Origin: Candidatus Cloacimonadales bacterium
GTDB lineage: Bacteria; Cloacimonadota; Cloacimonadia; Cloacimonadales; JAIOQZ01
DNA length: 64,000 nt
Direction of reading: 5' to 3'
Assembly (NCBI GenBank): GCA_963674825.1
Contig: OY771587.1
Coordinates: forward strand, 1,280,001-1,344,000
How positions within the stretch are numbered: position 1 is the first letter of the stretch; each line of letters starts with the position of its first letter. Both the position numbers and the translations under genes were made by a program. The notes under the pieces are model-generated. The model worked only from the letters and a program-made list of their open reading frames with translations. It made no database searches and had not been told where the DNA came from. Positions 1 to 64,000 of this stretch are shown here, in pieces.

Positions 1-2
1 GC

Positions 3-1061
3 GACCGGTTCGAAATCGCGATTGCCTCGACACATCGCAACCTCGATAATCTCACAAGCTTGACGCTTGAATTCGATATCCTTCATCCGGTAATCACCGA
101 TAGCTCCCTCGACGGCATCCCGGAAGGAATGGCCAGAGGACAACAAGAACTTCTGGAGCTGATCCGTCACGCAGATTATGATATCATGCTCAATGCCGTA
201 TCAGGCTCAGCAGGATTGATCTATACACACGAAGCCGTCAAACGAGGCAAGGACGTCGCCCTGGCAAACAAGGAATCGCTCGTCATGGCGGGACACCTTG
301 TCACCGAGACATGCCGCGAGACCGGCGCGAAGCTGATCCCCGTAGATAGTGAGCACAGCGCGCTGTTCCAGGTTATCGGTGAAAGTCCGCGACGAGAAAT
401 CGACCGTCTGATACTCACCGCTTCCGGTGGACCTTTCCGTACAATGCCTCTGGATCGTTTCGACAGCATAACGCCACAAGACGCGCTCAAGCATCCCACC
501 TGGGACATGGGTGCTAAGGTAACCATCGATTCGGCCACTATGATGAATAAAGCGCTCGAGGTAATGGAAGCCCACTGGCTCTTTGGAATCCCCTACGAGC
601 AGATCATTGCGTTAATTCATCCGCAATCGATAGTCCACTCGATGGTACAGTTTATCGACGGCTCCATCATCTCTCAGATGAGTGCACCATCCATGAAACT
701 TCCGATCCTGTACGCACTCGGTTATCCTGAACGTGTGCAGTCCGATCTGGTCAAGACAAGCCTCTCAGACCTCGCGGAGCTGACCTTTCATCAAGTCGAG
801 AGAGATCGCTACCCGATATTCTTCATGGCGCTCGATATTGCGCGTGAAGGAGGACTGCTACCAACTATCCTCAACGCCGCAAACGAAGCCGTGATCGAAC
901 TATTCCTGAAGGGCACGATCAGCTACCGGCAACTCGTATCGATCCTGAGGAAATACATGGATCAATCACAGAACGTAGCGAATCCCAATATCGAGACCAT
1001 CCTCGAGACCAACCGTAACGTATATCACGAGGTAGCAGCCGATTATTCCCGTTGGCTGTAA
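3..1061 (+). CDS. dxr: 1-deoxy-D-xylulose 5-phosphate reductoisomerase (5'-partial)
   Basis: Motifs ALANKESLV, PVDSEHSA, LTASGGPF, HPTWDMGAKVTIDSATMMNK, HPQSIVHSMV; frame is open from base 3, so the true start lies upstream of the window. Confidence 0.97.
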   Translation, partial: DRFEIAIASTHRNLDNLTSLTLEFDILHPVITDSSLDGIPEGMARGQQELLELIRHADYDIMLNAVSGSAGLIYTHEAVKRGKDVALANKESLVMAGHLVTETCRETGAKLIPVDSEHSALFQVIGESPRREIDRLILTASGGPFRTMPLDRFDSITPQDALKHPTWDMGAKVTIDSATMMNKALEVMEAHWLFGIPYEQIIALIHPQSIVHSMVQFIDGSIISQMSAPSMKLPILYALGYPERVQSDLVKTSLSDLAELTFHQVERDRYPIFFMALDIAREGGLLPTILNAANEAVIELFLKGTISYRQLVSILRKYMDQSQNVANPNIETILETNRNVYHEVAADYSRWL

Positions 1062-1210
1062 TAGCGGGGTATTCACCTGAACGGCATGAATCATTTTCAT
1101 ATAATCAAGCACACAACTTCTCGGATAGCATGGCCTTGCCTGCCTATGCTTCTTTTCTTGACAGATTATTCGGCACATGGAAGCTGACCAATCATAAAAG
1201 AGGTTAACGA

Positions 1211-2392
1211 ATGAACGTCAAACAACTTGATCTGCTTGATATCCTGGAAATTCTCGCCAGGCATAAAAAGTTCATCTCGATCTTTGTTCTGATCGCGAGT
1301 ATCGCGGTTGTGATCTATGTATTAGTCGTTCCCAAATACTGGGAGTCCACTGCCGTAATCTATCCCATGGATGCCACAGACACAAGCATGCTGACATCGC
1401 TTTTGGGAGGATATGCGTCCATGTTGGGGGGATCTTCTCTCGAACAGGGCGAGCTGGTCGCGATCATGACATCGCGCAGTTTCGGGTATAAGATCATCGA
1501 TAAATTCGATGTCATCAACATGCTCGAAATCGAAGAACCTGATTCACTGATGGCGCTGGACATGGCATATCGCCTGCTTTACGAAGTCATTTTCAATATC
1601 TATTACGATATCGATACCGGATTCATTTACATCAATGCCGAGACGAAAGACAACAAGCTTTCCGCCGAAATGGCCAACTACGTTGTTGATCAGCTCGATC
1701 AGTATAACCGTTTCGAACGTCGCTCACAAGGTAGAGACAAGCGTATGTTCATCGAAGAACGCCTGAAAGAGATCGAAATCGAGATGGATTCCATCGCAAC
1801 GCAGATCCAGGCATTCCAGGAAGAAAATAAAATCTTCGACACCTCCAGTCAGGTGTCAGGTATTCTCGGAGTCTATACCGAATTATCATCCAAGCTTTTC
1901 GAGATCGAGCTTCAGCTCGATTACATGCATGAGTACGACCGTAAGAACGATCCCGCGTCGCAATCATTGATGGAACAAAAGCGTGTGCTGACTCGTAAAC
2001 TCCGCGAAATGGAAAGTGGAACAGTCGAATCAGACGGCAGTTCGTATCTGATCGCACTGAACTCCCTGCCCGAGAAAATGCGGAAGTATGCCGAACTTAA
2101 GATGCGCATGGAGCTGCTGAAAACAACCTATTCGTACCTGCTCCCGGAATACGAGAGCGCGAAGATCGAAGAAATCCGCGATCTCCCGACCATCCAGATC
2201 ATCGATAAAGCGCATGTCACCGGGATGAGAACCAAGCCGAAACGCGGCCTGACCTGTGTTTTGGTATTCATGGCGGCCCTGCTTTTTGCCTGTGTAGTCT
2301 CGATTCTACACGGTATTATCGACGAAGATATCAAGAAACGGCTGATAAAGATCTTCAGGATTCTCCTGCATGGAAAACGAGCTGAGGAATAA
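1211..2392 (+). CDS. Wzz/GumC-type polysaccharide chain-length determinant (co-polymerase)
   Basis: N-terminal TM followed by PKYWESTA, long coiled-coil periplasmic region, IIDKA..KPKR motif and C-terminal TM; RBS AGAGG. Confidence 0.85.
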   Translation: MNVKQLDLLDILEILARHKKFISIFVLIASIAVVIYVLVVPKYWESTAVIYPMDATDTSMLTSLLGGYASMLGGSSLEQGELVAIMTSRSFGYKIIDKFDVINMLEIEEPDSLMALDMAYRLLYEVIFNIYYDIDTGFIYINAETKDNKLSAEMANYVVDQLDQYNRFERRSQGRDKRMFIEERLKEIEIEMDSIATQIQAFQEENKIFDTSSQVSGILGVYTELSSKLFEIELQLDYMHEYDRKNDPASQSLMEQKRVLTRKLREMESGTVESDGSSYLIALNSLPEKMRKYAELKMRMELLKTTYSYLLPEYESAKIEEIRDLPTIQIIDKAHVTGMRTKPKRGLTCVLVFMAALLFACVVSILHGIIDEDIKKRLIKIFRILLHGKRAEE

Positions 2393-3689
2393 ACCGGACA
2401 TACTTACCCGGCTCCTTTACGCCATCACATTCACGTATTTTTCGTACAGCTTCATGCTATCGTTTTTCCACTATGGAAAGCTGATCAGAGTGAATCTGCT
2501 GATCGGAATGGTGATCGCGATCGCCTTTATGGTCGTCAAACTCGCCCGGCACGAGAAGTTTCGTCTCGCGCTATCCACACTTGCAGTCATCCTGATATTG
2601 ATCATTTGGATTTCGTACGCGCTGGTCAGTGTCCTTTGGGCTATCGACAAAGATAAAGCCTTCCTCAATGGATTCTTCTATTTCGGATACCTTGCGTTTA
2701 TCCTGCTGTCGGTGCTTCTCATCGACCGGAAAAAATACGCATGGAGACTGCTCTACGTCCTGAATTTCGTTCTGGTCGTTTACATCATCATCGCCTGTTG
2801 GGAAATGATCACGTTCAATCACCTACCCTACTCCAGCGTTCTTCAGCTCGATACGTACCCATTTGTTCCAAATGGTCCATTTTTCAACGTGAACGACTTC
2901 GCCTCGGCAATCATGCTGCTGACACCCTTCATGTATGTACTGGTAAAAGCGAAGAACAATCGAATAATCAATATACTGGCTTTTATCGTATCAATTCTGG
3001 TTTTTGTAACTATGCTGCTGGAAGGGGCTCGTCTCAGTTTGATCGTGTTTCTTGGGGAAGCGCTGATATTCTACGTTTTTTTCGTAAATTGGAAGTCCAA
3101 GATTGTCATCGCTGCCTGGATAGCGATCATTGTAATTGGACTCATTCATATGTATCCACGAGAGTTCCGATTCGCGTCGTCCTTCCTTCGCAAGGAGTTC
3201 ACCTCGATCGCGCAGGAAAGCGATAGCTATCAGCTCGAATCGATTCAAGCACGTGTCAATCTGATGAAGCATGCGCTGGAGATCACCGATGAAGCACATT
3301 ACATGGGAATTGGACCCGGTAACTTCCATCGGAGGATGCGATCGGATCGCATGCTGGACACAAATCACATCACCATCACGCATAACTATTTTCTGGAAAA
3401 ACTCGCAACAGATGGAATAGGAGCGTTCCTGTTCCTCATTGCACTGGTCGGATACCTGATAATCGGCAACTTCTACTATGCGATCAAGATTAAAACCCGG
3501 GATCGCTGGCTATACATGGGTTACGGCTCAGGAATCGTAATGTTCTTTGTCGCAGCTTCGATTCCAAGCTCGATCAACAACCATTTCTTCTATTGGGTTG
3601 TGCTTGGCGGAGCACTCGCGCTGCTCAATATCACGCATGTTCAACAGGCAGAAAATACATCATCATCATCTGAATCTGCAACCAATTAA
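2370..3689 (+). CDS. O-antigen ligase/polymerase (Wzy_C) family membrane protein
   Basis: Many TM helices; GPFFNVNDF, GAR, GIGPGNF and HNYFLE motifs; overlaps the Wzz-like gene. Confidence 0.85.
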   Translation: MENELRNKPDILTRLLYAITFTYFSYSFMLSFFHYGKLIRVNLLIGMVIAIAFMVVKLARHEKFRLALSTLAVILILIIWISYALVSVLWAIDKDKAFLNGFFYFGYLAFILLSVLLIDRKKYAWRLLYVLNFVLVVYIIIACWEMITFNHLPYSSVLQLDTYPFVPNGPFFNVNDFASAIMLLTPFMYVLVKAKNNRIINILAFIVSILVFVTMLLEGARLSLIVFLGEALIFYVFFVNWKSKIVIAAWIAIIVIGLIHMYPREFRFASSFLRKEFTSIAQESDSYQLESIQARVNLMKHALEITDEAHYMGIGPGNFHRRMRSDRMLDTNHITITHNYFLEKLATDGIGAFLFLIALVGYLIIGNFYYAIKIKTRDRWLYMGYGSGIVMFFVAASIPSSINNHFFYWVVLGGALALLNITHVQQAENTSSSSESATN

Positions 3690-3882
3690 TCTGTAATCTT
3701 AATTAAATCGTTTTTTCATTTGCCAGAATTATTCAAATCTGTTACAGGGGCAATAAGGGAAATGTAGCAGCTTCCGCTTTGAGAAACACGATTCTTATTC
3801 GGAGACTGTATCCGGAAAACGGTGCCTAGTTGTGTCAATATAGAGGAACCGTTTGAAGTGGAAATCCACATCACAGGAGGAA

Positions 3883-5328
3883 ATGGTGAATTTTGCAGCA
3901 ATCGCAATGGAAAAAGCAAAGTCACTCGGCGCGAGCTACGCGGACATACGTATCCAGCATTCGCAGACCGAAATGATCTACCTGCGCAACCTCAGCCTTA
4001 AAAACACGATGAACTCTGTTAAATACGGCTATGGAATCAGGGTACTGAAAAACGGTGCCTGGGGATTTGCGCACAACAACATATTCACAGACGAAGCGGT
4101 AGCCGAGACAACGATGAAAGCAGTTGAAATCGCCGAAGCCTCCGCACGCGTAAAAGTAGGCGATGGAATCCAATTGGCCTACGAACGCGGATATATCGAC
4201 ACGTTCAAGACGAAGGTCGAGAAGGATCCATTCAAGATCCCGCTCCAGGACAAAGTCGAGATGATGCTGGAAGTCAACCGCGCGCTCATGAACTACGAAC
4301 AGATCAGGCAGGCGGTGTTCATCATTCGCGCCGAGACCAATCATAAGCAGATCGTCTCCACGCTCGGAACCGATCTGGACATACAAACAACACACATGGC
4401 GCCGATGCTTTATGCTACAGCCGTTGCAAACAGTGACAGCCAGGCGAGAATGTACCACGTTGGTGGCAGAAATATGGGCTGGGAAATGATAGACCAGATG
4501 GACTTTCCTGGAAACGCTGCGCGCGTGGCGGAAGAAGCGATTCAGAAGTGCTATGCCGGCGAACTTGGACCGGAAACGCGTCGCGACCTCCTGCTGGATC
4601 CCATGCACCTCTCCCTCACCATGCACGAATCGGTGGGACATCCGACCGAGCTCGACCGCGTACTGGGCTGGGAAGCCGACTTCGCAGGTATCTCCTTCGC
4701 AACGCCAGAAAAGCTCAAGAATTACCGTTACGGCTCTGAGATTGTCAACTTCTTCGGCGATAACACGCTCGAAGCGGGGCTTGCCACCGCAGGTTACGAT
4801 GACGACGGTGTACCTGGCCAAAAATGGCATATCATCAAGGATGGTATCCTCAATGAATATGGAACCACCCGCGACACCGCCATGCAGATCGGTGAGAAGA
4901 TGAGTCGTGGATGCGCACGCGCAACCTACTACTACGACTTCCCTATCAATCGCATCCCGAACCTCTACCTCGCGCCCGGCAAGAAGGAACTCACGCCGCA
5001 ACAACTGATCTCGGATACCGAAGATGGCGTTTACATTGAAGGGCAGGGCTCTTTCTCGATCGACCAGCATCGCGTCAACTTCCAGTTTGGCGGCGATATG
5101 TTCTGGGAAATCAAGAACGGGAAAAAACACCGTATGCTGAAAAAGGTTATCTATCGCTCGAACAATCCCGAATTCTGGAACAGCTGCGACGCTATCTGCG
5201 ATGACCGTTTCTTCCAGACCTTCGGCATTGTGAACTGCGGTAAAGGACAACCCAGCCAGTCAGCTCGCATGACCCACGGAGCCTCGCTTGCACGGTTCCG
5301 GAAAATCCGCGTAGGAGGTTCCCAATGA
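3883..5328 (+). CDS. tldD: TldD metalloprotease subunit
   Basis: YADIR, GYGIRVL, HESVGH (HExxxH), DDDG and CGKGQ motifs; AGGAGG at 3875-3880 suggests ATG 3883 or GTG 3886. Confidence 0.92.
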   Translation: MVNFAAIAMEKAKSLGASYADIRIQHSQTEMIYLRNLSLKNTMNSVKYGYGIRVLKNGAWGFAHNNIFTDEAVAETTMKAVEIAEASARVKVGDGIQLAYERGYIDTFKTKVEKDPFKIPLQDKVEMMLEVNRALMNYEQIRQAVFIIRAETNHKQIVSTLGTDLDIQTTHMAPMLYATAVANSDSQARMYHVGGRNMGWEMIDQMDFPGNAARVAEEAIQKCYAGELGPETRRDLLLDPMHLSLTMHESVGHPTELDRVLGWEADFAGISFATPEKLKNYRYGSEIVNFFGDNTLEAGLATAGYDDDGVPGQKWHIIKDGILNEYGTTRDTAMQIGEKMSRGCARATYYYDFPINRIPNLYLAPGKKELTPQQLISDTEDGVYIEGQGSFSIDQHRVNFQFGGDMFWEIKNGKKHRMLKKVIYRSNNPEFWNSCDAICDDRFFQTFGIVNCGKGQPSQSARMTHGASLARFRKIRVGGSQ

Positions 5329-6611
5329 GCGACAACAGATTCAAAGAAAAAGCAGCAGAATATATCCGTAAACACTGCAAAGCCGACGATTACTCGTTCC
5401 AGTTCAATCAAACCGACTCGCACGAGACCCGCTTTGCGCAAAACATGATCACGCAGCACATGAACGGCAGCAAATATTCGATCGTTCTTGAAGTGGCCTT
5501 CGGCAATAAAACCGGTACTGCGGTAGTCAACCAACCAGACGAAGAGCATCTGCAATACCTGATTGATACTGCCGAACAAATGGCTATACTCAATCAGCCC
5601 GATCCCGAACACATGCCCAGCCAGACACAGCAGAAGCTTCCGGATGTTAATAATTACTCCGACGCAACCGCAGCCCTCAGCACGGACGACATGGTTTCAG
5701 TTGTGCATAAGTGCGTGGCGAATGCCAATAAAATCGACGCGAAGATTTCCGGTATGACATCACGCCATGTCGATCACAGCTACATGATCACAAAAAACGG
5801 CTTCGAGGGAGAAGACCGAGGAACGTCGTTCGAGCATTCAATGACCATGAAACGCGGCGAGGTGGAAACGAAAATCTCGCGCGGTGTAAAAGACTTCGCC
5901 TGCTACAGCATCGAGAGCGAGATCGATCGACTGAACAACCAGTTCTCGTCCCTATCGAAACCACAACCCATTCAGCCCGGAAAATACCCGGTTATCCTTC
6001 GTTCGCAAGCCGTTGATAACTTCTACCAGTTCCTGGGATACATGATGGATCTTCGGAGTGCCGATGAAGGTACATCCGCATTTTCGGATCAGATAGGGAA
6101 GCAGTTTTTCGGTAAGGATTTCACCCTGCGCTCTACCATCGGCGATCCAGATTTGCATGCTCCGCGCTACGACTACGAAGGCGCTCCCTCCAGAGAAACC
6201 TACTGGGTGCGCAACGGCATGCTCGAAAACATGCCTGTATCCCGTTACTACGCGAATCAAAAAGGAATCGAACCCTGCACGGCATACAATATGCTGATTG
6301 AGGGCGGAAACGCCACCGAAGAAGAGATGATGAAGATCGCAGGCAGCGGCATCATTGTCAACCACCTCTGGTATATCCGGTTCGTGAACGCCAAACGCGG
6401 CGAACTTACCGGCATGACTCGAGATGGCGTCCTGTGGTTTGAAGACGGCAAGATCAAGCATCCGATCGTCAACCTCCGCTTCAACGAAGTGATTTACGAA
6501 TCGACCCGCCGAATCATGGCGCTTGGGAAGCCCGAAGTGCAGTCGCCCTACTCGAAGGTGCCGACCATGCTGATCGATGGATTCAATTTCGTCGATACAA
6601 CATCGTTTTAA
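5325..6611 (+). CDS. tldE: TldE/PmbA family subunit
   Basis: ATGA overlap with tldD; TRFAQN, PGKYPVIL, GMTRDG..EDG, NLRFN and VPTML motifs; no HExxxH. Confidence 0.85.
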   Translation: MSDNRFKEKAAEYIRKHCKADDYSFQFNQTDSHETRFAQNMITQHMNGSKYSIVLEVAFGNKTGTAVVNQPDEEHLQYLIDTAEQMAILNQPDPEHMPSQTQQKLPDVNNYSDATAALSTDDMVSVVHKCVANANKIDAKISGMTSRHVDHSYMITKNGFEGEDRGTSFEHSMTMKRGEVETKISRGVKDFACYSIESEIDRLNNQFSSLSKPQPIQPGKYPVILRSQAVDNFYQFLGYMMDLRSADEGTSAFSDQIGKQFFGKDFTLRSTIGDPDLHAPRYDYEGAPSRETYWVRNGMLENMPVSRYYANQKGIEPCTAYNMLIEGGNATEEEMMKIAGSGIIVNHLWYIRFVNAKRGELTGMTRDGVLWFEDGKIKHPIVNLRFNEVIYESTRRIMALGKPEVQSPYSKVPTMLIDGFNFVDTTSF

Positions 6612-6625
6612 CGGTATTCCCTGTT

Positions 6626-6667
6626 CCCCTTCTCCTGCTTGCGGGAGAAGGGGTTAGGGGATGAGGG
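6626..6667 (+). repeat. REP-like palindrome CCCCTTCTCC-N7-GGGAGAAGGGG-TT-AGGGGATGAGGG
   Basis: GC-rich hairpin with a GGGGATGAGGG tail, resembling a widespread extragenic palindrome type; single copy in this window. Confidence 0.65.
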
Positions 6668-6692
6668 TCTTTACATAAACGGAGATAGTACC

Positions 6693-7079
6693 ATGATAAC
6701 AGATGAACAACTCATCGAGAAAGCGAAAGAGGCGTCCAAGAACGCCTACGCACCGTATTCCGGATTCAGGATCGGCGCAGCGCTGCTCTCGACAAAAGGG
6801 AACGTCTATGTCGGCTGCAACGTGGAAAATGCGTCCTATTCGCTGACCATCTGCGCCGAGCGTAGCGCGGTATTCAAAGCCATTACCTGGGGTGACCGTG
6901 AGTTCACCAAGATTGCGATCTATGCTGACACAAACGAGTTCTTCCCGCCTTGTGGCGCATGCCGTCAGGTGCTTTCGGAGTTTGCGACAGAACTCCGCAT
7001 CATCATGGCAAACAACGACCGCGTAGAGGTTTCCACGCTCGACCACCTCCTGCCGATGCAGTTCAAGCTCGAAGAATAA
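6693..7079 (+). CDS. cdd: Cytidine deaminase (homotetrameric type)
   Basis: AYAPYS, GCNVENASY, CAER and PCGACRQ zinc motifs; RBS GGAGA before ATG 6693. Confidence 0.96.
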   Translation: MITDEQLIEKAKEASKNAYAPYSGFRIGAALLSTKGNVYVGCNVENASYSLTICAERSAVFKAITWGDREFTKIAIYADTNEFFPPCGACRQVLSEFATELRIIMANNDRVEVSTLDHLLPMQFKLEE

Positions 7080-7100
7080 TTATTTCGCAACACATAATAT

Positions 7101-7128
7101 TTGACAGTGTGAAATATTTTTGTATCTT
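7101..7128 (+). promoter_or_regulatory. Putative sigma70 promoter of trxB
   Basis: TTGACA-16 nt-TATCTT. Confidence 0.55.
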
Positions 7129-7163
7129 GTCTCCGAAATGAGATTAAGATCTATGGAGGAACC

Positions 7164-8159
7164 ATGAATTTCGAGTTTAAAAAGATCGAAACCGACGGCG
7201 TCGAGCTGGACGCAAAAAAAGCGGGTGAGTGTATAAAATACGATGTAGCGATCATCGGCGGCGGTCCTGCGGGGCTGGGCGCTGCAATATACGCTGCACG
7301 CGGCGGACTCAAAACCGTCGTCTTCGAGCACGGCCTTTTCGGCGGCCAGATCGTGCTGACTACCGAAGTGGAAAACTACCCGGGTTTCGTCGATTCGATG
7401 ACCGGATTCGACCTCATCGACAAGATGAAAGCGCAGGCGGAGAAGTTCAACACCGAATTCCGCGAAGAATCGGTCATCGCGGTGGGCCTGGAAGGCATCT
7501 GCAAGATCATTGAGACCGATAGCGGCTTCTACCGTGCCAAGTCGATCATCATTGCAACCGGAGCATCACCGCGCAAGCTTTCCGTACCGGGCGAAGAAAA
7601 GCTCACCGGACGCGGCGTTTCCTATTGCGCCACCTGCGATGGCGCGCTCTACCGCGACAAGGTCGTGGCCGTGATCGGCGGTGGCGATTCGGCTGTGGAA
7701 GAGGGACTCTTCCTCACCAAGTTCGCGAAGAAAGTTTACCTGATCCACCGTCGCGATTCGCTTCGGGCGGTCTATACCATTCAGCAACGCGCGCTCAAGA
7801 ACCCCAAGATGGAGATCATCTGGGATACCGTGGTGCAAGGCGTGAAGGGCGAAGAACGGGTCGAGGAGCTACTGCTGTTCAACCGCAAGACGAATGTGGC
7901 CAGCAACCTGAAGGTCGATGGCGTGTTTGTTTATGTGGGCATTATTCCGAACAACAAGCTGTTCGAATCGCGCGTCGAGATGGACGAGCAGGGGTTCATC
8001 CTCACCGACGACAGCCAGCACACCAACATCCCCGGCATCTACGCGGCTGGCGATATCTGCCACAAGGTGCTTCGGCAGGTCGTTACCGCTGTCTCGGATG
8101 GCGCGACCGCGGCCTTCTCAGCCGAGAAGTGGATTCAGGAACACCTGGACGAATTTTAA
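7164..8159 (+). CDS. trxB: Thioredoxin-disulfide reductase
   Basis: GGGPAG, GVSYCATCDG, GGGDSA, HRRD and AAGD motifs. Confidence 0.97.
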   Translation: MNFEFKKIETDGVELDAKKAGECIKYDVAIIGGGPAGLGAAIYAARGGLKTVVFEHGLFGGQIVLTTEVENYPGFVDSMTGFDLIDKMKAQAEKFNTEFREESVIAVGLEGICKIIETDSGFYRAKSIIIATGASPRKLSVPGEEKLTGRGVSYCATCDGALYRDKVVAVIGGGDSAVEEGLFLTKFAKKVYLIHRRDSLRAVYTIQQRALKNPKMEIIWDTVVQGVKGEERVEELLLFNRKTNVASNLKVDGVFVYVGIIPNNKLFESRVEMDEQGFILTDDSQHTNIPGIYAAGDICHKVLRQVVTAVSDGATAAFSAEKWIQEHLDEF

Positions 8160-8176
8160 GCGATACTTTTTCCCAA

Positions 8177-8204
8177 GGGCAGGCCGTTGCGTCTGCCTTT
8201 TTTT
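8177..8204 (+). terminator. Intrinsic terminator of trxB (sequence related to the REPs at 9378-9574)
   Basis: GGCAGGC/GTCTGCC stem followed by T7. Confidence 0.7.
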
Positions 8205-8346
8205 GTGGAACGCGGCTCTTCTTTCTCTTGAGTATAGGCACTGATCTTAAAGCCATGCTATCACACGACTATCAATAAAACGCTGGACAAATCCCCCGAA
8301 AGGTTATCGATTCGGACTATGATTCACGATCCATGCGAGGACTGTC

Positions 8347-9351
8347 ATGAAACCTGTTGTTATTATGCTTTTGCTGCTGATAATGCTTACCAGCCTCTCC
8401 GCTCACACTTACGTGGATAGCATATACGCCGATAATAATTTAACAGGCAATATTGCCTACTCTCAAGCAGGAGCACCACTGGTTGTAATCACCTCTATTG
8501 GAACAATAATGATAGGTGACACTTCAGAAACTGTTATAATGCCATCTAATGCATCCATGCGGGGTTATCTCTCTTTTGAGTTACCGGTAAAACCAGATGG
8601 GTATAATGTTATTGAAGCCAGACTCCAGGTTTACCAATCTCACAGCGTTGGCAATGGTGAGTATATGGGATGTTTTGAGCTGTATCCTAACTGGAATATT
8701 ATTGATGGAGAAAATGTTGATTGCTTTATAAGTCACATTAATTACGGAGCACAGCTTGAATTTAATGATTGGGTAAAAGGTGACGAAGGTAACGAAGATA
8801 CTTATAATCATTTTATTGGCGTTATTACTCATCAAAACCTGAATCATGCTAATCCTATGTTTGGAGAACAGGGACATCGCTATATGGACGTAACTTCATG
8901 TGTTTATGGTGATTATAGCATAAACAACTTATACTCACAATATCGAATAGCATTTGAGATCGATACTGATGGAGATTCATTGTCAGATTATGTTGGTTTC
9001 TCAGGAACAAGTGGATCTTTAACTGCTCTAAAACCAATCCTATATCTTACATATTCCGATGGAAATTCTGTCGATGATGAAATGGAACAGGAGTTATTGC
9101 CAATTACAATATTTCCTCAACCAATTCACGATACAGCAACAATACAATATCAAATCGCCAAACCGCAAACCGTCGAAATCAGCATCTACAACGTCAGGGG
9201 CAGAAAAGTCGAAGAAATATGCCGGAATGTATCCACCATCGGAACGCAACAGCAGACCATCGGTTTTCAGAATCATCCCAGCGGTGTCTATTTTGTGAGA
9301 GTAAACACCGATAACCGCTCAACCGTAAAACGAATTCTGCATCTACGATAG
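8347..9351 (+). CDS. Secreted protein with T9SS type A-like CTD; passenger function unknown
   Basis: Signal peptide; C-terminal IFPQP..IYNVRGRKV..SGVYFVRV..KRILHLR. Confidence 0.8.
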   Translation: MKPVVIMLLLLIMLTSLSAHTYVDSIYADNNLTGNIAYSQAGAPLVVITSIGTIMIGDTSETVIMPSNASMRGYLSFELPVKPDGYNVIEARLQVYQSHSVGNGEYMGCFELYPNWNIIDGENVDCFISHINYGAQLEFNDWVKGDEGNEDTYNHFIGVITHQNLNHANPMFGEQGHRYMDVTSCVYGDYSINNLYSQYRIAFEIDTDGDSLSDYVGFSGTSGSLTALKPILYLTYSDGNSVDDEMEQELLPITIFPQPIHDTATIQYQIAKPQTVEISIYNVRGRKVEEICRNVSTIGTQQQTIGFQNHPSGVYFVRVNTDNRSTVKRILHLR

Positions 9352-9377
9352 ACGTTCGATTGATGCTGCGAACGCGC

Positions 9378-9608
9378 AAAAAGAAAGGGCAGACACAATG
9401 GATTGCCACTACAGCCCCTGGGTACGCAGACGTCCTCGTCTGCATCCCCCTTTCCCTTCATCAATCGTCCACTACTCATGAAATCAACATTCGGAAGAGT
9501 CTCACTGCGATCGACACATTTAGAAGGTGATTTCATAAAAAGAAAGGGCAGACACAGTGGTCTGCCCCTACAGCTAAACATCTTTCGTTTTGACTGCGTC
9601 AAAGCCGA
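9378..9608. repeat. Mosaic cluster of extragenic palindromes between convergent genes
   Basis: Two 38-nt GTAG-type REP copies (9378-9415, 9537-9574; 4 mismatches); a 29-nt palindrome (9418-9446) matching 47056-47084; a 24-nt GNA hairpin (9585-9608) matching 21614, 21687, 25262 and 25335. Confidence 0.85.
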
Positions 9609-9611
9609 AAA

Positions 9612-12362
9612 TCATTGAATCATCAACATTTTACGCGTCGAGATATAGTCATCCGATTTCATGCGATAAAGATATATTCCTGAGCCGACTTGCTTACCGG
9701 ACACATCGTCGCCAAGCCACTGTACCTTATGCGTTCCATCGCCTACCTGGCCATCGAGCAACGTACGGATGAGCTGCCCCTTGAGGTTGAATACCTCGAT
9801 GGTTACGTGTCCGGATTCTTTCAGCGAGAAGCTGATCTCGGTAGAAGGATTGAACGGATTGGGATGGTTACCCAGTAGCTGTGTCAAAACGTCCGCATCC
9901 GGTACCTGACCGGGCTCGTCGTCACTGACAACCGTCACTTCGATCGGGCCGTACAGCTCGCTGTGCCCCGCTGCGGAAAGCGATTCCAGCCAGTAGTAGT
10001 ACGTCGATTCATACGCGACATCCTGATCTGCATATTCGTAGTTGGTCTCGGTCGCCTGATTCTGCGCCAGGATAAGCCCCGGATTGACGCGCACAGCTTC
10101 GTCCGTCAGGCAAACATCCGCGCGCAGAAGGTTGTAACCCAGCATATCGCTCTCGGACTGGCTTATCCACCGCACGACCACTTCGTTTTCGTCTGCGACG
10201 GTCGCGGTGAAGGATGATAACTGCACGGGAAGCGTTACCTCGAGCCACTCGGAGTTGCTGCCGCCATTTCCGGCGGAAGGCGTGATGGCTTCGCTTGTTG
10301 CGCTGGCGCTGATCCAGTTGGATGCCGAGGTTACGCCTGCATCGCTGCCGCTCGTGTAATAGACAGCGGTCGATGATCCCGGCCGAATCGCGGTGAAAGC
10401 GGGGTCATTGCCCTGATCCCAGTCGTGCACAGTTGTGCGGCTTACGCCGTCTGCCAGGATGGGATTATCGGTGCTGGTCGAATTGGAAAAGCCGGTCCAG
10501 GTTTCGTTCACAAACAAACTGGAAGCTGTATGCGGTGCAACGACATGCTTGTTGCCGTCGCCGGTTACAATCAGATCGTCGTCCGGCAGCACGGTATCGC
10601 GATCATAGCCGTTATAGACCACGATCACGGTTCCTTCAGGAACGGAACTCCACGGTGAACCTGCGCCATCCAGGAAGCTGAAGAATACATCGCTATCGTC
10701 GGAAAGCGTCCAGCCGCGCATATCGAGGTTGTCCTGCACCACAACGATTTCCACCCATTCCTTGCTGCCATCCGCGCCCTGCGACCACTCGTTGATAATC
10801 GCCGCCATCTCGGTGCTTCCACCCGCGGTTCCATTACCAGTCAGTGTAATTTCCAGCGTGGAAGCGCCTGCCGAAACGCATTGCAGATTCGCGTTGTAGC
10901 TCTGCTCAGCTCCAGGCGTAAAGCGAATGTAGATACGCTGGTTAAGCGACTGCCCGGAAGGACTCAGGATAAGCTGATCGGTATAGCCAGATCCGCTGCT
11001 TGCCGAAATCTCGAAGTCTGCCGGTGCGCTTACGGTCACATCATCGACCAGATTACTACCGGTGATGTCGAAATATACCTCATCGGAAGCCTGCCCGATG
11101 GTCACATCGCCGAAATCGTGCGCTGTTGGATTCGCGGACAGAGTTGGCGTTCCCCAGATATCCCATACGTATTCGGGATGATCGATGAAGGGATTGCGGT
11201 TGTGCTGATAGCTATCGTAGATAAGCTGATTGCGGGTTTCTTCCGCTGTAGAGACGGGATCTTCGGCGTGCCATTTCAGCAGGGTTGTGAGCTTTCCGTG
11301 CTCGCCCAGCAAGTCGCCTGTATCGGGATTGTCCGTATCGATCGCGTCCACCAGTTCCAGGTCGACCTCACCGTTATCGCCTTCGTAACGTACGGCCATA
11401 TAGAACATCATGCGCGCCACATCACCTTTGACCGCGTCTGGCGGTTCCCAGGTGTCTGTAGTCCAGTAGCAATCAGTCGCGCCGTCGCCATCAATGTATT
11501 CGTTTCCACCTTCCGCAAAGTCGCGATTGAGCTTCATGGTGTTGACGGTAGAATCTTCCGGTCTCAGGTGGTGCAAGTCGGTTCCGGGATATTCGTCGAT
11601 ATCGAAATTGCCATGGGATTTTGCCCAGACATGCTCGCGGTTCCAGCCATTGGAAGTATTAAAATTGTCTTTGGCGATCGACCAACCGGTGTAGATGCCG
11701 ATCACATTGTTCGAGTTCTCGGGATCTTCATCCAGAACCTGCAGCGCGACTCTTACTCCATCGTAGTCGAAAAAGGTATGCCCGTCGATGATATTGTGCA
11801 GCGCAGCTTTCAGCGCGGAGCCGGTCAGACCCGCAGCCGCCTCGTAGTATTCGCCGAAGTCCGTCATCACGATGTCGTCGATGTTACCGCGCTTGTCGGC
11901 TGTTCCAGAGGTAGCGGTAATCCGCACCCGGATATCGCCGGTCATGTTAATATCAGCACTCCAATAGGTAAGAGTACTTTGGAGGTTCGAGTTGAAATCG
12001 ATTCCGGCCTGTATCCAGTCGGTACCGCCATTGGTGCTGTACTCAACGCGGAAGGTCGGTGCGGTGCTGTCAGTACCGTATTTCGCGTAGTAGAGCGAAA
12101 TGGTCCCGATTCCACCGGATTTATCGGCCAGCATGGTCATGGAGCCGGCAGTCTTGATCCTTGCCGACTTCGTACCATTCTTTTTATCGTTGTCCAGCGT
12201 GCCAATCAGGGCGTTGTTCATGTTCCAGGAAATGCCGCTCAGTGTGACATCGCCAGTAGTATAAGAGGTCTTGCTTTCCGCTTCGAAATTCACCACATAA
12301 TCGGCGTTCAGACCGCCAACCAGCATCATAAGACAGAAAAATAACAGTATCGTTTTTTGCAT
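9612..12362 (-). CDS. Secreted endonuclease I-family nuclease with Ig-like, lamin-tail-like, FN3-like and FlgD/T9SS-like CTD domains
   Basis: Signal peptide; WNREHVW, DLHHLRP, KGDVARMMFYMAVRY and RNPFIDHPE motifs; IINEW..EWVEI; TLPVQLSSF; NHPNPFNP CTD. Confidence 0.9.
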   Translation of the reverse strand: MQKTILLFFCLMMLVGGLNADYVVNFEAESKTSYTTGDVTLSGISWNMNNALIGTLDNDKKNGTKSARIKTAGSMTMLADKSGGIGTISLYYAKYGTDSTAPTFRVEYSTNGGTDWIQAGIDFNSNLQSTLTYWSADINMTGDIRVRITATSGTADKRGNIDDIVMTDFGEYYEAAAGLTGSALKAALHNIIDGHTFFDYDGVRVALQVLDEDPENSNNVIGIYTGWSIAKDNFNTSNGWNREHVWAKSHGNFDIDEYPGTDLHHLRPEDSTVNTMKLNRDFAEGGNEYIDGDGATDCYWTTDTWEPPDAVKGDVARMMFYMAVRYEGDNGEVDLELVDAIDTDNPDTGDLLGEHGKLTTLLKWHAEDPVSTAEETRNQLIYDSYQHNRNPFIDHPEYVWDIWGTPTLSANPTAHDFGDVTIGQASDEVYFDITGSNLVDDVTVSAPADFEISASSGSGYTDQLILSPSGQSLNQRIYIRFTPGAEQSYNANLQCVSAGASTLEITLTGNGTAGGSTEMAAIINEWSQGADGSKEWVEIVVVQDNLDMRGWTLSDDSDVFFSFLDGAGSPWSSVPEGTVIVVYNGYDRDTVLPDDDLIVTGDGNKHVVAPHTASSLFVNETWTGFSNSTSTDNPILADGVSRTTVHDWDQGNDPAFTAIRPGSSTAVYYTSGSDAGVTSASNWISASATSEAITPSAGNGGSNSEWLEVTLPVQLSSFTATVADENEVVVRWISQSESDMLGYNLLRADVCLTDEAVRVNPGLILAQNQATETNYEYADQDVAYESTYYYWLESLSAAGHSELYGPIEVTVVSDDEPGQVPDADVLTQLLGNHPNPFNPSTEISFSLKESGHVTIEVFNLKGQLIRTLLDGQVGDGTHKVQWLGDDVSGKQVGSGIYLYRMKSDDYISTRKMLMIQ

Positions 12363-12457
12363 CGCTATCTCCAGAGTCTTGATTTCTCGGCGAACATAGC
12401 GTGCGGATGAATGCTGTCCAGATATTTCGATTGGTTAACGGGTTCTTTTCGGAGATT

Positions 12458-13375
12458 TCACTCGACGACCGGCAGCGTCACGCGCAGGTCATCAAGCTCA
12501 TTGTTTAGATAGCGTCGAATCAGATCGGCCACGGTACCGGCGTCAATCGACTCCATGCAGACGTGGTTGTCGCAGGTTTCGAGGGTTCCCTTCGAGATGA
12601 AACATGGCGAGCAATGAGGTGTGCAGGAGATCGTCAGTTGATCAGCATACGAAGATACAGCCGGCCTTATCAACCCGCCATAAATGATTGCCGCACGAGT
12701 TTCAGTCGCCCTGGCAAGGTGCATCAAGCCGCCCTCGAGCCCGACAAAGCAAGCACTTCGCTGCACGATTGCAGCGGATGTCCTGAGCGCTGTTCCTCGC
12801 CGATCGATCGCATCTGGAAGTAGCGGCGAGCGTTTGTCGCCGATCTGCACAAACGGCATATCCGGCAAAAGCTTGGTTAGCTCGACGAATTTCTCGAAGC
12901 CCCACTCCTTGCGATTCTGTGTGAATCCCATTTTGCCTTCGGGACAGATGGTGAGGTAGGTCTCGGGAAGTTCGATTGTGGCATCAGTTAATTCCTGCTC
13001 GGTAAGATAGATTCGCGGCGTGAGATCCACCGGCTCGATACCGATTCGCTCGGCCATCTGTGCCAGCAAAGTGGAATCCGTATGGGGCGTGACATGGTAG
13101 CCGGTTTTGAAATGCCGCTTGGTGGTCATAAGGTGCTTACGTGCCACGTAAGCGACGTCCGGATTACCGTAAAACAGGCTCTTGTGCGGCGTTTGCACCA
13201 CGATCTTTTTCCCCGGATACTTCTTCTTCAATCCCGGAATCAACGCGGACAGCATAATGCTGTCGCCGATCCCCTTCGAGAACGAATTGAGAAAGAGATA
13301 CTTCGGATTCAGATAGCAGTACAGCAATCCCGGTAGCTCCGAGATACGTTCTAATGTTTCTTTCCACTTGCTCAT
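12458..13375 (-). CDS. Glycosyltransferase family 9 (heptosyltransferase-like)
   Basis: GIGDSIM, KEW..F, D.RG, FVGLEGGLMHLA and CSPC..C...CM motifs. Confidence 0.85.
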   Translation of the reverse strand: MSKWKETLERISELPGLLYCYLNPKYLFLNSFSKGIGDSIMLSALIPGLKKKYPGKKIVVQTPHKSLFYGNPDVAYVARKHLMTTKRHFKTGYHVTPHTDSTLLAQMAERIGIEPVDLTPRIYLTEQELTDATIELPETYLTICPEGKMGFTQNRKEWGFEKFVELTKLLPDMPFVQIGDKRSPLLPDAIDRRGTALRTSAAIVQRSACFVGLEGGLMHLARATETRAAIIYGGLIRPAVSSYADQLTISCTPHCSPCFISKGTLETCDNHVCMESIDAGTVADLIRRYLNNELDDLRVTLPVVE

Positions 13376-13418
13376 CCATTCATCCTTTCCAAACGACCAT
13401 TTTGCTGTCCAGCATTTT

Positions 13419-13451
13419 AAAAGGGAGAGCTCCTCGCGGCAGCTCTCCCTT
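13419..13451 (-). terminator. Intrinsic terminator after the 13472-16870 gene
   Basis: 11-bp stem AAGGGAGAGCT/AGCTCTCCCTT with a short T run on the minus strand. Confidence 0.7.
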
Positions 13452-13471
13452 ATTGATGGTAACTAATGACA

Positions 13472-16400
13472 CTATTTCAACAGGAGCATCTTCTTTACAC
13501 AGACATACCGGCCATCGACCGTCATGCTCAGGAAATAGACACCCGATGCCACTTTTCGGTCCTGGCTGTCCATTCCGCGCCACACAGCCCGGTGCTCACC
13601 GGCCGGGTAATCGTCATCTACCAGCGTCTTGACAATCTGCCCCCGGATATTGAGCACAGTCAGCATCACATGACTATACTCTTTCACCGAGTAAGAAACC
13701 GTGGTCTCGGGATTGAACGGATTCGGCGTATTTCCCTTGAGGGCTGTGACATATGATTCCATGCCGGGATCACCCGTCGCCAGTACAATCACTTCCAGCT
13801 CAACCGGCTCCGATTCACCGGACGAATACACATTGGTCAGCGCGAAGGTGTGGGTTCCGGGTTCGACATCCTCGACGCAGAACGGCGATGAATCGACGAA
13901 TTCTTCCTCGATCAACACATCATTCTGGTAAATGTTCACGCCGAGGAACGAACGGTCGACAATACACTCTTTCCGAGCTGTGTTTCTCGTATCGTTCATC
14001 TCGTCCCAGTAGAGGCAAACCATGCTACCATCCACTTCCGCATAGGCGTTTTGAACCGGTGTAAGTGTCTCTAGCAGGTTGACATTGATCTCCAGATCCG
14101 AGGTGATATCGAAATTTTCGACAATATAATCATCGAACAGCGGTAGCGTTACGGTCAGATTGTAGATACCGTACGGCACATCGGTCAGAGTGACGACGCC
14201 ATCCAGCGGAACTTCACCGGAATAGATCTGATCACCAGCGAATTCGTATTGCGCGCCTTCAGGGCTGTCACCGGAATTGGTGGTGACGTTGATAGTGATA
14301 TTCGCGAACGGTTCTCCCGCGTCGGTACCACCAGACAGGCAGACCATGTAACCGTTGCGCATGCCAAAGACCATTTCCGGGCTTCCGTTGTCATCGATAT
14401 CGTCCACTGCGCGAGTACGGTCGATCGGCTGTGTCATGAGCGTGCTCCAGAATTCCGATGACTCGGAACCGGAAATAACAAGCGCCTGGCCGGTCAGCTT
14501 CCCACCAAGGATGTCGAACTGGTTGTCGCCGTCGAGATCGCCGATAGGTGTGCAGTCGATAAAGGTGCCGGCACCTGAGTACCAGGTTGTCGCAACGCCT
14601 GTAGCGGTATTGACCGCCACACAGATATCTCCGCCGACATAGGTCGGGATGACGTAATCCACATTGTTGTAAAAAGCTCTTTCAATGTGCGTCAGCAGAT
14701 CAACCTCGGTATATGTCCATTGCACATTGTCCTCATTATCGAGGCAAACAAGCTGTCCGCTAAAGGTACCGTAAACCATATCCTGAACACCGTCGCCGGT
14801 AACATCGCTGATATCGATGACCGCCCAGCAGGTGTTACTGCCAATGTTATGCAAAAAAATCACGGATCCGTCCGCTCCCGAAAGCAGCGAGAAATCGGCA
14901 TCGGAATAGTCGGACGACCCACCGCAGATGACATCCGGGATGTTATCTCCGTTCTGGTCATCGATCGAACTGACGGATGAACGGGCATATTCAAACTGCT
15001 CCATCCATTCGACACTGCCGTCGGTTCCGTTCAGAAGGAAAATCGCGCGTGGACCGGTTCCGTTGCCGTCATCACCTGATGATGCCAGGATGTCGCTGAC
15101 ACCATCCCCGGTAAAATCACGTCGGCCATCCACCTGATAGACCCAACCGCCATCGCCGATCTGATGCGTGTCATAGTACCACAGTAAGTCGCCGTTGGTT
15201 CCGTCCAGCGCAAAGATGCTGCGGCTTCCCCAAGCCGTTCCGATCACCACGTCGATCACTCCATCATTGTTAAGGTCATCGGTGATATCCAGCCCACGAT
15301 GATCGTATACAGAACCATACCCGATCTCGTCGATATCGGTATCGAACCGCCAGAAAATGTCGGCCTCACCGCTGCTATTTCCGTTCAGGCAATAGACGTG
15401 ATACTTGTTGTCGCAGACCACCACTTCGTCAATCCCGTCTCCGTTAATGTCCGTGAACTTCTTGATCGCGGTAACCTTCTCACCCCAAAGATTGGTCTGG
15501 AAATACCAGTATTCGGAGCCAACATCCTGCGTCATTTCGCCAATCGCAGCGATAACCGGGATGGTAACCGTCGCCTCATCCGCATCGTTGCAATAGATGG
15601 TGATATCCGCCCCGTTATCGCCGGGTTGATGCGCGTTCAGCCATATTCGCACCAGTACCGTGTCACGCGTGGCCAGCGTAATCGGGAAATCGGCTTCGTT
15701 TTCGTAGAACAAGGTGTTGTCGATCGAGATACCCGTAACAGAAAGATCCTGCGCGCCAAGATTCGCGAGCTGAATTGTTCGCCCGGTTATTGCGCCAAGC
15801 CGTACAATGCCGAAATCGAGCATGGTCGGTTCGTACTCAATCTCCTGATCCGCATAGATGCCGAATACTGCAAGCGAGATAGATTCACTCGGATTGACCG
15901 GGTCGTTGGATACGACTTCGCAGGTTCCCTCAATGACGCCAGCAACTTGGGGATAGCAGATAATATTGAAGTTGTAAGTGTTTCCCGGTGTGATGGTAAT
16001 CGGAAGATTTTCAGTATGATCAAACGATGCCTGCGTGGAATTGAAATCGGTGATAAGCAGGTCCGCGTTACCGGTATTGGTAATGGGAAGCGATATTTCC
16101 ACCGATTCGTCGATGACGATATTGCCAAAATCATGCTCATCCCATCCGAGCTGTATAGCTGGCGTACCCACGCCACCGAGATCGACCTTGTAAAGGTAGT
16201 CATTACCACCCTGTCCGTTGTCACAGTACCAGAGGTAGGTTCCGTCGAACACGATTCCAGCCGGATCGACACCCTCGGAGGCATGACTTTCGATCAGGCT
16301 TCCATCGGAAGGATCGATCTTGTAGAGTGCATCGCCCCAATAATCCGCCATCCATAGACTGCCATTCTCCATGCAAAGGTCCCAGGGCTGGTTATCGGGC

Positions 16401-16870
16401 GCCGAGAATTCATCGAGGATAGCTCCGGTGTCGTCGAGTTTGTAGATGTATCCATCGGGATCGTAATAGGTTGATACCCAATAATCTCCGTTATCCCAGG
16501 CGATACCCGACATATAGTGATCCGGCAGATTGAACTGCTGCAAGATGTTTCCGCTCATGTCGAGTTGATACGCGATCGCCGGATTGGAAGAACTTCCCGG
16601 ATGATCGGTTATCCAGAGGTGATCCCCATCCCAGGTCATTCCATAGGTGTCGTCCATGCTTCCTGTAAAGAGCAAGGTACTGGTTCCATCGGAGGGATCT
16701 ATCCGATAAACCTCGTCTCCATTAGCTCCGTACATACCACAGTAGAGGTATTCGCCGTCCCATGCAAGCCCCGATGCGTTCTCAGGGATGGGATACGTCG
16801 CAACAATGGTCCATTCGGCGAAAAGCACGCCGAACAGCAAAAATGTCAAACCCAGCAAAAGCTTCTTCAT
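13472..16870 (-). CDS. Large secreted protein: beta-propeller, two choice-of-anchor-D-like Ig domains, FG-GAP/PQQ-like propeller, Ig domains, FlgD/T9SS-like CTD
   Basis: RBS GGAGG then MKKLLLG signal peptide; repeated G(L/M/I)xWDG.LW blades; many DxNxDG Ca-binding motifs; NTPNPFNP CTD. Confidence 0.85.
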   Translation of the reverse strand: MKKLLLGLTFLLFGVLFAEWTIVATYPIPENASGLAWDGEYLYCGMYGANGDEVYRIDPSDGTSTLLFTGSMDDTYGMTWDGDHLWITDHPGSSSNPAIAYQLDMSGNILQQFNLPDHYMSGIAWDNGDYWVSTYYDPDGYIYKLDDTGAILDEFSAPDNQPWDLCMENGSLWMADYWGDALYKIDPSDGSLIESHASEGVDPAGIVFDGTYLWYCDNGQGGNDYLYKVDLGGVGTPAIQLGWDEHDFGNIVIDESVEISLPITNTGNADLLITDFNSTQASFDHTENLPITITPGNTYNFNIICYPQVAGVIEGTCEVVSNDPVNPSESISLAVFGIYADQEIEYEPTMLDFGIVRLGAITGRTIQLANLGAQDLSVTGISIDNTLFYENEADFPITLATRDTVLVRIWLNAHQPGDNGADITIYCNDADEATVTIPVIAAIGEMTQDVGSEYWYFQTNLWGEKVTAIKKFTDINGDGIDEVVVCDNKYHVYCLNGNSSGEADIFWRFDTDIDEIGYGSVYDHRGLDITDDLNNDGVIDVVIGTAWGSRSIFALDGTNGDLLWYYDTHQIGDGGWVYQVDGRRDFTGDGVSDILASSGDDGNGTGPRAIFLLNGTDGSVEWMEQFEYARSSVSSIDDQNGDNIPDVICGGSSDYSDADFSLLSGADGSVIFLHNIGSNTCWAVIDISDVTGDGVQDMVYGTFSGQLVCLDNEDNVQWTYTEVDLLTHIERAFYNNVDYVIPTYVGGDICVAVNTATGVATTWYSGAGTFIDCTPIGDLDGDNQFDILGGKLTGQALVISGSESSEFWSTLMTQPIDRTRAVDDIDDNGSPEMVFGMRNGYMVCLSGGTDAGEPFANITINVTTNSGDSPEGAQYEFAGDQIYSGEVPLDGVVTLTDVPYGIYNLTVTLPLFDDYIVENFDITSDLEINVNLLETLTPVQNAYAEVDGSMVCLYWDEMNDTRNTARKECIVDRSFLGVNIYQNDVLIEEEFVDSSPFCVEDVEPGTHTFALTNVYSSGESEPVELEVIVLATGDPGMESYVTALKGNTPNPFNPETTVSYSVKEYSHVMLTVLNIRGQIVKTLVDDDYPAGEHRAVWRGMDSQDRKVASGVYFLSMTVDGRYVCVKKMLLLK

Positions 16871-17061
16871 TTCGGCCTCCTTGTTTCCGGGACAATGTGT
16901 CTCAACGAAGATTGTATATCGAAGGGATTCATTGTCAAAGAATTTGTGATTTATGCCAAAACGAATCCGAGTATCATGTTCCACAAACAACTCGTACTTG
17001 ACTTTGCATCACTGAATCGGATTCGACCTGAATTGTTTTTTCCGCAACCATATCTTTGTAA

Positions 17062-17089
17062 TTGACACTTTTTGCACACTCGCTATATT
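17062..17089 (+). promoter_or_regulatory. Putative sigma70 promoter
   Basis: TTGACA-16 nt-TATATT upstream of the TPR gene. Confidence 0.55.
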
Positions 17090-17105
17090 AATAAACATAC
17101 AATCC

Positions 17106-18674
17106 ATGGAGATTGCCGGGATGGAAAATAGCAGAAGTATGCGTGAAGATATTGCACAGCAGCGTATCGCCCACTTGCGGGAACTTGCAGCGCAGGAAAA
17201 CGATCCGCAGGATAAGATCAAGCACCTTGCCGAGGCATTTGATTTACTTGATCAAGCTGATTTACCCGTAGAGGAACGAGAGAACGTTGTTCGCGAATAT
17301 ACCTTCGCAAACGAACGTCTCAACAGGCTTGATGAAAATATCGGGATCCTCGAATCCGAGATCGCGAACCTCCTTTCCGAAGATCTAAAAAGTGCTGCAT
17401 CATATTGGTTTATTGACCTGTCAAGATACTATTGTCTGACGAAAAAGTTCAGCAAATCGACCGAGACGATTCAACAGGGACTTCTGCTCTCTGAAGAAAT
17501 CGATAATGCCAGAACCAAGAGCGGACTGCTGCTTAACTACGGTCTGATCAACGTGACTATTAACGCGTACGACCGTGCACTGGAGAACTTCCTGCAAGTT
17601 ATCGATATTATCGAAGGAAAACCCAATCGAAAGCTGCTCATATCTGCGTACCTCAATCTAATCAACGTCAACAATAACCTCGGCATCTACGAGGACGCAC
17701 TTAAATTCGCTGACAAGGCAATCAAACTTGGCGAAGAACTCGATCTGAAAGCAGAACATGCAGCTGCCTATATCAACCGTGGTACTACGTATTCGAATAT
17801 GCGTCGATTCGACGAAGCAATTTCTGATTTCCACAAGGGAATCGAACTACTCGAAGAGTCTAACTTGATGCCGCAGTGGCTTTTGAATGGCTATGTCAAT
17901 CTAGCGAACATGTATATTCTCAAAGAACGCTACGACGAGGCCAACCAATGGCTCCAGAAGGCGTTACCCCTCACGAAAAGTACCTTTGACCCGAATCAGC
18001 AGGCATCGGTTCTCACGATCCTGGGTAAGCTTCACATCGAGAAAGATGATCTGAAAACAGCTTTGAAGTACCTCATTCAGGCCGAAGAACTGGTGGAAGA
18101 TCTCAACCTGAACGAAACCCGAACCCTCATATTCGAACAAATGGCTCGTCTTTATGGTAACATGCAGATGCAGGGAAAGCAGGCGGAATACCTCCAGAAA
18201 GTCATCGATATCATGCGCGACAGCTTCCCAGAAGACCTGAATAATCGAATCGCCAACCATAAGGTGCGTTGGGAAACCGAACGGAAAGAGCGTGAGTCTG
18301 AGCTTCTCCGCAAGAAAAACCAAGAATTGGAGCAGGTAAACGCCGAGCTGAAAGAGATGTATAACAAGCTTTCCGAAGCTCATGTTGAGATCCTCAAGCT
18401 GGAACGCAAGAACTCCATCTTCGCCATGGCTGTTACTGCCAACCACGAGATCAATCAACCACTGATGATCATCAAAGGCAATGTTGAGATGCTTGAGATG
18501 AAATACGGAAATGAGGAAATAGAACCTTACATTCACCGGATAGACAAAGCAACCATTCGCATCGAGCAGATTCTGACCCGCTACAAAGAGCAGCACGAAT
18601 ACAGCATGCAGAATTATTCCGACACTACGGAAATGGTTGTATTCGAGCAGAAAGACACTTCTTATGACAAATAA
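17106..18674 (+). CDS. Cytoplasmic TPR-repeat protein with C-terminal HisKA (DHp) domain and no HATPase domain
   Basis: Several TPRs (e.g. AYINRG..Y..M.RFDEAI), a coiled coil, and H-box AVTANHEINQPL about 70 aa from the end. Confidence 0.8.
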   Translation: MEIAGMENSRSMREDIAQQRIAHLRELAAQENDPQDKIKHLAEAFDLLDQADLPVEERENVVREYTFANERLNRLDENIGILESEIANLLSEDLKSAASYWFIDLSRYYCLTKKFSKSTETIQQGLLLSEEIDNARTKSGLLLNYGLINVTINAYDRALENFLQVIDIIEGKPNRKLLISAYLNLINVNNNLGIYEDALKFADKAIKLGEELDLKAEHAAAYINRGTTYSNMRRFDEAISDFHKGIELLEESNLMPQWLLNGYVNLANMYILKERYDEANQWLQKALPLTKSTFDPNQQASVLTILGKLHIEKDDLKTALKYLIQAEELVEDLNLNETRTLIFEQMARLYGNMQMQGKQAEYLQKVIDIMRDSFPEDLNNRIANHKVRWETERKERESELLRKKNQELEQVNAELKEMYNKLSEAHVEILKLERKNSIFAMAVTANHEINQPLMIIKGNVEMLEMKYGNEEIEPYIHRIDKATIRIEQILTRYKEQHEYSMQNYSDTTEMVVFEQKDTSYDK

Positions 18675-18820
18675 ATTTACTTTAAACAGCAATCACGATG
18701 TCATAGGGATTTGATCCCGAATCCATTGCAATTTTTCCAGTTATTGCCATCCTTCCTAATCGCATTTTGTAAGTATTTCGTTAGCAGCAGATTATATCCT
18801 GGCGATGTCAAAAAAAGAAA

Positions 18821-18848
18821 TTGACAGGACAGATGCGGAACATAGATT
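18821..18848 (+). promoter_or_regulatory. Putative sigma70 promoter
   Basis: TTGACA-16 nt-TAGATT upstream of 18993. Confidence 0.5.
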
Positions 18849-18992
18849 TATGGTGCTTTATATCGTGTGAATTGTATCTCTGCACGTGCAAATGGGTTAC
18901 GCTCAATAACCAGATAGAGCATTGATTGAAATAACGGAAAATGATTGGAATTCATTAAAATAGAAAGCAATAACTCAATCAAGGAGAACGAA

Positions 18993-21611
18993 ATGAAACA
19001 AAAAGGATTTATTCTCGTATTCATCCTTTTATGCAGCATCGTCAGTATATTCGCTGACTACACAGTGGACTTCGAAGCTGAAAGCAAGGGTTCCTATACC
19101 GCTGGTGAAGTTATTCTCAACGGTATCAACTGGAACCTCGACAACACTCTGATCGGCAACCTTTCCAATGACAAGAAAAATGGCACCAAGTCTGCACGTC
19201 TCAGACACATTGGCGCTATGACAATGCTTGAAGATAAGTCCGGTGGACTCGGAACCATTACTTTCCAGTATGCGAAATATGGTACCGACTCTGTTGCTCC
19301 AACTCTTCGCGTTGAATACAGCACCGATGGTGGCGCAAGCTGGATTCAGGTCGGAACAGACTTCGACACGAACACCCAAGCTGCTCTTACCGAATGGAGC
19401 CAGGAAGTCAACGTTGCCGGAAACGTACGTATTCGAATCACGTCCATCTCCGGAACTGTCGGAAAACGCGCGAATATCGATGATATCGTTTTGACAGATT
19501 ACGCTTCTTCTACCGAGTCCATCACAACCGGCGCAGTATCAACTGCACCGTTCAATCCTGGCAGCACTGGTTCTGTTGCGTTCACATCAAGCGGTAACTT
19601 CACTGCTGGCTGTGTTTTCTCCGCAATGCTTTCCGATGAAAACGGTGCTTTCGCAAGCGCGACTGAGATCGGAACCTACGTACTGGCAGCAGACGAAACC
19701 GATCCTTCCGGTTCGATCAACTTCACAATCCCGACTCCGATTACAGGTAGCGAAGATTACGCAATCCGCGTAGAATCCGATACCCCCGCGGTTCTCGGCG
19801 ATGAAAGCGCAAATTTCACCATAAACGGTGTAACTGTCACGCCTACCGACGCCCAATATCTTATCGTTGGTCAAGCCTTGACTCCCCTCTTTTATAATAT
19901 CGTTGGAAGCGCTTTAGACGGACAATGGTGTATCTCTGATGTTAGCGGTGGTCCCTATACCCTAACAGGTATAAATAGCAATCCGATAAACGGTGTAATG
20001 TCAACTCCAGGAACAGGTTATCTTGTGTTTGCCGCTGTATTCAATGAAGGTGTTATCTATAGCAATGAGGTTTTGATCGTTGTGACCGACGCTCCGACAA
20101 TTCCTTACCACGAAGACTTCTCGACCTTCCTTCCCGCAGGCTGGCAAAACAACAGCAACTGGTACAGCAGCAATTCAAGCTACGCTGGTGGTGTCGCTCC
20201 TGAAGCAACCATCGGCTACAGCACATATGCTGTTGGCGATAACCTCGTCTCCTGCCCGATCAATACATCCGGTTACACATCTCTGGATGTCAGCTGGTGC
20301 CAGAGCATCTCTACCTATTCAGGTGGAACCGGCGGCTTCCAGCTTGATCTTTACACCTCTACCGATGGCACGACATGGGGCAGCTCCGTTTGGACCTACC
20401 TCTATACTGGCGCTAACGATACTGCAAATCAGCAGACTACCATCGATGCAGCCGATGGTGTTGGAAGCTCAACCCTTTATCTGAAGTTTGAATTCACCTC
20501 TCAGGACAACAACCGTCTCTCTTTCTGGAATATCGACGAACTGATCGTGAAAAATTCCGCTCAAGAGCAGAATACACAGTCTGTTACCGCTGGCGACAGC
20601 AATGTCGATTTCGATTCACCGAACACGGGTATCGGCATCCAGTTCACCGGTATCGATACCGGTGGTAATGTAACAGTCGGTTTCTTCAATGAAGGCCCGA
20701 TCAACACCAATGGTATCACCGATGCCAATGTCGCGGTTTACCGCTGGCTTATCGATCCGGATTATACATTCGCATTCGGAACCGGCACAGCCACCATCGT
20801 CATCTACCTCGACAACGTTCCGCTTAACGGCGTTTCCGATCCCGCAAACGTCCACGTATGGCATCGCAGCGGCGAATATGAAGACTTCACCCTGATCGAT
20901 CCAGGCAGTGTTGTTTATGTCGAAGCAGAAAACGCGCTTTATGTTACGGTCTCCAGCTTCAGTGAATTCGTGTTCGGTAGCGACACACAGACCCTGCCGG
21001 TCGAATTGTCAGGATTCCAGGCGACTTACACCAGCTATGGATACGTCACCCTCGAATGGACGACCCAGTCTGAAAGCGACATGCTCGGTTACCGCGTACA
21101 TCGCAGCAACAACGATCAGCTCAGCCAGGCTCAGATGATCTCTGCTCAGATGGTTGAAGCTTACAACAACTCCGCCGAAACCATCTACAACTTCGACGAT
21201 ACCGATATCGAACTCGAAGCAACCTACTACTACTGGATCGAAGCTGTCGAACTCAACGGCTCCTCGATCATGTACGGACCAACCTCCGTTGTTGTCAGCG
21301 ACGACAACCAGGAAGGCGATACTCCGGAATATGCTACAGCCATGCCGCAGAACTCGCCGAATCCGTTTAACCCGACGACCACCATCCAGTTCTCGCTGAA
21401 AGACGATACATTCGTCAGCCTGAAGATCTACAACACTCGCGGTCAGCTCGTTAAGACCCTCGTCAACGAAGACAGACTCGCAGGTGAACAGGCTCCGATC
21501 GTCTGGAACGGTACCGACGAAAACGGAAATAACTGTGGTAGCGGTGTTTACTTCTACAAGCTCGAAACCAACAACAAGACCATCACGCGCAAGATGATGA
21601 TGATCAAGTAA
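18993..21611 (+). CDS. Secreted multi-beta-sandwich protein with FN3-like domain and FlgD/T9SS-like CTD
   Basis: RBS AAGGAG; signal peptide; N-domain homologous to that of 9612-12362; TLPVELSGF; NSPNPFNP CTD. Confidence 0.85.
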   Translation: MKQKGFILVFILLCSIVSIFADYTVDFEAESKGSYTAGEVILNGINWNLDNTLIGNLSNDKKNGTKSARLRHIGAMTMLEDKSGGLGTITFQYAKYGTDSVAPTLRVEYSTDGGASWIQVGTDFDTNTQAALTEWSQEVNVAGNVRIRITSISGTVGKRANIDDIVLTDYASSTESITTGAVSTAPFNPGSTGSVAFTSSGNFTAGCVFSAMLSDENGAFASATEIGTYVLAADETDPSGSINFTIPTPITGSEDYAIRVESDTPAVLGDESANFTINGVTVTPTDAQYLIVGQALTPLFYNIVGSALDGQWCISDVSGGPYTLTGINSNPINGVMSTPGTGYLVFAAVFNEGVIYSNEVLIVVTDAPTIPYHEDFSTFLPAGWQNNSNWYSSNSSYAGGVAPEATIGYSTYAVGDNLVSCPINTSGYTSLDVSWCQSISTYSGGTGGFQLDLYTSTDGTTWGSSVWTYLYTGANDTANQQTTIDAADGVGSSTLYLKFEFTSQDNNRLSFWNIDELIVKNSAQEQNTQSVTAGDSNVDFDSPNTGIGIQFTGIDTGGNVTVGFFNEGPINTNGITDANVAVYRWLIDPDYTFAFGTGTATIVIYLDNVPLNGVSDPANVHVWHRSGEYEDFTLIDPGSVVYVEAENALYVTVSSFSEFVFGSDTQTLPVELSGFQATYTSYGYVTLEWTTQSESDMLGYRVHRSNNDQLSQAQMISAQMVEAYNNSAETIYNFDDTDIELEATYYYWIEAVELNGSSIMYGPTSVVVSDDNQEGDTPEYATAMPQNSPNPFNPTTTIQFSLKDDTFVSLKIYNTRGQLVKTLVNEDRLAGEQAPIVWNGTDENGNNCGSGVYFYKLETNNKTITRKMMMIK

Positions 21612-21761
21612 TTTCGGCTTTGACGAAGTCAAAACGAAATGGTCGAACGATGTGACTTCGCGAAGAGAAGTCATGTTAGTGGAACATCGGCTTTGACGTA
21701 GTCAAAACGATACAGCATAATATATGCCCCTTTCTTCAATCGAAGAAAGGGGCTTTTTTTT
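21351..21761 (+). repeat. 411-bp direct repeat, copy 1 (CTD coding region + hairpins + terminator)
   Basis: Aligns without gaps to 24999-25409; 10 substitutions by manual count. Confidence 0.97.
21726..21761 (+). terminator. Intrinsic terminator (second copy at 25374-25409)
   Basis: GCCCCTTTCTTC-AATC-GAAGAAAGGGGC followed by T8. Confidence 0.9.
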
Positions 21762-21845
21762 ATAGGACTTTTTCCATCACTTTCTCCACAATCTTCTTGA
21801 CAGTTATTAAAATCCAGGACGATAATAGTAAAAAAGGATGGCATA

Positions 21846-24800
21846 ATGAGTAAGCTGATTATTGTCCTCGCGATGTTGATGTCTGGTTTGTTGCTTGCTG
21901 ATTTCACAATCGTCGAATCCTACCCTCTTCCTGATAATGCTTATTGCGCCGCTTCAGATGAAGAAGGAAATCTTTTCATCAATACATATGATGAAACCGG
22001 TGTCTCAGTCCTTCAGTTTAATCCTGCAGACAGCTCCGCAGTACTTGTTTTTACTTCTATGATCACGAATGCCAGTGATATGACTTGGGATGGCAACAGG
22101 AACTGCTTCTGGATGATCGATCAATCGGAGAACCCGAATGAACCAGCCCTTGCTAAAGCATTCAATATGCAAGGAGATCAGATACATTGCCATGAGCAAC
22201 CCGATCATTTCATGTCTGGAATTACTTGTGAGGGTGCTATATTTTACATTCTAACGTACGATAATCCTGATGGATATGTTTACGAGAAAGAGATAAACTA
22301 CGAATGCATAACAAACGAGTTCGAGTTACCAGCAAATCAACCATGTGGTGTTTGCATTGCAAATAACTACCTCTGGATCACCGATGTCGATGAAAATCTA
22401 ATTTTTAAAGTGAGTCGATACGACGGAACAGTCATGGATTCGTTTCCATCGCTAGGATCAAATCCTACAGGAATTACGTTTGATGGTGAGTATATTTGGT
22501 ATATTGATAAAGACATTTATGGTGAGTGCTGGCTACATAAGGTGGATTTAGGGCAACTCATTCCAATTGCAGAATTTAGCAGTGAGTCTTACGATTATGG
22601 CAATGTAATTATCAATCAGTCCGCATATGCTTCCATCGAGATTACAAATACGGGAGATGCACCGCTTATTTTCAGTCAGATCTATTCCGATTCGGACTCC
22701 CCGCTTGGTATGGATATCTCAGACTGGTATCTACCTCCCGGATACACTGGGAGTATTCAGTTCTCACTACTATTAGGACACTTAGGTGAATACAGCAGTA
22801 ATGTTTTTCTGGAGTCAAACGATAGCCAGTGCCCATCTCGTACGTTCCCACTAACAGCCTATGGCCTCAATCTGACACAGGATATCGATTGCACTCCAGT
22901 AATCGAATTCAGCGATGTCCGAGCAACTTCGCTAACAAGCCGGAAGCTTCGAATCTCAAATCAGGGCATCGATAATCTCACCATTTACAATATCGAACTG
23001 AGCAATGATGTCGTTAGCCTGGAATACAATGAGCCATTCCCAATATCAATCTCCACACGTGACACACTTGATGTAAGGCTTTGGCTGAACACCAATGATG
23101 CAACGGAACCAACATGTGATATCTACGTTTTTTCCAATGATATCGATGAACCGATCGTAACGATCCCAATCGAAATATCGATCATTCCATTTGATGACGA
23201 AATCGGCAGCCAATATTGGAGCTTCCTGGCAAACGGTAGTGGAGAAGCAATAACCGCATTGATGAAATTCATCGATCTGAATGGAGACGGAAAATCTGAA
23301 GTCGTAGTATCGGATAGCGATCATCATCTATATTGCTTGAACGGTAACGGAAGCGATCAAGCGGATGTGATATGGAGCATTAATTTCGAAGATTATGGAT
23401 ATGGTGGTGGCAGCATAGTTCATGAACGTAACCTGATCATTGTCGATGATGTGAATCAGGATGGAATCGACGATATTGGAGTAGGTACCGATCGCCCTAA
23501 TTGCGCAGTCTATATCCTTGACGGAAGAACTGGAAACATGATATGGAGCCATTATTCAAGCGAATTTAGTATGTTTTCCTTTCCCGTCGGGAGCCTTGAT
23601 AGTAGAAGAGATTTCAATGGAGATGGTTGTAAAGATGTTCTCGCTGTTTGGTACGATAATTTACCAGATTGCAATATCCCCATCGTACTATATGATGGCA
23701 TTACCGGTAGCCCCATCTGGATGAGCGAAAGCGACTTCTACGCAACAAAACAGGCAATATCGATCAGCGATCAAAACAATGATGAAATACCTGATGTGGT
23801 GGCCATCCGCTCTCTGTATAATTACTCAGAACTTTGTGTGATCTCCGGTGAAAATGGAGTTGTACTTGAGACTTATTCGAGCCAACACGAATTGGGGAAT
23901 CTTATTGAGCTAAAGGATGTCTCGGGTGAAGGCCTTAATGATTTCATGTTTACAATATCCAACACTGACTTCGCTTCAATCTTTGCAATGAGATGCGACC
24001 TCGGTACTCTCTGGGATTATTTTATTGTTCAATCAGCTGTGACCGGCTTAGAAAAAGCAACTGAAGCAGGTAGCGAGTATATAATTCCCGTCTTGTCGAC
24101 AAGTGATGAAGGAATTGTGTTAAACGCGAGTTCCGGTGAAGAAATGATATCTTATCCCCTTTCAGGAGAAACCTTTGTAAGTTCCCCAATCAGAGATATC
24201 AATGGTGACGGACATTTTGATATCCTGAACGGAAATAGTGATCACCAAATACAAGCGTACTCAGGTTCAAATGGATTTCTCATCTGGGACGATACCATGG
24301 ACGCTCTGGTTCTGAAAGCGATTGATATCAGCGATCTGGATAGCAACAACAGCAATGAAATGCTCCTTGGTCTATGTAACGGGACAATCGTTTGTCTATC
24401 TGGAGGCATCAACGCATCAGCTCCCATGGCATCTGTCCAGTTAAATGTCACGACAAATTCAGAGGACGATCCTATTGGGGCAGAATATCTTTTGATTGGA
24501 CCCGATAGTTTTTCTGGAGAAATTCCTTCCGGTGGATCTGTGTTGATTGACAATGTTCCTTTGGGGACATACAATCTACTGGTTACCAAATCACAGTACG
24601 ATGACATTCTCATAGAAAATCTCATTGTCGAAGAAGATATTATCGAAGATCTATTATTGATAGAGACAATTTCTCCAGTGGAAAATTTCCGTGCCCAACT
24701 TGATGGCGGCAACCTCATACTATTATGGGGCAATGCGAGAACACGCGCCAACAAGGATAATAGGGAAGATATGCTTTCAAGAGACAGGCTTTCTACAAGA

Positions 24801-25259
24801 ATATACCTGAATGAAGAGATCTATGCTGAGCTGGATGCCGATCAACAGCAACTCGTGATAGAGGATATCGCAGGTGGGACGTATCATTTCGCAGCAACAT
24901 ATCTCTATAATACTGGAGAATCGGATCCCACAGAAATCGAGGTTGTGGTAGTGGGTAACGACCCCGGCTTCGTTACCTATAATACAACGCTCTATAGCAA
25001 CTCGCCGAATCCGTTCAACCCGACGACCACCATCCAGTTCTCGCTGAAAGACGACACATTCGTCAGCCTGAAGATCTACAACACCCGCGGTCAGCTCGTT
25101 AAGACCCTGGTCAACGAAGACAGACTCGCCGGCGAACAGGCTCCGATCGTCTGGAATGGTACCGACGAAAACGGAAATAACTGTGGTAGCGGTGTTTACT
25201 TCTACAAGCTCGAAACTAACAACAAGACCATCACGCGCAAGATGATGATGATCAAGTAA
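21846..25259 (+). CDS. Large secreted propeller/Ig/FG-GAP protein, paralog of 13472-16870, with a CTD identical to that of 18993-21611
   Basis: Colinear motifs with 13472-16870 (PDH(Y/F)MSGI, YCLNGN, RRDF.GDG, CLSGG, NVTTNS.D.P.GA). Confidence 0.85.
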   Translation: MSKLIIVLAMLMSGLLLADFTIVESYPLPDNAYCAASDEEGNLFINTYDETGVSVLQFNPADSSAVLVFTSMITNASDMTWDGNRNCFWMIDQSENPNEPALAKAFNMQGDQIHCHEQPDHFMSGITCEGAIFYILTYDNPDGYVYEKEINYECITNEFELPANQPCGVCIANNYLWITDVDENLIFKVSRYDGTVMDSFPSLGSNPTGITFDGEYIWYIDKDIYGECWLHKVDLGQLIPIAEFSSESYDYGNVIINQSAYASIEITNTGDAPLIFSQIYSDSDSPLGMDISDWYLPPGYTGSIQFSLLLGHLGEYSSNVFLESNDSQCPSRTFPLTAYGLNLTQDIDCTPVIEFSDVRATSLTSRKLRISNQGIDNLTIYNIELSNDVVSLEYNEPFPISISTRDTLDVRLWLNTNDATEPTCDIYVFSNDIDEPIVTIPIEISIIPFDDEIGSQYWSFLANGSGEAITALMKFIDLNGDGKSEVVVSDSDHHLYCLNGNGSDQADVIWSINFEDYGYGGGSIVHERNLIIVDDVNQDGIDDIGVGTDRPNCAVYILDGRTGNMIWSHYSSEFSMFSFPVGSLDSRRDFNGDGCKDVLAVWYDNLPDCNIPIVLYDGITGSPIWMSESDFYATKQAISISDQNNDEIPDVVAIRSLYNYSELCVISGENGVVLETYSSQHELGNLIELKDVSGEGLNDFMFTISNTDFASIFAMRCDLGTLWDYFIVQSAVTGLEKATEAGSEYIIPVLSTSDEGIVLNASSGEEMISYPLSGETFVSSPIRDINGDGHFDILNGNSDHQIQAYSGSNGFLIWDDTMDALVLKAIDISDLDSNNSNEMLLGLCNGTIVCLSGGINASAPMASVQLNVTTNSEDDPIGAEYLLIGPDSFSGEIPSGGSVLIDNVPLGTYNLLVTKSQYDDILIENLIVEEDIIEDLLLIETISPVENFRAQLDGGNLILLWGNARTRANKDNREDMLSRDRLSTRIYLNEEIYAELDADQQQLVIEDIAGGTYHFAATYLYNTGESDPTEIEVVVVGNDPGFVTYNTTLYSNSPNPFNPTTTIQFSLKDDTFVSLKIYNTRGQLVKTLVNEDRLAGEQAPIVWNGTDENGNNCGSGVYFYKLETNNKTITRKMMMIK

Positions 25260-25409
25260 TTTCGGCTTTGACGAAGTCAAAACGAAATGGTCGAACGATG
25301 TGACTTCGCGAAGAGAAGTCATGTTAGTGGAACATCGGCTTTGACGTAGTCAAAACGATACAGCACAATATATGCCCCTTTCTTCAATCGAAGAGAGGGG
25401 CTTTTTTTT
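24999..25409 (+). repeat. 411-bp direct repeat, copy 2
   Basis: Offset of 3648 bp from copy 1. Confidence 0.97.
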
Positions 25410-25530
25410 GTCATAACATTATCCGTGGAATCATCTCAATTTTTCTTGACATCGGAATAACAATTCGCAACAAATTGTCGTGAAGGCATTTTCAACCAGA
25501 CCACAACACGCTTTTTCACAGGAGGGATTT

Positions 25531-27030
25531 ATGAAAAAGTCAATGCTGTTGCTCACAATGCTGTTCACACTACTATCTATCGCGCAATTGAACGCGGAAC
25601 TCATCTATTCCGTGGACTACACCGGTACAGTACAGCTCCCGGGGACGGATTACCTGCACATGGATCAGTCTATCGACGGTTCACCGCTACGATTCTGGTG
25701 GCTGTCTGTCACAGCCGATTCGCTGCAAGCCTCGCACGTCGAACTCGATACGAACGGGAATCTGATTGAGCTATGCGTCGCGCTGTCCGTAGAAAACACA
25801 TACGGATTCACGATGGATCACCAGGCTTGCCAATTCGAACAAATGGGCACCCAAACGAGTCTGCGCTGTATTGTGAGTGACACGCTCGGCGTCTTTCAGT
25901 TCGAAGACGGTGTGTTCAATCGATTCGCAGTGTTCGATCTGGAAAGCCAGTACCATACGAGATCGGACGAAATGCGCGAACAATGGAACGAAGATATCTT
26001 CCTCACCACCGTGGACGACAGGCGTCTATGCAGTTGCAATATCGAAACGGGCATCCTCGATACGTTGATCGCGTTCACCGACTGCGCAGAGATGTCCTTT
26101 ACGACGCTGGGACAGGAATACATACTCCTGTGCATCCAATATCCGGAGTCAACATTTTACCTTTTCGACGCGGATTTCAATCTGCTCGATACCATTGATG
26201 CGCCCCTCGGAGGAGTGCTGGTCACGGATTTCCCTGGATTTTACACGGGTGGTGGTTATATATTGGAGATGTACAACATGGTCATGTACTCAATGGATGA
26301 TTACGTGTGGGTTGAAGACGGTCAACTCTACCATGACGATGCATTCATGGATGATATCGAAGGGGATTGGTCTCGTAACGGCTTCACCGCGCTGGACGAC
26401 GAAACCTTCTTCCACGTCTGGCGTATGGGTGGTTCATCGTCTCGTGTACCCGGCTATTCCATGATCGATCACGAGCTGGAGTATTATGGAGAGACGATTG
26501 ACAACGGCAAGACAATTGCCAGCCTCAATTCATGCCTGGCGATCTTCTCCGCCACCGATTCGCTCAACCAGATCCATATCTGCGACCGAGTCGCCGGCGA
26601 GTTCTTCACGTTCGATGCCAGCGAGGTTCCGCTCGATCCGGCCCGTTACTGGAAGAGCTTCGCGATCGGTCAGAAGCTATTCATCCAGGGCAGCCAGATC
26701 TATCGTTATGATGTTGATTTCACGCACCCGAACGACGACCCGGCCGTTCCTCAGTACGCAAACAGCCTCTCCAACTACCCCAATCCGTTCAATCCCACCA
26801 CCACGATCCATTATTCGATCGCGGAGAACAGCCACGTGACACTCGATGTGTACAACATCCGTGGGCAGCGCGTGATAAAGCTGGTTGACGACCGCCTGCA
26901 AAAGGGCGAGCATTCGGTAGTATGGGACGGCAATGACGATACCGGGAATTCCGTCTCCAGCGGTGTGTATCTCTACCGGATGAAAGCGGGGGATCGTAGC
27001 GAGACAAAGAAGATGATGTTGATGAAATAG
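25531..27030 (+). CDS. Secreted protein with FlgD/T9SS-like CTD; passenger function unknown
   Basis: RBS GGAGG; signal peptide; SNYPNPFNP..VYNIRGQRV..SSGVYLYRM..KKMMLMK. Confidence 0.82.
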   Translation: MKKSMLLLTMLFTLLSIAQLNAELIYSVDYTGTVQLPGTDYLHMDQSIDGSPLRFWWLSVTADSLQASHVELDTNGNLIELCVALSVENTYGFTMDHQACQFEQMGTQTSLRCIVSDTLGVFQFEDGVFNRFAVFDLESQYHTRSDEMREQWNEDIFLTTVDDRRLCSCNIETGILDTLIAFTDCAEMSFTTLGQEYILLCIQYPESTFYLFDADFNLLDTIDAPLGGVLVTDFPGFYTGGGYILEMYNMVMYSMDDYVWVEDGQLYHDDAFMDDIEGDWSRNGFTALDDETFFHVWRMGGSSSRVPGYSMIDHELEYYGETIDNGKTIASLNSCLAIFSATDSLNQIHICDRVAGEFFTFDASEVPLDPARYWKSFAIGQKLFIQGSQIYRYDVDFTHPNDDPAVPQYANSLSNYPNPFNPTTTIHYSIAENSHVTLDVYNIRGQRVIKLVDDRLQKGEHSVVWDGNDDTGNSVSSGVYLYRMKAGDRSETKKMMLMK

Positions 27031-27040
27031 ACGCTTTTAT

Positions 27041-27071
27041 AGCCGCCCGTCAATTGATGGGCGGCTTGTTT
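27041..27071 (+). terminator. Hairpin terminator between convergent genes
   Basis: AGCCGCCCGTCA/TGATGGGCGGCT stem followed by TGTTT. Confidence 0.7.
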
Positions 27072-27143
27072 ACCTTGAAAAGGTATTACTCAGTAATATT
27101 GCTTCGATTTTATATTACAGGAATATTAACGCATGCTGATACG

Positions 27144-27986
27144 TCATGAAAACATGAACCACTTCTTATAAATAGGGGATTGTATTGATTCATCAAACTC
27201 TGCATTCACAAGATCTCTGAATTTCCTTCGATATCCCCTACAGCCATTAATAGAACATCCTAGTGATGTTGCAAAGACAATAATAGACACCGCCAAAAAA
27301 AAGACAAAAAGCAAATTCTCTTCCACTAATATAGTCCCCCAAAAGACTGAGCGAATTTGAGATTGAATCTGAAAATGACTTAAGCAGATAGTGAATGACG
27401 TGATAAGTACTACGGTAATGAATACGTAAAATGCATACTGAAAGGCTCGCAATACATTAGGCGGCTCGATTTTCAACGGATCAAGCAACTGACATTTAGT
27501 ACCGCTTTTCAGTTTTTTTCCTATCTTCTCTATCATCTCACATCCATTGCAGTTAATTGACTTCTTGTTCAGTATTTTCATATATTCTTTAGTACTTTTT
27601 CCGGGATCATTTGCAATTAGATAACTGCAATAGCGATGCCATTTCAACAAAGATGTATCACATATCTCAAGCATACATTCAATTTTATGCATCTGGAATA
27701 AGCAGAAGCGGAACTGATAACCGTGAAGATTACATAGGTGGATACCAAGTAAACTGACTAATATTGCTCCTCCCATAACTAATAACAATACACCTGGGTC
27801 ACTAAAATCATGTTTACCGATATATGCTCCAAAGCCTGTAATAGCCACAATAAAGACGCTGAACTCGGAAATAAAATTATTCTCTCGTTGTAGCATTTCT
27901 TTCCGAAAAGACTCGTGGGTCTGAATCAGAAACGTGTTTCTGGTATCCTGACGCGCAGTTGATACTTCAACGGGGATTCCCATCAT
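27144..27986 (-). CDS. Hypothetical AT-rich membrane protein (about 4 TM helices)
   Basis: 280-aa ORF with two pairs of hydrophobic segments; visibly more AT-rich than its flanks. Confidence 0.65.
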   Translation of the reverse strand: MMGIPVEVSTARQDTRNTFLIQTHESFRKEMLQRENNFISEFSVFIVAITGFGAYIGKHDFSDPGVLLLVMGGAILVSLLGIHLCNLHGYQFRFCLFQMHKIECMLEICDTSLLKWHRYCSYLIANDPGKSTKEYMKILNKKSINCNGCEMIEKIGKKLKSGTKCQLLDPLKIEPPNVLRAFQYAFYVFITVVLITSFTICLSHFQIQSQIRSVFWGTILVEENLLFVFFLAVSIIVFATSLGCSINGCRGYRRKFRDLVNAEFDESIQSPIYKKWFMFS

Positions 27987-28135
27987 ATCCTCACTTGATT
28001 CATTAGAATTTTTATTTTCCCCATTTAATCCTTATTGCGAATAGATTGTCAAGCATGAAAGATTCCACTAAAATTAACCTCTTTTGATTCTCTGACAAGC
28101 CATGCTCATTGGGTACATTGATCCTACCCATATAC

Positions 28136-28167
28136 AAAAACCGCCGGCAGCAAGCTACCGGCGGTTT
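28136..28167 (-). terminator. Intrinsic terminator of the nucleotide-sugar dehydrogenase gene
   Basis: CCGCCGGTAGC/GCTGCCGGCGG stem followed by T5 on the minus strand. Confidence 0.8.
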
Positions 28168-28191
28168 CGTTTATCGTTGAGTAGTAGTGGT

Positions 28192-29727
28192 TTACAGATA
28201 GGGGATGTGGCCTCTGCCGACACCTTTGACCCTGCAACCCAGGTTCTTGTAGGTCTTGATCCGTTCGTCGGAGAGGAAGTTGGAGCAATCGACAACAAGC
28301 GGCTTGGTTCCGCAGAGCTCGACCAACTGTTCCGGTGTGAGCGACTTGTAAGCGGCATGGCCCACAGCGAGCACAACCACGTCGGCACCCGCGAGCGTCT
28401 TCTTCATATCCTTCTCGATATATTCCATTTCCATCTCGGGCCAGGTCTCCACATAGACGTCATGGACATTTACTTCCGCCCATTCACCCTTGAGTTCACG
28501 CACCAGCGTCTCGGAGGGAGAATGACGCGTATCGCCCACCTCTTCCAGGTAGGAGACGCCCAGGATCGCGACTTTCACGTCCTTGAGCTCGGGATATTCC
28601 TCTTTGATCAGCTCGATGGTGTGGCGCGGCATGGTGTCGTTGATATTCACCGCGTTGATAGCCACGGAAAGCATATCGTCGATCTCAAAGACATCGCGCA
28701 TTGCCCAGTTTGCCAGCACGGGATCCTTGGTCAGGCAGTATCCACCCACACCGAGGCTAGGCCGCAGCAGGTTGCTGTGCGTCTCACGCTTTCTGATGGC
28801 ATCGCGAACCTTGAACAGGTCAACGCCAACCTTCTCGGCAAATCGTGCCCATTCCAGCGTCAGTGCGATATTGGCGGCGCGATAGGAGTTCTCCATCACC
28901 TTTGCCATTTCGGAGGCGTTGGTGTTATCGAGCTCGGTAAGCGGGAATTCCTTTGTATTGAGGACGTCGGTGAGGAACTTGCGTGCAAGGTCCTTGCTCT
29001 GCTGGTTTACACCAGAGTACACGCGCCAGTAGTCGCGGATGGATTCCACGTAGCGAGCGCCCGGCATCACGCGTTCATAGGAGTGCGCTACCAGCGGAGG
29101 ATATTTATCGGTATCGATACCGCGTTTCTTGAATTCTTCTTCCAGGATGGGCTTCACGATTCGTTCGGATGTTCCAGGCGGAACCGTTGTCTCCACCAGT
29201 ACGAGGCAGTCCGGCTTGATATGCTGACCCAACGTGCGCATGCCATCGCGGAAATGCGTGACATCGCAGTAGCCTTTCTCGGCTTCGCCGAAAGCGGGCT
29301 TGGTCGCATCGAGCTGGATATCGACCACAACAACATCGGCAACTTCATACGCCGTGTTTTCCCATGTTGCGCGAAGGCTTTCTTTCTCTTTCACGCACCG
29401 TTGGAAAATCTGGGGAACTTCGGGATCGGATGAGCTGACTGGCGGTACGCCTGTATTGATGACCGGCGTTTTCCAGAACGACCGGCGCGAGGGACGCTGA
29501 TGACCATGCACGAAATAGATGGCGTCGCCGTTTTCATTGGTTGCATCGGCGATAACGCTCGCCATTACGCAGCCTACGAATCCCATACCCTGGACGGTGA
29601 CGATCTTCCGTCCTCTTTTACGTTGTTCTTCAGTTATACGCAGGATTTCCTGGCGTTCTTTTTGATTCGCTTCCTCGGTAGGAAGTGGATATTTGGTTCC
29701 ATCAGGTGCAATTGAGACGTTCATCAT
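28192..29727 (-). CDS. Nucleotide-sugar (UDP-glucose/GDP-mannose/UDP-HexNAc) 6-dehydrogenase family
   Basis: GMGFVG, ETTVPPGT, ERVMPG, E.AK..ENSYR, GVGGYCLTKDP and GDTRHSP motifs; start inferred from AAGGT RBS. Confidence 0.9.
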   Translation of the reverse strand: MMNVSIAPDGTKYPLPTEEANQKERQEILRITEEQRKRGRKIVTVQGMGFVGCVMASVIADATNENGDAIYFVHGHQRPSRRSFWKTPVINTGVPPVSSSDPEVPQIFQRCVKEKESLRATWENTAYEVADVVVVDIQLDATKPAFGEAEKGYCDVTHFRDGMRTLGQHIKPDCLVLVETTVPPGTSERIVKPILEEEFKKRGIDTDKYPPLVAHSYERVMPGARYVESIRDYWRVYSGVNQQSKDLARKFLTDVLNTKEFPLTELDNTNASEMAKVMENSYRAANIALTLEWARFAEKVGVDLFKVRDAIRKRETHSNLLRPSLGVGGYCLTKDPVLANWAMRDVFEIDDMLSVAINAVNINDTMPRHTIELIKEEYPELKDVKVAILGVSYLEEVGDTRHSPSETLVRELKGEWAEVNVHDVYVETWPEMEMEYIEKDMKKTLAGADVVVLAVGHAAYKSLTPEQLVELCGTKPLVVDCSNFLSDERIKTYKNLGCRVKGVGRGHIPYL

Positions 29728-29774
29728 AACTGTTACCTTCCATACTTTTTTTGATAGAAAACGGCGTACCTTAC

Positions 29775-29838
29775 ACAACTTCCGCTTCAACAGGCCACAA
29801 GCCTACCTCTAAGAGGGCGAAAATTGTTCTTCGGGAAC
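29775..29838 (-). promoter_or_regulatory. Conserved 64-nt leader element, copy 1 (candidate structured cis-regulatory RNA)
   Basis: Two blocks shared with 33881-33944 (14/14 and 17/18 identical) at identical 32-nt spacing. Confidence 0.6.
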
Positions 29839-29910
29839 GATTTCCCGAGTTACGTCATCCAGTTAGGACCATCTCAAACAGGAAATCGTATCGATGAAGC
29901 CACGTCATCA

Positions 29911-31365
29911 TCACATTAACTCATTCACCGCGAATTGAAGAGCTTTGTCAAGTAATTCCTGTGGCGCTTTTCCGATAAATCCATTCTGGATAAGACTATC
30001 GGTCAAACCTCTTGAATAACGGATATCTTTCTCCGCTCTGGCGAATGCTTCTTCGCGCGTCATGGTGATCCGGGCAACACCGTCTTTGATCGCCTGCATC
30101 GCGACATCGGCAGCTTCGTGCGGGAACACGTCCGCTTCGTCCATCGTCGGGATAATATACTCGGGATGGATACCGCGCTTTTCAGCGTAGTTGGCCAGAG
30201 AATTAGCCGCCGCGATCGCCATATTGTCGGTCACTTTGCGGCTCCTGACCATCAACGCACCCTTGAGGATTCCTGGGAAACCCAGCGAGTTATTGACCTG
30301 ATTGGCAAAATCGCCACGTCCGGTCGCCACAATGAACGCACCCGCTTCTTTCGCGGCATAAGGGTAAATCTCCGGTACCGGGTTCGCGCAAGCAAAGATA
30401 ATCGGTTTATCTGCCATAGAGCGTATCCACTCTTTCTTGATACGGTCTGGGCCTGGCTTCGAGAGAGTAATTAAAACATCGGCTCCCTTCATCGCTTCGG
30501 TAAAATCGTTGATTTTCTTCGGGTTCGTGCTCTGGCAAAGCTCCCACTTACGATAGAAGCGCGGATCGGCTTCGATATCGGAACGATCTTTGTTCAGCGA
30601 TCCCTTCGAATCGAACATGATCATGTTTTCCGGGCTTCCACCCGCGGTGATGATGATGCGCGCGATAGTGGTATTGGACGCACCGGCACCCATGAACACG
30701 ATCTTCACTTCGCTCATCTTCTTTCCGGCCAGCTTGACCGCGTTGATCAATCCGGCGAGCGTCACGCAGGCAGTTCCCTGCGCATCGTCGTGCCAAACGG
30801 GGATGTCGCACTCTTCCCGCAGGACGTCGAGTACCTTGTAGCAGTTTGGCTGCGAAATATCTTCGAGGTTTATCGCGCCAAAGCTATGCTGGCAGCGTTT
30901 CACAAACTCTATGATGGTCTCGGGGACCTTCTCGCCTTTATCGTTACGGCTATCGATGCAGAGCGCTGTCGCATCGACACCGCCGAGGTATTTCATCAGA
31001 AAGGCCTTACCTTCCATGACACCCAGACCACCCGGAGGTGTACAATCGCCATCACCCAGTACGCGGGTGGAATCGCTTACAACCGCAACCAGATTACCCC
31101 GGTTGGTGAGGTCAAAGGAGGTTTCGTTATCATCACGGATGGTAGTGGATACTTTGGACACTCCAGGCGTGTACCACACGTTGAACCAGTTGAAGCCAAA
31201 GACACCGGCTTTCGGAATTGTCTGCATCTTTCCGCCATAATGATGGTGCATCAGTTCGGAGAGTTTTTTAAGAAGCAGTGTCTTTCCCTTCGCGATTTGC
31301 TCCTGGCTGAAATCATCAGGGAATACATCGTTGAGATTATCGAGACTTATATTCAACTTCTTCAT
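29911..31365 (-). CDS. NAD(P)-dependent malic enzyme
   Basis: YTPGV, VMEGKA, NLEDI..P.C, HDDAQGT, GAGA, ANPVPEI and TGRGDF.NQVNN..FPG motifs. Confidence 0.93.
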   Translation of the reverse strand: MKKLNISLDNLNDVFPDDFSQEQIAKGKTLLLKKLSELMHHHYGGKMQTIPKAGVFGFNWFNVWYTPGVSKVSTTIRDDNETSFDLTNRGNLVAVVSDSTRVLGDGDCTPPGGLGVMEGKAFLMKYLGGVDATALCIDSRNDKGEKVPETIIEFVKRCQHSFGAINLEDISQPNCYKVLDVLREECDIPVWHDDAQGTACVTLAGLINAVKLAGKKMSEVKIVFMGAGASNTTIARIIITAGGSPENMIMFDSKGSLNKDRSDIEADPRFYRKWELCQSTNPKKINDFTEAMKGADVLITLSKPGPDRIKKEWIRSMADKPIIFACANPVPEIYPYAAKEAGAFIVATGRGDFANQVNNSLGFPGILKGALMVRSRKVTDNMAIAAANSLANYAEKRGIHPEYIIPTMDEADVFPHEAADVAMQAIKDGVARITMTREEAFARAEKDIRYSRGLTDSLIQNGFIGKAPQELLDKALQFAVNELM

Positions 31366-31384
31366 CGATAGCTCCTTATGTTTT

Positions 31385-33058
31385 TCAGAGTATGGTTCCC
31401 TCGTAGTGAGCGGTTAGCTGTTTTGCTTTCACATGATCGGGAATGTAGTCGGGCAGCACCATGGGTGACACGGTATTTCTGTCAATCCCCAATTCCTCTG
31501 CTTCCTTATTATATTTATGAACATGATCCAGTGTCAGCGTTCCATGCTCAACCCCTTCCGAGACTCGCTTGGCAGCGTTGATACCTGCACGTCTTCCAAA
31601 TACGATGATATCGAGTTGGGAATTACCCATCAGACGATTGCGTCCATGCACACCGCCACTGGCTTCACCCGCAACATACAAGCCGGGGATCGAGGTCTCC
31701 GATTTCTCGTTGATCTCCAACCCTCCATTCTGGTAATGCAGCGTAGGATAGACCAGCATGGGGTACTTGGTGATATCGATATCGAAGCGCTTATATTGCC
31801 GAAGCATGGCGGGTAAGTTCCTCTCGATGGTGCCCGATCCGCTAAGCTCTTCGATCAGAGGCGAATCGAGCCAGATACCGTATAGGCCGGATGGTGTCTG
31901 AACGCCGAGGTTACGCTCCTTGCATTCGCGTATGAATGCCGATGCTTCGATGTCGCGCGGTTCCAACGGGTAAACGAACAGCTCTCCCTGGTTGTTGACC
32001 GGCTGTGCGCCCAGTGCGCGGATCTTCTCGGTGCAGAGGAAACCAACGATCTGCTCGGGGTAAACGGCACCGGTGGGGTGATATTGCACCGAATCCATGA
32101 AAAGCAGCTTTGCGCCGGCCCTGTAGCCCAGTACCAGTCCGTCGGCAGTAGCGCCGTAGTGATTAGTCGTCTCGAATCCGCGTATATGAAGACGCCCGAA
32201 GCCTCCTGTAGCAATGATGATCGATTTTGCGCGGATGGTGGAGAATTGCTTGTTCTCGAGATGGAACATCACTGCACCGGCAGCCTGGCCTTTGTCGTCC
32301 ATGATCAGCTCGATCACGGCAGTGTATTCTATGTATTTGATCTTATCGGGACGGTTATAAACTTCATCGCGAAGTACCTTACAGATGGCAGCTCCGGTGT
32401 AGTCGCGCGCGGAATGCATGCGGCTGCGGCAGGTACCTCCACCGGGCTTGACCAGCATGGTTCCGTCTTCGTTCTTGTCGAACATCACCCCGAGGTCTTC
32501 CAGCCATTTGATCGACTGCGGAGCGTCCTTCACCAGCGCTTCCACCAGCTCAGGCTTGTTGTCGAAGTGGCCACCTCCGATTACATCGAGGTAGTGCAGT
32601 GTAGGGGTGTCGTCAGTTTGGTCCGCCGCCTGAATACCACCCTGCGCCATCATGGAATTGGAATCCCCCAGGCGCAACTTGGTGACAACAGTGACATTCG
32701 CACCGGCGGCCTCGGCTTCCAGCGCTGCGGCCAGTCCGGCCGAGCCAGCTCCGATCACCAGCACATCCGTCTCTTCGGTGACGCTGCTCAGATCAATTAT
32801 ATCGGGATCAATGCGCGCGTAAGATTCGAGAAGATCTGCGATTTCCGTCGTGATTTTCTCACCTTTGTTCGGACCCATGCGAATAACGCGCCGCGATTCG
32901 TCCTTGTAGTCGGGATGAAACTTTCTGAGGATCTCTTCCCGTTCGGACTCACTCATAGCTTCATAGACTTGCTTGCCAAATTTCTTTGCCAGTTCGAGTC
33001 GCTTGGGGCGGGTCTTTTCCACCATCTTTATGGATTCCATCATATATTCTGGATACAT
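31385..33058 (-). CDS. Fumarate reductase/succinate dehydrogenase/L-aspartate oxidase family flavoprotein
   Basis: GAGSAG, SNSMMAQGG, ATGG, QYHPTG, HYQNGG and AGE..GG.HG.NRLMGNS motifs. Confidence 0.88.
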   Translation of the reverse strand: MYPEYMMESIKMVEKTRPKRLELAKKFGKQVYEAMSESEREEILRKFHPDYKDESRRVIRMGPNKGEKITTEIADLLESYARIDPDIIDLSSVTEETDVLVIGAGSAGLAAALEAEAAGANVTVVTKLRLGDSNSMMAQGGIQAADQTDDTPTLHYLDVIGGGHFDNKPELVEALVKDAPQSIKWLEDLGVMFDKNEDGTMLVKPGGGTCRSRMHSARDYTGAAICKVLRDEVYNRPDKIKYIEYTAVIELIMDDKGQAAGAVMFHLENKQFSTIRAKSIIIATGGFGRLHIRGFETTNHYGATADGLVLGYRAGAKLLFMDSVQYHPTGAVYPEQIVGFLCTEKIRALGAQPVNNQGELFVYPLEPRDIEASAFIRECKERNLGVQTPSGLYGIWLDSPLIEELSGSGTIERNLPAMLRQYKRFDIDITKYPMLVYPTLHYQNGGLEINEKSETSIPGLYVAGEASGGVHGRNRLMGNSQLDIIVFGRRAGINAAKRVSEGVEHGTLTLDHVHKYNKEAEELGIDRNTVSPMVLPDYIPDHVKAKQLTAHYEGTIL

Positions 33059-33088
33059 AGTTACTCCTGCTTCATCGTGTAAATGGTT

Positions 33089-33772
33089 TTATAGCTTGAT
33101 TTGGCGACCGTAGTACTTCTTCGCCAGATCTTCGCGCGAGGATGACATCATATCTTTGAACTCGGGGTCGTATTTGCCGTCAGCGACTTCCCGAATCCGG
33201 ATTTCGAGCTGCGGATGCTTGGGTGAAAGGTAGCGGCCGTAGAGCCTCTGCGCCAGAATCGCAGCGTTGTATTGCACGATCTCGGCCGGGCAACGCAACG
33301 CGCAGAGTCCACACCTGATGCAGTCGAAGGAGAGGTCGGCAGCACGCGCAATATCTCCACGGATAAGCGCTTGAATGTAATCCATCACCTGGATTTCCTG
33401 TGGACACGCCTTGGTGCAAGTATTGCAGGCGACGCACCGGAACACGGTTGGAAATAGCCTTTGGAACGTGTCTTCGTCTGGTGTGAGGTCTTCAATATTG
33501 TAGATCGGTTTTTCCGCAGGAACAAACGGTATCTGCGCGATCGCCATCCCCTCCGTAACCACCGTCTGGCACGCCAGACCGCCCTTCAGTTTGTAGTCTC
33601 CGGCTTCGCGATAGATCGTACCGCAAGCCCCGCAATAGCCTTCGCGGCAACCGACGCCACGTTTCAGTTGGAATCCCGCATATTCAATCGCCGTCAGGAT
33701 CGTCGATCCGTCCGGTACCATATAGGATTCGCCCATGATGTACACCTTAACCATCTTACGCTGGTTATGCAT
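33089..33772 (-). CDS. FrdB/SdhB-like iron-sulfur protein (2Fe-2S plus two 4Fe-4S)
   Basis: CREGYCGAC..LACQ, CVACNTCTKACP and CIRCGLCALRCP motifs; RBS GGAGG. Confidence 0.88.
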   Translation of the reverse strand: MHNQRKMVKVYIMGESYMVPDGSTILTAIEYAGFQLKRGVGCREGYCGACGTIYREAGDYKLKGGLACQTVVTEGMAIAQIPFVPAEKPIYNIEDLTPDEDTFQRLFPTVFRCVACNTCTKACPQEIQVMDYIQALIRGDIARAADLSFDCIRCGLCALRCPAEIVQYNAAILAQRLYGRYLSPKHPQLEIRIREVADGKYDPEFKDMMSSSREDLAKKYYGRQIKL

Positions 33773-33880
33773 AGAGCCTCCAGGATTGTATTGTAGTAGT
33801 CTTTAGTCTGTGAATTGTCGGTTCGAATAGTAACTGCATTTCGAGATGACTGAGTTTCAAATTATACCCCAATTATTCAT

Positions 33881-33944
33881 ACAACTTCCGCTTCGATGCG
33901 CTGTATATCCGCATCTCGGGAGCACGAAATTGTTCTCCGGGAAC
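33881..33944 (-). promoter_or_regulatory. Conserved 64-nt leader element, copy 2
   Basis: Matches 29775-29838; lies 108 nt upstream of the Fe-S gene start. Confidence 0.6.
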
Positions 33945-34298
33945 ACCCTGTTCGTACATACGAACAGCAAGATATTTTCGAATCCCTTGTCAAATCGGCC
34001 CTGGAGCCAATAGTTCCGCCATCAAACGGCTTCCTGAATACGGAATGAGCCTTCTTTTTCAAATTCTGTCAATTATTTTTTCTTTCAACAACCACCTAAA
34101 TCCTTTCTTTTGCGATAAAATGCGATTTCAGCTTGAATGAACTTCAATTACCGCCACACTGTCCGAGACCAGATTTAGTGTGACAATTTAACAAATACGC
34201 TATAATATTTTTAGTAATCAATTGACAATCTGCCTCGAATCCCCATAAACTGAACCTCAAACTCAATTATAGCTTCATTTACTTCGGAGGAGGAATCA

Positions 34299-35393
34299 AT
34301 GGTGAATATCAGACGATCTGTATTGCTATACACAATGCTATTGCTGCTGACTTGTGGCGTATTGCAGGCTGACTATTACAGCAACTCCGTTTTAGTGAGG
34401 CAGCCTGCCTCCGCACGGCAGATCGCGATGGGATATCAATCCTGCGGTGCGTACATCTGGAGTCAGAATCCACTCACTGCGCTGAACAACCCCGCACTAT
34501 TGAGTTATCAGAATGGCTTCCGATATGCACTATCCCGCTATATTCACTCGACTGACACCGTCAGCAACACCACATCCTATGTTGGCTTTGGCGGAAACGG
34601 CTGGGGAATTCTGCTGCCTTCGGGGAACATGACGTCCGGCTTCGGTAATGATCTGGAGATTGAGGAAGAGCATTTTTCTATAAGTACACAATATTATGGA
34701 TTGGGGATCAATCTTTCCAAGCTCTCCGACCTTCGCCTTGGAGCAGAATCGGATCCCAGAGTATTCAACTTTTCAATGGGTTTCTCCCTCATTCGATACG
34801 CAGAGGATCAATGGGGAGGTGATGATTATAGCGGCGAATCGCTGGATGGAGGTGTTCTGATGGAAATCACGCCAACAGCGGTATCCGATAAACCCGTCGA
34901 TTTTTCGATAACCGCAGCAGCCGATTTCTACAATATCTTCCAGGGCGAGATCGAAAATCGCTGGGACCACAGTGAACCACTGATATACGGCATGGTTCTT
35001 TCAGCCGCATCCAGAATCGCCTATCGCACTGACAAGGTCGAAAACGAGATGCTTAAAAAAGTATGACCGACCTTTTTCAGCGTTGCCGCAACCGTCAACC
35101 ACGATGATATCTGTTACGACAAGGACAAGCAGGATCGCGGCTCATTCGGCGCGGAACTGGGGCTGATGAATATCTTCTTTGTGCGCTTTGGCGAAAGCAG
35201 CCACCTCTCTCAATCGAAGACACCACGAGATAAATTCAGCACATTCGGAGTTGGGGTGAACCTGCAATATGAAGATCTGGTTCAATATGAGTGGAATTAC
35301 GCCGAATACAATCCGGGCTACTCGAAGGTACGCAACTGGGACATGATGCTGCATGTGAATATCTGGAAACTGATGACACTCGGGATGAAATAG
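34299..35393 (+). pseudogene. PorV/FadL-like outer-membrane barrel paralog 1, interrupted by an in-frame TGA at 35064-35066
   Basis: SARQIAMG..NPA motif; the frame continues after TGA (PTFFSVAAT..GAELGLMNIFFVRFG..YEWNYAE..WDMML), matching the C-termini of the paralogs. Confidence 0.7.
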
Positions 35394-35400
35394 GGAGACA

Positions 35401-36576
35401 ATGATGAAGATGAACAAACTCGGTATCAGTATCGCGATGACAATCCTTTGCAGCATTCTGATGGCCTTTCCGCATACAATCGCACAAGCACCCGTCTCCG
35501 CAACCCAGAGCAGCATGGGTTTTATGTATTCCGGTGGAGCTTACATCTGGAGCAATAATCCCCTGAATGCCTGGACGAATCCCGCTAAACTCGGTTTCCA
35601 GCAAGGTATATCCAATGGGTATTTCTTCGACGACTATGATACTTTCTCGAAAGTTAAAAAAGACGCATCCATGATGGCGATCGGTTGGAATGGAATCGGT
35701 ATTTTGCTTCCCACAGTCAATACGTCCGGAAAATTCGGCCATACGATTGATTACGGGGAATGGTCATTCAATAATTATAGCGACGGAACATACCTGGGAA
35801 CAGGCAATTGCTACCACACAATCCAGCAATACGCCCTGGGCGTTAACTTTATGGAGCTGATGCGAGACGGAGATCCGTGGGACAAGATCAACAGAGGCAT
35901 GTTTGATCTTTCGCTGGGGGTCGCTGTGACGCACTACCTCACAAATGCAACGTACAACTTTGATCCAGAAGAAGAGGGATATACATCTTCGACATCTAAT
36001 GATGTTGACGAGTATTTTTACAATGCCGGGATGATAGCAAAGTTCTCTACCTTCGCGAATTCAGATCTTCCCTACCGGCTGGACTTCAGTCTTGGTACAA
36101 CCTGGCTGAATATAACGGAAGTCGATGCCTTTATCTGGGATTATGAATACATTGACGATGATGACAAAAAAATGTTTTCGAATGGTCTCCTATACTCGGG
36201 TTCCGCATATGGCGCGATCCTTCCATTCAACAAACCCTACAGCTTCTTTGATCATACGATCAATGAGCTCCTGAGCGTTGCATACACTTACGACTATTTC
36301 GATAACGAATTTGGCAGCCACGATAACGACGTGCAGTCGTGGGGTCTGGAGTATGGCCTGCTGAACACCTTCTACATCAGGCACGGACAGTACAATTTCA
36401 ATCCGGTCAAATGGGGATACACAAATGACTGCTTCGGTCTTGGGCTGAAACTCCGGTACCGCGACCTGATCGAATACGAATGGAATTACGCCGAGACCGA
36501 GTATTTGACCGATATGAGTAGATGCTGGGACATGATGCTGAACGTAAACCTGATGAAGATTATAGACGTACTATAG
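35401..36576 (+). CDS. PorV/FadL-like outer-membrane barrel paralog 2
   Basis: Signal peptide; SGGAYIWSNNP..NPAKLG; GWNGIGILLP; amphipathic beta strands. Confidence 0.7.
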   Translation: MMKMNKLGISIAMTILCSILMAFPHTIAQAPVSATQSSMGFMYSGGAYIWSNNPLNAWTNPAKLGFQQGISNGYFFDDYDTFSKVKKDASMMAIGWNGIGILLPTVNTSGKFGHTIDYGEWSFNNYSDGTYLGTGNCYHTIQQYALGVNFMELMRDGDPWDKINRGMFDLSLGVAVTHYLTNATYNFDPEEEGYTSSTSNDVDEYFYNAGMIAKFSTFANSDLPYRLDFSLGTTWLNITEVDAFIWDYEYIDDDDKKMFSNGLLYSGSAYGAILPFNKPYSFFDHTINELLSVAYTYDYFDNEFGSHDNDVQSWGLEYGLLNTFYIRHGQYNFNPVKWGYTNDCFGLGLKLRYRDLIEYEWNYAETEYLTDMSRCWDMMLNVNLMKIIDVL

Positions 36577-36593
36577 ATAGTTACGGAGGATTT

Positions 36594-37724
36594 ATGCGAA
36601 GAGACACATTCCTTACAGTTGTGATTATACTACTGATTGCTGTAACTGTTATTCCATGTTTTGGACACGCATTCTATTATGACAATTTCAATACGATGTC
36701 CCCATCTGCCTCAACGATCGGACGCGGAGGCTATATATCCGGCGGCGCCCATATCTGGAGCCAGAATCCCCTGGAATATTGGGATAATCCAGCAAAACTC
36801 GGCTATGCAAAAGGCTTTGCATACGGACACCACACACACGAGTATAAAGATTGGCCAGCAAGTCGTAGAGCCGCCTGTGCTACTTTCGGGTGGAATGGAA
36901 TCGGTATCATGGTTCCCGCCCTTAATGACTACGGCAGGTTCGGTCATTCGATAGACTATGATAGCGAGTTCTACGACGAAACACCTTATGAAGATACCGA
37001 ACGCTACGCAATTGGCGTTAATCTTTTTGATGCGATATTCGATCGAAACGGTCATGGAATTCGTAATCGATTCCTGTCCGAAATATCGTTTGGTGCTACT
37101 TTGCAGAGATATATGTTCGATTGGGGTGAATACACGCATGTTACAGAACAATCATCCGTCAATATCGGATCGCTCATCCGGATGACACCGATTGACTGGA
37201 CGAATTCCGATTACTCACTGGATGTCGTGGCAGGTTTGAACTGGACCAATATCACCAAAGAAAAAGTAACTGTTCGCCTCATTGGAGATGGCAATTATTT
37301 TATGTATGATTATCCGCTGCTCTACGGCATGAAATACTCTCTCGCGGCAAAAGGAAGCTATAGACCTGTAAATATGCTATCGACCATGAATCGCGACTTC
37401 TTCGACGAAATCCTCAGCATGGCTCTGACACTGGATCATTATGATTTCGGCTTTTCAGAAGATGATGAAGACTGGTCGTCCATAGGCCTTGAACTCGGCG
37501 TAATGGATATCTTCTATTTCCGCATGGGAAACATGCATCTCGTCTATGAGAATCATCCCGATTCCGATTGGTTCACCTATGGTTTCGGCATTAAGGTTGA
37601 CTACCGGAACACCTTTGAATTCCAATGGAATTATGCAGACTCAGAAACCGATCTTGATAATTTCACAATGTACGATTTCATGCTGCGAATTAACTTTCTC
37701 GAGCTTGGTAATCTGAAGCAATGA
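36594..37724 (+). CDS. PorV/FadL-like outer-membrane barrel paralog 3
   Basis: RBS GGAGG; SGGAHIWSQNP..WDNPAKLG. Confidence 0.7.
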   Translation: MRRDTFLTVVIILLIAVTVIPCFGHAFYYDNFNTMSPSASTIGRGGYISGGAHIWSQNPLEYWDNPAKLGYAKGFAYGHHTHEYKDWPASRRAACATFGWNGIGIMVPALNDYGRFGHSIDYDSEFYDETPYEDTERYAIGVNLFDAIFDRNGHGIRNRFLSEISFGATLQRYMFDWGEYTHVTEQSSVNIGSLIRMTPIDWTNSDYSLDVVAGLNWTNITKEKVTVRLIGDGNYFMYDYPLLYGMKYSLAAKGSYRPVNMLSTMNRDFFDEILSMALTLDHYDFGFSEDDEDWSSIGLELGVMDIFYFRMGNMHLVYENHPDSDWFTYGFGIKVDYRNTFEFQWNYADSETDLDNFTMYDFMLRINFLELGNLKQ

Positions 37725-37771
37725 TATTCTCGACGTTTTGAGCATGGCATGATTTGCACGTCGGAGGGCTA

Positions 37772-38884
37772 TTGAAGAACAGGTATGGCTTCACATCGGC
37801 AATGATCTTGCTGGTTCTTGCAGCATCGGTATCCTGCCACGGTGAAGTCTATTACTGGGATATGGTAAATCTTCAGGCTGTGTCGGCTTCTGCATTGGGT
37901 CGCGGTGGCGATATTTCGGGCGGTGCATACATCTGGAGTCAGAATGCGCTCGATTTTTGGGATAATCCAGCCAAGCTCGGCTATGCAAGAGGATTATCTT
38001 ATGGGCATCTCGTTCATGATTACGACGATTCGCGCAACAGAAGAGCCGCCTGCATGACCCTGGGCTGGAAGGGAATCGGAATCTTGCTACCAGCGTACAA
38101 TGACTACCGGAAATTCGGGCATTCCCTCGATCACGATGACCACTACTACAAAGAAGACGTCTACGAGCGCACCGAGCGCTATGGATTGGGCGTCAATCTT
38201 CTCGAAGCACTCTTCAATCGCTTCCTCCCACAGAATCCGCTCATTTCCGAGGTCTCGGTTGGAGTCGCCTATCAGCGTTATATCTACGATTGGGGTGAAT
38301 TCACCCATTCCACGGAACAATCGACCATCAATCTCGGAGCGATGATCCGCATGGCACCCATTCAGTGGGGAGATTTTTCCTGCGAGATGGTCACCGGATT
38401 TACCTGGACCAACATTGATGAGAAGACAATCAGCTACTACAATCTTTATTACAGCGATAACGAATTCGAGTCTCCGCTGGTTTATGGCCTGAAATACTCG
38501 ATGGCAACAAAGGGATCGTATTGTCCCAACGATCTGCTTGACCGGATGAACCGCGATTTCTTTAATGAAATTGTCAGCGTGGCTTTTACCATGGACGACT
38601 ACGATATCGGCTATAAAGAGGATGAAGAGGACCGGCTTTCCATGGGAATCGAATTGAGCCTGCTGGAATGCCTTTACTTCCGAACCGGGACAATGAAGGT
38701 CGTCTATGAAGTGTACGATGATTCAGACTGGTCCGACTACGGATACGGCCTTCGGCTTCACTACCGCGATGCCGTTGAATTTCAATGGAATTGGGCACAG
38801 ACCCAGACCGATTTTGAGGATTATGAGATGTACGATTTCATGCTGCGCATCAACTTATTTGAGCTTGGAAATTTGAGGGACTAA
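37772..38884 (+). CDS. PorV/FadL-like outer-membrane barrel paralog 4
   Basis: GGAGG then TTG start; closest to paralog 3 (WDNPAKLGYA, MYDFMLRIN). Confidence 0.7.
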   Translation: MKNRYGFTSAMILLVLAASVSCHGEVYYWDMVNLQAVSASALGRGGDISGGAYIWSQNALDFWDNPAKLGYARGLSYGHLVHDYDDSRNRRAACMTLGWKGIGILLPAYNDYRKFGHSLDHDDHYYKEDVYERTERYGLGVNLLEALFNRFLPQNPLISEVSVGVAYQRYIYDWGEFTHSTEQSTINLGAMIRMAPIQWGDFSCEMVTGFTWTNIDEKTISYYNLYYSDNEFESPLVYGLKYSMATKGSYCPNDLLDRMNRDFFNEIVSVAFTMDDYDIGYKEDEEDRLSMGIELSLLECLYFRTGTMKVVYEVYDDSDWSDYGYGLRLHYRDAVEFQWNWAQTQTDFEDYEMYDFMLRINLFELGNLRD

Positions 38885-38885
38885 T

Positions 38886-39815
38886 ATGCTGAGAACTCTT
38901 ATCCTCGAGGCGATGCCGGAGCGATTCCATCGCGAGATCGAAGCACGTGGATGGCAGCAGTGGTTTCACAATGTTGAAGACCACCCGCTTGCCGATGGAG
39001 AGAATCCCGGCTGGCAGGCGATCATCATCCGCACGAAAACGCAGTTCGACCGGAGGATGTTCGAACGCTTCCCCGACCTGAAGCTACTCATTCGCGCCGG
39101 TACAGGCTTCGACAACATCGAGTTGGAAGCTGCTGGCGATATCGTCGTATGCAACACGCCGGAAGCCAATGCCACTGCGGCGGCAGAGCATACGCTGTCG
39201 TTTATCCTGGCGCTAATCAAAAACCTTCAGCAAGCCCGTCAGAATGTCCTGCAAGGGAAATGGCGCGACGGAATGCCGTTCAATATGGAATTCGACGAAC
39301 TCAGGGCACTGATTGTAGGCGTGGGGCGTGTCGGCGGAAGAGTCGCCAAAAGCCTGCAAGCGCTGGGCGCGTCAGTACGGGGTGTCGATCCGTATCTGAC
39401 GGATGACGAACGGCGTGCACGTGGAATCGAGTTCGTGAGCTACGAAGACGGCCTTAAGTGGTGCAACCTCATCAGCTTTCACTGTCCACTCACCGAGGAG
39501 ACTCGCGGCTATTTCAATGAACACCATCTGGATATCCCGACCAGCCCGATCTGGCTGGTCAACACCTCGCGCGGCGCGGTGGTATCTTGGGACGCAGCAG
39601 AAAAAGGCGTGCAAACCGGTAAAATCCTCGGCGCGGCACTGGATGTGTTCGATCCCGAACCGTGGCCTGCTACCCATTTCGCGCATGATCCAAGGATACT
39701 TCTATCACCCCATACGGGAGCTCGAACCGATGCAGCGCGTGAACGACTCGCTATCGAGACAATCGAGGTGTGGGAAGCTTTCGCGATCCACAACAAACCG
39801 ATTCATCGCGTGTGA
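38886..39815 (+). CDS. D-isomer-specific 2-hydroxyacid dehydrogenase (SerA-like, no ACT domain)
   Basis: RAGTGFDNI, NTP.AN..A.AEH, GVGRVG, NTSRG, LDVF..EP and SPH motifs. Confidence 0.9.
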   Translation: MLRTLILEAMPERFHREIEARGWQQWFHNVEDHPLADGENPGWQAIIIRTKTQFDRRMFERFPDLKLLIRAGTGFDNIELEAAGDIVVCNTPEANATAAAEHTLSFILALIKNLQQARQNVLQGKWRDGMPFNMEFDELRALIVGVGRVGGRVAKSLQALGASVRGVDPYLTDDERRARGIEFVSYEDGLKWCNLISFHCPLTEETRGYFNEHHLDIPTSPIWLVNTSRGAVVSWDAAEKGVQTGKILGAALDVFDPEPWPATHFAHDPRILLSPHTGARTDAARERLAIETIEVWEAFAIHNKPIHRV

Positions 39816-39929
39816 ATCACCCTTAAAAAAACGCACCTTCCCCACCTGACGTCCTGAGGTCTAATCCCAACAAATATTCGTCTTGACGGGATGACGCGAC
39901 TGCGATTATCGTTCTTCATGGTGAAACCT

Positions 39930-40511
39930 ATGAAAACAAAATGGATAGCAATTTTATTGATCGTCGCAGCGCTCGCAGCCTGCACACCGGGCTACATGCC
40001 CATTCGCGAAGGAAATGTACGCGTTCGCGAGGATATCGCCTTTATCGACACGCCAGACTACTCCATCGCGGTGCAGCCTGCCCTCTGGACCTACAAGCCA
40101 GATAACCTCTCCGACTATTACACAACTTTCATCATCCAGGTCGAGAACAAGACCAGGCACAGCATCAACGTGCAGCCAACCGATATCGTGCTGCTCAACG
40201 AAAACCGGCGACAATATGACCCGGTTTCCATCGACAGGATCATCAGTATGCTGGTGGATGAAGCACCCGCCTTACGACACTTCTCCGAAACCCCGGTCAA
40301 CCTCCGCGAAGAACAGGAATACGAGATGGACCGCTTGGAAGCGCGCCAGAAGCTGATGTCGGAGTCATTCCACTTTGGAGATATCAGCGCCAAGGCATCC
40401 AAGTCCGGGTATGTGTTTTTCCCAAAGGTTTCTCAGCGGAACATGCACCTTTCTTTTGTCTTCAAGGATCAGACGATCCGGTTCACACGCGAAAAGAAAG
40501 AAGAAAAATAA
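39930..40511 (+). CDS. Hypothetical lipoprotein
   Basis: MKTK.. signal peptide with lipobox LAAC. Confidence 0.75.
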   Translation: MKTKWIAILLIVAALAACTPGYMPIREGNVRVREDIAFIDTPDYSIAVQPALWTYKPDNLSDYYTTFIIQVENKTRHSINVQPTDIVLLNENRRQYDPVSIDRIISMLVDEAPALRHFSETPVNLREEQEYEMDRLEARQKLMSESFHFGDISAKASKSGYVFFPKVSQRNMHLSFVFKDQTIRFTREKKEEK

Positions 40512-40523
40512 ATTGGAGCTATA

Positions 40524-42059
40524 ATGAAGCATGAACTTGTCCTGATCCTCGATTTCGGATCGCAATACACGCAGTTGATCGCCAAGACGATCCGTAAAAT
40601 GAACATCTACTCTGAAATCGTCCCCTTCAATACACCATACGACGAGATCGTCGCCAAGGAGCCTCAAGCGCTGATCCTCTCAGGAAGTCCTTCCAGCGTA
40701 AACAGCCCGGAAGCCCCCATCCCCGATACACGCATCTTCGATCTGACCATCCCGATCCTGGGCGTCTGCTACGGCATGCAGCTTATGACCCATACACTTG
40801 GCGGAAGCGTAATTCGCTCCGACAAGAAGGAATACGGCTACGCAAAAATCCACGTGGAAAACCACGAATCACTCTTCAAAGGCCTTGCTGAAAACGAAGA
40901 TGTCTGGATGAGTCACGGTGATGCGGTTAAGCAGCTCCCCGATGGATTCCATCGAATCGCCTGGAGTGAAAACTCGCCTTACGCCGCCATCGCTCACAAC
41001 AGCAAGCCCATGTACGCCTTGCAGTTCCACCCAGAAGTGACGAACACAGCACACGGCTTTACAATGCTGGATAATTTTTGCACAATCGCCGGTTTCACCC
41101 GCGATTGGACCCCCGTATCGTTCATCGATGCCACCATCGACGCAATCCGTAAGCAAGTCGGAAGCGACAAGGTGATCCTCGGCCTTAGCGGCGGTGTGGA
41201 TTCATCTGTGGTCGGCGCGTTACTGCACAAGGCCATCGGTGAAAACCTCATCCCCATTCTGGTCGATACTGGCCTGCTGCGCATGAACGAAGCGCAGGAA
41301 GTGGAAGAGGCGTTCCAGGAAGCGTTCGGCATGAAGCTTATCGTCATCGACGCGGCAGAAGAATTCTACGCCCGGCTTGAAGGCGTCTCCGATCCTGAGA
41401 AAAAGCGCAAGATCATCGGTAACACCTTCATCGAGATCTTCGAGCGTGAGGCGGCCAAACATCCCGACGCGCACTACCTTGCGCAGGGAACGCTCTACCC
41501 GGATCTGATCGAAAGCGTATCGTTCAAGGGACCATCCGCAACCATTAAATCGCACCACAACGTCGGCGGCCTACCGGAGAAAATGAACCTGAAGCTGGTC
41601 GAGCCACTTCGGGAACTCTTCAAAGACGAGGTACGCGAGGTGGGCAGACAGCTTGGCCTTCCGGCAAAGCTTGTCGAACGGCACCCGTTCCCGGGTCCCG
41701 GCCTGGCGATCCGAATCATCGGCGATATCTCGCGAGAAAAGGTCGATGTCCTGCAGAAGATCGACGCAATCTTTATCGGCGAACTCTGGGAGAAGAATCT
41801 TTATCACACTACATGGCAGGCGTTTGCTGTGCTCCTCCCGGTGCAATCGGTGGGTGTAATGGGTGACGAACGCACTTACGAGAATGTCTGCGCCCTCCGC
41901 GCTGTAGGAAGCTCCGATGGCATGACAGCTGACTGGACGGAGCTGCCATACAGCTTCCTCAAACGCGTCTCAAACCGTATTATCAACGAAGTCCAGGGAG
42001 TCAACCGGGTGGTCTATGACATCAGTTCAAAGCCACCTGCAACCATCGAGTGGGAATAA
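40524..42059 (+). CDS. guaA: GMP synthase (glutamine-hydrolysing)
   Basis: [26 protein letters not shown] and KPPATIEWE motifs. Confidence 0.98.
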
Positions 42060-42060
42060 T

Positions 42061-44892
42061 ATGCGCAAGATTTTCATCGCCCTGATCCTTCTGGGAACGC
42101 TGTCTCTAAGCGCCCAAGTCGTTGCCCGTGTGGGTAAATATTACGTTACTGAATCCAGCTTGGAAGAGGAAATCGATTACCTCTTCGACATGCAACGCAC
42201 GCCGAGTACTTACTACGCGCTACGCCGACAGGCTATGGATAATCTGATCGAAGAGAAGCTGATGGCCAGTTTCGCGGACGAATATGGTATCATCGTCGAC
42301 AGCAGCGAGGTGGAAGCCTATTTCATCAATGAATACGGTGATCATCCGCAGTTCCAGGAAAATGGCGCGTTCAGCTACCTGAAGTTCAAGAGGCTTTTGC
42401 AAAAGCCACGTATGCAAAAGATATGGCAGGATCTCTACAACGATCTTCTTTTCAGCAAGACCAGGAAGATTATCGAAGAGAGCTTCGACCTCACGGACGA
42501 GATGATCCGCGACCAGTTCGTAACCAGCAGCTTCCAGTTTGACATCGGCTATATCACCATCGATGGTGAACTGCTTGACGTCCCGCAAGGTTGCACGCTG
42601 GAAGGCGCAATGAAGTTTTACCAGAAAAATTACCAACGATATAAATCACCCAAACAGGTACGTCTGGAACTATATGTAATGCAAGATGACGCTCTGCCCT
42701 TGCCCCCAGAAGTGAGCGAGGCGGATCTGATGGAAATCTACCTGCCGCTGGCCTCTGTCAAGCCGCTGGACGAAGTTCGAGATAGCCTTGTCGCGCTACT
42801 CACCGTTCGCAACCGGCATCAGGCTGTGCTGGACTCTCTCGAAATTATACGTCAACTGGTGGAAAACAACAGGCCCTCACCAATATCACCCGTTTTGACC
42901 GATTATCTGGAGTATTCTGGGACAATTGGTGATTTCGAGCAATCCAGGCAAATCCTCGAACGCGCATTCGAGCTCGATGAGCGAAGCGTATCCGAGATCT
43001 TCGATATCGGGTTCGGAAGCATGTTCTTCCGCGTGCTGGATATCATTGAACCACGATCGGAACTCACTCCGGAAGTCGGCATGAAGGCGTGGAAGGATTA
43101 CATCGAAGATGCAGCCACTATGCAGAACGCCGGCGATTTCCGCGAATACTATTACCAGAATATCGATCGCTTTATCGTACCGGCTGCTTACGTGACGCGG
43201 ATCGTGGTCAACCCTGAGAAATATCGCTCACAGATCGACATCCCGGAAGCGGCATTGCAGCAATACTATCGTTCGAACCGGCAGGAGTTCAACCGCCGGG
43301 GAAGAACGATGTCCTATGATGATGCACGTGAACTTATCCTCGAAAAGATGCAGAATCAGGCAATTCAGGAACGGCTCGAAGAGATCCGCGGCAGTGTCCT
43401 GCCCGTCCTGCGTGACGACTCCACCCTCAAAGCCCTTCAAGCAGAAATGGGTTTCAATATGGACAGAGCCATCGTTTTCATGGAGCGACTGGAAAACGTG
43501 GAACCGATCGACGACTACATCGCCTATGCTATCAAACGCAATCCAGACGCTTCCAGTGGTGTACTGAACTATCGCGACAACCTGGTGATCTACCGCCTCG
43601 ACTCAGTATTTCCGGAATACATCCCATCTTACGAACAGATTCAGAGCCAGTTGCCCGGTATTAAACAGGAGATCACTCCTGCTGATACCTCTGCTTATCG
43701 GCTTTTCTACGACCGCAACCTGAGCTATTTCACCACCCCAGACAGCCTCAGCATTGGTGGTGCGCTCTTCCCGCTCGAGACAGACTCGGTGTATGTCTCC
43801 GATATCGAGGTGAAGAACTATTTCCAGAAGCACAAAAAAGAGTTCTATATGTCGCCACGCGTCGACTATGAGGCGTTCTTCCTGCGTGATCCGAACGGAA
43901 CCCGGCAGGAATATCTGCAATACCTCTACAGCTACGCCAGTCGGGAAAAAAGCCTCAAGCTGCTTCAGAAGCTTGTCGGTTCAGAATACAAAGCGCCCAT
44001 GTCCGGCTCAGCGTACTTAGATGAGCTGCCTGTTGAGATGCGCAACGCGTTGGAAGATATCTATAGCAATGAAGTCTCGGAACCCATCTTCGTTGATGAC
44101 GGATGGCTGATGGTTATGAAAACCGGATCAAAAGCCGCTGGTGCAGCACAGTTCTACGAAGTAAGAGAAAGCATTCGCCACAAGCTCGAACTGCGTGAAG
44201 CGGACAGTCTCGCATATAAAAAGGCACGCTATATCTTTGACAACGCCAACTACTTTTCCGATGTGCTGACGCTGACTGATAGCACATATATCTACGACAC
44301 GGAAAAGAAAGCCATCGACGAAGATTTCGAACCCTTCGGTAGCGTGTGGGAATTCCGCCAACGCTTCATGCAGCTATATCGTAACGAAAAATACACCAGC
44401 GTCGTCAAAACACGAAACGGTTACGCAGTGCTCTTCATGCGTAAAAAGAAGTACGGACAGCAAATTCCGTATCTGGACGCGCTACCACAGATTCGCAACA
44501 TGTACGAGGACGAAACCCGTAAGAAACAGCGCAAAGAGTTCCTCATCCAGCTCCTTCAACAGCTTCGGAGTGGCGAAAACGATGAATCTCAACTGGTATT
44601 CCTCGGCGAATGGAAGCACGCTTATGATTTAACCATCGATGGTGAAATTCCGGGTGTCGAATATAGCGAATACATCCTTGCCGATGCCGCCAAGAAAGCC
44701 AAGGGTGAGTACAGTTACCCGATCCGCTTGCAGGACGACAGCTATCTGCTCTATCGCGTGGAAAATGCACACAAGACCGATCGGGCCAGCATCGAAAAAG
44801 ACCTCAAGAGCTTCAAGAAAGCCCTTCTTCAGAAGAAGTTTGAGGACTGGATGCACGAATATCGCGCAACGGTGGGCGTCGAAATCTATTAG
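42061..44892 (+). CDS. SurA/PpiD-like periplasmic chaperone with degenerate parvulin-like repeats
   Basis: Signal peptide, VVARVG, LIEEKLM, repeated VSE(I/P) and F.EVR..I segments, C-terminal LLQKKFEDWMHEYR..VEI. Confidence 0.65.
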   Translation: MRKIFIALILLGTLSLSAQVVARVGKYYVTESSLEEEIDYLFDMQRTPSTYYALRRQAMDNLIEEKLMASFADEYGIIVDSSEVEAYFINEYGDHPQFQENGAFSYLKFKRLLQKPRMQKIWQDLYNDLLFSKTRKIIEESFDLTDEMIRDQFVTSSFQFDIGYITIDGELLDVPQGCTLEGAMKFYQKNYQRYKSPKQVRLELYVMQDDALPLPPEVSEADLMEIYLPLASVKPLDEVRDSLVALLTVRNRHQAVLDSLEIIRQLVENNRPSPISPVLTDYLEYSGTIGDFEQSRQILERAFELDERSVSEIFDIGFGSMFFRVLDIIEPRSELTPEVGMKAWKDYIEDAATMQNAGDFREYYYQNIDRFIVPAAYVTRIVVNPEKYRSQIDIPEAALQQYYRSNRQEFNRRGRTMSYDDARELILEKMQNQAIQERLEEIRGSVLPVLRDDSTLKALQAEMGFNMDRAIVFMERLENVEPIDDYIAYAIKRNPDASSGVLNYRDNLVIYRLDSVFPEYIPSYEQIQSQLPGIKQEITPADTSAYRLFYDRNLSYFTTPDSLSIGGALFPLETDSVYVSDIEVKNYFQKHKKEFYMSPRVDYEAFFLRDPNGTRQEYLQYLYSYASREKSLKLLQKLVGSEYKAPMSGSAYLDELPVEMRNALEDIYSNEVSEPIFVDDGWLMVMKTGSKAAGAAQFYEVRESIRHKLELREADSLAYKKARYIFDNANYFSDVLTLTDSTYIYDTEKKAIDEDFEPFGSVWEFRQRFMQLYRNEKYTSVVKTRNGYAVLFMRKKKYGQQIPYLDALPQIRNMYEDETRKKQRKEFLIQLLQQLRSGENDESQLVFLGEWKHAYDLTIDGEIPGVEYSEYILADAAKKAKGEYSYPIRLQDDSYLLYRVENAHKTDRASIEKDLKSFKKALLQKKFEDWMHEYRATVGVEIY

Positions 44893-44895
44893 ATT

Positions 44896-46977
44896 ATGAA
44901 TCCCTGGAAGGAAGAAATACTTTATCTCAAGGGCGTTGGTGAGCATCGCGCCCAGCTTCTGGCAAAGCTCGACATCCAAAGCGTGGGCGATCTGCTGGAA
45001 TGCTTTCCGCGAGCCTACATCAATCGTCAGACCATGCAGCGTATCCACGATTTGCAAGTGGATCAGCAGTGCGCAGTCGTTGGGAAAATCCAGCTTATCG
45101 ACGAACATCGCACCGCTCGCGGACGTAAACAGCTCAACGTCTCCATCACAGACGGCGAATCGGTGCTGATGTGCACCTGGTTCCGCTACGGGCAATGGAT
45201 AACCAAGCAGCTCCAGGAAGGAGCATCCATCTGGGTTTCGGGTATGGTGAGCGGTTTCCAGGGCCTTCCGCAAATCATCCATCCAGAATATGAGATTCTC
45301 GACGATGACGACAGCCCCGATGACTTCTGGAAAAATCGCGTCCTGCTGCCCATTTACCCGCTTACAGACAAGCTCACCGTCACCACGATGCGCAAACTGG
45401 TGGTCAACGCCTTCAGTAAATTCCATAGTGATATCCCGGAAATCCTTCCGCAGCATATTATTGAGCACTACGATTTTCCACCACGAAAGGCCGCACTCGA
45501 GAAAATGCATTTCCCCGTTCCGGAGACCGACGTCGAGACAGTTCGGCACAGGTTCATTTACGAAGAGTTCTTCTATCATCAATTATTGCTGGCTCGCGTT
45601 TACGGTGACCGCAAGAAGCAGCCACAAGGCGTATCTCTGCCTGTACAGAAGACCTTCACCACAGCCCTGAAGAACAGCCTTCCTTTCCGACTAACCAATG
45701 CCCAGAAGCGCGTGATTCGCGAGATCGTTCAGGACATGGAATCTCCCAGCCAAATGAATCGCCTCCTGCAAGGCGACGTTGGATCGGGAAAGACCATCGT
45801 GACACTTTTCGCCATGCTGCTGGCTGTCGAAAACGGATACCAGGCGGTACTCATGGCCCCAACGGAGATTCTGGCCGAACAGCACTATCACAGCGCAATC
45901 GCTTTGCTTAAAAACCAGCCGGAGCTGCGCATCGCGCTCATCAAAGGTGGTAATTACAAGGGCAAGAAAGCAATGCTGGAAAAGATCGCAGCCGGAGAGA
46001 TCAACCTGATTTTCGGCACCCACGCGCTCATCCAGAAAAACGTTCACTTCCACAATGTCGGCTTCGTCTGCATCGACGAGCAACACCGTTTCGGTGTAAA
46101 CCAGCGCGCGCTTCTAAGCGAAAAGGGCATGAAGCCGAACCTCCTGCATATGTCCGCTACACCTATCCCGCGCTCACTGGCAATGACCGCTTTCGGTGAT
46201 CTTGATGTCAGCATTATCGACGAGATGCCGCCTGGTCGTAAACCCATCCAGACTTCCTACAAGAAGCAAGAGCAGAAGTACGAGGTCTATAACGAGATTC
46301 GCAAAGCGCTCCGCAAAGGTCGTCAGGCATATCTAGTCTGCCCGTTGGTGGAGGAATCCGACAAGAGCTACTTACTTGATTCGGAGACGCTCTACAAGGA
46401 TGTTTCGGAGAATATCTTTCCGGAATTCAAGTCGGCTCTACTGCATGGGAGGATGAAGTCACTGGAGAAAGACGAAATCATGCAGGCATTCAAGGAGCGG
46501 AAGTTCTCTATCCTGGTGGCGACTACGGTAATCGAGGTGGGTATCGATGTACCCAACGCGACCATTATGGTGATCGAGCACGCGGAACGGTTCGGGCTCA
46601 GTCAGTTGCATCAGCTCAGAGGGCGGGTTGGACGCGGTGCGGAGCAGTCGTCCTGCTTTCTGATCTACTATCCGCCTATTTCGAAGAACGGCTGGGAACG
46701 CATCTCCACCATGGCGAAAACCAATGACGGTTTCGATATCGCCGAGAAGGACCTCGACCTGCGCGGTCCTGGAGATTTCTTCGGGACGAAGCAGTCCGGC
46801 ATGCCAGATTTCCGGCACGCGAACTTGCTTCGGCACCAGGATTGGCTCAAGCTCGCCCGTAAGGATGCTTTCGACCTCATCAGCGACGATCCCAAGCTCG
46901 ATAAACCGGAGAACCTACCCGTGAAAGAGCATTACGCCGCGTTTTACGTTGAGCGGGAGAAGTTGTTTAAGTATTAG
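44896..46977 (+). CDS. recG: ATP-dependent DNA helicase RecG
   Basis: LKGVG, RLLQGDVGSGKT, DEQHRFG, SATPIPR and QLHQLRGRVGRG motifs. Confidence 0.98.
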   Translation: MNPWKEEILYLKGVGEHRAQLLAKLDIQSVGDLLECFPRAYINRQTMQRIHDLQVDQQCAVVGKIQLIDEHRTARGRKQLNVSITDGESVLMCTWFRYGQWITKQLQEGASIWVSGMVSGFQGLPQIIHPEYEILDDDDSPDDFWKNRVLLPIYPLTDKLTVTTMRKLVVNAFSKFHSDIPEILPQHIIEHYDFPPRKAALEKMHFPVPETDVETVRHRFIYEEFFYHQLLLARVYGDRKKQPQGVSLPVQKTFTTALKNSLPFRLTNAQKRVIREIVQDMESPSQMNRLLQGDVGSGKTIVTLFAMLLAVENGYQAVLMAPTEILAEQHYHSAIALLKNQPELRIALIKGGNYKGKKAMLEKIAAGEINLIFGTHALIQKNVHFHNVGFVCIDEQHRFGVNQRALLSEKGMKPNLLHMSATPIPRSLAMTAFGDLDVSIIDEMPPGRKPIQTSYKKQEQKYEVYNEIRKALRKGRQAYLVCPLVEESDKSYLLDSETLYKDVSENIFPEFKSALLHGRMKSLEKDEIMQAFKERKFSILVATTVIEVGIDVPNATIMVIEHAERFGLSQLHQLRGRVGRGAEQSSCFLIYYPPISKNGWERISTMAKTNDGFDIAEKDLDLRGPGDFFGTKQSGMPDFRHANLLRHQDWLKLARKDAFDLISDDPKLDKPENLPVKEHYAAFYVEREKLFKY

Positions 46978-47055
46978 CCTGGATGAGAAAGACGTCCAGG
47001 TTGCATATTTTCCATTTTCCTAAAGTAACGTATCATGAATGACTGAGAGATAAGA

Positions 47056-47084
47056 GACGCAGACGAGGACGTCTGCGTACCCAG
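47056..47084 (-). repeat. REP-like palindrome, second copy of 9418-9446
   Basis: Reverse complement matches 9418-9446 at 28/29 nt. Confidence 0.85.
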
Positions 47085-47090
47085 AAATAT

Positions 47091-47120
47091 AAAACACCCG
47101 ATCGTGATGACCGGGCGTTT
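47091..47120 (-). terminator. Terminator of the atp operon
   Basis: ACGCCCGGTC/GATCGGGTGT stem followed by a T run on the minus strand. Confidence 0.7.
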
Positions 47121-47149
47121 GTATTATATCGAATCCTAACGGATATTCG

Positions 47150-48959
<1,810 letters not shown>

Positions 48960-48985
48960 CTATCGGATACGTTCTTTCAATTTCA

Positions 48986-49843
48986 CTACTGGTTAATTGC
49001 TTCCGCGCCGGAGGCCACCTCGATAATCTCGGTGGTAATGCTCGCCTGGCGCGCACGATTGTAATGTAACGTTAATTCACCGATCATCTCGGTGGCGTTG
49101 TCGGTAGCGCTTTCCATCGCCGTCATACGAGCGCCCTGTTCCGCAGCAGACGATTCCAGAAGGATTCGCCACACTTCGACATCCAGATACTTACGTCCCA
49201 ACTCGGTGATGATGGTATCCTCGTCAGGTTCATACAGGTAGTCGATATTCGATACGATCTCCGATTCGAGCGGAATGATCGGCAGAATCTGCTTGAATAC
49301 GATATCCTGCTGGATGGCGGATTTGAATTCGTTGTAGAGGACACGAACCCGGTTGTAGCCTTTGTTCAGGTACAAATCGAGGAACAGGTCGGCAATCTCT
49401 TTGGATTGTGAGAAATTCATCTCGTTGAAGAGCCCCGTATAGTGCGCGATCATGTTGTCTGTGCGCTTTTTCAGGTGGTCGTAGCACTTCTTACCGATAC
49501 AGATGATGTCTTCGTCCTCGGTTGTGTCTTCGAGCAGGCGCGTTGCTTCGCGGATGATGCTGGTATTGAAGGAACCGCACAGTCCGCGGTCGGCGGTGAC
49601 GACGACCATGAGCGTCTTGCCGCCCTCTTCGGGTTCGACCAGGAGAGGATGCTGCGACTGAGCGTTCTTGACCTTCAGCGTACGCAGCATGGTATCGATA
49701 TAGTTGGCATAGGGTCGCGCGGCGATAATTCGCTGCTGAGCCTTACGCAGATAGGCGGCGGAGATCATCTTCATCGCGTTGGTGATCTGCCGCGTATTCT
49801 TGACGCTGTCGATCCTGGTCTTGATATCGCGTAAGTTTGCCAT
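48986..49843 (-). CDS. atpG: F1 ATP synthase gamma subunit
   Basis: QITNAMKM, DRGLCG and RQASITTE motifs. Confidence 0.98.
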   Translation of the reverse strand: MANLRDIKTRIDSVKNTRQITNAMKMISAAYLRKAQQRIIAARPYANYIDTMLRTLKVKNAQSQHPLLVEPEEGGKTLMVVVTADRGLCGSFNTSIIREATRLLEDTTEDEDIICIGKKCYDHLKKRTDNMIAHYTGLFNEMNFSQSKEIADLFLDLYLNKGYNRVRVLYNEFKSAIQQDIVFKQILPIIPLESEIVSNIDYLYEPDEDTIITELGRKYLDVEVWRILLESSAAEQGARMTAMESATDNATEMIGELTLHYNRARQASITTEIIEVASGAEAINQ

Positions 49844-49854
49844 GATTTATCCTG

Positions 49855-51363
49855 TTAGGCCTTGAATTTCTCGACGACTTTCTTGCACACAGCGTGCATT
49901 TTATCTTTGAGTTCGTCGTTGAGCTTGGATGCTCCCACGATTTCCTTCATGATGTCCTGATATTCGGACTCAAGGGTCAGGTTGAGCTCGTGCTCCACAT
50001 CTTTAACCTTGTGAATATCGATTTCATCAAGGTAGCCCTGATTACCCATGAAGATAATGAAGATCTGCTTCGCAACCGAAAGCGGCTGATATTGGGGTTG
50101 TTTGAGGATTTCACGCAGACGCTCGCCACGACGCAACTGGTGCAGCGTTACCTTGTCGAGATCAGATCCGAACTTCGCAAACGCTTCCAATTCGGCATAC
50201 TGTGCCAGATCCATACGGAGCTGGCCGGTAACGGCCTTCATGAGCTTGATCTGTGCGCTACCACCAACACGGGAAACAGAAATACCCGCGTTGATCGCCG
50301 GACGGATACCGGCATAGAAGAGCCGGTTACTAAGATAAATCTGACCGTCGGTGATGGAGATCACGTTGGTGGGAATGTACGCGGTAACGTCGTCCGCTTG
50401 AGTTTCAATAATCGGTAGTGCTGTAAGCGAACCGCCACCCAATTCGTTGTTGAGCTTGGATGCGCGCTCGAGCAGTCTCGAATGCAGGTAGAAAACATCT
50501 CCGGGATATGCTTCACGTCCTGGTGGACGGCGCAGAAGCAGCGAGATTTCACGATATGCGACCGCGTGCTTGGAGAGGTCGTCGTAGATGACCAAAGCAT
50601 GCTTGCCGTTATCGCGGAAGTACTCGCCGATGGAGCAGCCTGCGTAGGGCGCAAGATACTGGAGCGCAGCAGGCTCTGAAGCCGAAGCGGAAACGATAAT
50701 GGTGTAATCCATCGCGCCGTTGGCTTTCAGGGTTTCTACAATCTTCGCGACAGAAGATTTTTTCTGACCGATTGCCACGTAGATACAGTACATATCGGTC
50801 TCTTTCTGGTTGATGATGGTATCAATTGCGATAGCCGTCTTACCTGTCTGGCGGTCACCGATGATCAGCTCGCGCTGTCCGCGTCCGATGGGGATCATGG
50901 AGTCGATCGCCTTCAGACCGGTCTGGAGCGGTTCTTTCACCGGCTGCCGCTGGATAACGCCCAGCGCTTTACGTTCGATGGGAAAAGTCTTATCTGTCTT
51001 GATGTCGCCCTTTCCGTCGATCGGATGACCCAGCGCGTTCACCACGCGACCGAGCATGGCATCGCCAACCGGGACCTGAAGGATCTTCTTGGTCCGGCGG
51101 ACAATGTCGCCTTCCTTGATATAGTGCGTATCGCCGAAGACGATGCAGCCTATGTTGTCTTCTTCCAGATTCAGCGCCATTCCATAGATGTCGTTGGGGA
51201 ACAGCACCATCTCGCCTGCCATCACGTTTTCCATTCCGAAAACGCGAGCGATACCGTCACCAACCATGACCACTTTACCGGTCTCGGCGATGTCGATATC
51301 AAATTTGAAACTGTCGATCTTTTGCTTTATGATCGAGCTGACTTCATCGGGATGTATCTTCAT
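49855..51363 (-). CDS. atpA: F1 ATP synthase alpha subunit
   Basis: GDRQTGKT and [21 protein letters not shown] motifs. Confidence 0.99.
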
Positions 51364-51370
51364 AATACCC

Positions 51371-51913
51371 TCAATTCTGCGGTATTTTTTCTTTTATAAA
51401 ACGTTCGAGGTTGTTTTTAACGGAACCGTCTATGATCAGCGAACTCGTTTCCGCGTGGAATCCGGCGATCAATTCAGGCCGGATGCGCGTCTTGAATTCG
51501 ACCTTCTTTTTCAGGATATCTTCCAGAAGTCTGGTGATTTTGCTCATCGTCTCGCTATCGTGCTCTCTTGCTACCGAAAGTTTGACGATGATCTGGTTGT
51601 TCTCCTCCAGAATGATATCTTCCATCCGCGAAAGGATCATAATGATCGCAGAGAAACGCCTCTTCTGCACAAGCAGCTGGAACAGCGACTCCCACCGTTC
51701 GCTGAAGTTCAGCTTTTCGGCCAGGGCTGCTGCGAGCTTCTTCTTTCGTGGCATCGAGAGAATCACCATATCGATCGATCGGATGATTTCGGGATATTGG
51801 GAGAGCAATTCCTGTAAACCACGGATATCTTCCAGAAGCTTTGCATGGTCTTCAGGAGCGATCAGCTCGATGAAAGCCTTTGCATATCGTCCGGATACTT
51901 CGATGTCTCTCAC
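51371..51913 (-). CDS. atpH: F1 ATP synthase delta subunit
   Basis: RYAKA, PELIAG..IDGSV; operon position. Confidence 0.9.
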
Positions 51914-52392
51914 TGGCTTAACCTGTCTTGCAGTAGTTTATCGATCAGTTTCTTGTCCGCTTGAGGATCCATTTTATCGGCGATGATCTTCGCCGAGACG
52001 GACGCGATCATGCCGGCCAGTTCGCTTTCCAGGCTTGCAATAGTTTGCTTGCGAACGTGAGCGATCTGCGCTTCGGTATCCTGTACGATTTCCTTCTGCT
52101 GTTTGGCAGCGTTATCCAGGATATCCTTTGCTTGATCTTCCGCTTCACGCTTGGCGCGATGCTGCATTTTGCGAATTTCTTCGGACGATTCGATAAGCTC
52201 CTGCTTCTGTTTATCCAGGAGTTGTGCCGCTTCCTCTTTGGTGCGGGTTGCTTCATCGATATCGCTTGAAATCTTCTGCGATCTTTCGGTAAGCCACTTT
52301 GTCATTGGCTTATAGAGAATCTTGTTCAGAATGATCAGAAGCAGAACAAAGTTCGCGATAACGATCAAGAGAGAATAATCAACTGTGATCAT
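51910..52392 (-). CDS. atpF: Fo subunit b
   Basis: N-terminal TM (NF..L..IL....YKP) followed by a coiled coil. Confidence 0.93.
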   Translation of the reverse strand: MITVDYSLLIVIANFVLLLIILNKILYKPMTKWLTERSQKISSDIDEATRTKEEAAQLLDKQKQELIESSEEIRKMQHRAKREAEDQAKDILDNAAKQQKEIVQDTEAQIAHVRKQTIASLESELAGMIASVSAKIIADKMDPQADKKLIDKLLQDRLSQ

Positions 52393-52432
52393 GTCTTCTC
52401 CATTCGCTGAAAAATTTAGGGGTTATGCTGTA

Positions 52433-52684
52433 TCAGGTGGAGAAAATCAACAGCAGTGCGATAACCAGAGAATAGATACCGGTCGATTCGGATACGGCCT
52501 GACCCACCAGCATGGTACGCATAAGCAGGTTCTGATTTTCGGGTGAACGTGCGATACCTTCACATGCCTTACCGGCAACGAAACCTTCACCAACACCGGG
52601 TCCGAGCGCTCCGATACCCATACAGATGCCCGCGCCAAGAAACGCCGCAGCTTTTGCGATGCCTTGTGCCAATGTCATTTCCAT
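52433..52684 (-). CDS. atpE: Fo subunit c (single hairpin, Na+-binding signature)
   Basis: PGVGE(33)G and E66-S67-T68..Y71. Confidence 0.96.
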   Translation of the reverse strand: MEMTLAQGIAKAAAFLGAGICMGIGALGPGVGEGFVAGKACEGIARSPENQNLLMRTMLVGQAVSESTGIYSLVIALLLIFST

Positions 52685-52723
52685 TTTTTCCTCCTGTTAT
52701 GTAACAGTCTTTATGTTTTCAGT

Positions 52724-53476
52724 TTATAATGCAAAGATTAACAGGAACGCGATCACAAGCGAGTAGATCGCGGTTGATTCGGAAACCGCAGCTCCAAGGA
52801 ACATGGTTCGAATCAGGTTGTTCTTCTGCGCAGGGAAGCGTCCGATCGAGTCGTTCGCACGACCCGCAACGAATCCGATACCAGAGCCAGGACCGAGCGT
52901 ACCGAGTCCGATGGCAAAGCCGGCACCAATATAGGCAGCCATCTTCATGATGATGTTCGCCATGCTCGCGTTCTCGGGCTGGAAAGGCGTCGAGAACATA
53001 AGAAGGAGCGATACAACCAATGCGAAAATGGAGCTCGATTGCGAAAGTGCCTGGCCGATCAGCATGTTACCCATCAGGATGTTCGATTGGCGCGGATTGC
53101 GTCCGATCGATTTACATGCTTCACCACCAGCATAACCCGCACCAAATGCAGGACCGACCGCGCCAAGCCCGACTGCGATACCAGCCGAAAGAAGCGCTGC
53201 GAAACGATACCACCCACCTGCTACGACGTCAATTCCACCGAACAGCAGCAGCAGCGCTACAACCAGCGCGAAAATACCGCCGGTCTGTGTGGCCGCCTGG
53301 CCGATCAGCATCGTGCCGAAGAGACGGTCATAAGCCTTGGGTTGCCTGGAAAGAGCCAGGGTCGCCTGGTCGGCAATCGTTCCACTGCCGATACCGCTTG
53401 TTACCGATGAAATTCCAACGCCGATTCCGGCGCCCAAATAAGCCGCGATCTCTACGATCTCTTTTGTGAATACCAT
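52724..53476 (-). CDS. atpE: Triplicated Fo subunit c (3 hairpins, 6 TM)
   Basis: Three c-subunit repeats with loops RQP, RNP and RFP; the catalytic position is Q64, Q146 and E233. Confidence 0.92.
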   Translation of the reverse strand: MVFTKEIVEIAAYLGAGIGVGISSVTSGIGSGTIADQATLALSRQPKAYDRLFGTMLIGQAATQTGGIFALVVALLLLFGGIDVVAGGWYRFAALLSAGIAVGLGAVGPAFGAGYAGGEACKSIGRNPRQSNILMGNMLIGQALSQSSSIFALVVSLLLMFSTPFQPENASMANIIMKMAAYIGAGFAIGLGTLGPGSGIGFVAGRANDSIGRFPAQKNNLIRTMFLGAAVSESTAIYSLVIAFLLIFAL

Positions 53477-53479
53477 TGA

Positions 53480-54373
53480 TTACTCCGAAATCGCTACACT
53501 GATATATGACAGAGCCAGCATAGTGAAGACGAATGCCTGCACCGTACCGACAAACAATCCAAAGAACAGGTTCAGCCCAACCGGCAGAACCACAAACTTG
53601 ACCAGAGACGAAACCACCAGGATGATGATTGCACCGCCGAGGATGTTACCAAACAAACGGAAGGAGATCGAAACGACCTTCGCCAGTTCGCCAATGACAT
53701 CGAGGATAACCATCGGTGTGACGTAACCCTTCAGATAACCACCGATTCCCTTGTGCTTGATCGCCGTGGCGTGAACCACGACACCGACCATGATACCCAT
53801 ACCCATTGTCACATTGAGCGTACGGGTAGGTTCCATGAAGCCGGGGATCGGGATCATACCGATGACGTTACAGATCCACAAGAATATGAAGATGGTTACA
53901 ATGTAAGGTGTGAAGCCTGCAAGCTGGGGTCCGAGTGTCTCAACCACGAATCCCTCCAGCATCCCGTAGATAGATTCGAACAGGATTTGGATCTTGCTGG
54001 GGCGTTCAAACAAACGCTTGCGGGTGAAAAACGCGAAGAAAAGCAGTGCGATATCGACGATCAGCAACATCCGCAGAAGCTGGAAAGTGCCGACTGGGGT
54101 TCCCTTGGCGAGAACTGTCATCGAATTGTAAAGCTCTTCGCTACCGTAGATAACCTTCTCTTCACCTTGGTCTTCGATGAACTTATCGCGCTGGAAATCT
54201 TCGGTAATCCTGTCGGAAAGGACAAATTCGTGCGGTGTATTGCGGAATACAAACTTGCCGTCTTCGTCAAATCCGATCTGGATTTGTTTGTTGAGAAATC
54301 CCGAGAGGGCAAGCAGAATGATTTCAATGACTGCGAAAATGATAATAATCCGGAGAATTCCGCCTTTCTTCAT
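53480..54373 (-). CDS. atpB: Fo subunit a with N-terminal extension
   Basis: PSKIQ..E, N..G.IP, SISFRLFGN and QAFVFTML motifs. Confidence 0.96.
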   Translation of the reverse strand: MKKGGILRIIIIFAVIEIILLALSGFLNKQIQIGFDEDGKFVFRNTPHEFVLSDRITEDFQRDKFIEDQGEEKVIYGSEELYNSMTVLAKGTPVGTFQLLRMLLIVDIALLFFAFFTRKRLFERPSKIQILFESIYGMLEGFVVETLGPQLAGFTPYIVTIFIFLWICNVIGMIPIPGFMEPTRTLNVTMGMGIMVGVVVHATAIKHKGIGGYLKGYVTPMVILDVIGELAKVVSISFRLFGNILGGAIIILVVSSLVKFVVLPVGLNLFFGLFVGTVQAFVFTMLALSYISVAISE

Positions 54374-54374
54374 T

Positions 54375-54758
54375 CTATCCCCTGAAGTATTTATTGTTTT
54401 TCAAGCTATCCCAGCCAGCGCTGATAAAGATCACGATCTGAGAGGATAACAAACCGATACCGAATGTGAGGATATTCAGCCGAATAAATTTTACGATAAC
54501 GACTGAATATACAATCAGGAAAACGTATTTCAGATAAAAAGTCTTAAAGGCCTGAACCCCGGCTTTTCCTGAAACAGAATCAAGGATCTTTCTGGTATCT
54601 CGTGCCAGCAGCAGAAAATAGATCACGCTGCCGATTGAACCGAGGATATACCCCAGCGCTTCATTGAAAAACAATGATAATGTCATCGCCGCAAGTACGT
54701 CTGTCAAGAAAATAATCACGATTACTTGTGTAACCAGCTTCCTGGGGTTATCGAGCAT
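54375..54758 (-). CDS. atpI: ATP synthase protein I
   Basis: 4 TM helices, directly upstream of atpB; start inferred. Confidence 0.75.
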   Translation of the reverse strand: MLDNPRKLVTQVIVIIFLTDVLAAMTLSLFFNEALGYILGSIGSVIYFLLLARDTRKILDSVSGKAGVQAFKTFYLKYVFLIVYSVVIVKFIRLNILTFGIGLLSSQIVIFISAGWDSLKNNKYFRG

Positions 54759-54777
54759 GGCAATTCCTGAGTCGCGT

Positions 54778-55059
54778 TCAGTCCTGTTTGAAGTCATCAT
54801 TCGGTTTGTGCACTTCAGTCGTGTTCGCGTTTTTGTAGAGCTTAAAGGCCGCCATCCATCCAACGATCAATCCGAACAGCACGCCAAACGGTGTTATGGC
54901 GTTTCTCGCGTCCAAGATCCTGTCGATCAGGAGAAACAGAAGGAACCCGATCAGCATAGAGATGAAGATGGTGAAGATCAATTGAGGGATCATAGGCCAG
55001 AAGTTTGTCTGTGCTTTATCACTTTTACTGGCATTGATCCGTTTGGTTTGTCTGAACAT
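54778..55059 (-). CDS. AtpZ/AtpQ-family small membrane protein
   Basis: Two TM helices flanking G..ID; first gene of the atp cluster. Confidence 0.65.
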   Translation of the reverse strand: MFRQTKRINASKSDKAQTNFWPMIPQLIFTIFISMLIGFLLFLLIDRILDARNAITPFGVLFGLIVGWMAAFKLYKNANTTEVHKPNDDFKQD

Positions 55060-55063
55060 TCTG

Positions 55064-55423
55064 TCAATCCGTTTTGGGTTGTGGACTGTCGTTTTTCATC
55101 GAGCAGTTCCCGTTCAAGATAGCTCCGGCATGTATTCGTAGCGTTCTGGCGATGATATTACCGTTGACTCGAGCGTTTTTCTCCAGCTCAAGCTGGTCCT
55201 GCACCTGTATATCGCCTTCGACATTTCCGCAGACCAGGCATTCTTTTGCCTTGAGATCTGCTTTTGCGACACCCGATGAACCGACCAGGATGAATCCGTC
55301 GGCCTGGATAGAACCTTCTACTTCACCATCTACGCGGATGCCGCCTTTGATATCGAGCGTTCCCGTGACGACGCTCCCCTTCCCTATCATGGTGGAGAGC
55401 TCAATCTTACGGTTTTTCTCCAT
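55064..55423 (-). CDS. Bactofilin (polymer-forming cytoskeletal protein)
   Basis: TMIGKG..VTG, IRVDGEVEG and V.GNI.A..L.I..GA.LNG.C.M; RBS AAGGA. Confidence 0.9.
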   Translation of the reverse strand: MEKNRKIELSTMIGKGSVVTGTLDIKGGIRVDGEVEGSIQADGFILVGSSGVAKADLKAKECLVCGNVEGDIQVQDQLELEKNARVNGNIIARTLRIHAGAILNGNCSMKNDSPQPKTD

Positions 55424-55463
55424 GGATTGTCCTTTCGTCAGTTTTTTGGACAACGATCGTAAA

Positions 55464-56168
55464 CTACTTCTGTTTCTTCTTTTCGATGATCGTCATCGGA
55501 TCGATGTTTTCGCCTTTATACAGCACTTCGTAGTGCAGATGCGGATCAGTGCTGTTGCCTGTATTACCCACATACGCGACGGTTTCCCCCTTATCGACGA
55601 ACGTTCGCGGTGGGAAGAATGTCCTGTTCAGATGCGCATACATCGTTATATAGTCGTTCAAGTGATCGATGATGAGCACATTGCCGAAATACTGGTCCTC
55701 GTAAACCGATTTGATCACGCCTGCTCCGGTAGCTATCACTTCCGTCCCAAGCGGCGCAGCAAAATCGACTGCTTTGTGGTCTTTATTGAATCTCCGCGAG
55801 ATAATATGTTCTCCGCGGATAGGATCCATGTCAGGAATCAAACGCTGCTTCATCTCGAGTTGATGCAATTCGTCGCGTAGCTCTCTGGTCGTAATCTCTG
55901 GCATAGCAGGCTGATCGCCCTTTTCCTTGAAATACTCGTCCAGCAACTTGTTGAGGCTTTCCTGCCTGGGGATCTCCGGCATATCGGGGTGTCGTTTTGA
56001 AAGCTCGTTCATTCGGACTCTTAGCGAGTCATTCACATGTTGAAGCTGATCGCAACGGAACTCGGTATTGCGCAAATGCTTCTTTACGCTGGCTACTTCC
56101 GATGCCAAGAAGATCATAACAGCAATGGAAAAGATCAGAAGCCCGATCAGATAGCGTTTCATAACCAC
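55464..56168 (-). CDS. M23 family metallopeptidase
   Basis: HKAVD, YAHL and GNTGNSTDPHLHYE motifs; N-terminal TM; adjacent to bactofilin. Confidence 0.92.
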   Translation of the reverse strand: MVMKRYLIGLLIFSIAVMIFLASEVASVKKHLRNTEFRCDQLQHVNDSLRVRMNELSKRHPDMPEIPRQESLNKLLDEYFKEKGDQPAMPEITTRELRDELHQLEMKQRLIPDMDPIRGEHIISRRFNKDHKAVDFAAPLGTEVIATGAGVIKSVYEDQYFGNVLIIDHLNDYITMYAHLNRTFFPPRTFVDKGETVAYVGNTGNSTDPHLHYEVLYKGENIDPMTIIEKKKQK

Positions 56169-56208
56169 CCGTTACGTTGTTTGTCGGCACTGAGCCGTTT
56201 GGATTACA

Positions 56209-57066
56209 CTACTGGTCCTGAAACTTACGCAGGCGCTCCAGCAGCGCGATTCGCTCCTCTTCATTGGAGTATTGGAATACGACTTTTCCTTTCTTGGGAT
56301 TGCCCTTGATGCTGACTTTGACATTAAACCGTTCGGTAAGTTGCTTCTGTACTTGCCGGATCAGATCGGGAAAGAATCCCTTCTTGTCTTCCTGCGGCTT
56401 GGACTGATCGCTATTGATGCGCTTCGCTTCTTTCTCCGTCTGCCGTACGGACCAGCCCTTCGACGCGATTGTTTTCGCGAAATCTAATTGCATTTCAGAC
56501 TCTAACTGAAGCACAGCGCGTGCGTGGCCAGCGGAAATCAGACCTTCGAGAAGCATCTGTTGCACATCCTCGTTCAGCTTCAGAAGACGCAACGAATTGG
56601 AGATCGTAACCCTGTCCTTGCCGATGATCTCCGAGATCTGAGCGTGCGTCAGGCTGAATTCGTCGTGCAGAACATTATATGCCTTCGCTTCTTCGATGGG
56701 GTTGAGATCTTCGCGCTGGATGTTCTCGATGATAGCGAACTGAAGCTGCTCTTTCTTGGTGACGCTGCGAATGATAACCGGCACCTCTTCAAAGCCAGCT
56801 ATTTTCGACGCTTCCAGCCTGCGTTCACCCGCAATCAACTCGTAATGTGTCTGGTCGCGTTTTGTTACGATGATCGGTTGGATCATGCCGTTTTCTTTCA
56901 ACGACTGCGCCAGATCTTCCAGTTTTTCGCGTACGAATACCTTGCGCGGCTGGTAGCTGTTCGGATGGATATGCTCCACCCGTACGGTAGTAATACCGGT
57001 ACTGCGGTCGGTCGATTCCGGACCGTCGTTTATAAGTGAATCGAGTCCTCGTCCTAATCTGGTCAT
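56209..57066 (-). CDS. parB: Chromosome partitioning protein ParB
   Basis: LGRGLDSL, QPRK.F, AGERR and ENIQREDLNPIEEA motifs. Confidence 0.97.
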   Translation of the reverse strand: MTRLGRGLDSLINDGPESTDRSTGITTVRVEHIHPNSYQPRKVFVREKLEDLAQSLKENGMIQPIIVTKRDQTHYELIAGERRLEASKIAGFEEVPVIIRSVTKKEQLQFAIIENIQREDLNPIEEAKAYNVLHDEFSLTHAQISEIIGKDRVTISNSLRLLKLNEDVQQMLLEGLISAGHARAVLQLESEMQLDFAKTIASKGWSVRQTEKEAKRINSDQSKPQEDKKGFFPDLIRQVQKQLTERFNVKVSIKGNPKKGKVVFQYSNEEERIALLERLRKFQDQ

Positions 57067-57084
57067 ATTATCTATCCATTATTT

Positions 57085-57843
57085 CTATCGTTCTATCACT
57101 TCGGCAGCCAGCGAGAAGTAGTCGCCAGCGCCTTTGCACTTGATATCGTAGTGGAAAATCGATTGCCCGAAGCTTGGCGCTTCGCTCAGTTTCACATTTC
57201 GATGAATAATCGATTTGAATACCTTGTCGCCGAAATATCGGCGCACCTCTTTCGCCACCTGATTGGAGAGATTCAAGCGTTTGTCGTACATCGTGAGCAG
57301 CACGCCCATGATGCGCAGGCTCGGGTTCAGGTTCTTCTGGATCAACCTGATCGTATTCAAGAGCTGACTGACACCTTCCAGCGCATAATATTCGCACTGG
57401 ATCGGGATCAGAACGTCGGTACATGCGGTTAGCGCGTTGACGGTGAGAAGCCCGAGCGACGGTGGACAATCGATCACGATGTACTCGTAGTCGTCGCGGA
57501 TAGGCTCGATCGCCGATTTCATGCGCTGCTCGCGCGCAAATTCCTTCACCAGCTCGATCTCAGCACCAACCAGGTCGATGTTCGTCGGTGCGATGCTCAG
57601 TTTATCGATATAGGTCTTTTGGATGATATCCTTGAGCGCTTTCTTCTGGATCAGCACGTCGTAGATATGATCCTTGAGCTCCTTGGTGTCGATCCCGAGT
57701 CCGCTGGAAGCGTTCCCCTGCGGATCGAAGTCGATCAGAAGCGTATTTTTTTCATGAATCCCGAGTGCAGCAGACAGATTGACCGCTGTGGTCGTCTTCC
57801 CAACACCACCCTTTTGATTCACAACAACGATAATTTTTTTCAT
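57085..57843 (-). CDS. parA: Chromosome partitioning ATPase ParA/Soj
   Basis: NQKGGVGKTTT, DPQGNAS, DCPPSLG and EAPSFG motifs. Confidence 0.97.
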   Translation of the reverse strand: MKKIIVVVNQKGGVGKTTTAVNLSAALGIHEKNTLLIDFDPQGNASSGLGIDTKELKDHIYDVLIQKKALKDIIQKTYIDKLSIAPTNIDLVGAEIELVKEFAREQRMKSAIEPIRDDYEYIVIDCPPSLGLLTVNALTACTDVLIPIQCEYYALEGVSQLLNTIRLIQKNLNPSLRIMGVLLTMYDKRLNLSNQVAKEVRRYFGDKVFKSIIHRNVKLSEAPSFGQSIFHYDIKCKGAGDYFSLAAEVIER

Positions 57844-57858
57844 GTATTCTCTATGATA

Positions 57859-58494
57859 TTAATTCCTGATAACTTTTAGCCAGGCTGCGATTTTTCGCTC
57901 ACCAAGGCTCGGATGCGACGCATCCAGAAATTCGATTCCGCGAAACGGCTCCAGGTCGTCAACCTCTTTCGCTTTATAAAAGAGCACTTTACCGCCGGGC
58001 TTGACCAGCTTTTTCAAACAGACCGCGAATCGTGGTTCGATCCGTACTGAGCGGCACACGACGGCGTCGAAGTAGTCGCGCCATCTTCTCATCTCGAGCT
58101 CTTCGATACGTGAAGGTATGGTTTGACAGCCTTTCACGTCAAGCATTTTAACGATTTCAGCTACGGCCTCGCACTTTTTCTTTCTGGAATCGAGCAGATA
58201 CATTTCGCAGTCGGGATAGAGTATCTTCAGCGGAATACCGGGCAAGCCGCCTCCAGTACCGAAATCGAGCACTTTTAGCCCTGCGAAATCGAAGAATCGT
58301 ACGGGTGTGATGGAATCGAGGTAGTGTTTTGTCCAATAGTCATCGGCCGATGTTGCACGTGAAACGAGGTTTATACGCGTGTTCATGTCCGTTAAAAGTT
58401 CGTGGTATCGGTCGAATAACGGTATGACACGCTCCGCGTTAAACTTACCCATATCTTCCAGAAATTCAATGAATTGCGCTCGTTGTTCCGACAT
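57859..58494 (-). CDS. rsmG: 16S rRNA m7G527 methyltransferase
   Basis: NL, HYLDS and DFGTGGGLPGIPL motifs; upstream of parA. Confidence 0.93.
   Translation of the reverse strand: MSEQRAQFIEFLEDMGKFNAERVIPLFDRYHELLTDMNTRINLVSRATSADDYWTKHYLDSITPVRFFDFAGLKVLDFGTGGGLPGIPLKILYPDCEMYLLDSRKKKCEAVAEIVKMLDVKGCQTIPSRIEELEMRRWRDYFDAVVCRSVRIEPRFAVCLKKLVKPGGKVLFYKAKEVDDLEPFRGIEFLDASHPSLGERKIAAWLKVIRN
58351..58366. promoter_or_regulatory. Putative parS site inside rsmG
   Basis: TGTTGCACGTGAAACG, 14/16 match to consensus TGTTTCACGTGAAACA; about 500 bp from parA. Confidence 0.7.
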
Positions 58495-58591
58495 CCTTCG
58501 CCTGCTTTCCTCTTCTTTTTTGTTAAATTCTCACAGACACGTGAATCGGTCAATTGAAATGTGCGAGACTTCCACTCACAAATGTGAGAGG

Positions 58592-60754
58592 CTATTCATC
58601 AAATTCTTTGTGCTTGTACTCCAGAACCATGATCTTCGTGGTGGCAGACTGCCCACTAGCTTCAAGATGGCAGAAATAAATACCGGTCTTCAGGCTGGTT
58701 CCATCCCATTGCATGACATGTTCTCCAGCCGGGAGACCCTCATCGATCAGCGTCGTAACCTTTTGTCCACGAGCATTATAGAGCATTATCTTCACACGCC
58801 CTTCGTCTGGAACAACAAACGCAATCCGAGTTTGATAATAGAATGGATTTGGATAGACCTTGATGCTTGTTTTCCTATTAGAATTTGGCGGTTCAACCGA
58901 TATTCCTGTGGTATTCCACTCATAACAGCCTATGTCGATCAAACCATCATGGATGCGCGGATTACCGGCGAAATCAGTCTCGGGCATCGCTACATACGGG
59001 ACATCGAGAGTACCGCTATCGATGCAAGGCGAATCGTCTGAAAGAAGGAAGGGATTACTTCCGTATCCATAGAACGCAGGATCATCCGCGATATTCCCCT
59101 CGCCGTCGTATCCACCTTCGATATCGTTGTAGCGGATATACATCGGCTTACCTTCGTAGATCTGGCCACCCATAAAGAAAATGTTTTCGTTGCCGTAAAC
59201 GATGTTATTGTATAGAATTGGCTTGGATATAAAGTTGTGCACCGGTAGCGTGTTGTCAAATTCGCTTTCGTTCAGCAGATTATTGCCGGTGAACGTGTTG
59301 CCGATCATCTTTGGGTAGGAGTAGTTACTGCTGATAATCGAGCCCATGGCCAGCGCATAGCATTTGTTGACCAGGTTGCCGACAATCTCGGGATTGGATT
59401 GCGCGTCGCAATAAAATGCTCCGCCGTGGTGCGCGAGGCAGTTGTGAATATAGCAGTTCTCGATCCTCGCCTTGGAGAAATCGAAGAAGTAGAATGCGCC
59501 GCCCCGCTCAGCCTTGCTATACGCGATTTCACAGAATTCCAGTCGCGAAGCATCATTCAGCGACGAAGTGTTATCGAATCGGATACCGTTCCAGCAGCTG
59601 GTTTCAGCATCGTCGATAGTGAAATTCTCCGGATCGCTGGAGATGAATCGAATCCTGTCGTCTGGTGTACCGATCGCCGTGAGCGTGCCCTGCACATTCA
59701 GCGCGTAGAAACCATCGAAGATCACCTGCACGCCCGGCTGGATGACCAGCTCAACACCATCCGCAATTGTGACATCGTCTATCACATGAATGGTCTCCGC
59801 CTGCCACACAGTGTCCTCGTCGATCACACCACCTACATCCTCGCGGAATCCACTGTAATAGCGATAGTGCCGCATTTTCTGGACAGGTTGCGAGACGCTT
59901 ATAGTTGACGCGAAGGTCTGACAGCCATAGCCTACGGCGGCAGAGCCTGCGACCGGCATAAAGAGTCCATTCTCGGGATCGGTGAGTTGTGGATTCTCAC
60001 CCAGGATATTGTTGTAAGGAGCCGACCCGGCATCCTCCCACGGTTCCGGGAGTACTCAGCCCCAGTCACAGAGCAAGCTGAAGTGCGTCAGCAAGCCTTG
60101 GTTGAGTTCCTCGTCGCTATGCCACGACCAGTTCTCTATGACATCCGGAATACCGAAGAAACCATACTGGATGCTGTAGGAGTAGCTTGTACCGGATGGA
60201 AGCCATTCGGAGGCGATACCGGTATTGTATATATAATCGTAGCCGGTGTCGATGACATCGACGCAAAGATTTCGTTCCAGCAGGATTCCCTCGCCCGAAG
60301 CCTGTAAGCGAATGCCGTAGTCTTGCGGCTTGTAGAACGTTACATAGCGAACGCTACCCTGCGGAAGCGCGACCAACTCCGAATTGATCCCACGAAAGCG
60401 GATATTACCGTTGATCACCACACAATCGGAAATATCCAGACGATTCTCGCAGAAAGAGATACAAATCTGCTCGCCCTGCATGTCGAGAATCGCTCCGTTT
60501 CCGATGATGCGGGTATCGACACCCTCTTCGCCATAGAGCTCGTACAGCGCTGGGTCCAGCAACCCGCCGATCAGCAGTCCTCCCGTGTAAGTAACGCCGG
60601 TTTCCAACTCGACAAGCTTCTCGTAGTAATGATCCTGATCGTACCCTGCCTCAGCAGCATCGAACACTTCCTTCAGAGAAAGTCCGTTCAAAACAGCGGT
60701 CAGCAAAAATATCAGAATTACTATAAACGTTCTCATAACGCAACACAGAGACAT
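58592..60754 (-). CDS. Secreted parallel beta-helix protein with T9SS-like CTD, containing one in-frame UGA at 60056-60058 (candidate selenocysteine/readthrough; 720 aa if read through)
   Basis: ORFs 60056-60754 and 58592-59959 share a frame and are joined by 32 sense codons; the signal peptide is only in the first and the CTD only in the second. Confidence 0.7.
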
Positions 60755-60839
60755 TCCAATACCTTCGCGTCAACAAATTTCTGCAATTGCCCGATTATTT
60801 TCATTGACAATATTTGATACCATCAAGCATTATTGAGGT

Positions 60840-60930
60840 GTTCATAGAATTTGATGCGATGATCCATCATCAGTAAGCAACCTTCCATTTCATTGCTTAC
60901 AGCTCCCGGGGAAACCCGGGAGTTTTTTTT
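60840..60930 (+). ncRNA. Candidate small RNA (~90 nt, three hairpins)
   Basis: TTGACA(60804)-18 nt-CATTAT promoter; hairpins at 60858-60871 and 60873-60900; strong terminator at 60902-60930; no + strand gene nearby. Confidence 0.5.
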
Positions 60931-60961
60931 ACACTATGCCCAGTCTTGGATCAATCTCCCC

Positions 60962-60998
60962 AAAAAAAATCCCCGACGCGGGATAACCACATCGGGGA
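60962..60998 (-). terminator. Intrinsic terminator of gyrA
   Basis: TCCCCGA/TCGGGGA stem followed by T8 on the minus strand. Confidence 0.8.
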
Positions 60999-61020
60999 CT
61001 GATTTATTTACCTATCGTTT

Positions 61021-63621
61021 TTACTCTTCTTCTTCTTCGTCTTCGATCATCGATTCATCCATGATCTCTTCGTCTTCGCTTTCTTCATCGTCATCAACTA
61101 CATATTCATTATTGTCTTCGATGATTTCGTCTTCATACTCGGCATAGAGTTCTTCTTCCGAGATCGGTTCTGCGTTTTCGTCCTCTTCCTCATCGTATTC
61201 TTCTTCTGCCTGAATACGTGAGACATCGATCACCTTGTCGTTCTGATTCAGCCCGATCAGCTTGACACCCTGCGTGTTCCGTCCGATTACGCTGATATTG
61301 GCAACAGCTTGGCGGATGATCATGCCGTTCTTGGTGATGATGATCAGGTCGTCATTATCGACCACTTCAAGGAGCGATACCAGATGTCCGTTGCGATCGG
61401 TTGTCTTGAGTGTGATAACACCTTTTGAACCACGTTTGGTCACGGTGTAGCTGTTGATTTCGGTACGCTTACCATAGCCGTTTTCGCTGATGGAGAGCAG
61501 CGTGCCTTCACGCTTGACGACAACCATAGCCATCACCCGGTCTCCCGGACGCAGGCTAATACCTCTGACACCCTGTGAGTTGCGGCCCTGAGCTCGAACA
61601 CCATCTTCGTTGAAGCGATTCGCAAAGCCATTCCAGGTTGCAAGGATAATATCGTTGGTTCCTTCGGTGATCTTTGCATCGATGAGCTCGTCGCCTTCGA
61701 TCAGCTTAATCGCGATAATACCATTAACACGTGGACGCGAGTATGCTTCAAGCTCGGTTTTTTTGATCACACCATTACGGGTCACCATTGTTATGAAGTG
61801 CGGATTGCTGAAATCGCGCACGGTCACGAATGCCTTGATCTTCTCGTCTTTGAGCTGGAGAAGGTTGACAATCGCCTTACCTCGAGCCAGACGGCCCATA
61901 CGTGGAATTCTATGCACCTTGAGCCAGTAGCACATACCTTGATCGGTGAAGAACAGAATATAAGAGTGGGTTGAGGCGACGAAGATCGTCTCGATGAAGT
62001 CTTCATCCTTCAGGTTCGAACCCGAGAGTCCCTTTCCACCACGGCCCTGTTTGCGATAGGTGTCGATCGGAAGGCGCTTGATATAGCCTTCGTGCGAGAT
62101 CGTGATCACCATCTCTTCGTCCGCAATCATATCTTCTGTTTCGATATCGCCGGATCCGTCGAGGATGACAGTACGACGATCGTCGCCGTATTTTTCCTTG
62201 ATTTCAAGGGTCTCATCCTTGATGATCTGCATCCGAAGCTCTCGTGTTGCCAGGATATCCTTGAGATCCTTCACCGTCTGAACGAGATTAAGATATTCTT
62301 CTTCCACCTTTTCGCGTTCGAGCCCGGTAAGCTTTTGAAGACGCATTTCCAGAATCGCTTTCGCCTGGATTTCCGAAAGCCCAAATCTTGTCTGCAAGTT
62401 GTCGCTTGCATCCTGAACGGTCTTGGACTCGCGAATCGTCTGAATAACAGCGTCGATATTATCCAGCGCAATGCGATAACCTTCGAGGATATGGAGGCGC
62501 TTTTCGGCTTTGTCCAGTTCGAACTGAGTTCGGCGCACCACCACTTCGTGGCGGAAATCGATGAAGCTCTGAATCATCTGCTTCATGCTGAGGATCTTCG
62601 GCTCGCCATTGACGAGCGCGCGATTCATCACGCTGAAGGTTCCCTGAAGCTGTGAAAATTTATAAAGCTTATTGAGGACACTGTTGCCCTCATAGCCGCG
62701 CTTGATGGTTATAACGAGACGCATTCCCTGGCGACCGGATTCGTCGCGGATATCGGAGATGCCATCGATACGTTTGTCCTTCACCAGCTTTACGATGCGC
62801 TCGATAAGGAGCGTTTTATTGAGCTGATAGGGAATTTCGCTGATAACGATCTGCTCTGAATTGTTGTTTTTCGTCTCGATTGCTGCCTTACCGCGAAGCG
62901 TCACTTTGCCGTGACCGGTCGTGAAGTATTCCTTGATACCTGCCCTACCGATCAGGAATCCACCGGTCGGGAAATCGGGGCCTTTGATATATTGCATCAG
63001 ATCCAGCGATTCGATATCGGGATTATCAATCTGCGCCACGATACCGTCACAGACTTCGCGAACATTGTGCGGAGCCATGTTGGTAGCCATACCAACCGCG
63101 ATACCGGAAGAGCCGTTGCAAATAAGGTTGGGGAATTTTGACGGGAATACCTTCGGTTCCTTACGGGTATCGTCGTAGTTTCCCTGGAAATCGACCGTAT
63201 CTTTGTCCAGATCGGCCATCAGATCAACAGCCGCCTTGTGAAGTCTCGCCTCAGTATAACGCATTGCAGCGGGAGGATCACCATCCTGCGAACCGAAGTT
63301 ACCCTGACCATCGATCAGCAGATAGCGCAAACTCCACGGCTGCGCCATACGAACGAGCGTCGGATAGACGACCTGCTCACCGTGCGGATGGTAGTTACCG
63401 GATGTATCACCGGCGATCTTCGCGCACTTACGGAAGCCTCTTCCGGGCGACAGGTTGAGTTCGTTCATCGCATAGAGAATACGACGCTGCGAGGGTTTCA
63501 GTCCATCCCGTGCATCCGGCAAAGCTCTGGAAACAATAACGCTCATGGAATATTCCATGTACGCTTTTTTCAGAACATCCTCAATTTCAATATGTTCTAT
63601 TCTTGATCTGTCATGTATCAT
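61021..63621 (-). CDS. gyrA: DNA gyrase subunit A
   Basis: RALPD.RDGLKP, YHPHG, AAMRYTE, GyrA-box QGRGGKG, acidic tail. Confidence 0.98.
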
Positions 63622-63641
63622 TGTGCCTCCAACATCATCGC

Positions 63642-64000
63642 CTAAACATCGACCTGCGTGTATCGTGCATTCGCCTCGATAAACTCACGGCGCGGCTCGA
63701 CATCTTCGCTCATCAACAGGGTGAACATCCGGTCTGCTTCGATCGCATCCTCGATCTTTACGGATGTAAGGATTCGTTTTTCGGGATCCATGGTCGTTTC
63801 CCAGAGCTGATCCGGGTTCATTTCACCGAGACCTTTATAACGCTGAACATGGAGCCCGGGGCCATTCATTTCCTCAATCAGCTTATCGCGTTCGCCTTCC
63901 GAATGGACATAACGCTTGGTTTTTCCGCGCTGTATCAGGAAAAGTGGTGGCTTGGCGATATAAACATGACCGCACTCGACCAGGGGACGCATATAGCGGA
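63642..64000 (-). CDS. gyrB: DNA gyrase subunit B (C-terminal fragment; 5' part outside the window)
   Basis: [21 protein letters not shown] and PRREFIE motifs. Confidence 0.97.

Follow-up and report, generated by a model that had tools for sequence, protein, structure and literature searches.

Bacterial selenoproteins that depend on SelB and on a SECIS hairpin within the coding region have Escherichia coli FdhF as their type case. In the published criteria for bacterial SECIS (bSECIS) elements, the apical loop has 3-9 nt with a G in its first two positions and lies 16-37 nt past the UGA (PMC13188914 Fig. 2), and the stem has at least 4 bp and an energy of -7.5 or lower (same figure). The 2026 selenoprotein catalogue gives 119 families in its Table 1 (PMC13188914). 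Some described families hold two Cys/Sec residues close together, as does the protein reported here: in TsoA (NF045695, LULAxC, i.e. U-x3-C), TsoB (NF045694, UxxxxU) and the metal-binding UxxU protein (NF041115) the pair is three or four residues apart, and some members of this group have two Sec residues near each other. Another comparable family is the Omp28-related selenoprotein (NF045500, 'GOS_C', UxxC), which has relatives in the same phylum, some of them with an in-frame TGA.

The present locus lies in a window (the whole stretch of DNA that was analysed, 64,000 nucleotides) from a Candidatus Cloacimonadales genome. It is like the SelB/SECIS selenoproteins of bacteria in having an in-frame UGA where a homolog has Cys, selA, selB, selC and selD in the genome, and a hairpin 16-37 nt downstream with a G starting a small loop. 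In contrast to the families in Table 1 of PMC13188914, it has a predicted beta-helix scaffold, a sequence of its own and the motif order CxxxU or UxxxU. The TsoA, TsoB and NF041115 models do not match the protein, which differs from all three in the C-x3-U or U-x3-U order and in the predicted beta-helix; NF045500 does not match it either and has a different motif. Since NF045500, judging from its name, is probably exported too, export alone would probably not be new. We put at about 0.9 the probability that both annotated ORFs belong to a single gene in which the UGA is decoded as selenocysteine (Sec), giving an exported protein of 720 aa; this estimate takes in the insertion and export steps described below and is drawn from sequence comparison.

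The split gene and its UGA column

The gene is on the minus strand, with a gyrase-A-like gene and rsmG as neighbours. Positions 60754..58592 form a single frame of 721 codons with two stops only, the TGA at codon 233 and the final stop at codon 721 (Table 1). An earlier note on this DNA had described a 232-aa ORF ending in HFSLLCDWG and a 455-aa ORF continuing it; both are in the ORF list (the second from ATG 59959) and share one frame, and the bridge sequence and the RNA 3' of the UGA quoted there match the window exactly. The resemblance of the bridge to 'N..DP.F' was also borne out, the motif being a repeated beta-helix cap present in many large proteins. The CTD assigned to the second half was recovered with TIGR04183 (40.3 bits, cut-off 23), and the signal peptide assigned to the first half stands as a signal-peptide-like start judged by eye only. 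The start codon is ATG 60754 or ATG 60736, and the homolog alignment begins at the latter. The terminator-like hairpin upstream suggests that the gene is transcribed separately from the gyrase-A-like gene. No relevant match was found in an Rfam scan, and the N-terminal domain had no match in Pfam or NCBIfam. Two runs of the same sample (depth 35 and 41) yielded contigs that span the stretch and are identical to it; as the sample is possibly the source sample, this agreement argues only against an assembly error.

Table 1. Positions of the features of the split gene and its surroundings in the window
Feature	Position	Strand	Remark
Whole coding frame	58592..60754	-	720 aa, Sec (likely) at 233
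Signal-peptide-like segment MRTFIVILIFLLTAVLNG	60683..60736	-	Judged by eye; homologs with similar hydrophobic starts
N-terminal domain of the family (aa 26-281; predicted right-handed beta-helix extending across the UGA)	59912..60679	-	AlphaFold2 and VIA
His224, five residues before the first Cys/Sec	60083..60085	-	His in 162/164
Cys229 (TGT), first position of the (C/U)xxxU motif	60068..60070	-	Cys codon 113, TGA 51 of 164
In-frame UGA, likely Sec233, after C-D-W-G	60056..60058	-	TGA 163, TGC 1 of 164
Likely SECIS AGGA-U-GCCG[GGU]CGGC-UCCU	60017..60036	-	Apical loop 60027-60025; 28 nt past the UGA
Weakened copy of the other family hairpin UGG-NN[GGA]NN-CCR	60028..60040	-	G.G mismatch, about -1 kcal/mol
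Second right-handed beta-helix region (PF13229)	59114..59587	-	E 6e-6
Choice-of-anchor Q segment (NF041518)	58916..59050	-	29.9 bits, cut-off 25
T9SS type A sorting domain (CTD)	58625..58858	-	TIGR04183 and PF18962, both above cut-off
Terminator-like hairpin 3' of the upstream gyrase-A-like gene	60968..61000	-	Consensus match only

Two further observations were made in the window. The gyrase-A-like protein ends in a long, highly acidic tail (61021-61150). At 52433-53476 there are two adjoining ATP synthase c-type ORFs of 83 aa and 250 aa, the larger resembling three fused c-like repeats (both by eye).

A first survey of 61 related genomes found the N-terminal domain in 18, and the column of codon 233 was TGA in 17 of these and Cys in one. 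In a wider survey, a 24-sequence profile was run against three phylum samples and metagenome stretches. The family was present in 56 of the 232 genomes of the source phylum and in 17/31 and 36/208 genomes of the two other phylum samples, and 147 metagenome stretches matched, 80 of which entered the analysis. Parsing succeeded for all but two (L093 and L201) of the 207 loci examined, and the remaining 205 yielded 164 distinct sequences from several phylum-level groups; L037 was left out as a non-homolog (28% identity, E 2e-4). The second site, at codon 233, is TGA in 163 sequences and TGC in one, with no TGG, TAA or TAG. The first site, four codons upstream, has a Cys codon in 113 and TGA, which gives UxxxU, in the other 51, and His stands five residues ahead of it in 162. 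Because close kin are among them, the 164 sequences should not be counted as that many independent events; in a quick 120-row tree without bootstrap, the UxxxU state changes 10 times, at least four of these changes being forced by well-supported branches.

Of 125 loci, 85 have a frame of over 380 codons beyond the UGA, 36 have one that runs off the contig or the fetched stretch, and four have a short one (49-347 codons). The proposed check for a conserved UGA or Cys with an open frame behind it thus returned 163 TGA and one Cys among 164 sequences, and a long or open-ended frame at 121 of 125 loci. The apparent stop at this place, kept in 163 of 164 related sequences, very likely encodes selenocysteine. 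In protein databases the family appears cut short: 444 matches were obtained, and among the 120 listed, 117 stop exactly at C-x-x-G/S/A before the second site and the other three just before the first. The closest titled relative, L024, is 83% identical and labelled Ca. Cloacimonadales. The only Cys-Cys member, L013 (genome G025), has TGC at the second site; its retention of the clade-B hairpin described below and the presence of selA, selB and tRNA-Sec in its genome suggest a recent Sec-to-Cys change.

As separate observations, the unparsed locus L093 (G226:C39:11334-12082; sites TGC/TGA) is a family member split by a frameshift ahead of the motif, from either an assembly error or a pseudogene, and two truncated members, P0004 and P0032, are filed under Armatimonadota and Lokiarchaeia labels. 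P0032 may be a mis-binned bacterial contig.

Selenocysteine machinery and the RNA downstream of the UGA

The genes for Sec synthesis and insertion (selA, selB, selC and selD), which the earlier note had suggested looking for, are all present in the source genome: tRNA-Sec, selA, two copies of selB and two of selD. TGA is an ordinary stop elsewhere in this genome (512 of 1625 long ORFs), and the only tRNA with a UCA anticodon was called as tRNA-Sec. Within the phylum, selA was found in 106 of 232 genomes and in 50 of the 56 holders of the family. Five of the six holders lacking selA carry selB, two of them being also checked for tRNA-Sec; selA or selB is therefore present in 55/56, and the exception, G192, is 64% complete. 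Conversely, the 98 genomes of family f3 have neither selA nor the selenoprotein gene. In a set of 12 genomes, selA was found in ten, and selB and tRNA-Sec in the other two. In 70 more genomes that hold the family or its sister branch, selB was found in 66 and not seen in four.

The arrangement of these genes in the source genome was also recorded. The selB copies are at G000:C1:1965227-1973662 (L003) and G000:C1:2700991-2704273 (L001, L002); one sits with selA, and the other adjoins tRNA-Sec, which directly follows sprA, the gene for the T9SS translocon. The two selD genes, at G000:C1:154782-155696 (L004) and 133401-134324 (L005), are both Cys forms. One of them is fused behind a cysteine-desulfurase-like domain in a 750-aa frame (domain identified by eye), possibly a Sec lyase-SelD fusion judging from its sequence.

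Eight family checks and noisy de novo scans found no second selenoprotein gene in the source genome. None of its matches to MvhD, AhpC/Prx, Trx, molybdopterin and Pyr_redox_2 has a TGA, GrdA gave no match (the controls were silent too), and the Omp28-like matches are below the NF045500 cut-off, with no internal stop in the four places listed. Twelve tail-bearing frames in this genome have an upstream TGA, and only the gene at 58592..60754 resembles a split gene. At G000:C1:3348394 (+), an in-frame TGA lies in a long frame (396 + 1113 codons, ...IDEFRV-stop-NVVR) with no SECIS-like pass; Trp is presumably usual in that context, and the TGA is probably a nonsense change or an error. Elsewhere, Omp28-related genes with an in-frame TGA, all below the NF045500 cut-off, were seen at G035:C122, G035:C47, G011:C50, G015:C27 and G026:C1:627069 and in G031, G036, G040 and G018. 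These are possible further exported selenoproteins of the phylum.

The region 3' of the UGA was scanned with our own script, which approximates the published criteria and is not bSECISearch. A SECIS-like fold was obtained in 131 of the 164 family sequences, 33 failing the script, versus 10-16% of controls (71 of 710 true TGA stops of the source genome and 96 of 609 positions elsewhere in the family genes). In the window, the hairpin 60036-60017 falls within the published ranges, with a GGU loop at 28 nt, a 4-bp upper stem and -10.0 or -11.7 kcal/mol in two calculations. Compared with shuffles, the window folds show no excess stability (z -0.9 and -1.2), so support for a SECIS comes from the family and not from this fold alone.

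The position of the hairpin differs between clades. In clade B (n=42), an AGUUG loop lies 18 nt past the UGA on a stem of six pairs, with compensatory changes at three of them, for example G-U, A-U, G-C and U-A at 17-29. Clade A (n=81) has two hairpins, UGG-NN[GGA]NN-CCR at 20 nt in 49 sequences and GCC-G[GUU/GGU/GUG]C-GGC, with a core of three pairs, at about 28 nt in 37/81. They are almost mutually exclusive, with 39 sequences having the first only, 27 the second only, 10 both and five neither, and the window carries the second type and a mismatch in the first. Compensatory pairs at 22-26 in clade A are A-U in 21 sequences, C-G in 25 and U-A in four. On the initial 29-sequence alignment the first hairpin was 84% paired; only four of 500 shuffles were as high, and slid controls reached 22-52%. 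Synonymous codons are constrained as well: in clade B, kin included, Val is GTC in 36/36 (background 10%) and Ser is AGT in 41/41 (background 15%), and Ala is GCC or GCT in 79/79 sequences, the kin among which are not independent (background 54%). The bSECIS and covariation analysis proposed earlier hence detected a SECIS-like hairpin 3' of the UGA that is under RNA-level constraint.

The two folds first suggested for this region fared less well. CUCCC/GGGAG and CCCGG/CCGGG can both form (-8.7 and -7.4 kcal/mol), but three of their five pairs are kept in only 17-37/81 and 15-37/81 clade-A sequences, respectively. Both were rejected as the SECIS for lack of conservation. The first of them, CUCCCG/UGGGAG in the predicted fold, can coexist there with the core but also begins too near the UGA. 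From these comparisons, the SECIS of the window is likely the 60036-60017 hairpin and not either of the two first proposed. SelB with Sec-tRNA would very probably bind the hairpin 18-28 nt downstream and insert Sec at the UGA. Where the motif is UxxxU, a single hairpin region would need to act on two UGAs 12 nt apart.

Predicted fold, probable export and possible chemistry of the (C/U)xxxU loop

AlphaFold2 modelled the 256-residue N-terminal domain with a pLDDT of 96, and of 94-96 over the last 56 residues, which include the motif and the bridge. The high values through the part past the UGA imply that the stop cuts a domain. The predicted model fits a right-handed parallel beta-helix, with Z scores of 10-14 to many such chains; the best VIA result, among the 318 chains from Foldseek, was 7dmk_C (Z 14.3, rmsd 3.4, 190 aligned residues, 12% identity). 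Foldseek on the PDB gave nothing at E <= 0.001, and the PDB sequence search matched the C-terminal cap only. Thus the predicted pectin-lyase-like fold is like that of PL6 alginate lyase 7dmk, pectate lyases and NosD at 12% identity, a likeness of fold that shows no function; no functional match was found, the fold matches being generic lyase-type beta-helices at about 12% identity. The overall layout is like that of T9SS cargo with beta-helix and choice-of-anchor-Q parts.

The search for a T9SS covered SprA and tail motifs; the source genome has SprA above cut-off and 182 PNPF-type tail motifs. It is probable that the putative signal peptide directs the full-length protein to the Sec translocon and that the CTD then directs it to a SprA-type T9SS. 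Termination at the UGA would leave a product without the end of the domain and the CTD. Gene neighbours recur only within close clades (a PrsW protease, an aldo/keto reductase with Fe-S, other CTD proteins), and the neighbourhood was rejected as a shared functional system for want of conservation beyond them.

A full profile search of protein databases returned 195 matches. The short forms P0137, P0144 and P0145 consist of the family domain and the tail only; the second beta-helix, being absent from them, is likely a spacer. P0175 is a Cys form. P0139, known here from protein sequence alone, is lipoprotein-like, has two rhodanese domains fused ahead of the family domain and ends just before the first motif site. 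W-x3-W was read, from protein sequence alone, in P0122-P0124, of which two are full-length database proteins and the third is a cluster mate. These were taken as UxxxU translated with TGA as W, since P0122 and P0124 have a further W immediately past the point where the family usually ends.

In a sister branch, 18 of 28 aligned proteins end at C-G or C-x-x, nine are full-length with C-x-C or similar, and one has W-G-C. At the DNA level, three loci have D-C-G-TGA, an open frame behind it and a hairpin in common; a fourth has a TGA and this same hairpin, and others read C-G-C. Spacings in this branch are CGU, CGC and others, and the His is missing. Loci L266, L268, L269 and L271 (G530, G532, G534 and G536) were noted as encoding short secreted beta-helix proteins with D-C-G-UGA and a GGGAUC...GGUCCC hairpin. 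In a more distant branch, one locus (L227) has WGGW with real TGG codons at the matching loop, which indicates that the domain can exist without Cys or Sec; a WGGW that hides UGGU was ruled out at this one locus.

The free exchange of Cys and Sec at both sites indicates that both act through their chalcogen. Most selenoproteins with Cys/Sec motifs are likely redox proteins according to the catalogue (PMC13188914). Lying towards the end of the N-terminal beta-helix, the H-x4-(C/U)-x3-U loop might cycle between a reduced form and a selenylsulfide or diselenide, which we regard as about an even bet, and on the same footing it would act on extracellular disulfide or sulfane-sulfur substrates. That the protein is a surface thiol/selenol redox site is, on the sequence evidence, likewise evenly balanced. 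The CxxxU surface selenoprotein put forward in the earlier note is well supported as regards Sec, by the conserved TGA/Cys column, the co-occurrence of Sec machinery with the gene and the constrained hairpin.

The same selenoprotein could instead use its His/Cys/Sec loop to bind a soft metal (Cu(I), Hg or Zn) as a surface scavenger or chaperone, which is rather unlikely. Sco proteins bind copper by CxxxC plus His, and here His is found at -5 in 162/164. In addition, weak matches to NosD were obtained for six of the 28 sister-branch proteins (best E 3e-5), and the fold matches include a complex that contains NosD (Z 10.6). However, the NosD matches are generic to the beta-helix and rank below the lyase rows, no metal-handling genes recur beside the gene, and the sister branch is without the His and has variable spacing. 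This variable spacing and the rhodanese fusion both speak for a redox pair carried on a loop rather than a fixed site for metal.

Termination always competes with Sec insertion at a Sec UGA, and the short ORF has a signal-peptide-like start and no CTD. The UGA might therefore be a selenium switch, low selenium giving a short periplasmic form with a role of its own and selenium giving the long exported form. We find this doubtful: with high confidence, the predicted domain extends some 48 residues beyond the UGA, so the short form would be an incomplete fold; that of UxxxU members would have neither motif residue; and the Cys member L013 is unable to make one.

Readthrough without Sec, by Trp or another amino acid through near-cognate decoding, or reassignment of TGA to a standard amino acid, would accord with W-x3-W in the three database proteins (from protein sequence alone) and with the real TGG codons of the distant branch. 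It is nevertheless very improbable, as Cys is the only sense codon at the site, the neighbouring Cys codon repeatedly swaps with TGA, the gene tracks the Sec machinery, and TGA is a common stop in a source genome whose sole UCA-anticodon tRNA is tRNA-Sec. The generic programmed readthrough to short and long forms that the earlier note had offered as its other option is likewise not supported, the site being only TGA or Cys and the neighbouring Cys swapping with TGA. A true stop (two genes, a pseudogene or a sequencing error) is hardly credible: there is an in-frame ATG 33 codons on (59959) and gene callers annotate two proteins, but the column of this ATG is not conserved, TAA or TAG occurs at the site in 0/164 sequences, the bridge is conserved as protein, and the contigs agree with the window.

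Novelty and significance of the family

With Sec insertion at the UGA as the preferred reading, the family was compared with described selenoproteins. No selenoprotein model of NCBIfam 20.0 matched the read-through protein at E <= 0.1, and none in NCBIfam matched the 28 sister-branch proteins at E <= 0.01. According to PMC13326102, BSepDB searched known families only, Cloacimonadota genomes being included. A description of the family was not found in the full-text literature, a body that mostly leaves out subscription journals. The family is apparently new to the 2026 catalogue, as far as Table 1 of PMC13188914 covers it, and to NCBIfam. Unlike in the bacterial selenoproteins compared, Cys-only homologs are very rare here (1/164). 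Searches based on Cys/Sec pairs miss families without Cys homologs, a limitation stated in the paper on deep-Sep (PMC12013277), and the near-absence of Cys homologs means that this family marks a blind spot of these searches.

More tentatively, the gene may be the founding member of a superfamily of beta-helix seleno-redox enzymes (CxxxU, UxxxU and CxU) exported to the cell surface and performing extracellular sulfur/selenium chemistry by diselenide. Such a superfamily might belong to anaerobic Cloacimonadota, Eisenbacteria and related uncultured phyla, a suggestion of the same tentative kind. It is likewise conceivable that the protein is the sole selenoprotein of the genome and that the full Sec system, with the second selB and selC beside sprA, is kept on its account. 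The overlapping hairpins of some members could, equally tentatively, be a two-position SECIS for two UGAs.

What the family would bring to the selenoprotein catalogue is the beta-helix as scaffold, CxxxU/UxxxU as motif order and, as the likely location, the cell surface reached via T9SS. It is widespread in uncultured anaerobes, in which gene callers split the gene in two. The natural series CxxxC, CxxxU and UxxxU and the SECIS hairpins that shift in position offer ready-made tests both of the contribution of Sec and of the decoding of two close UGAs.
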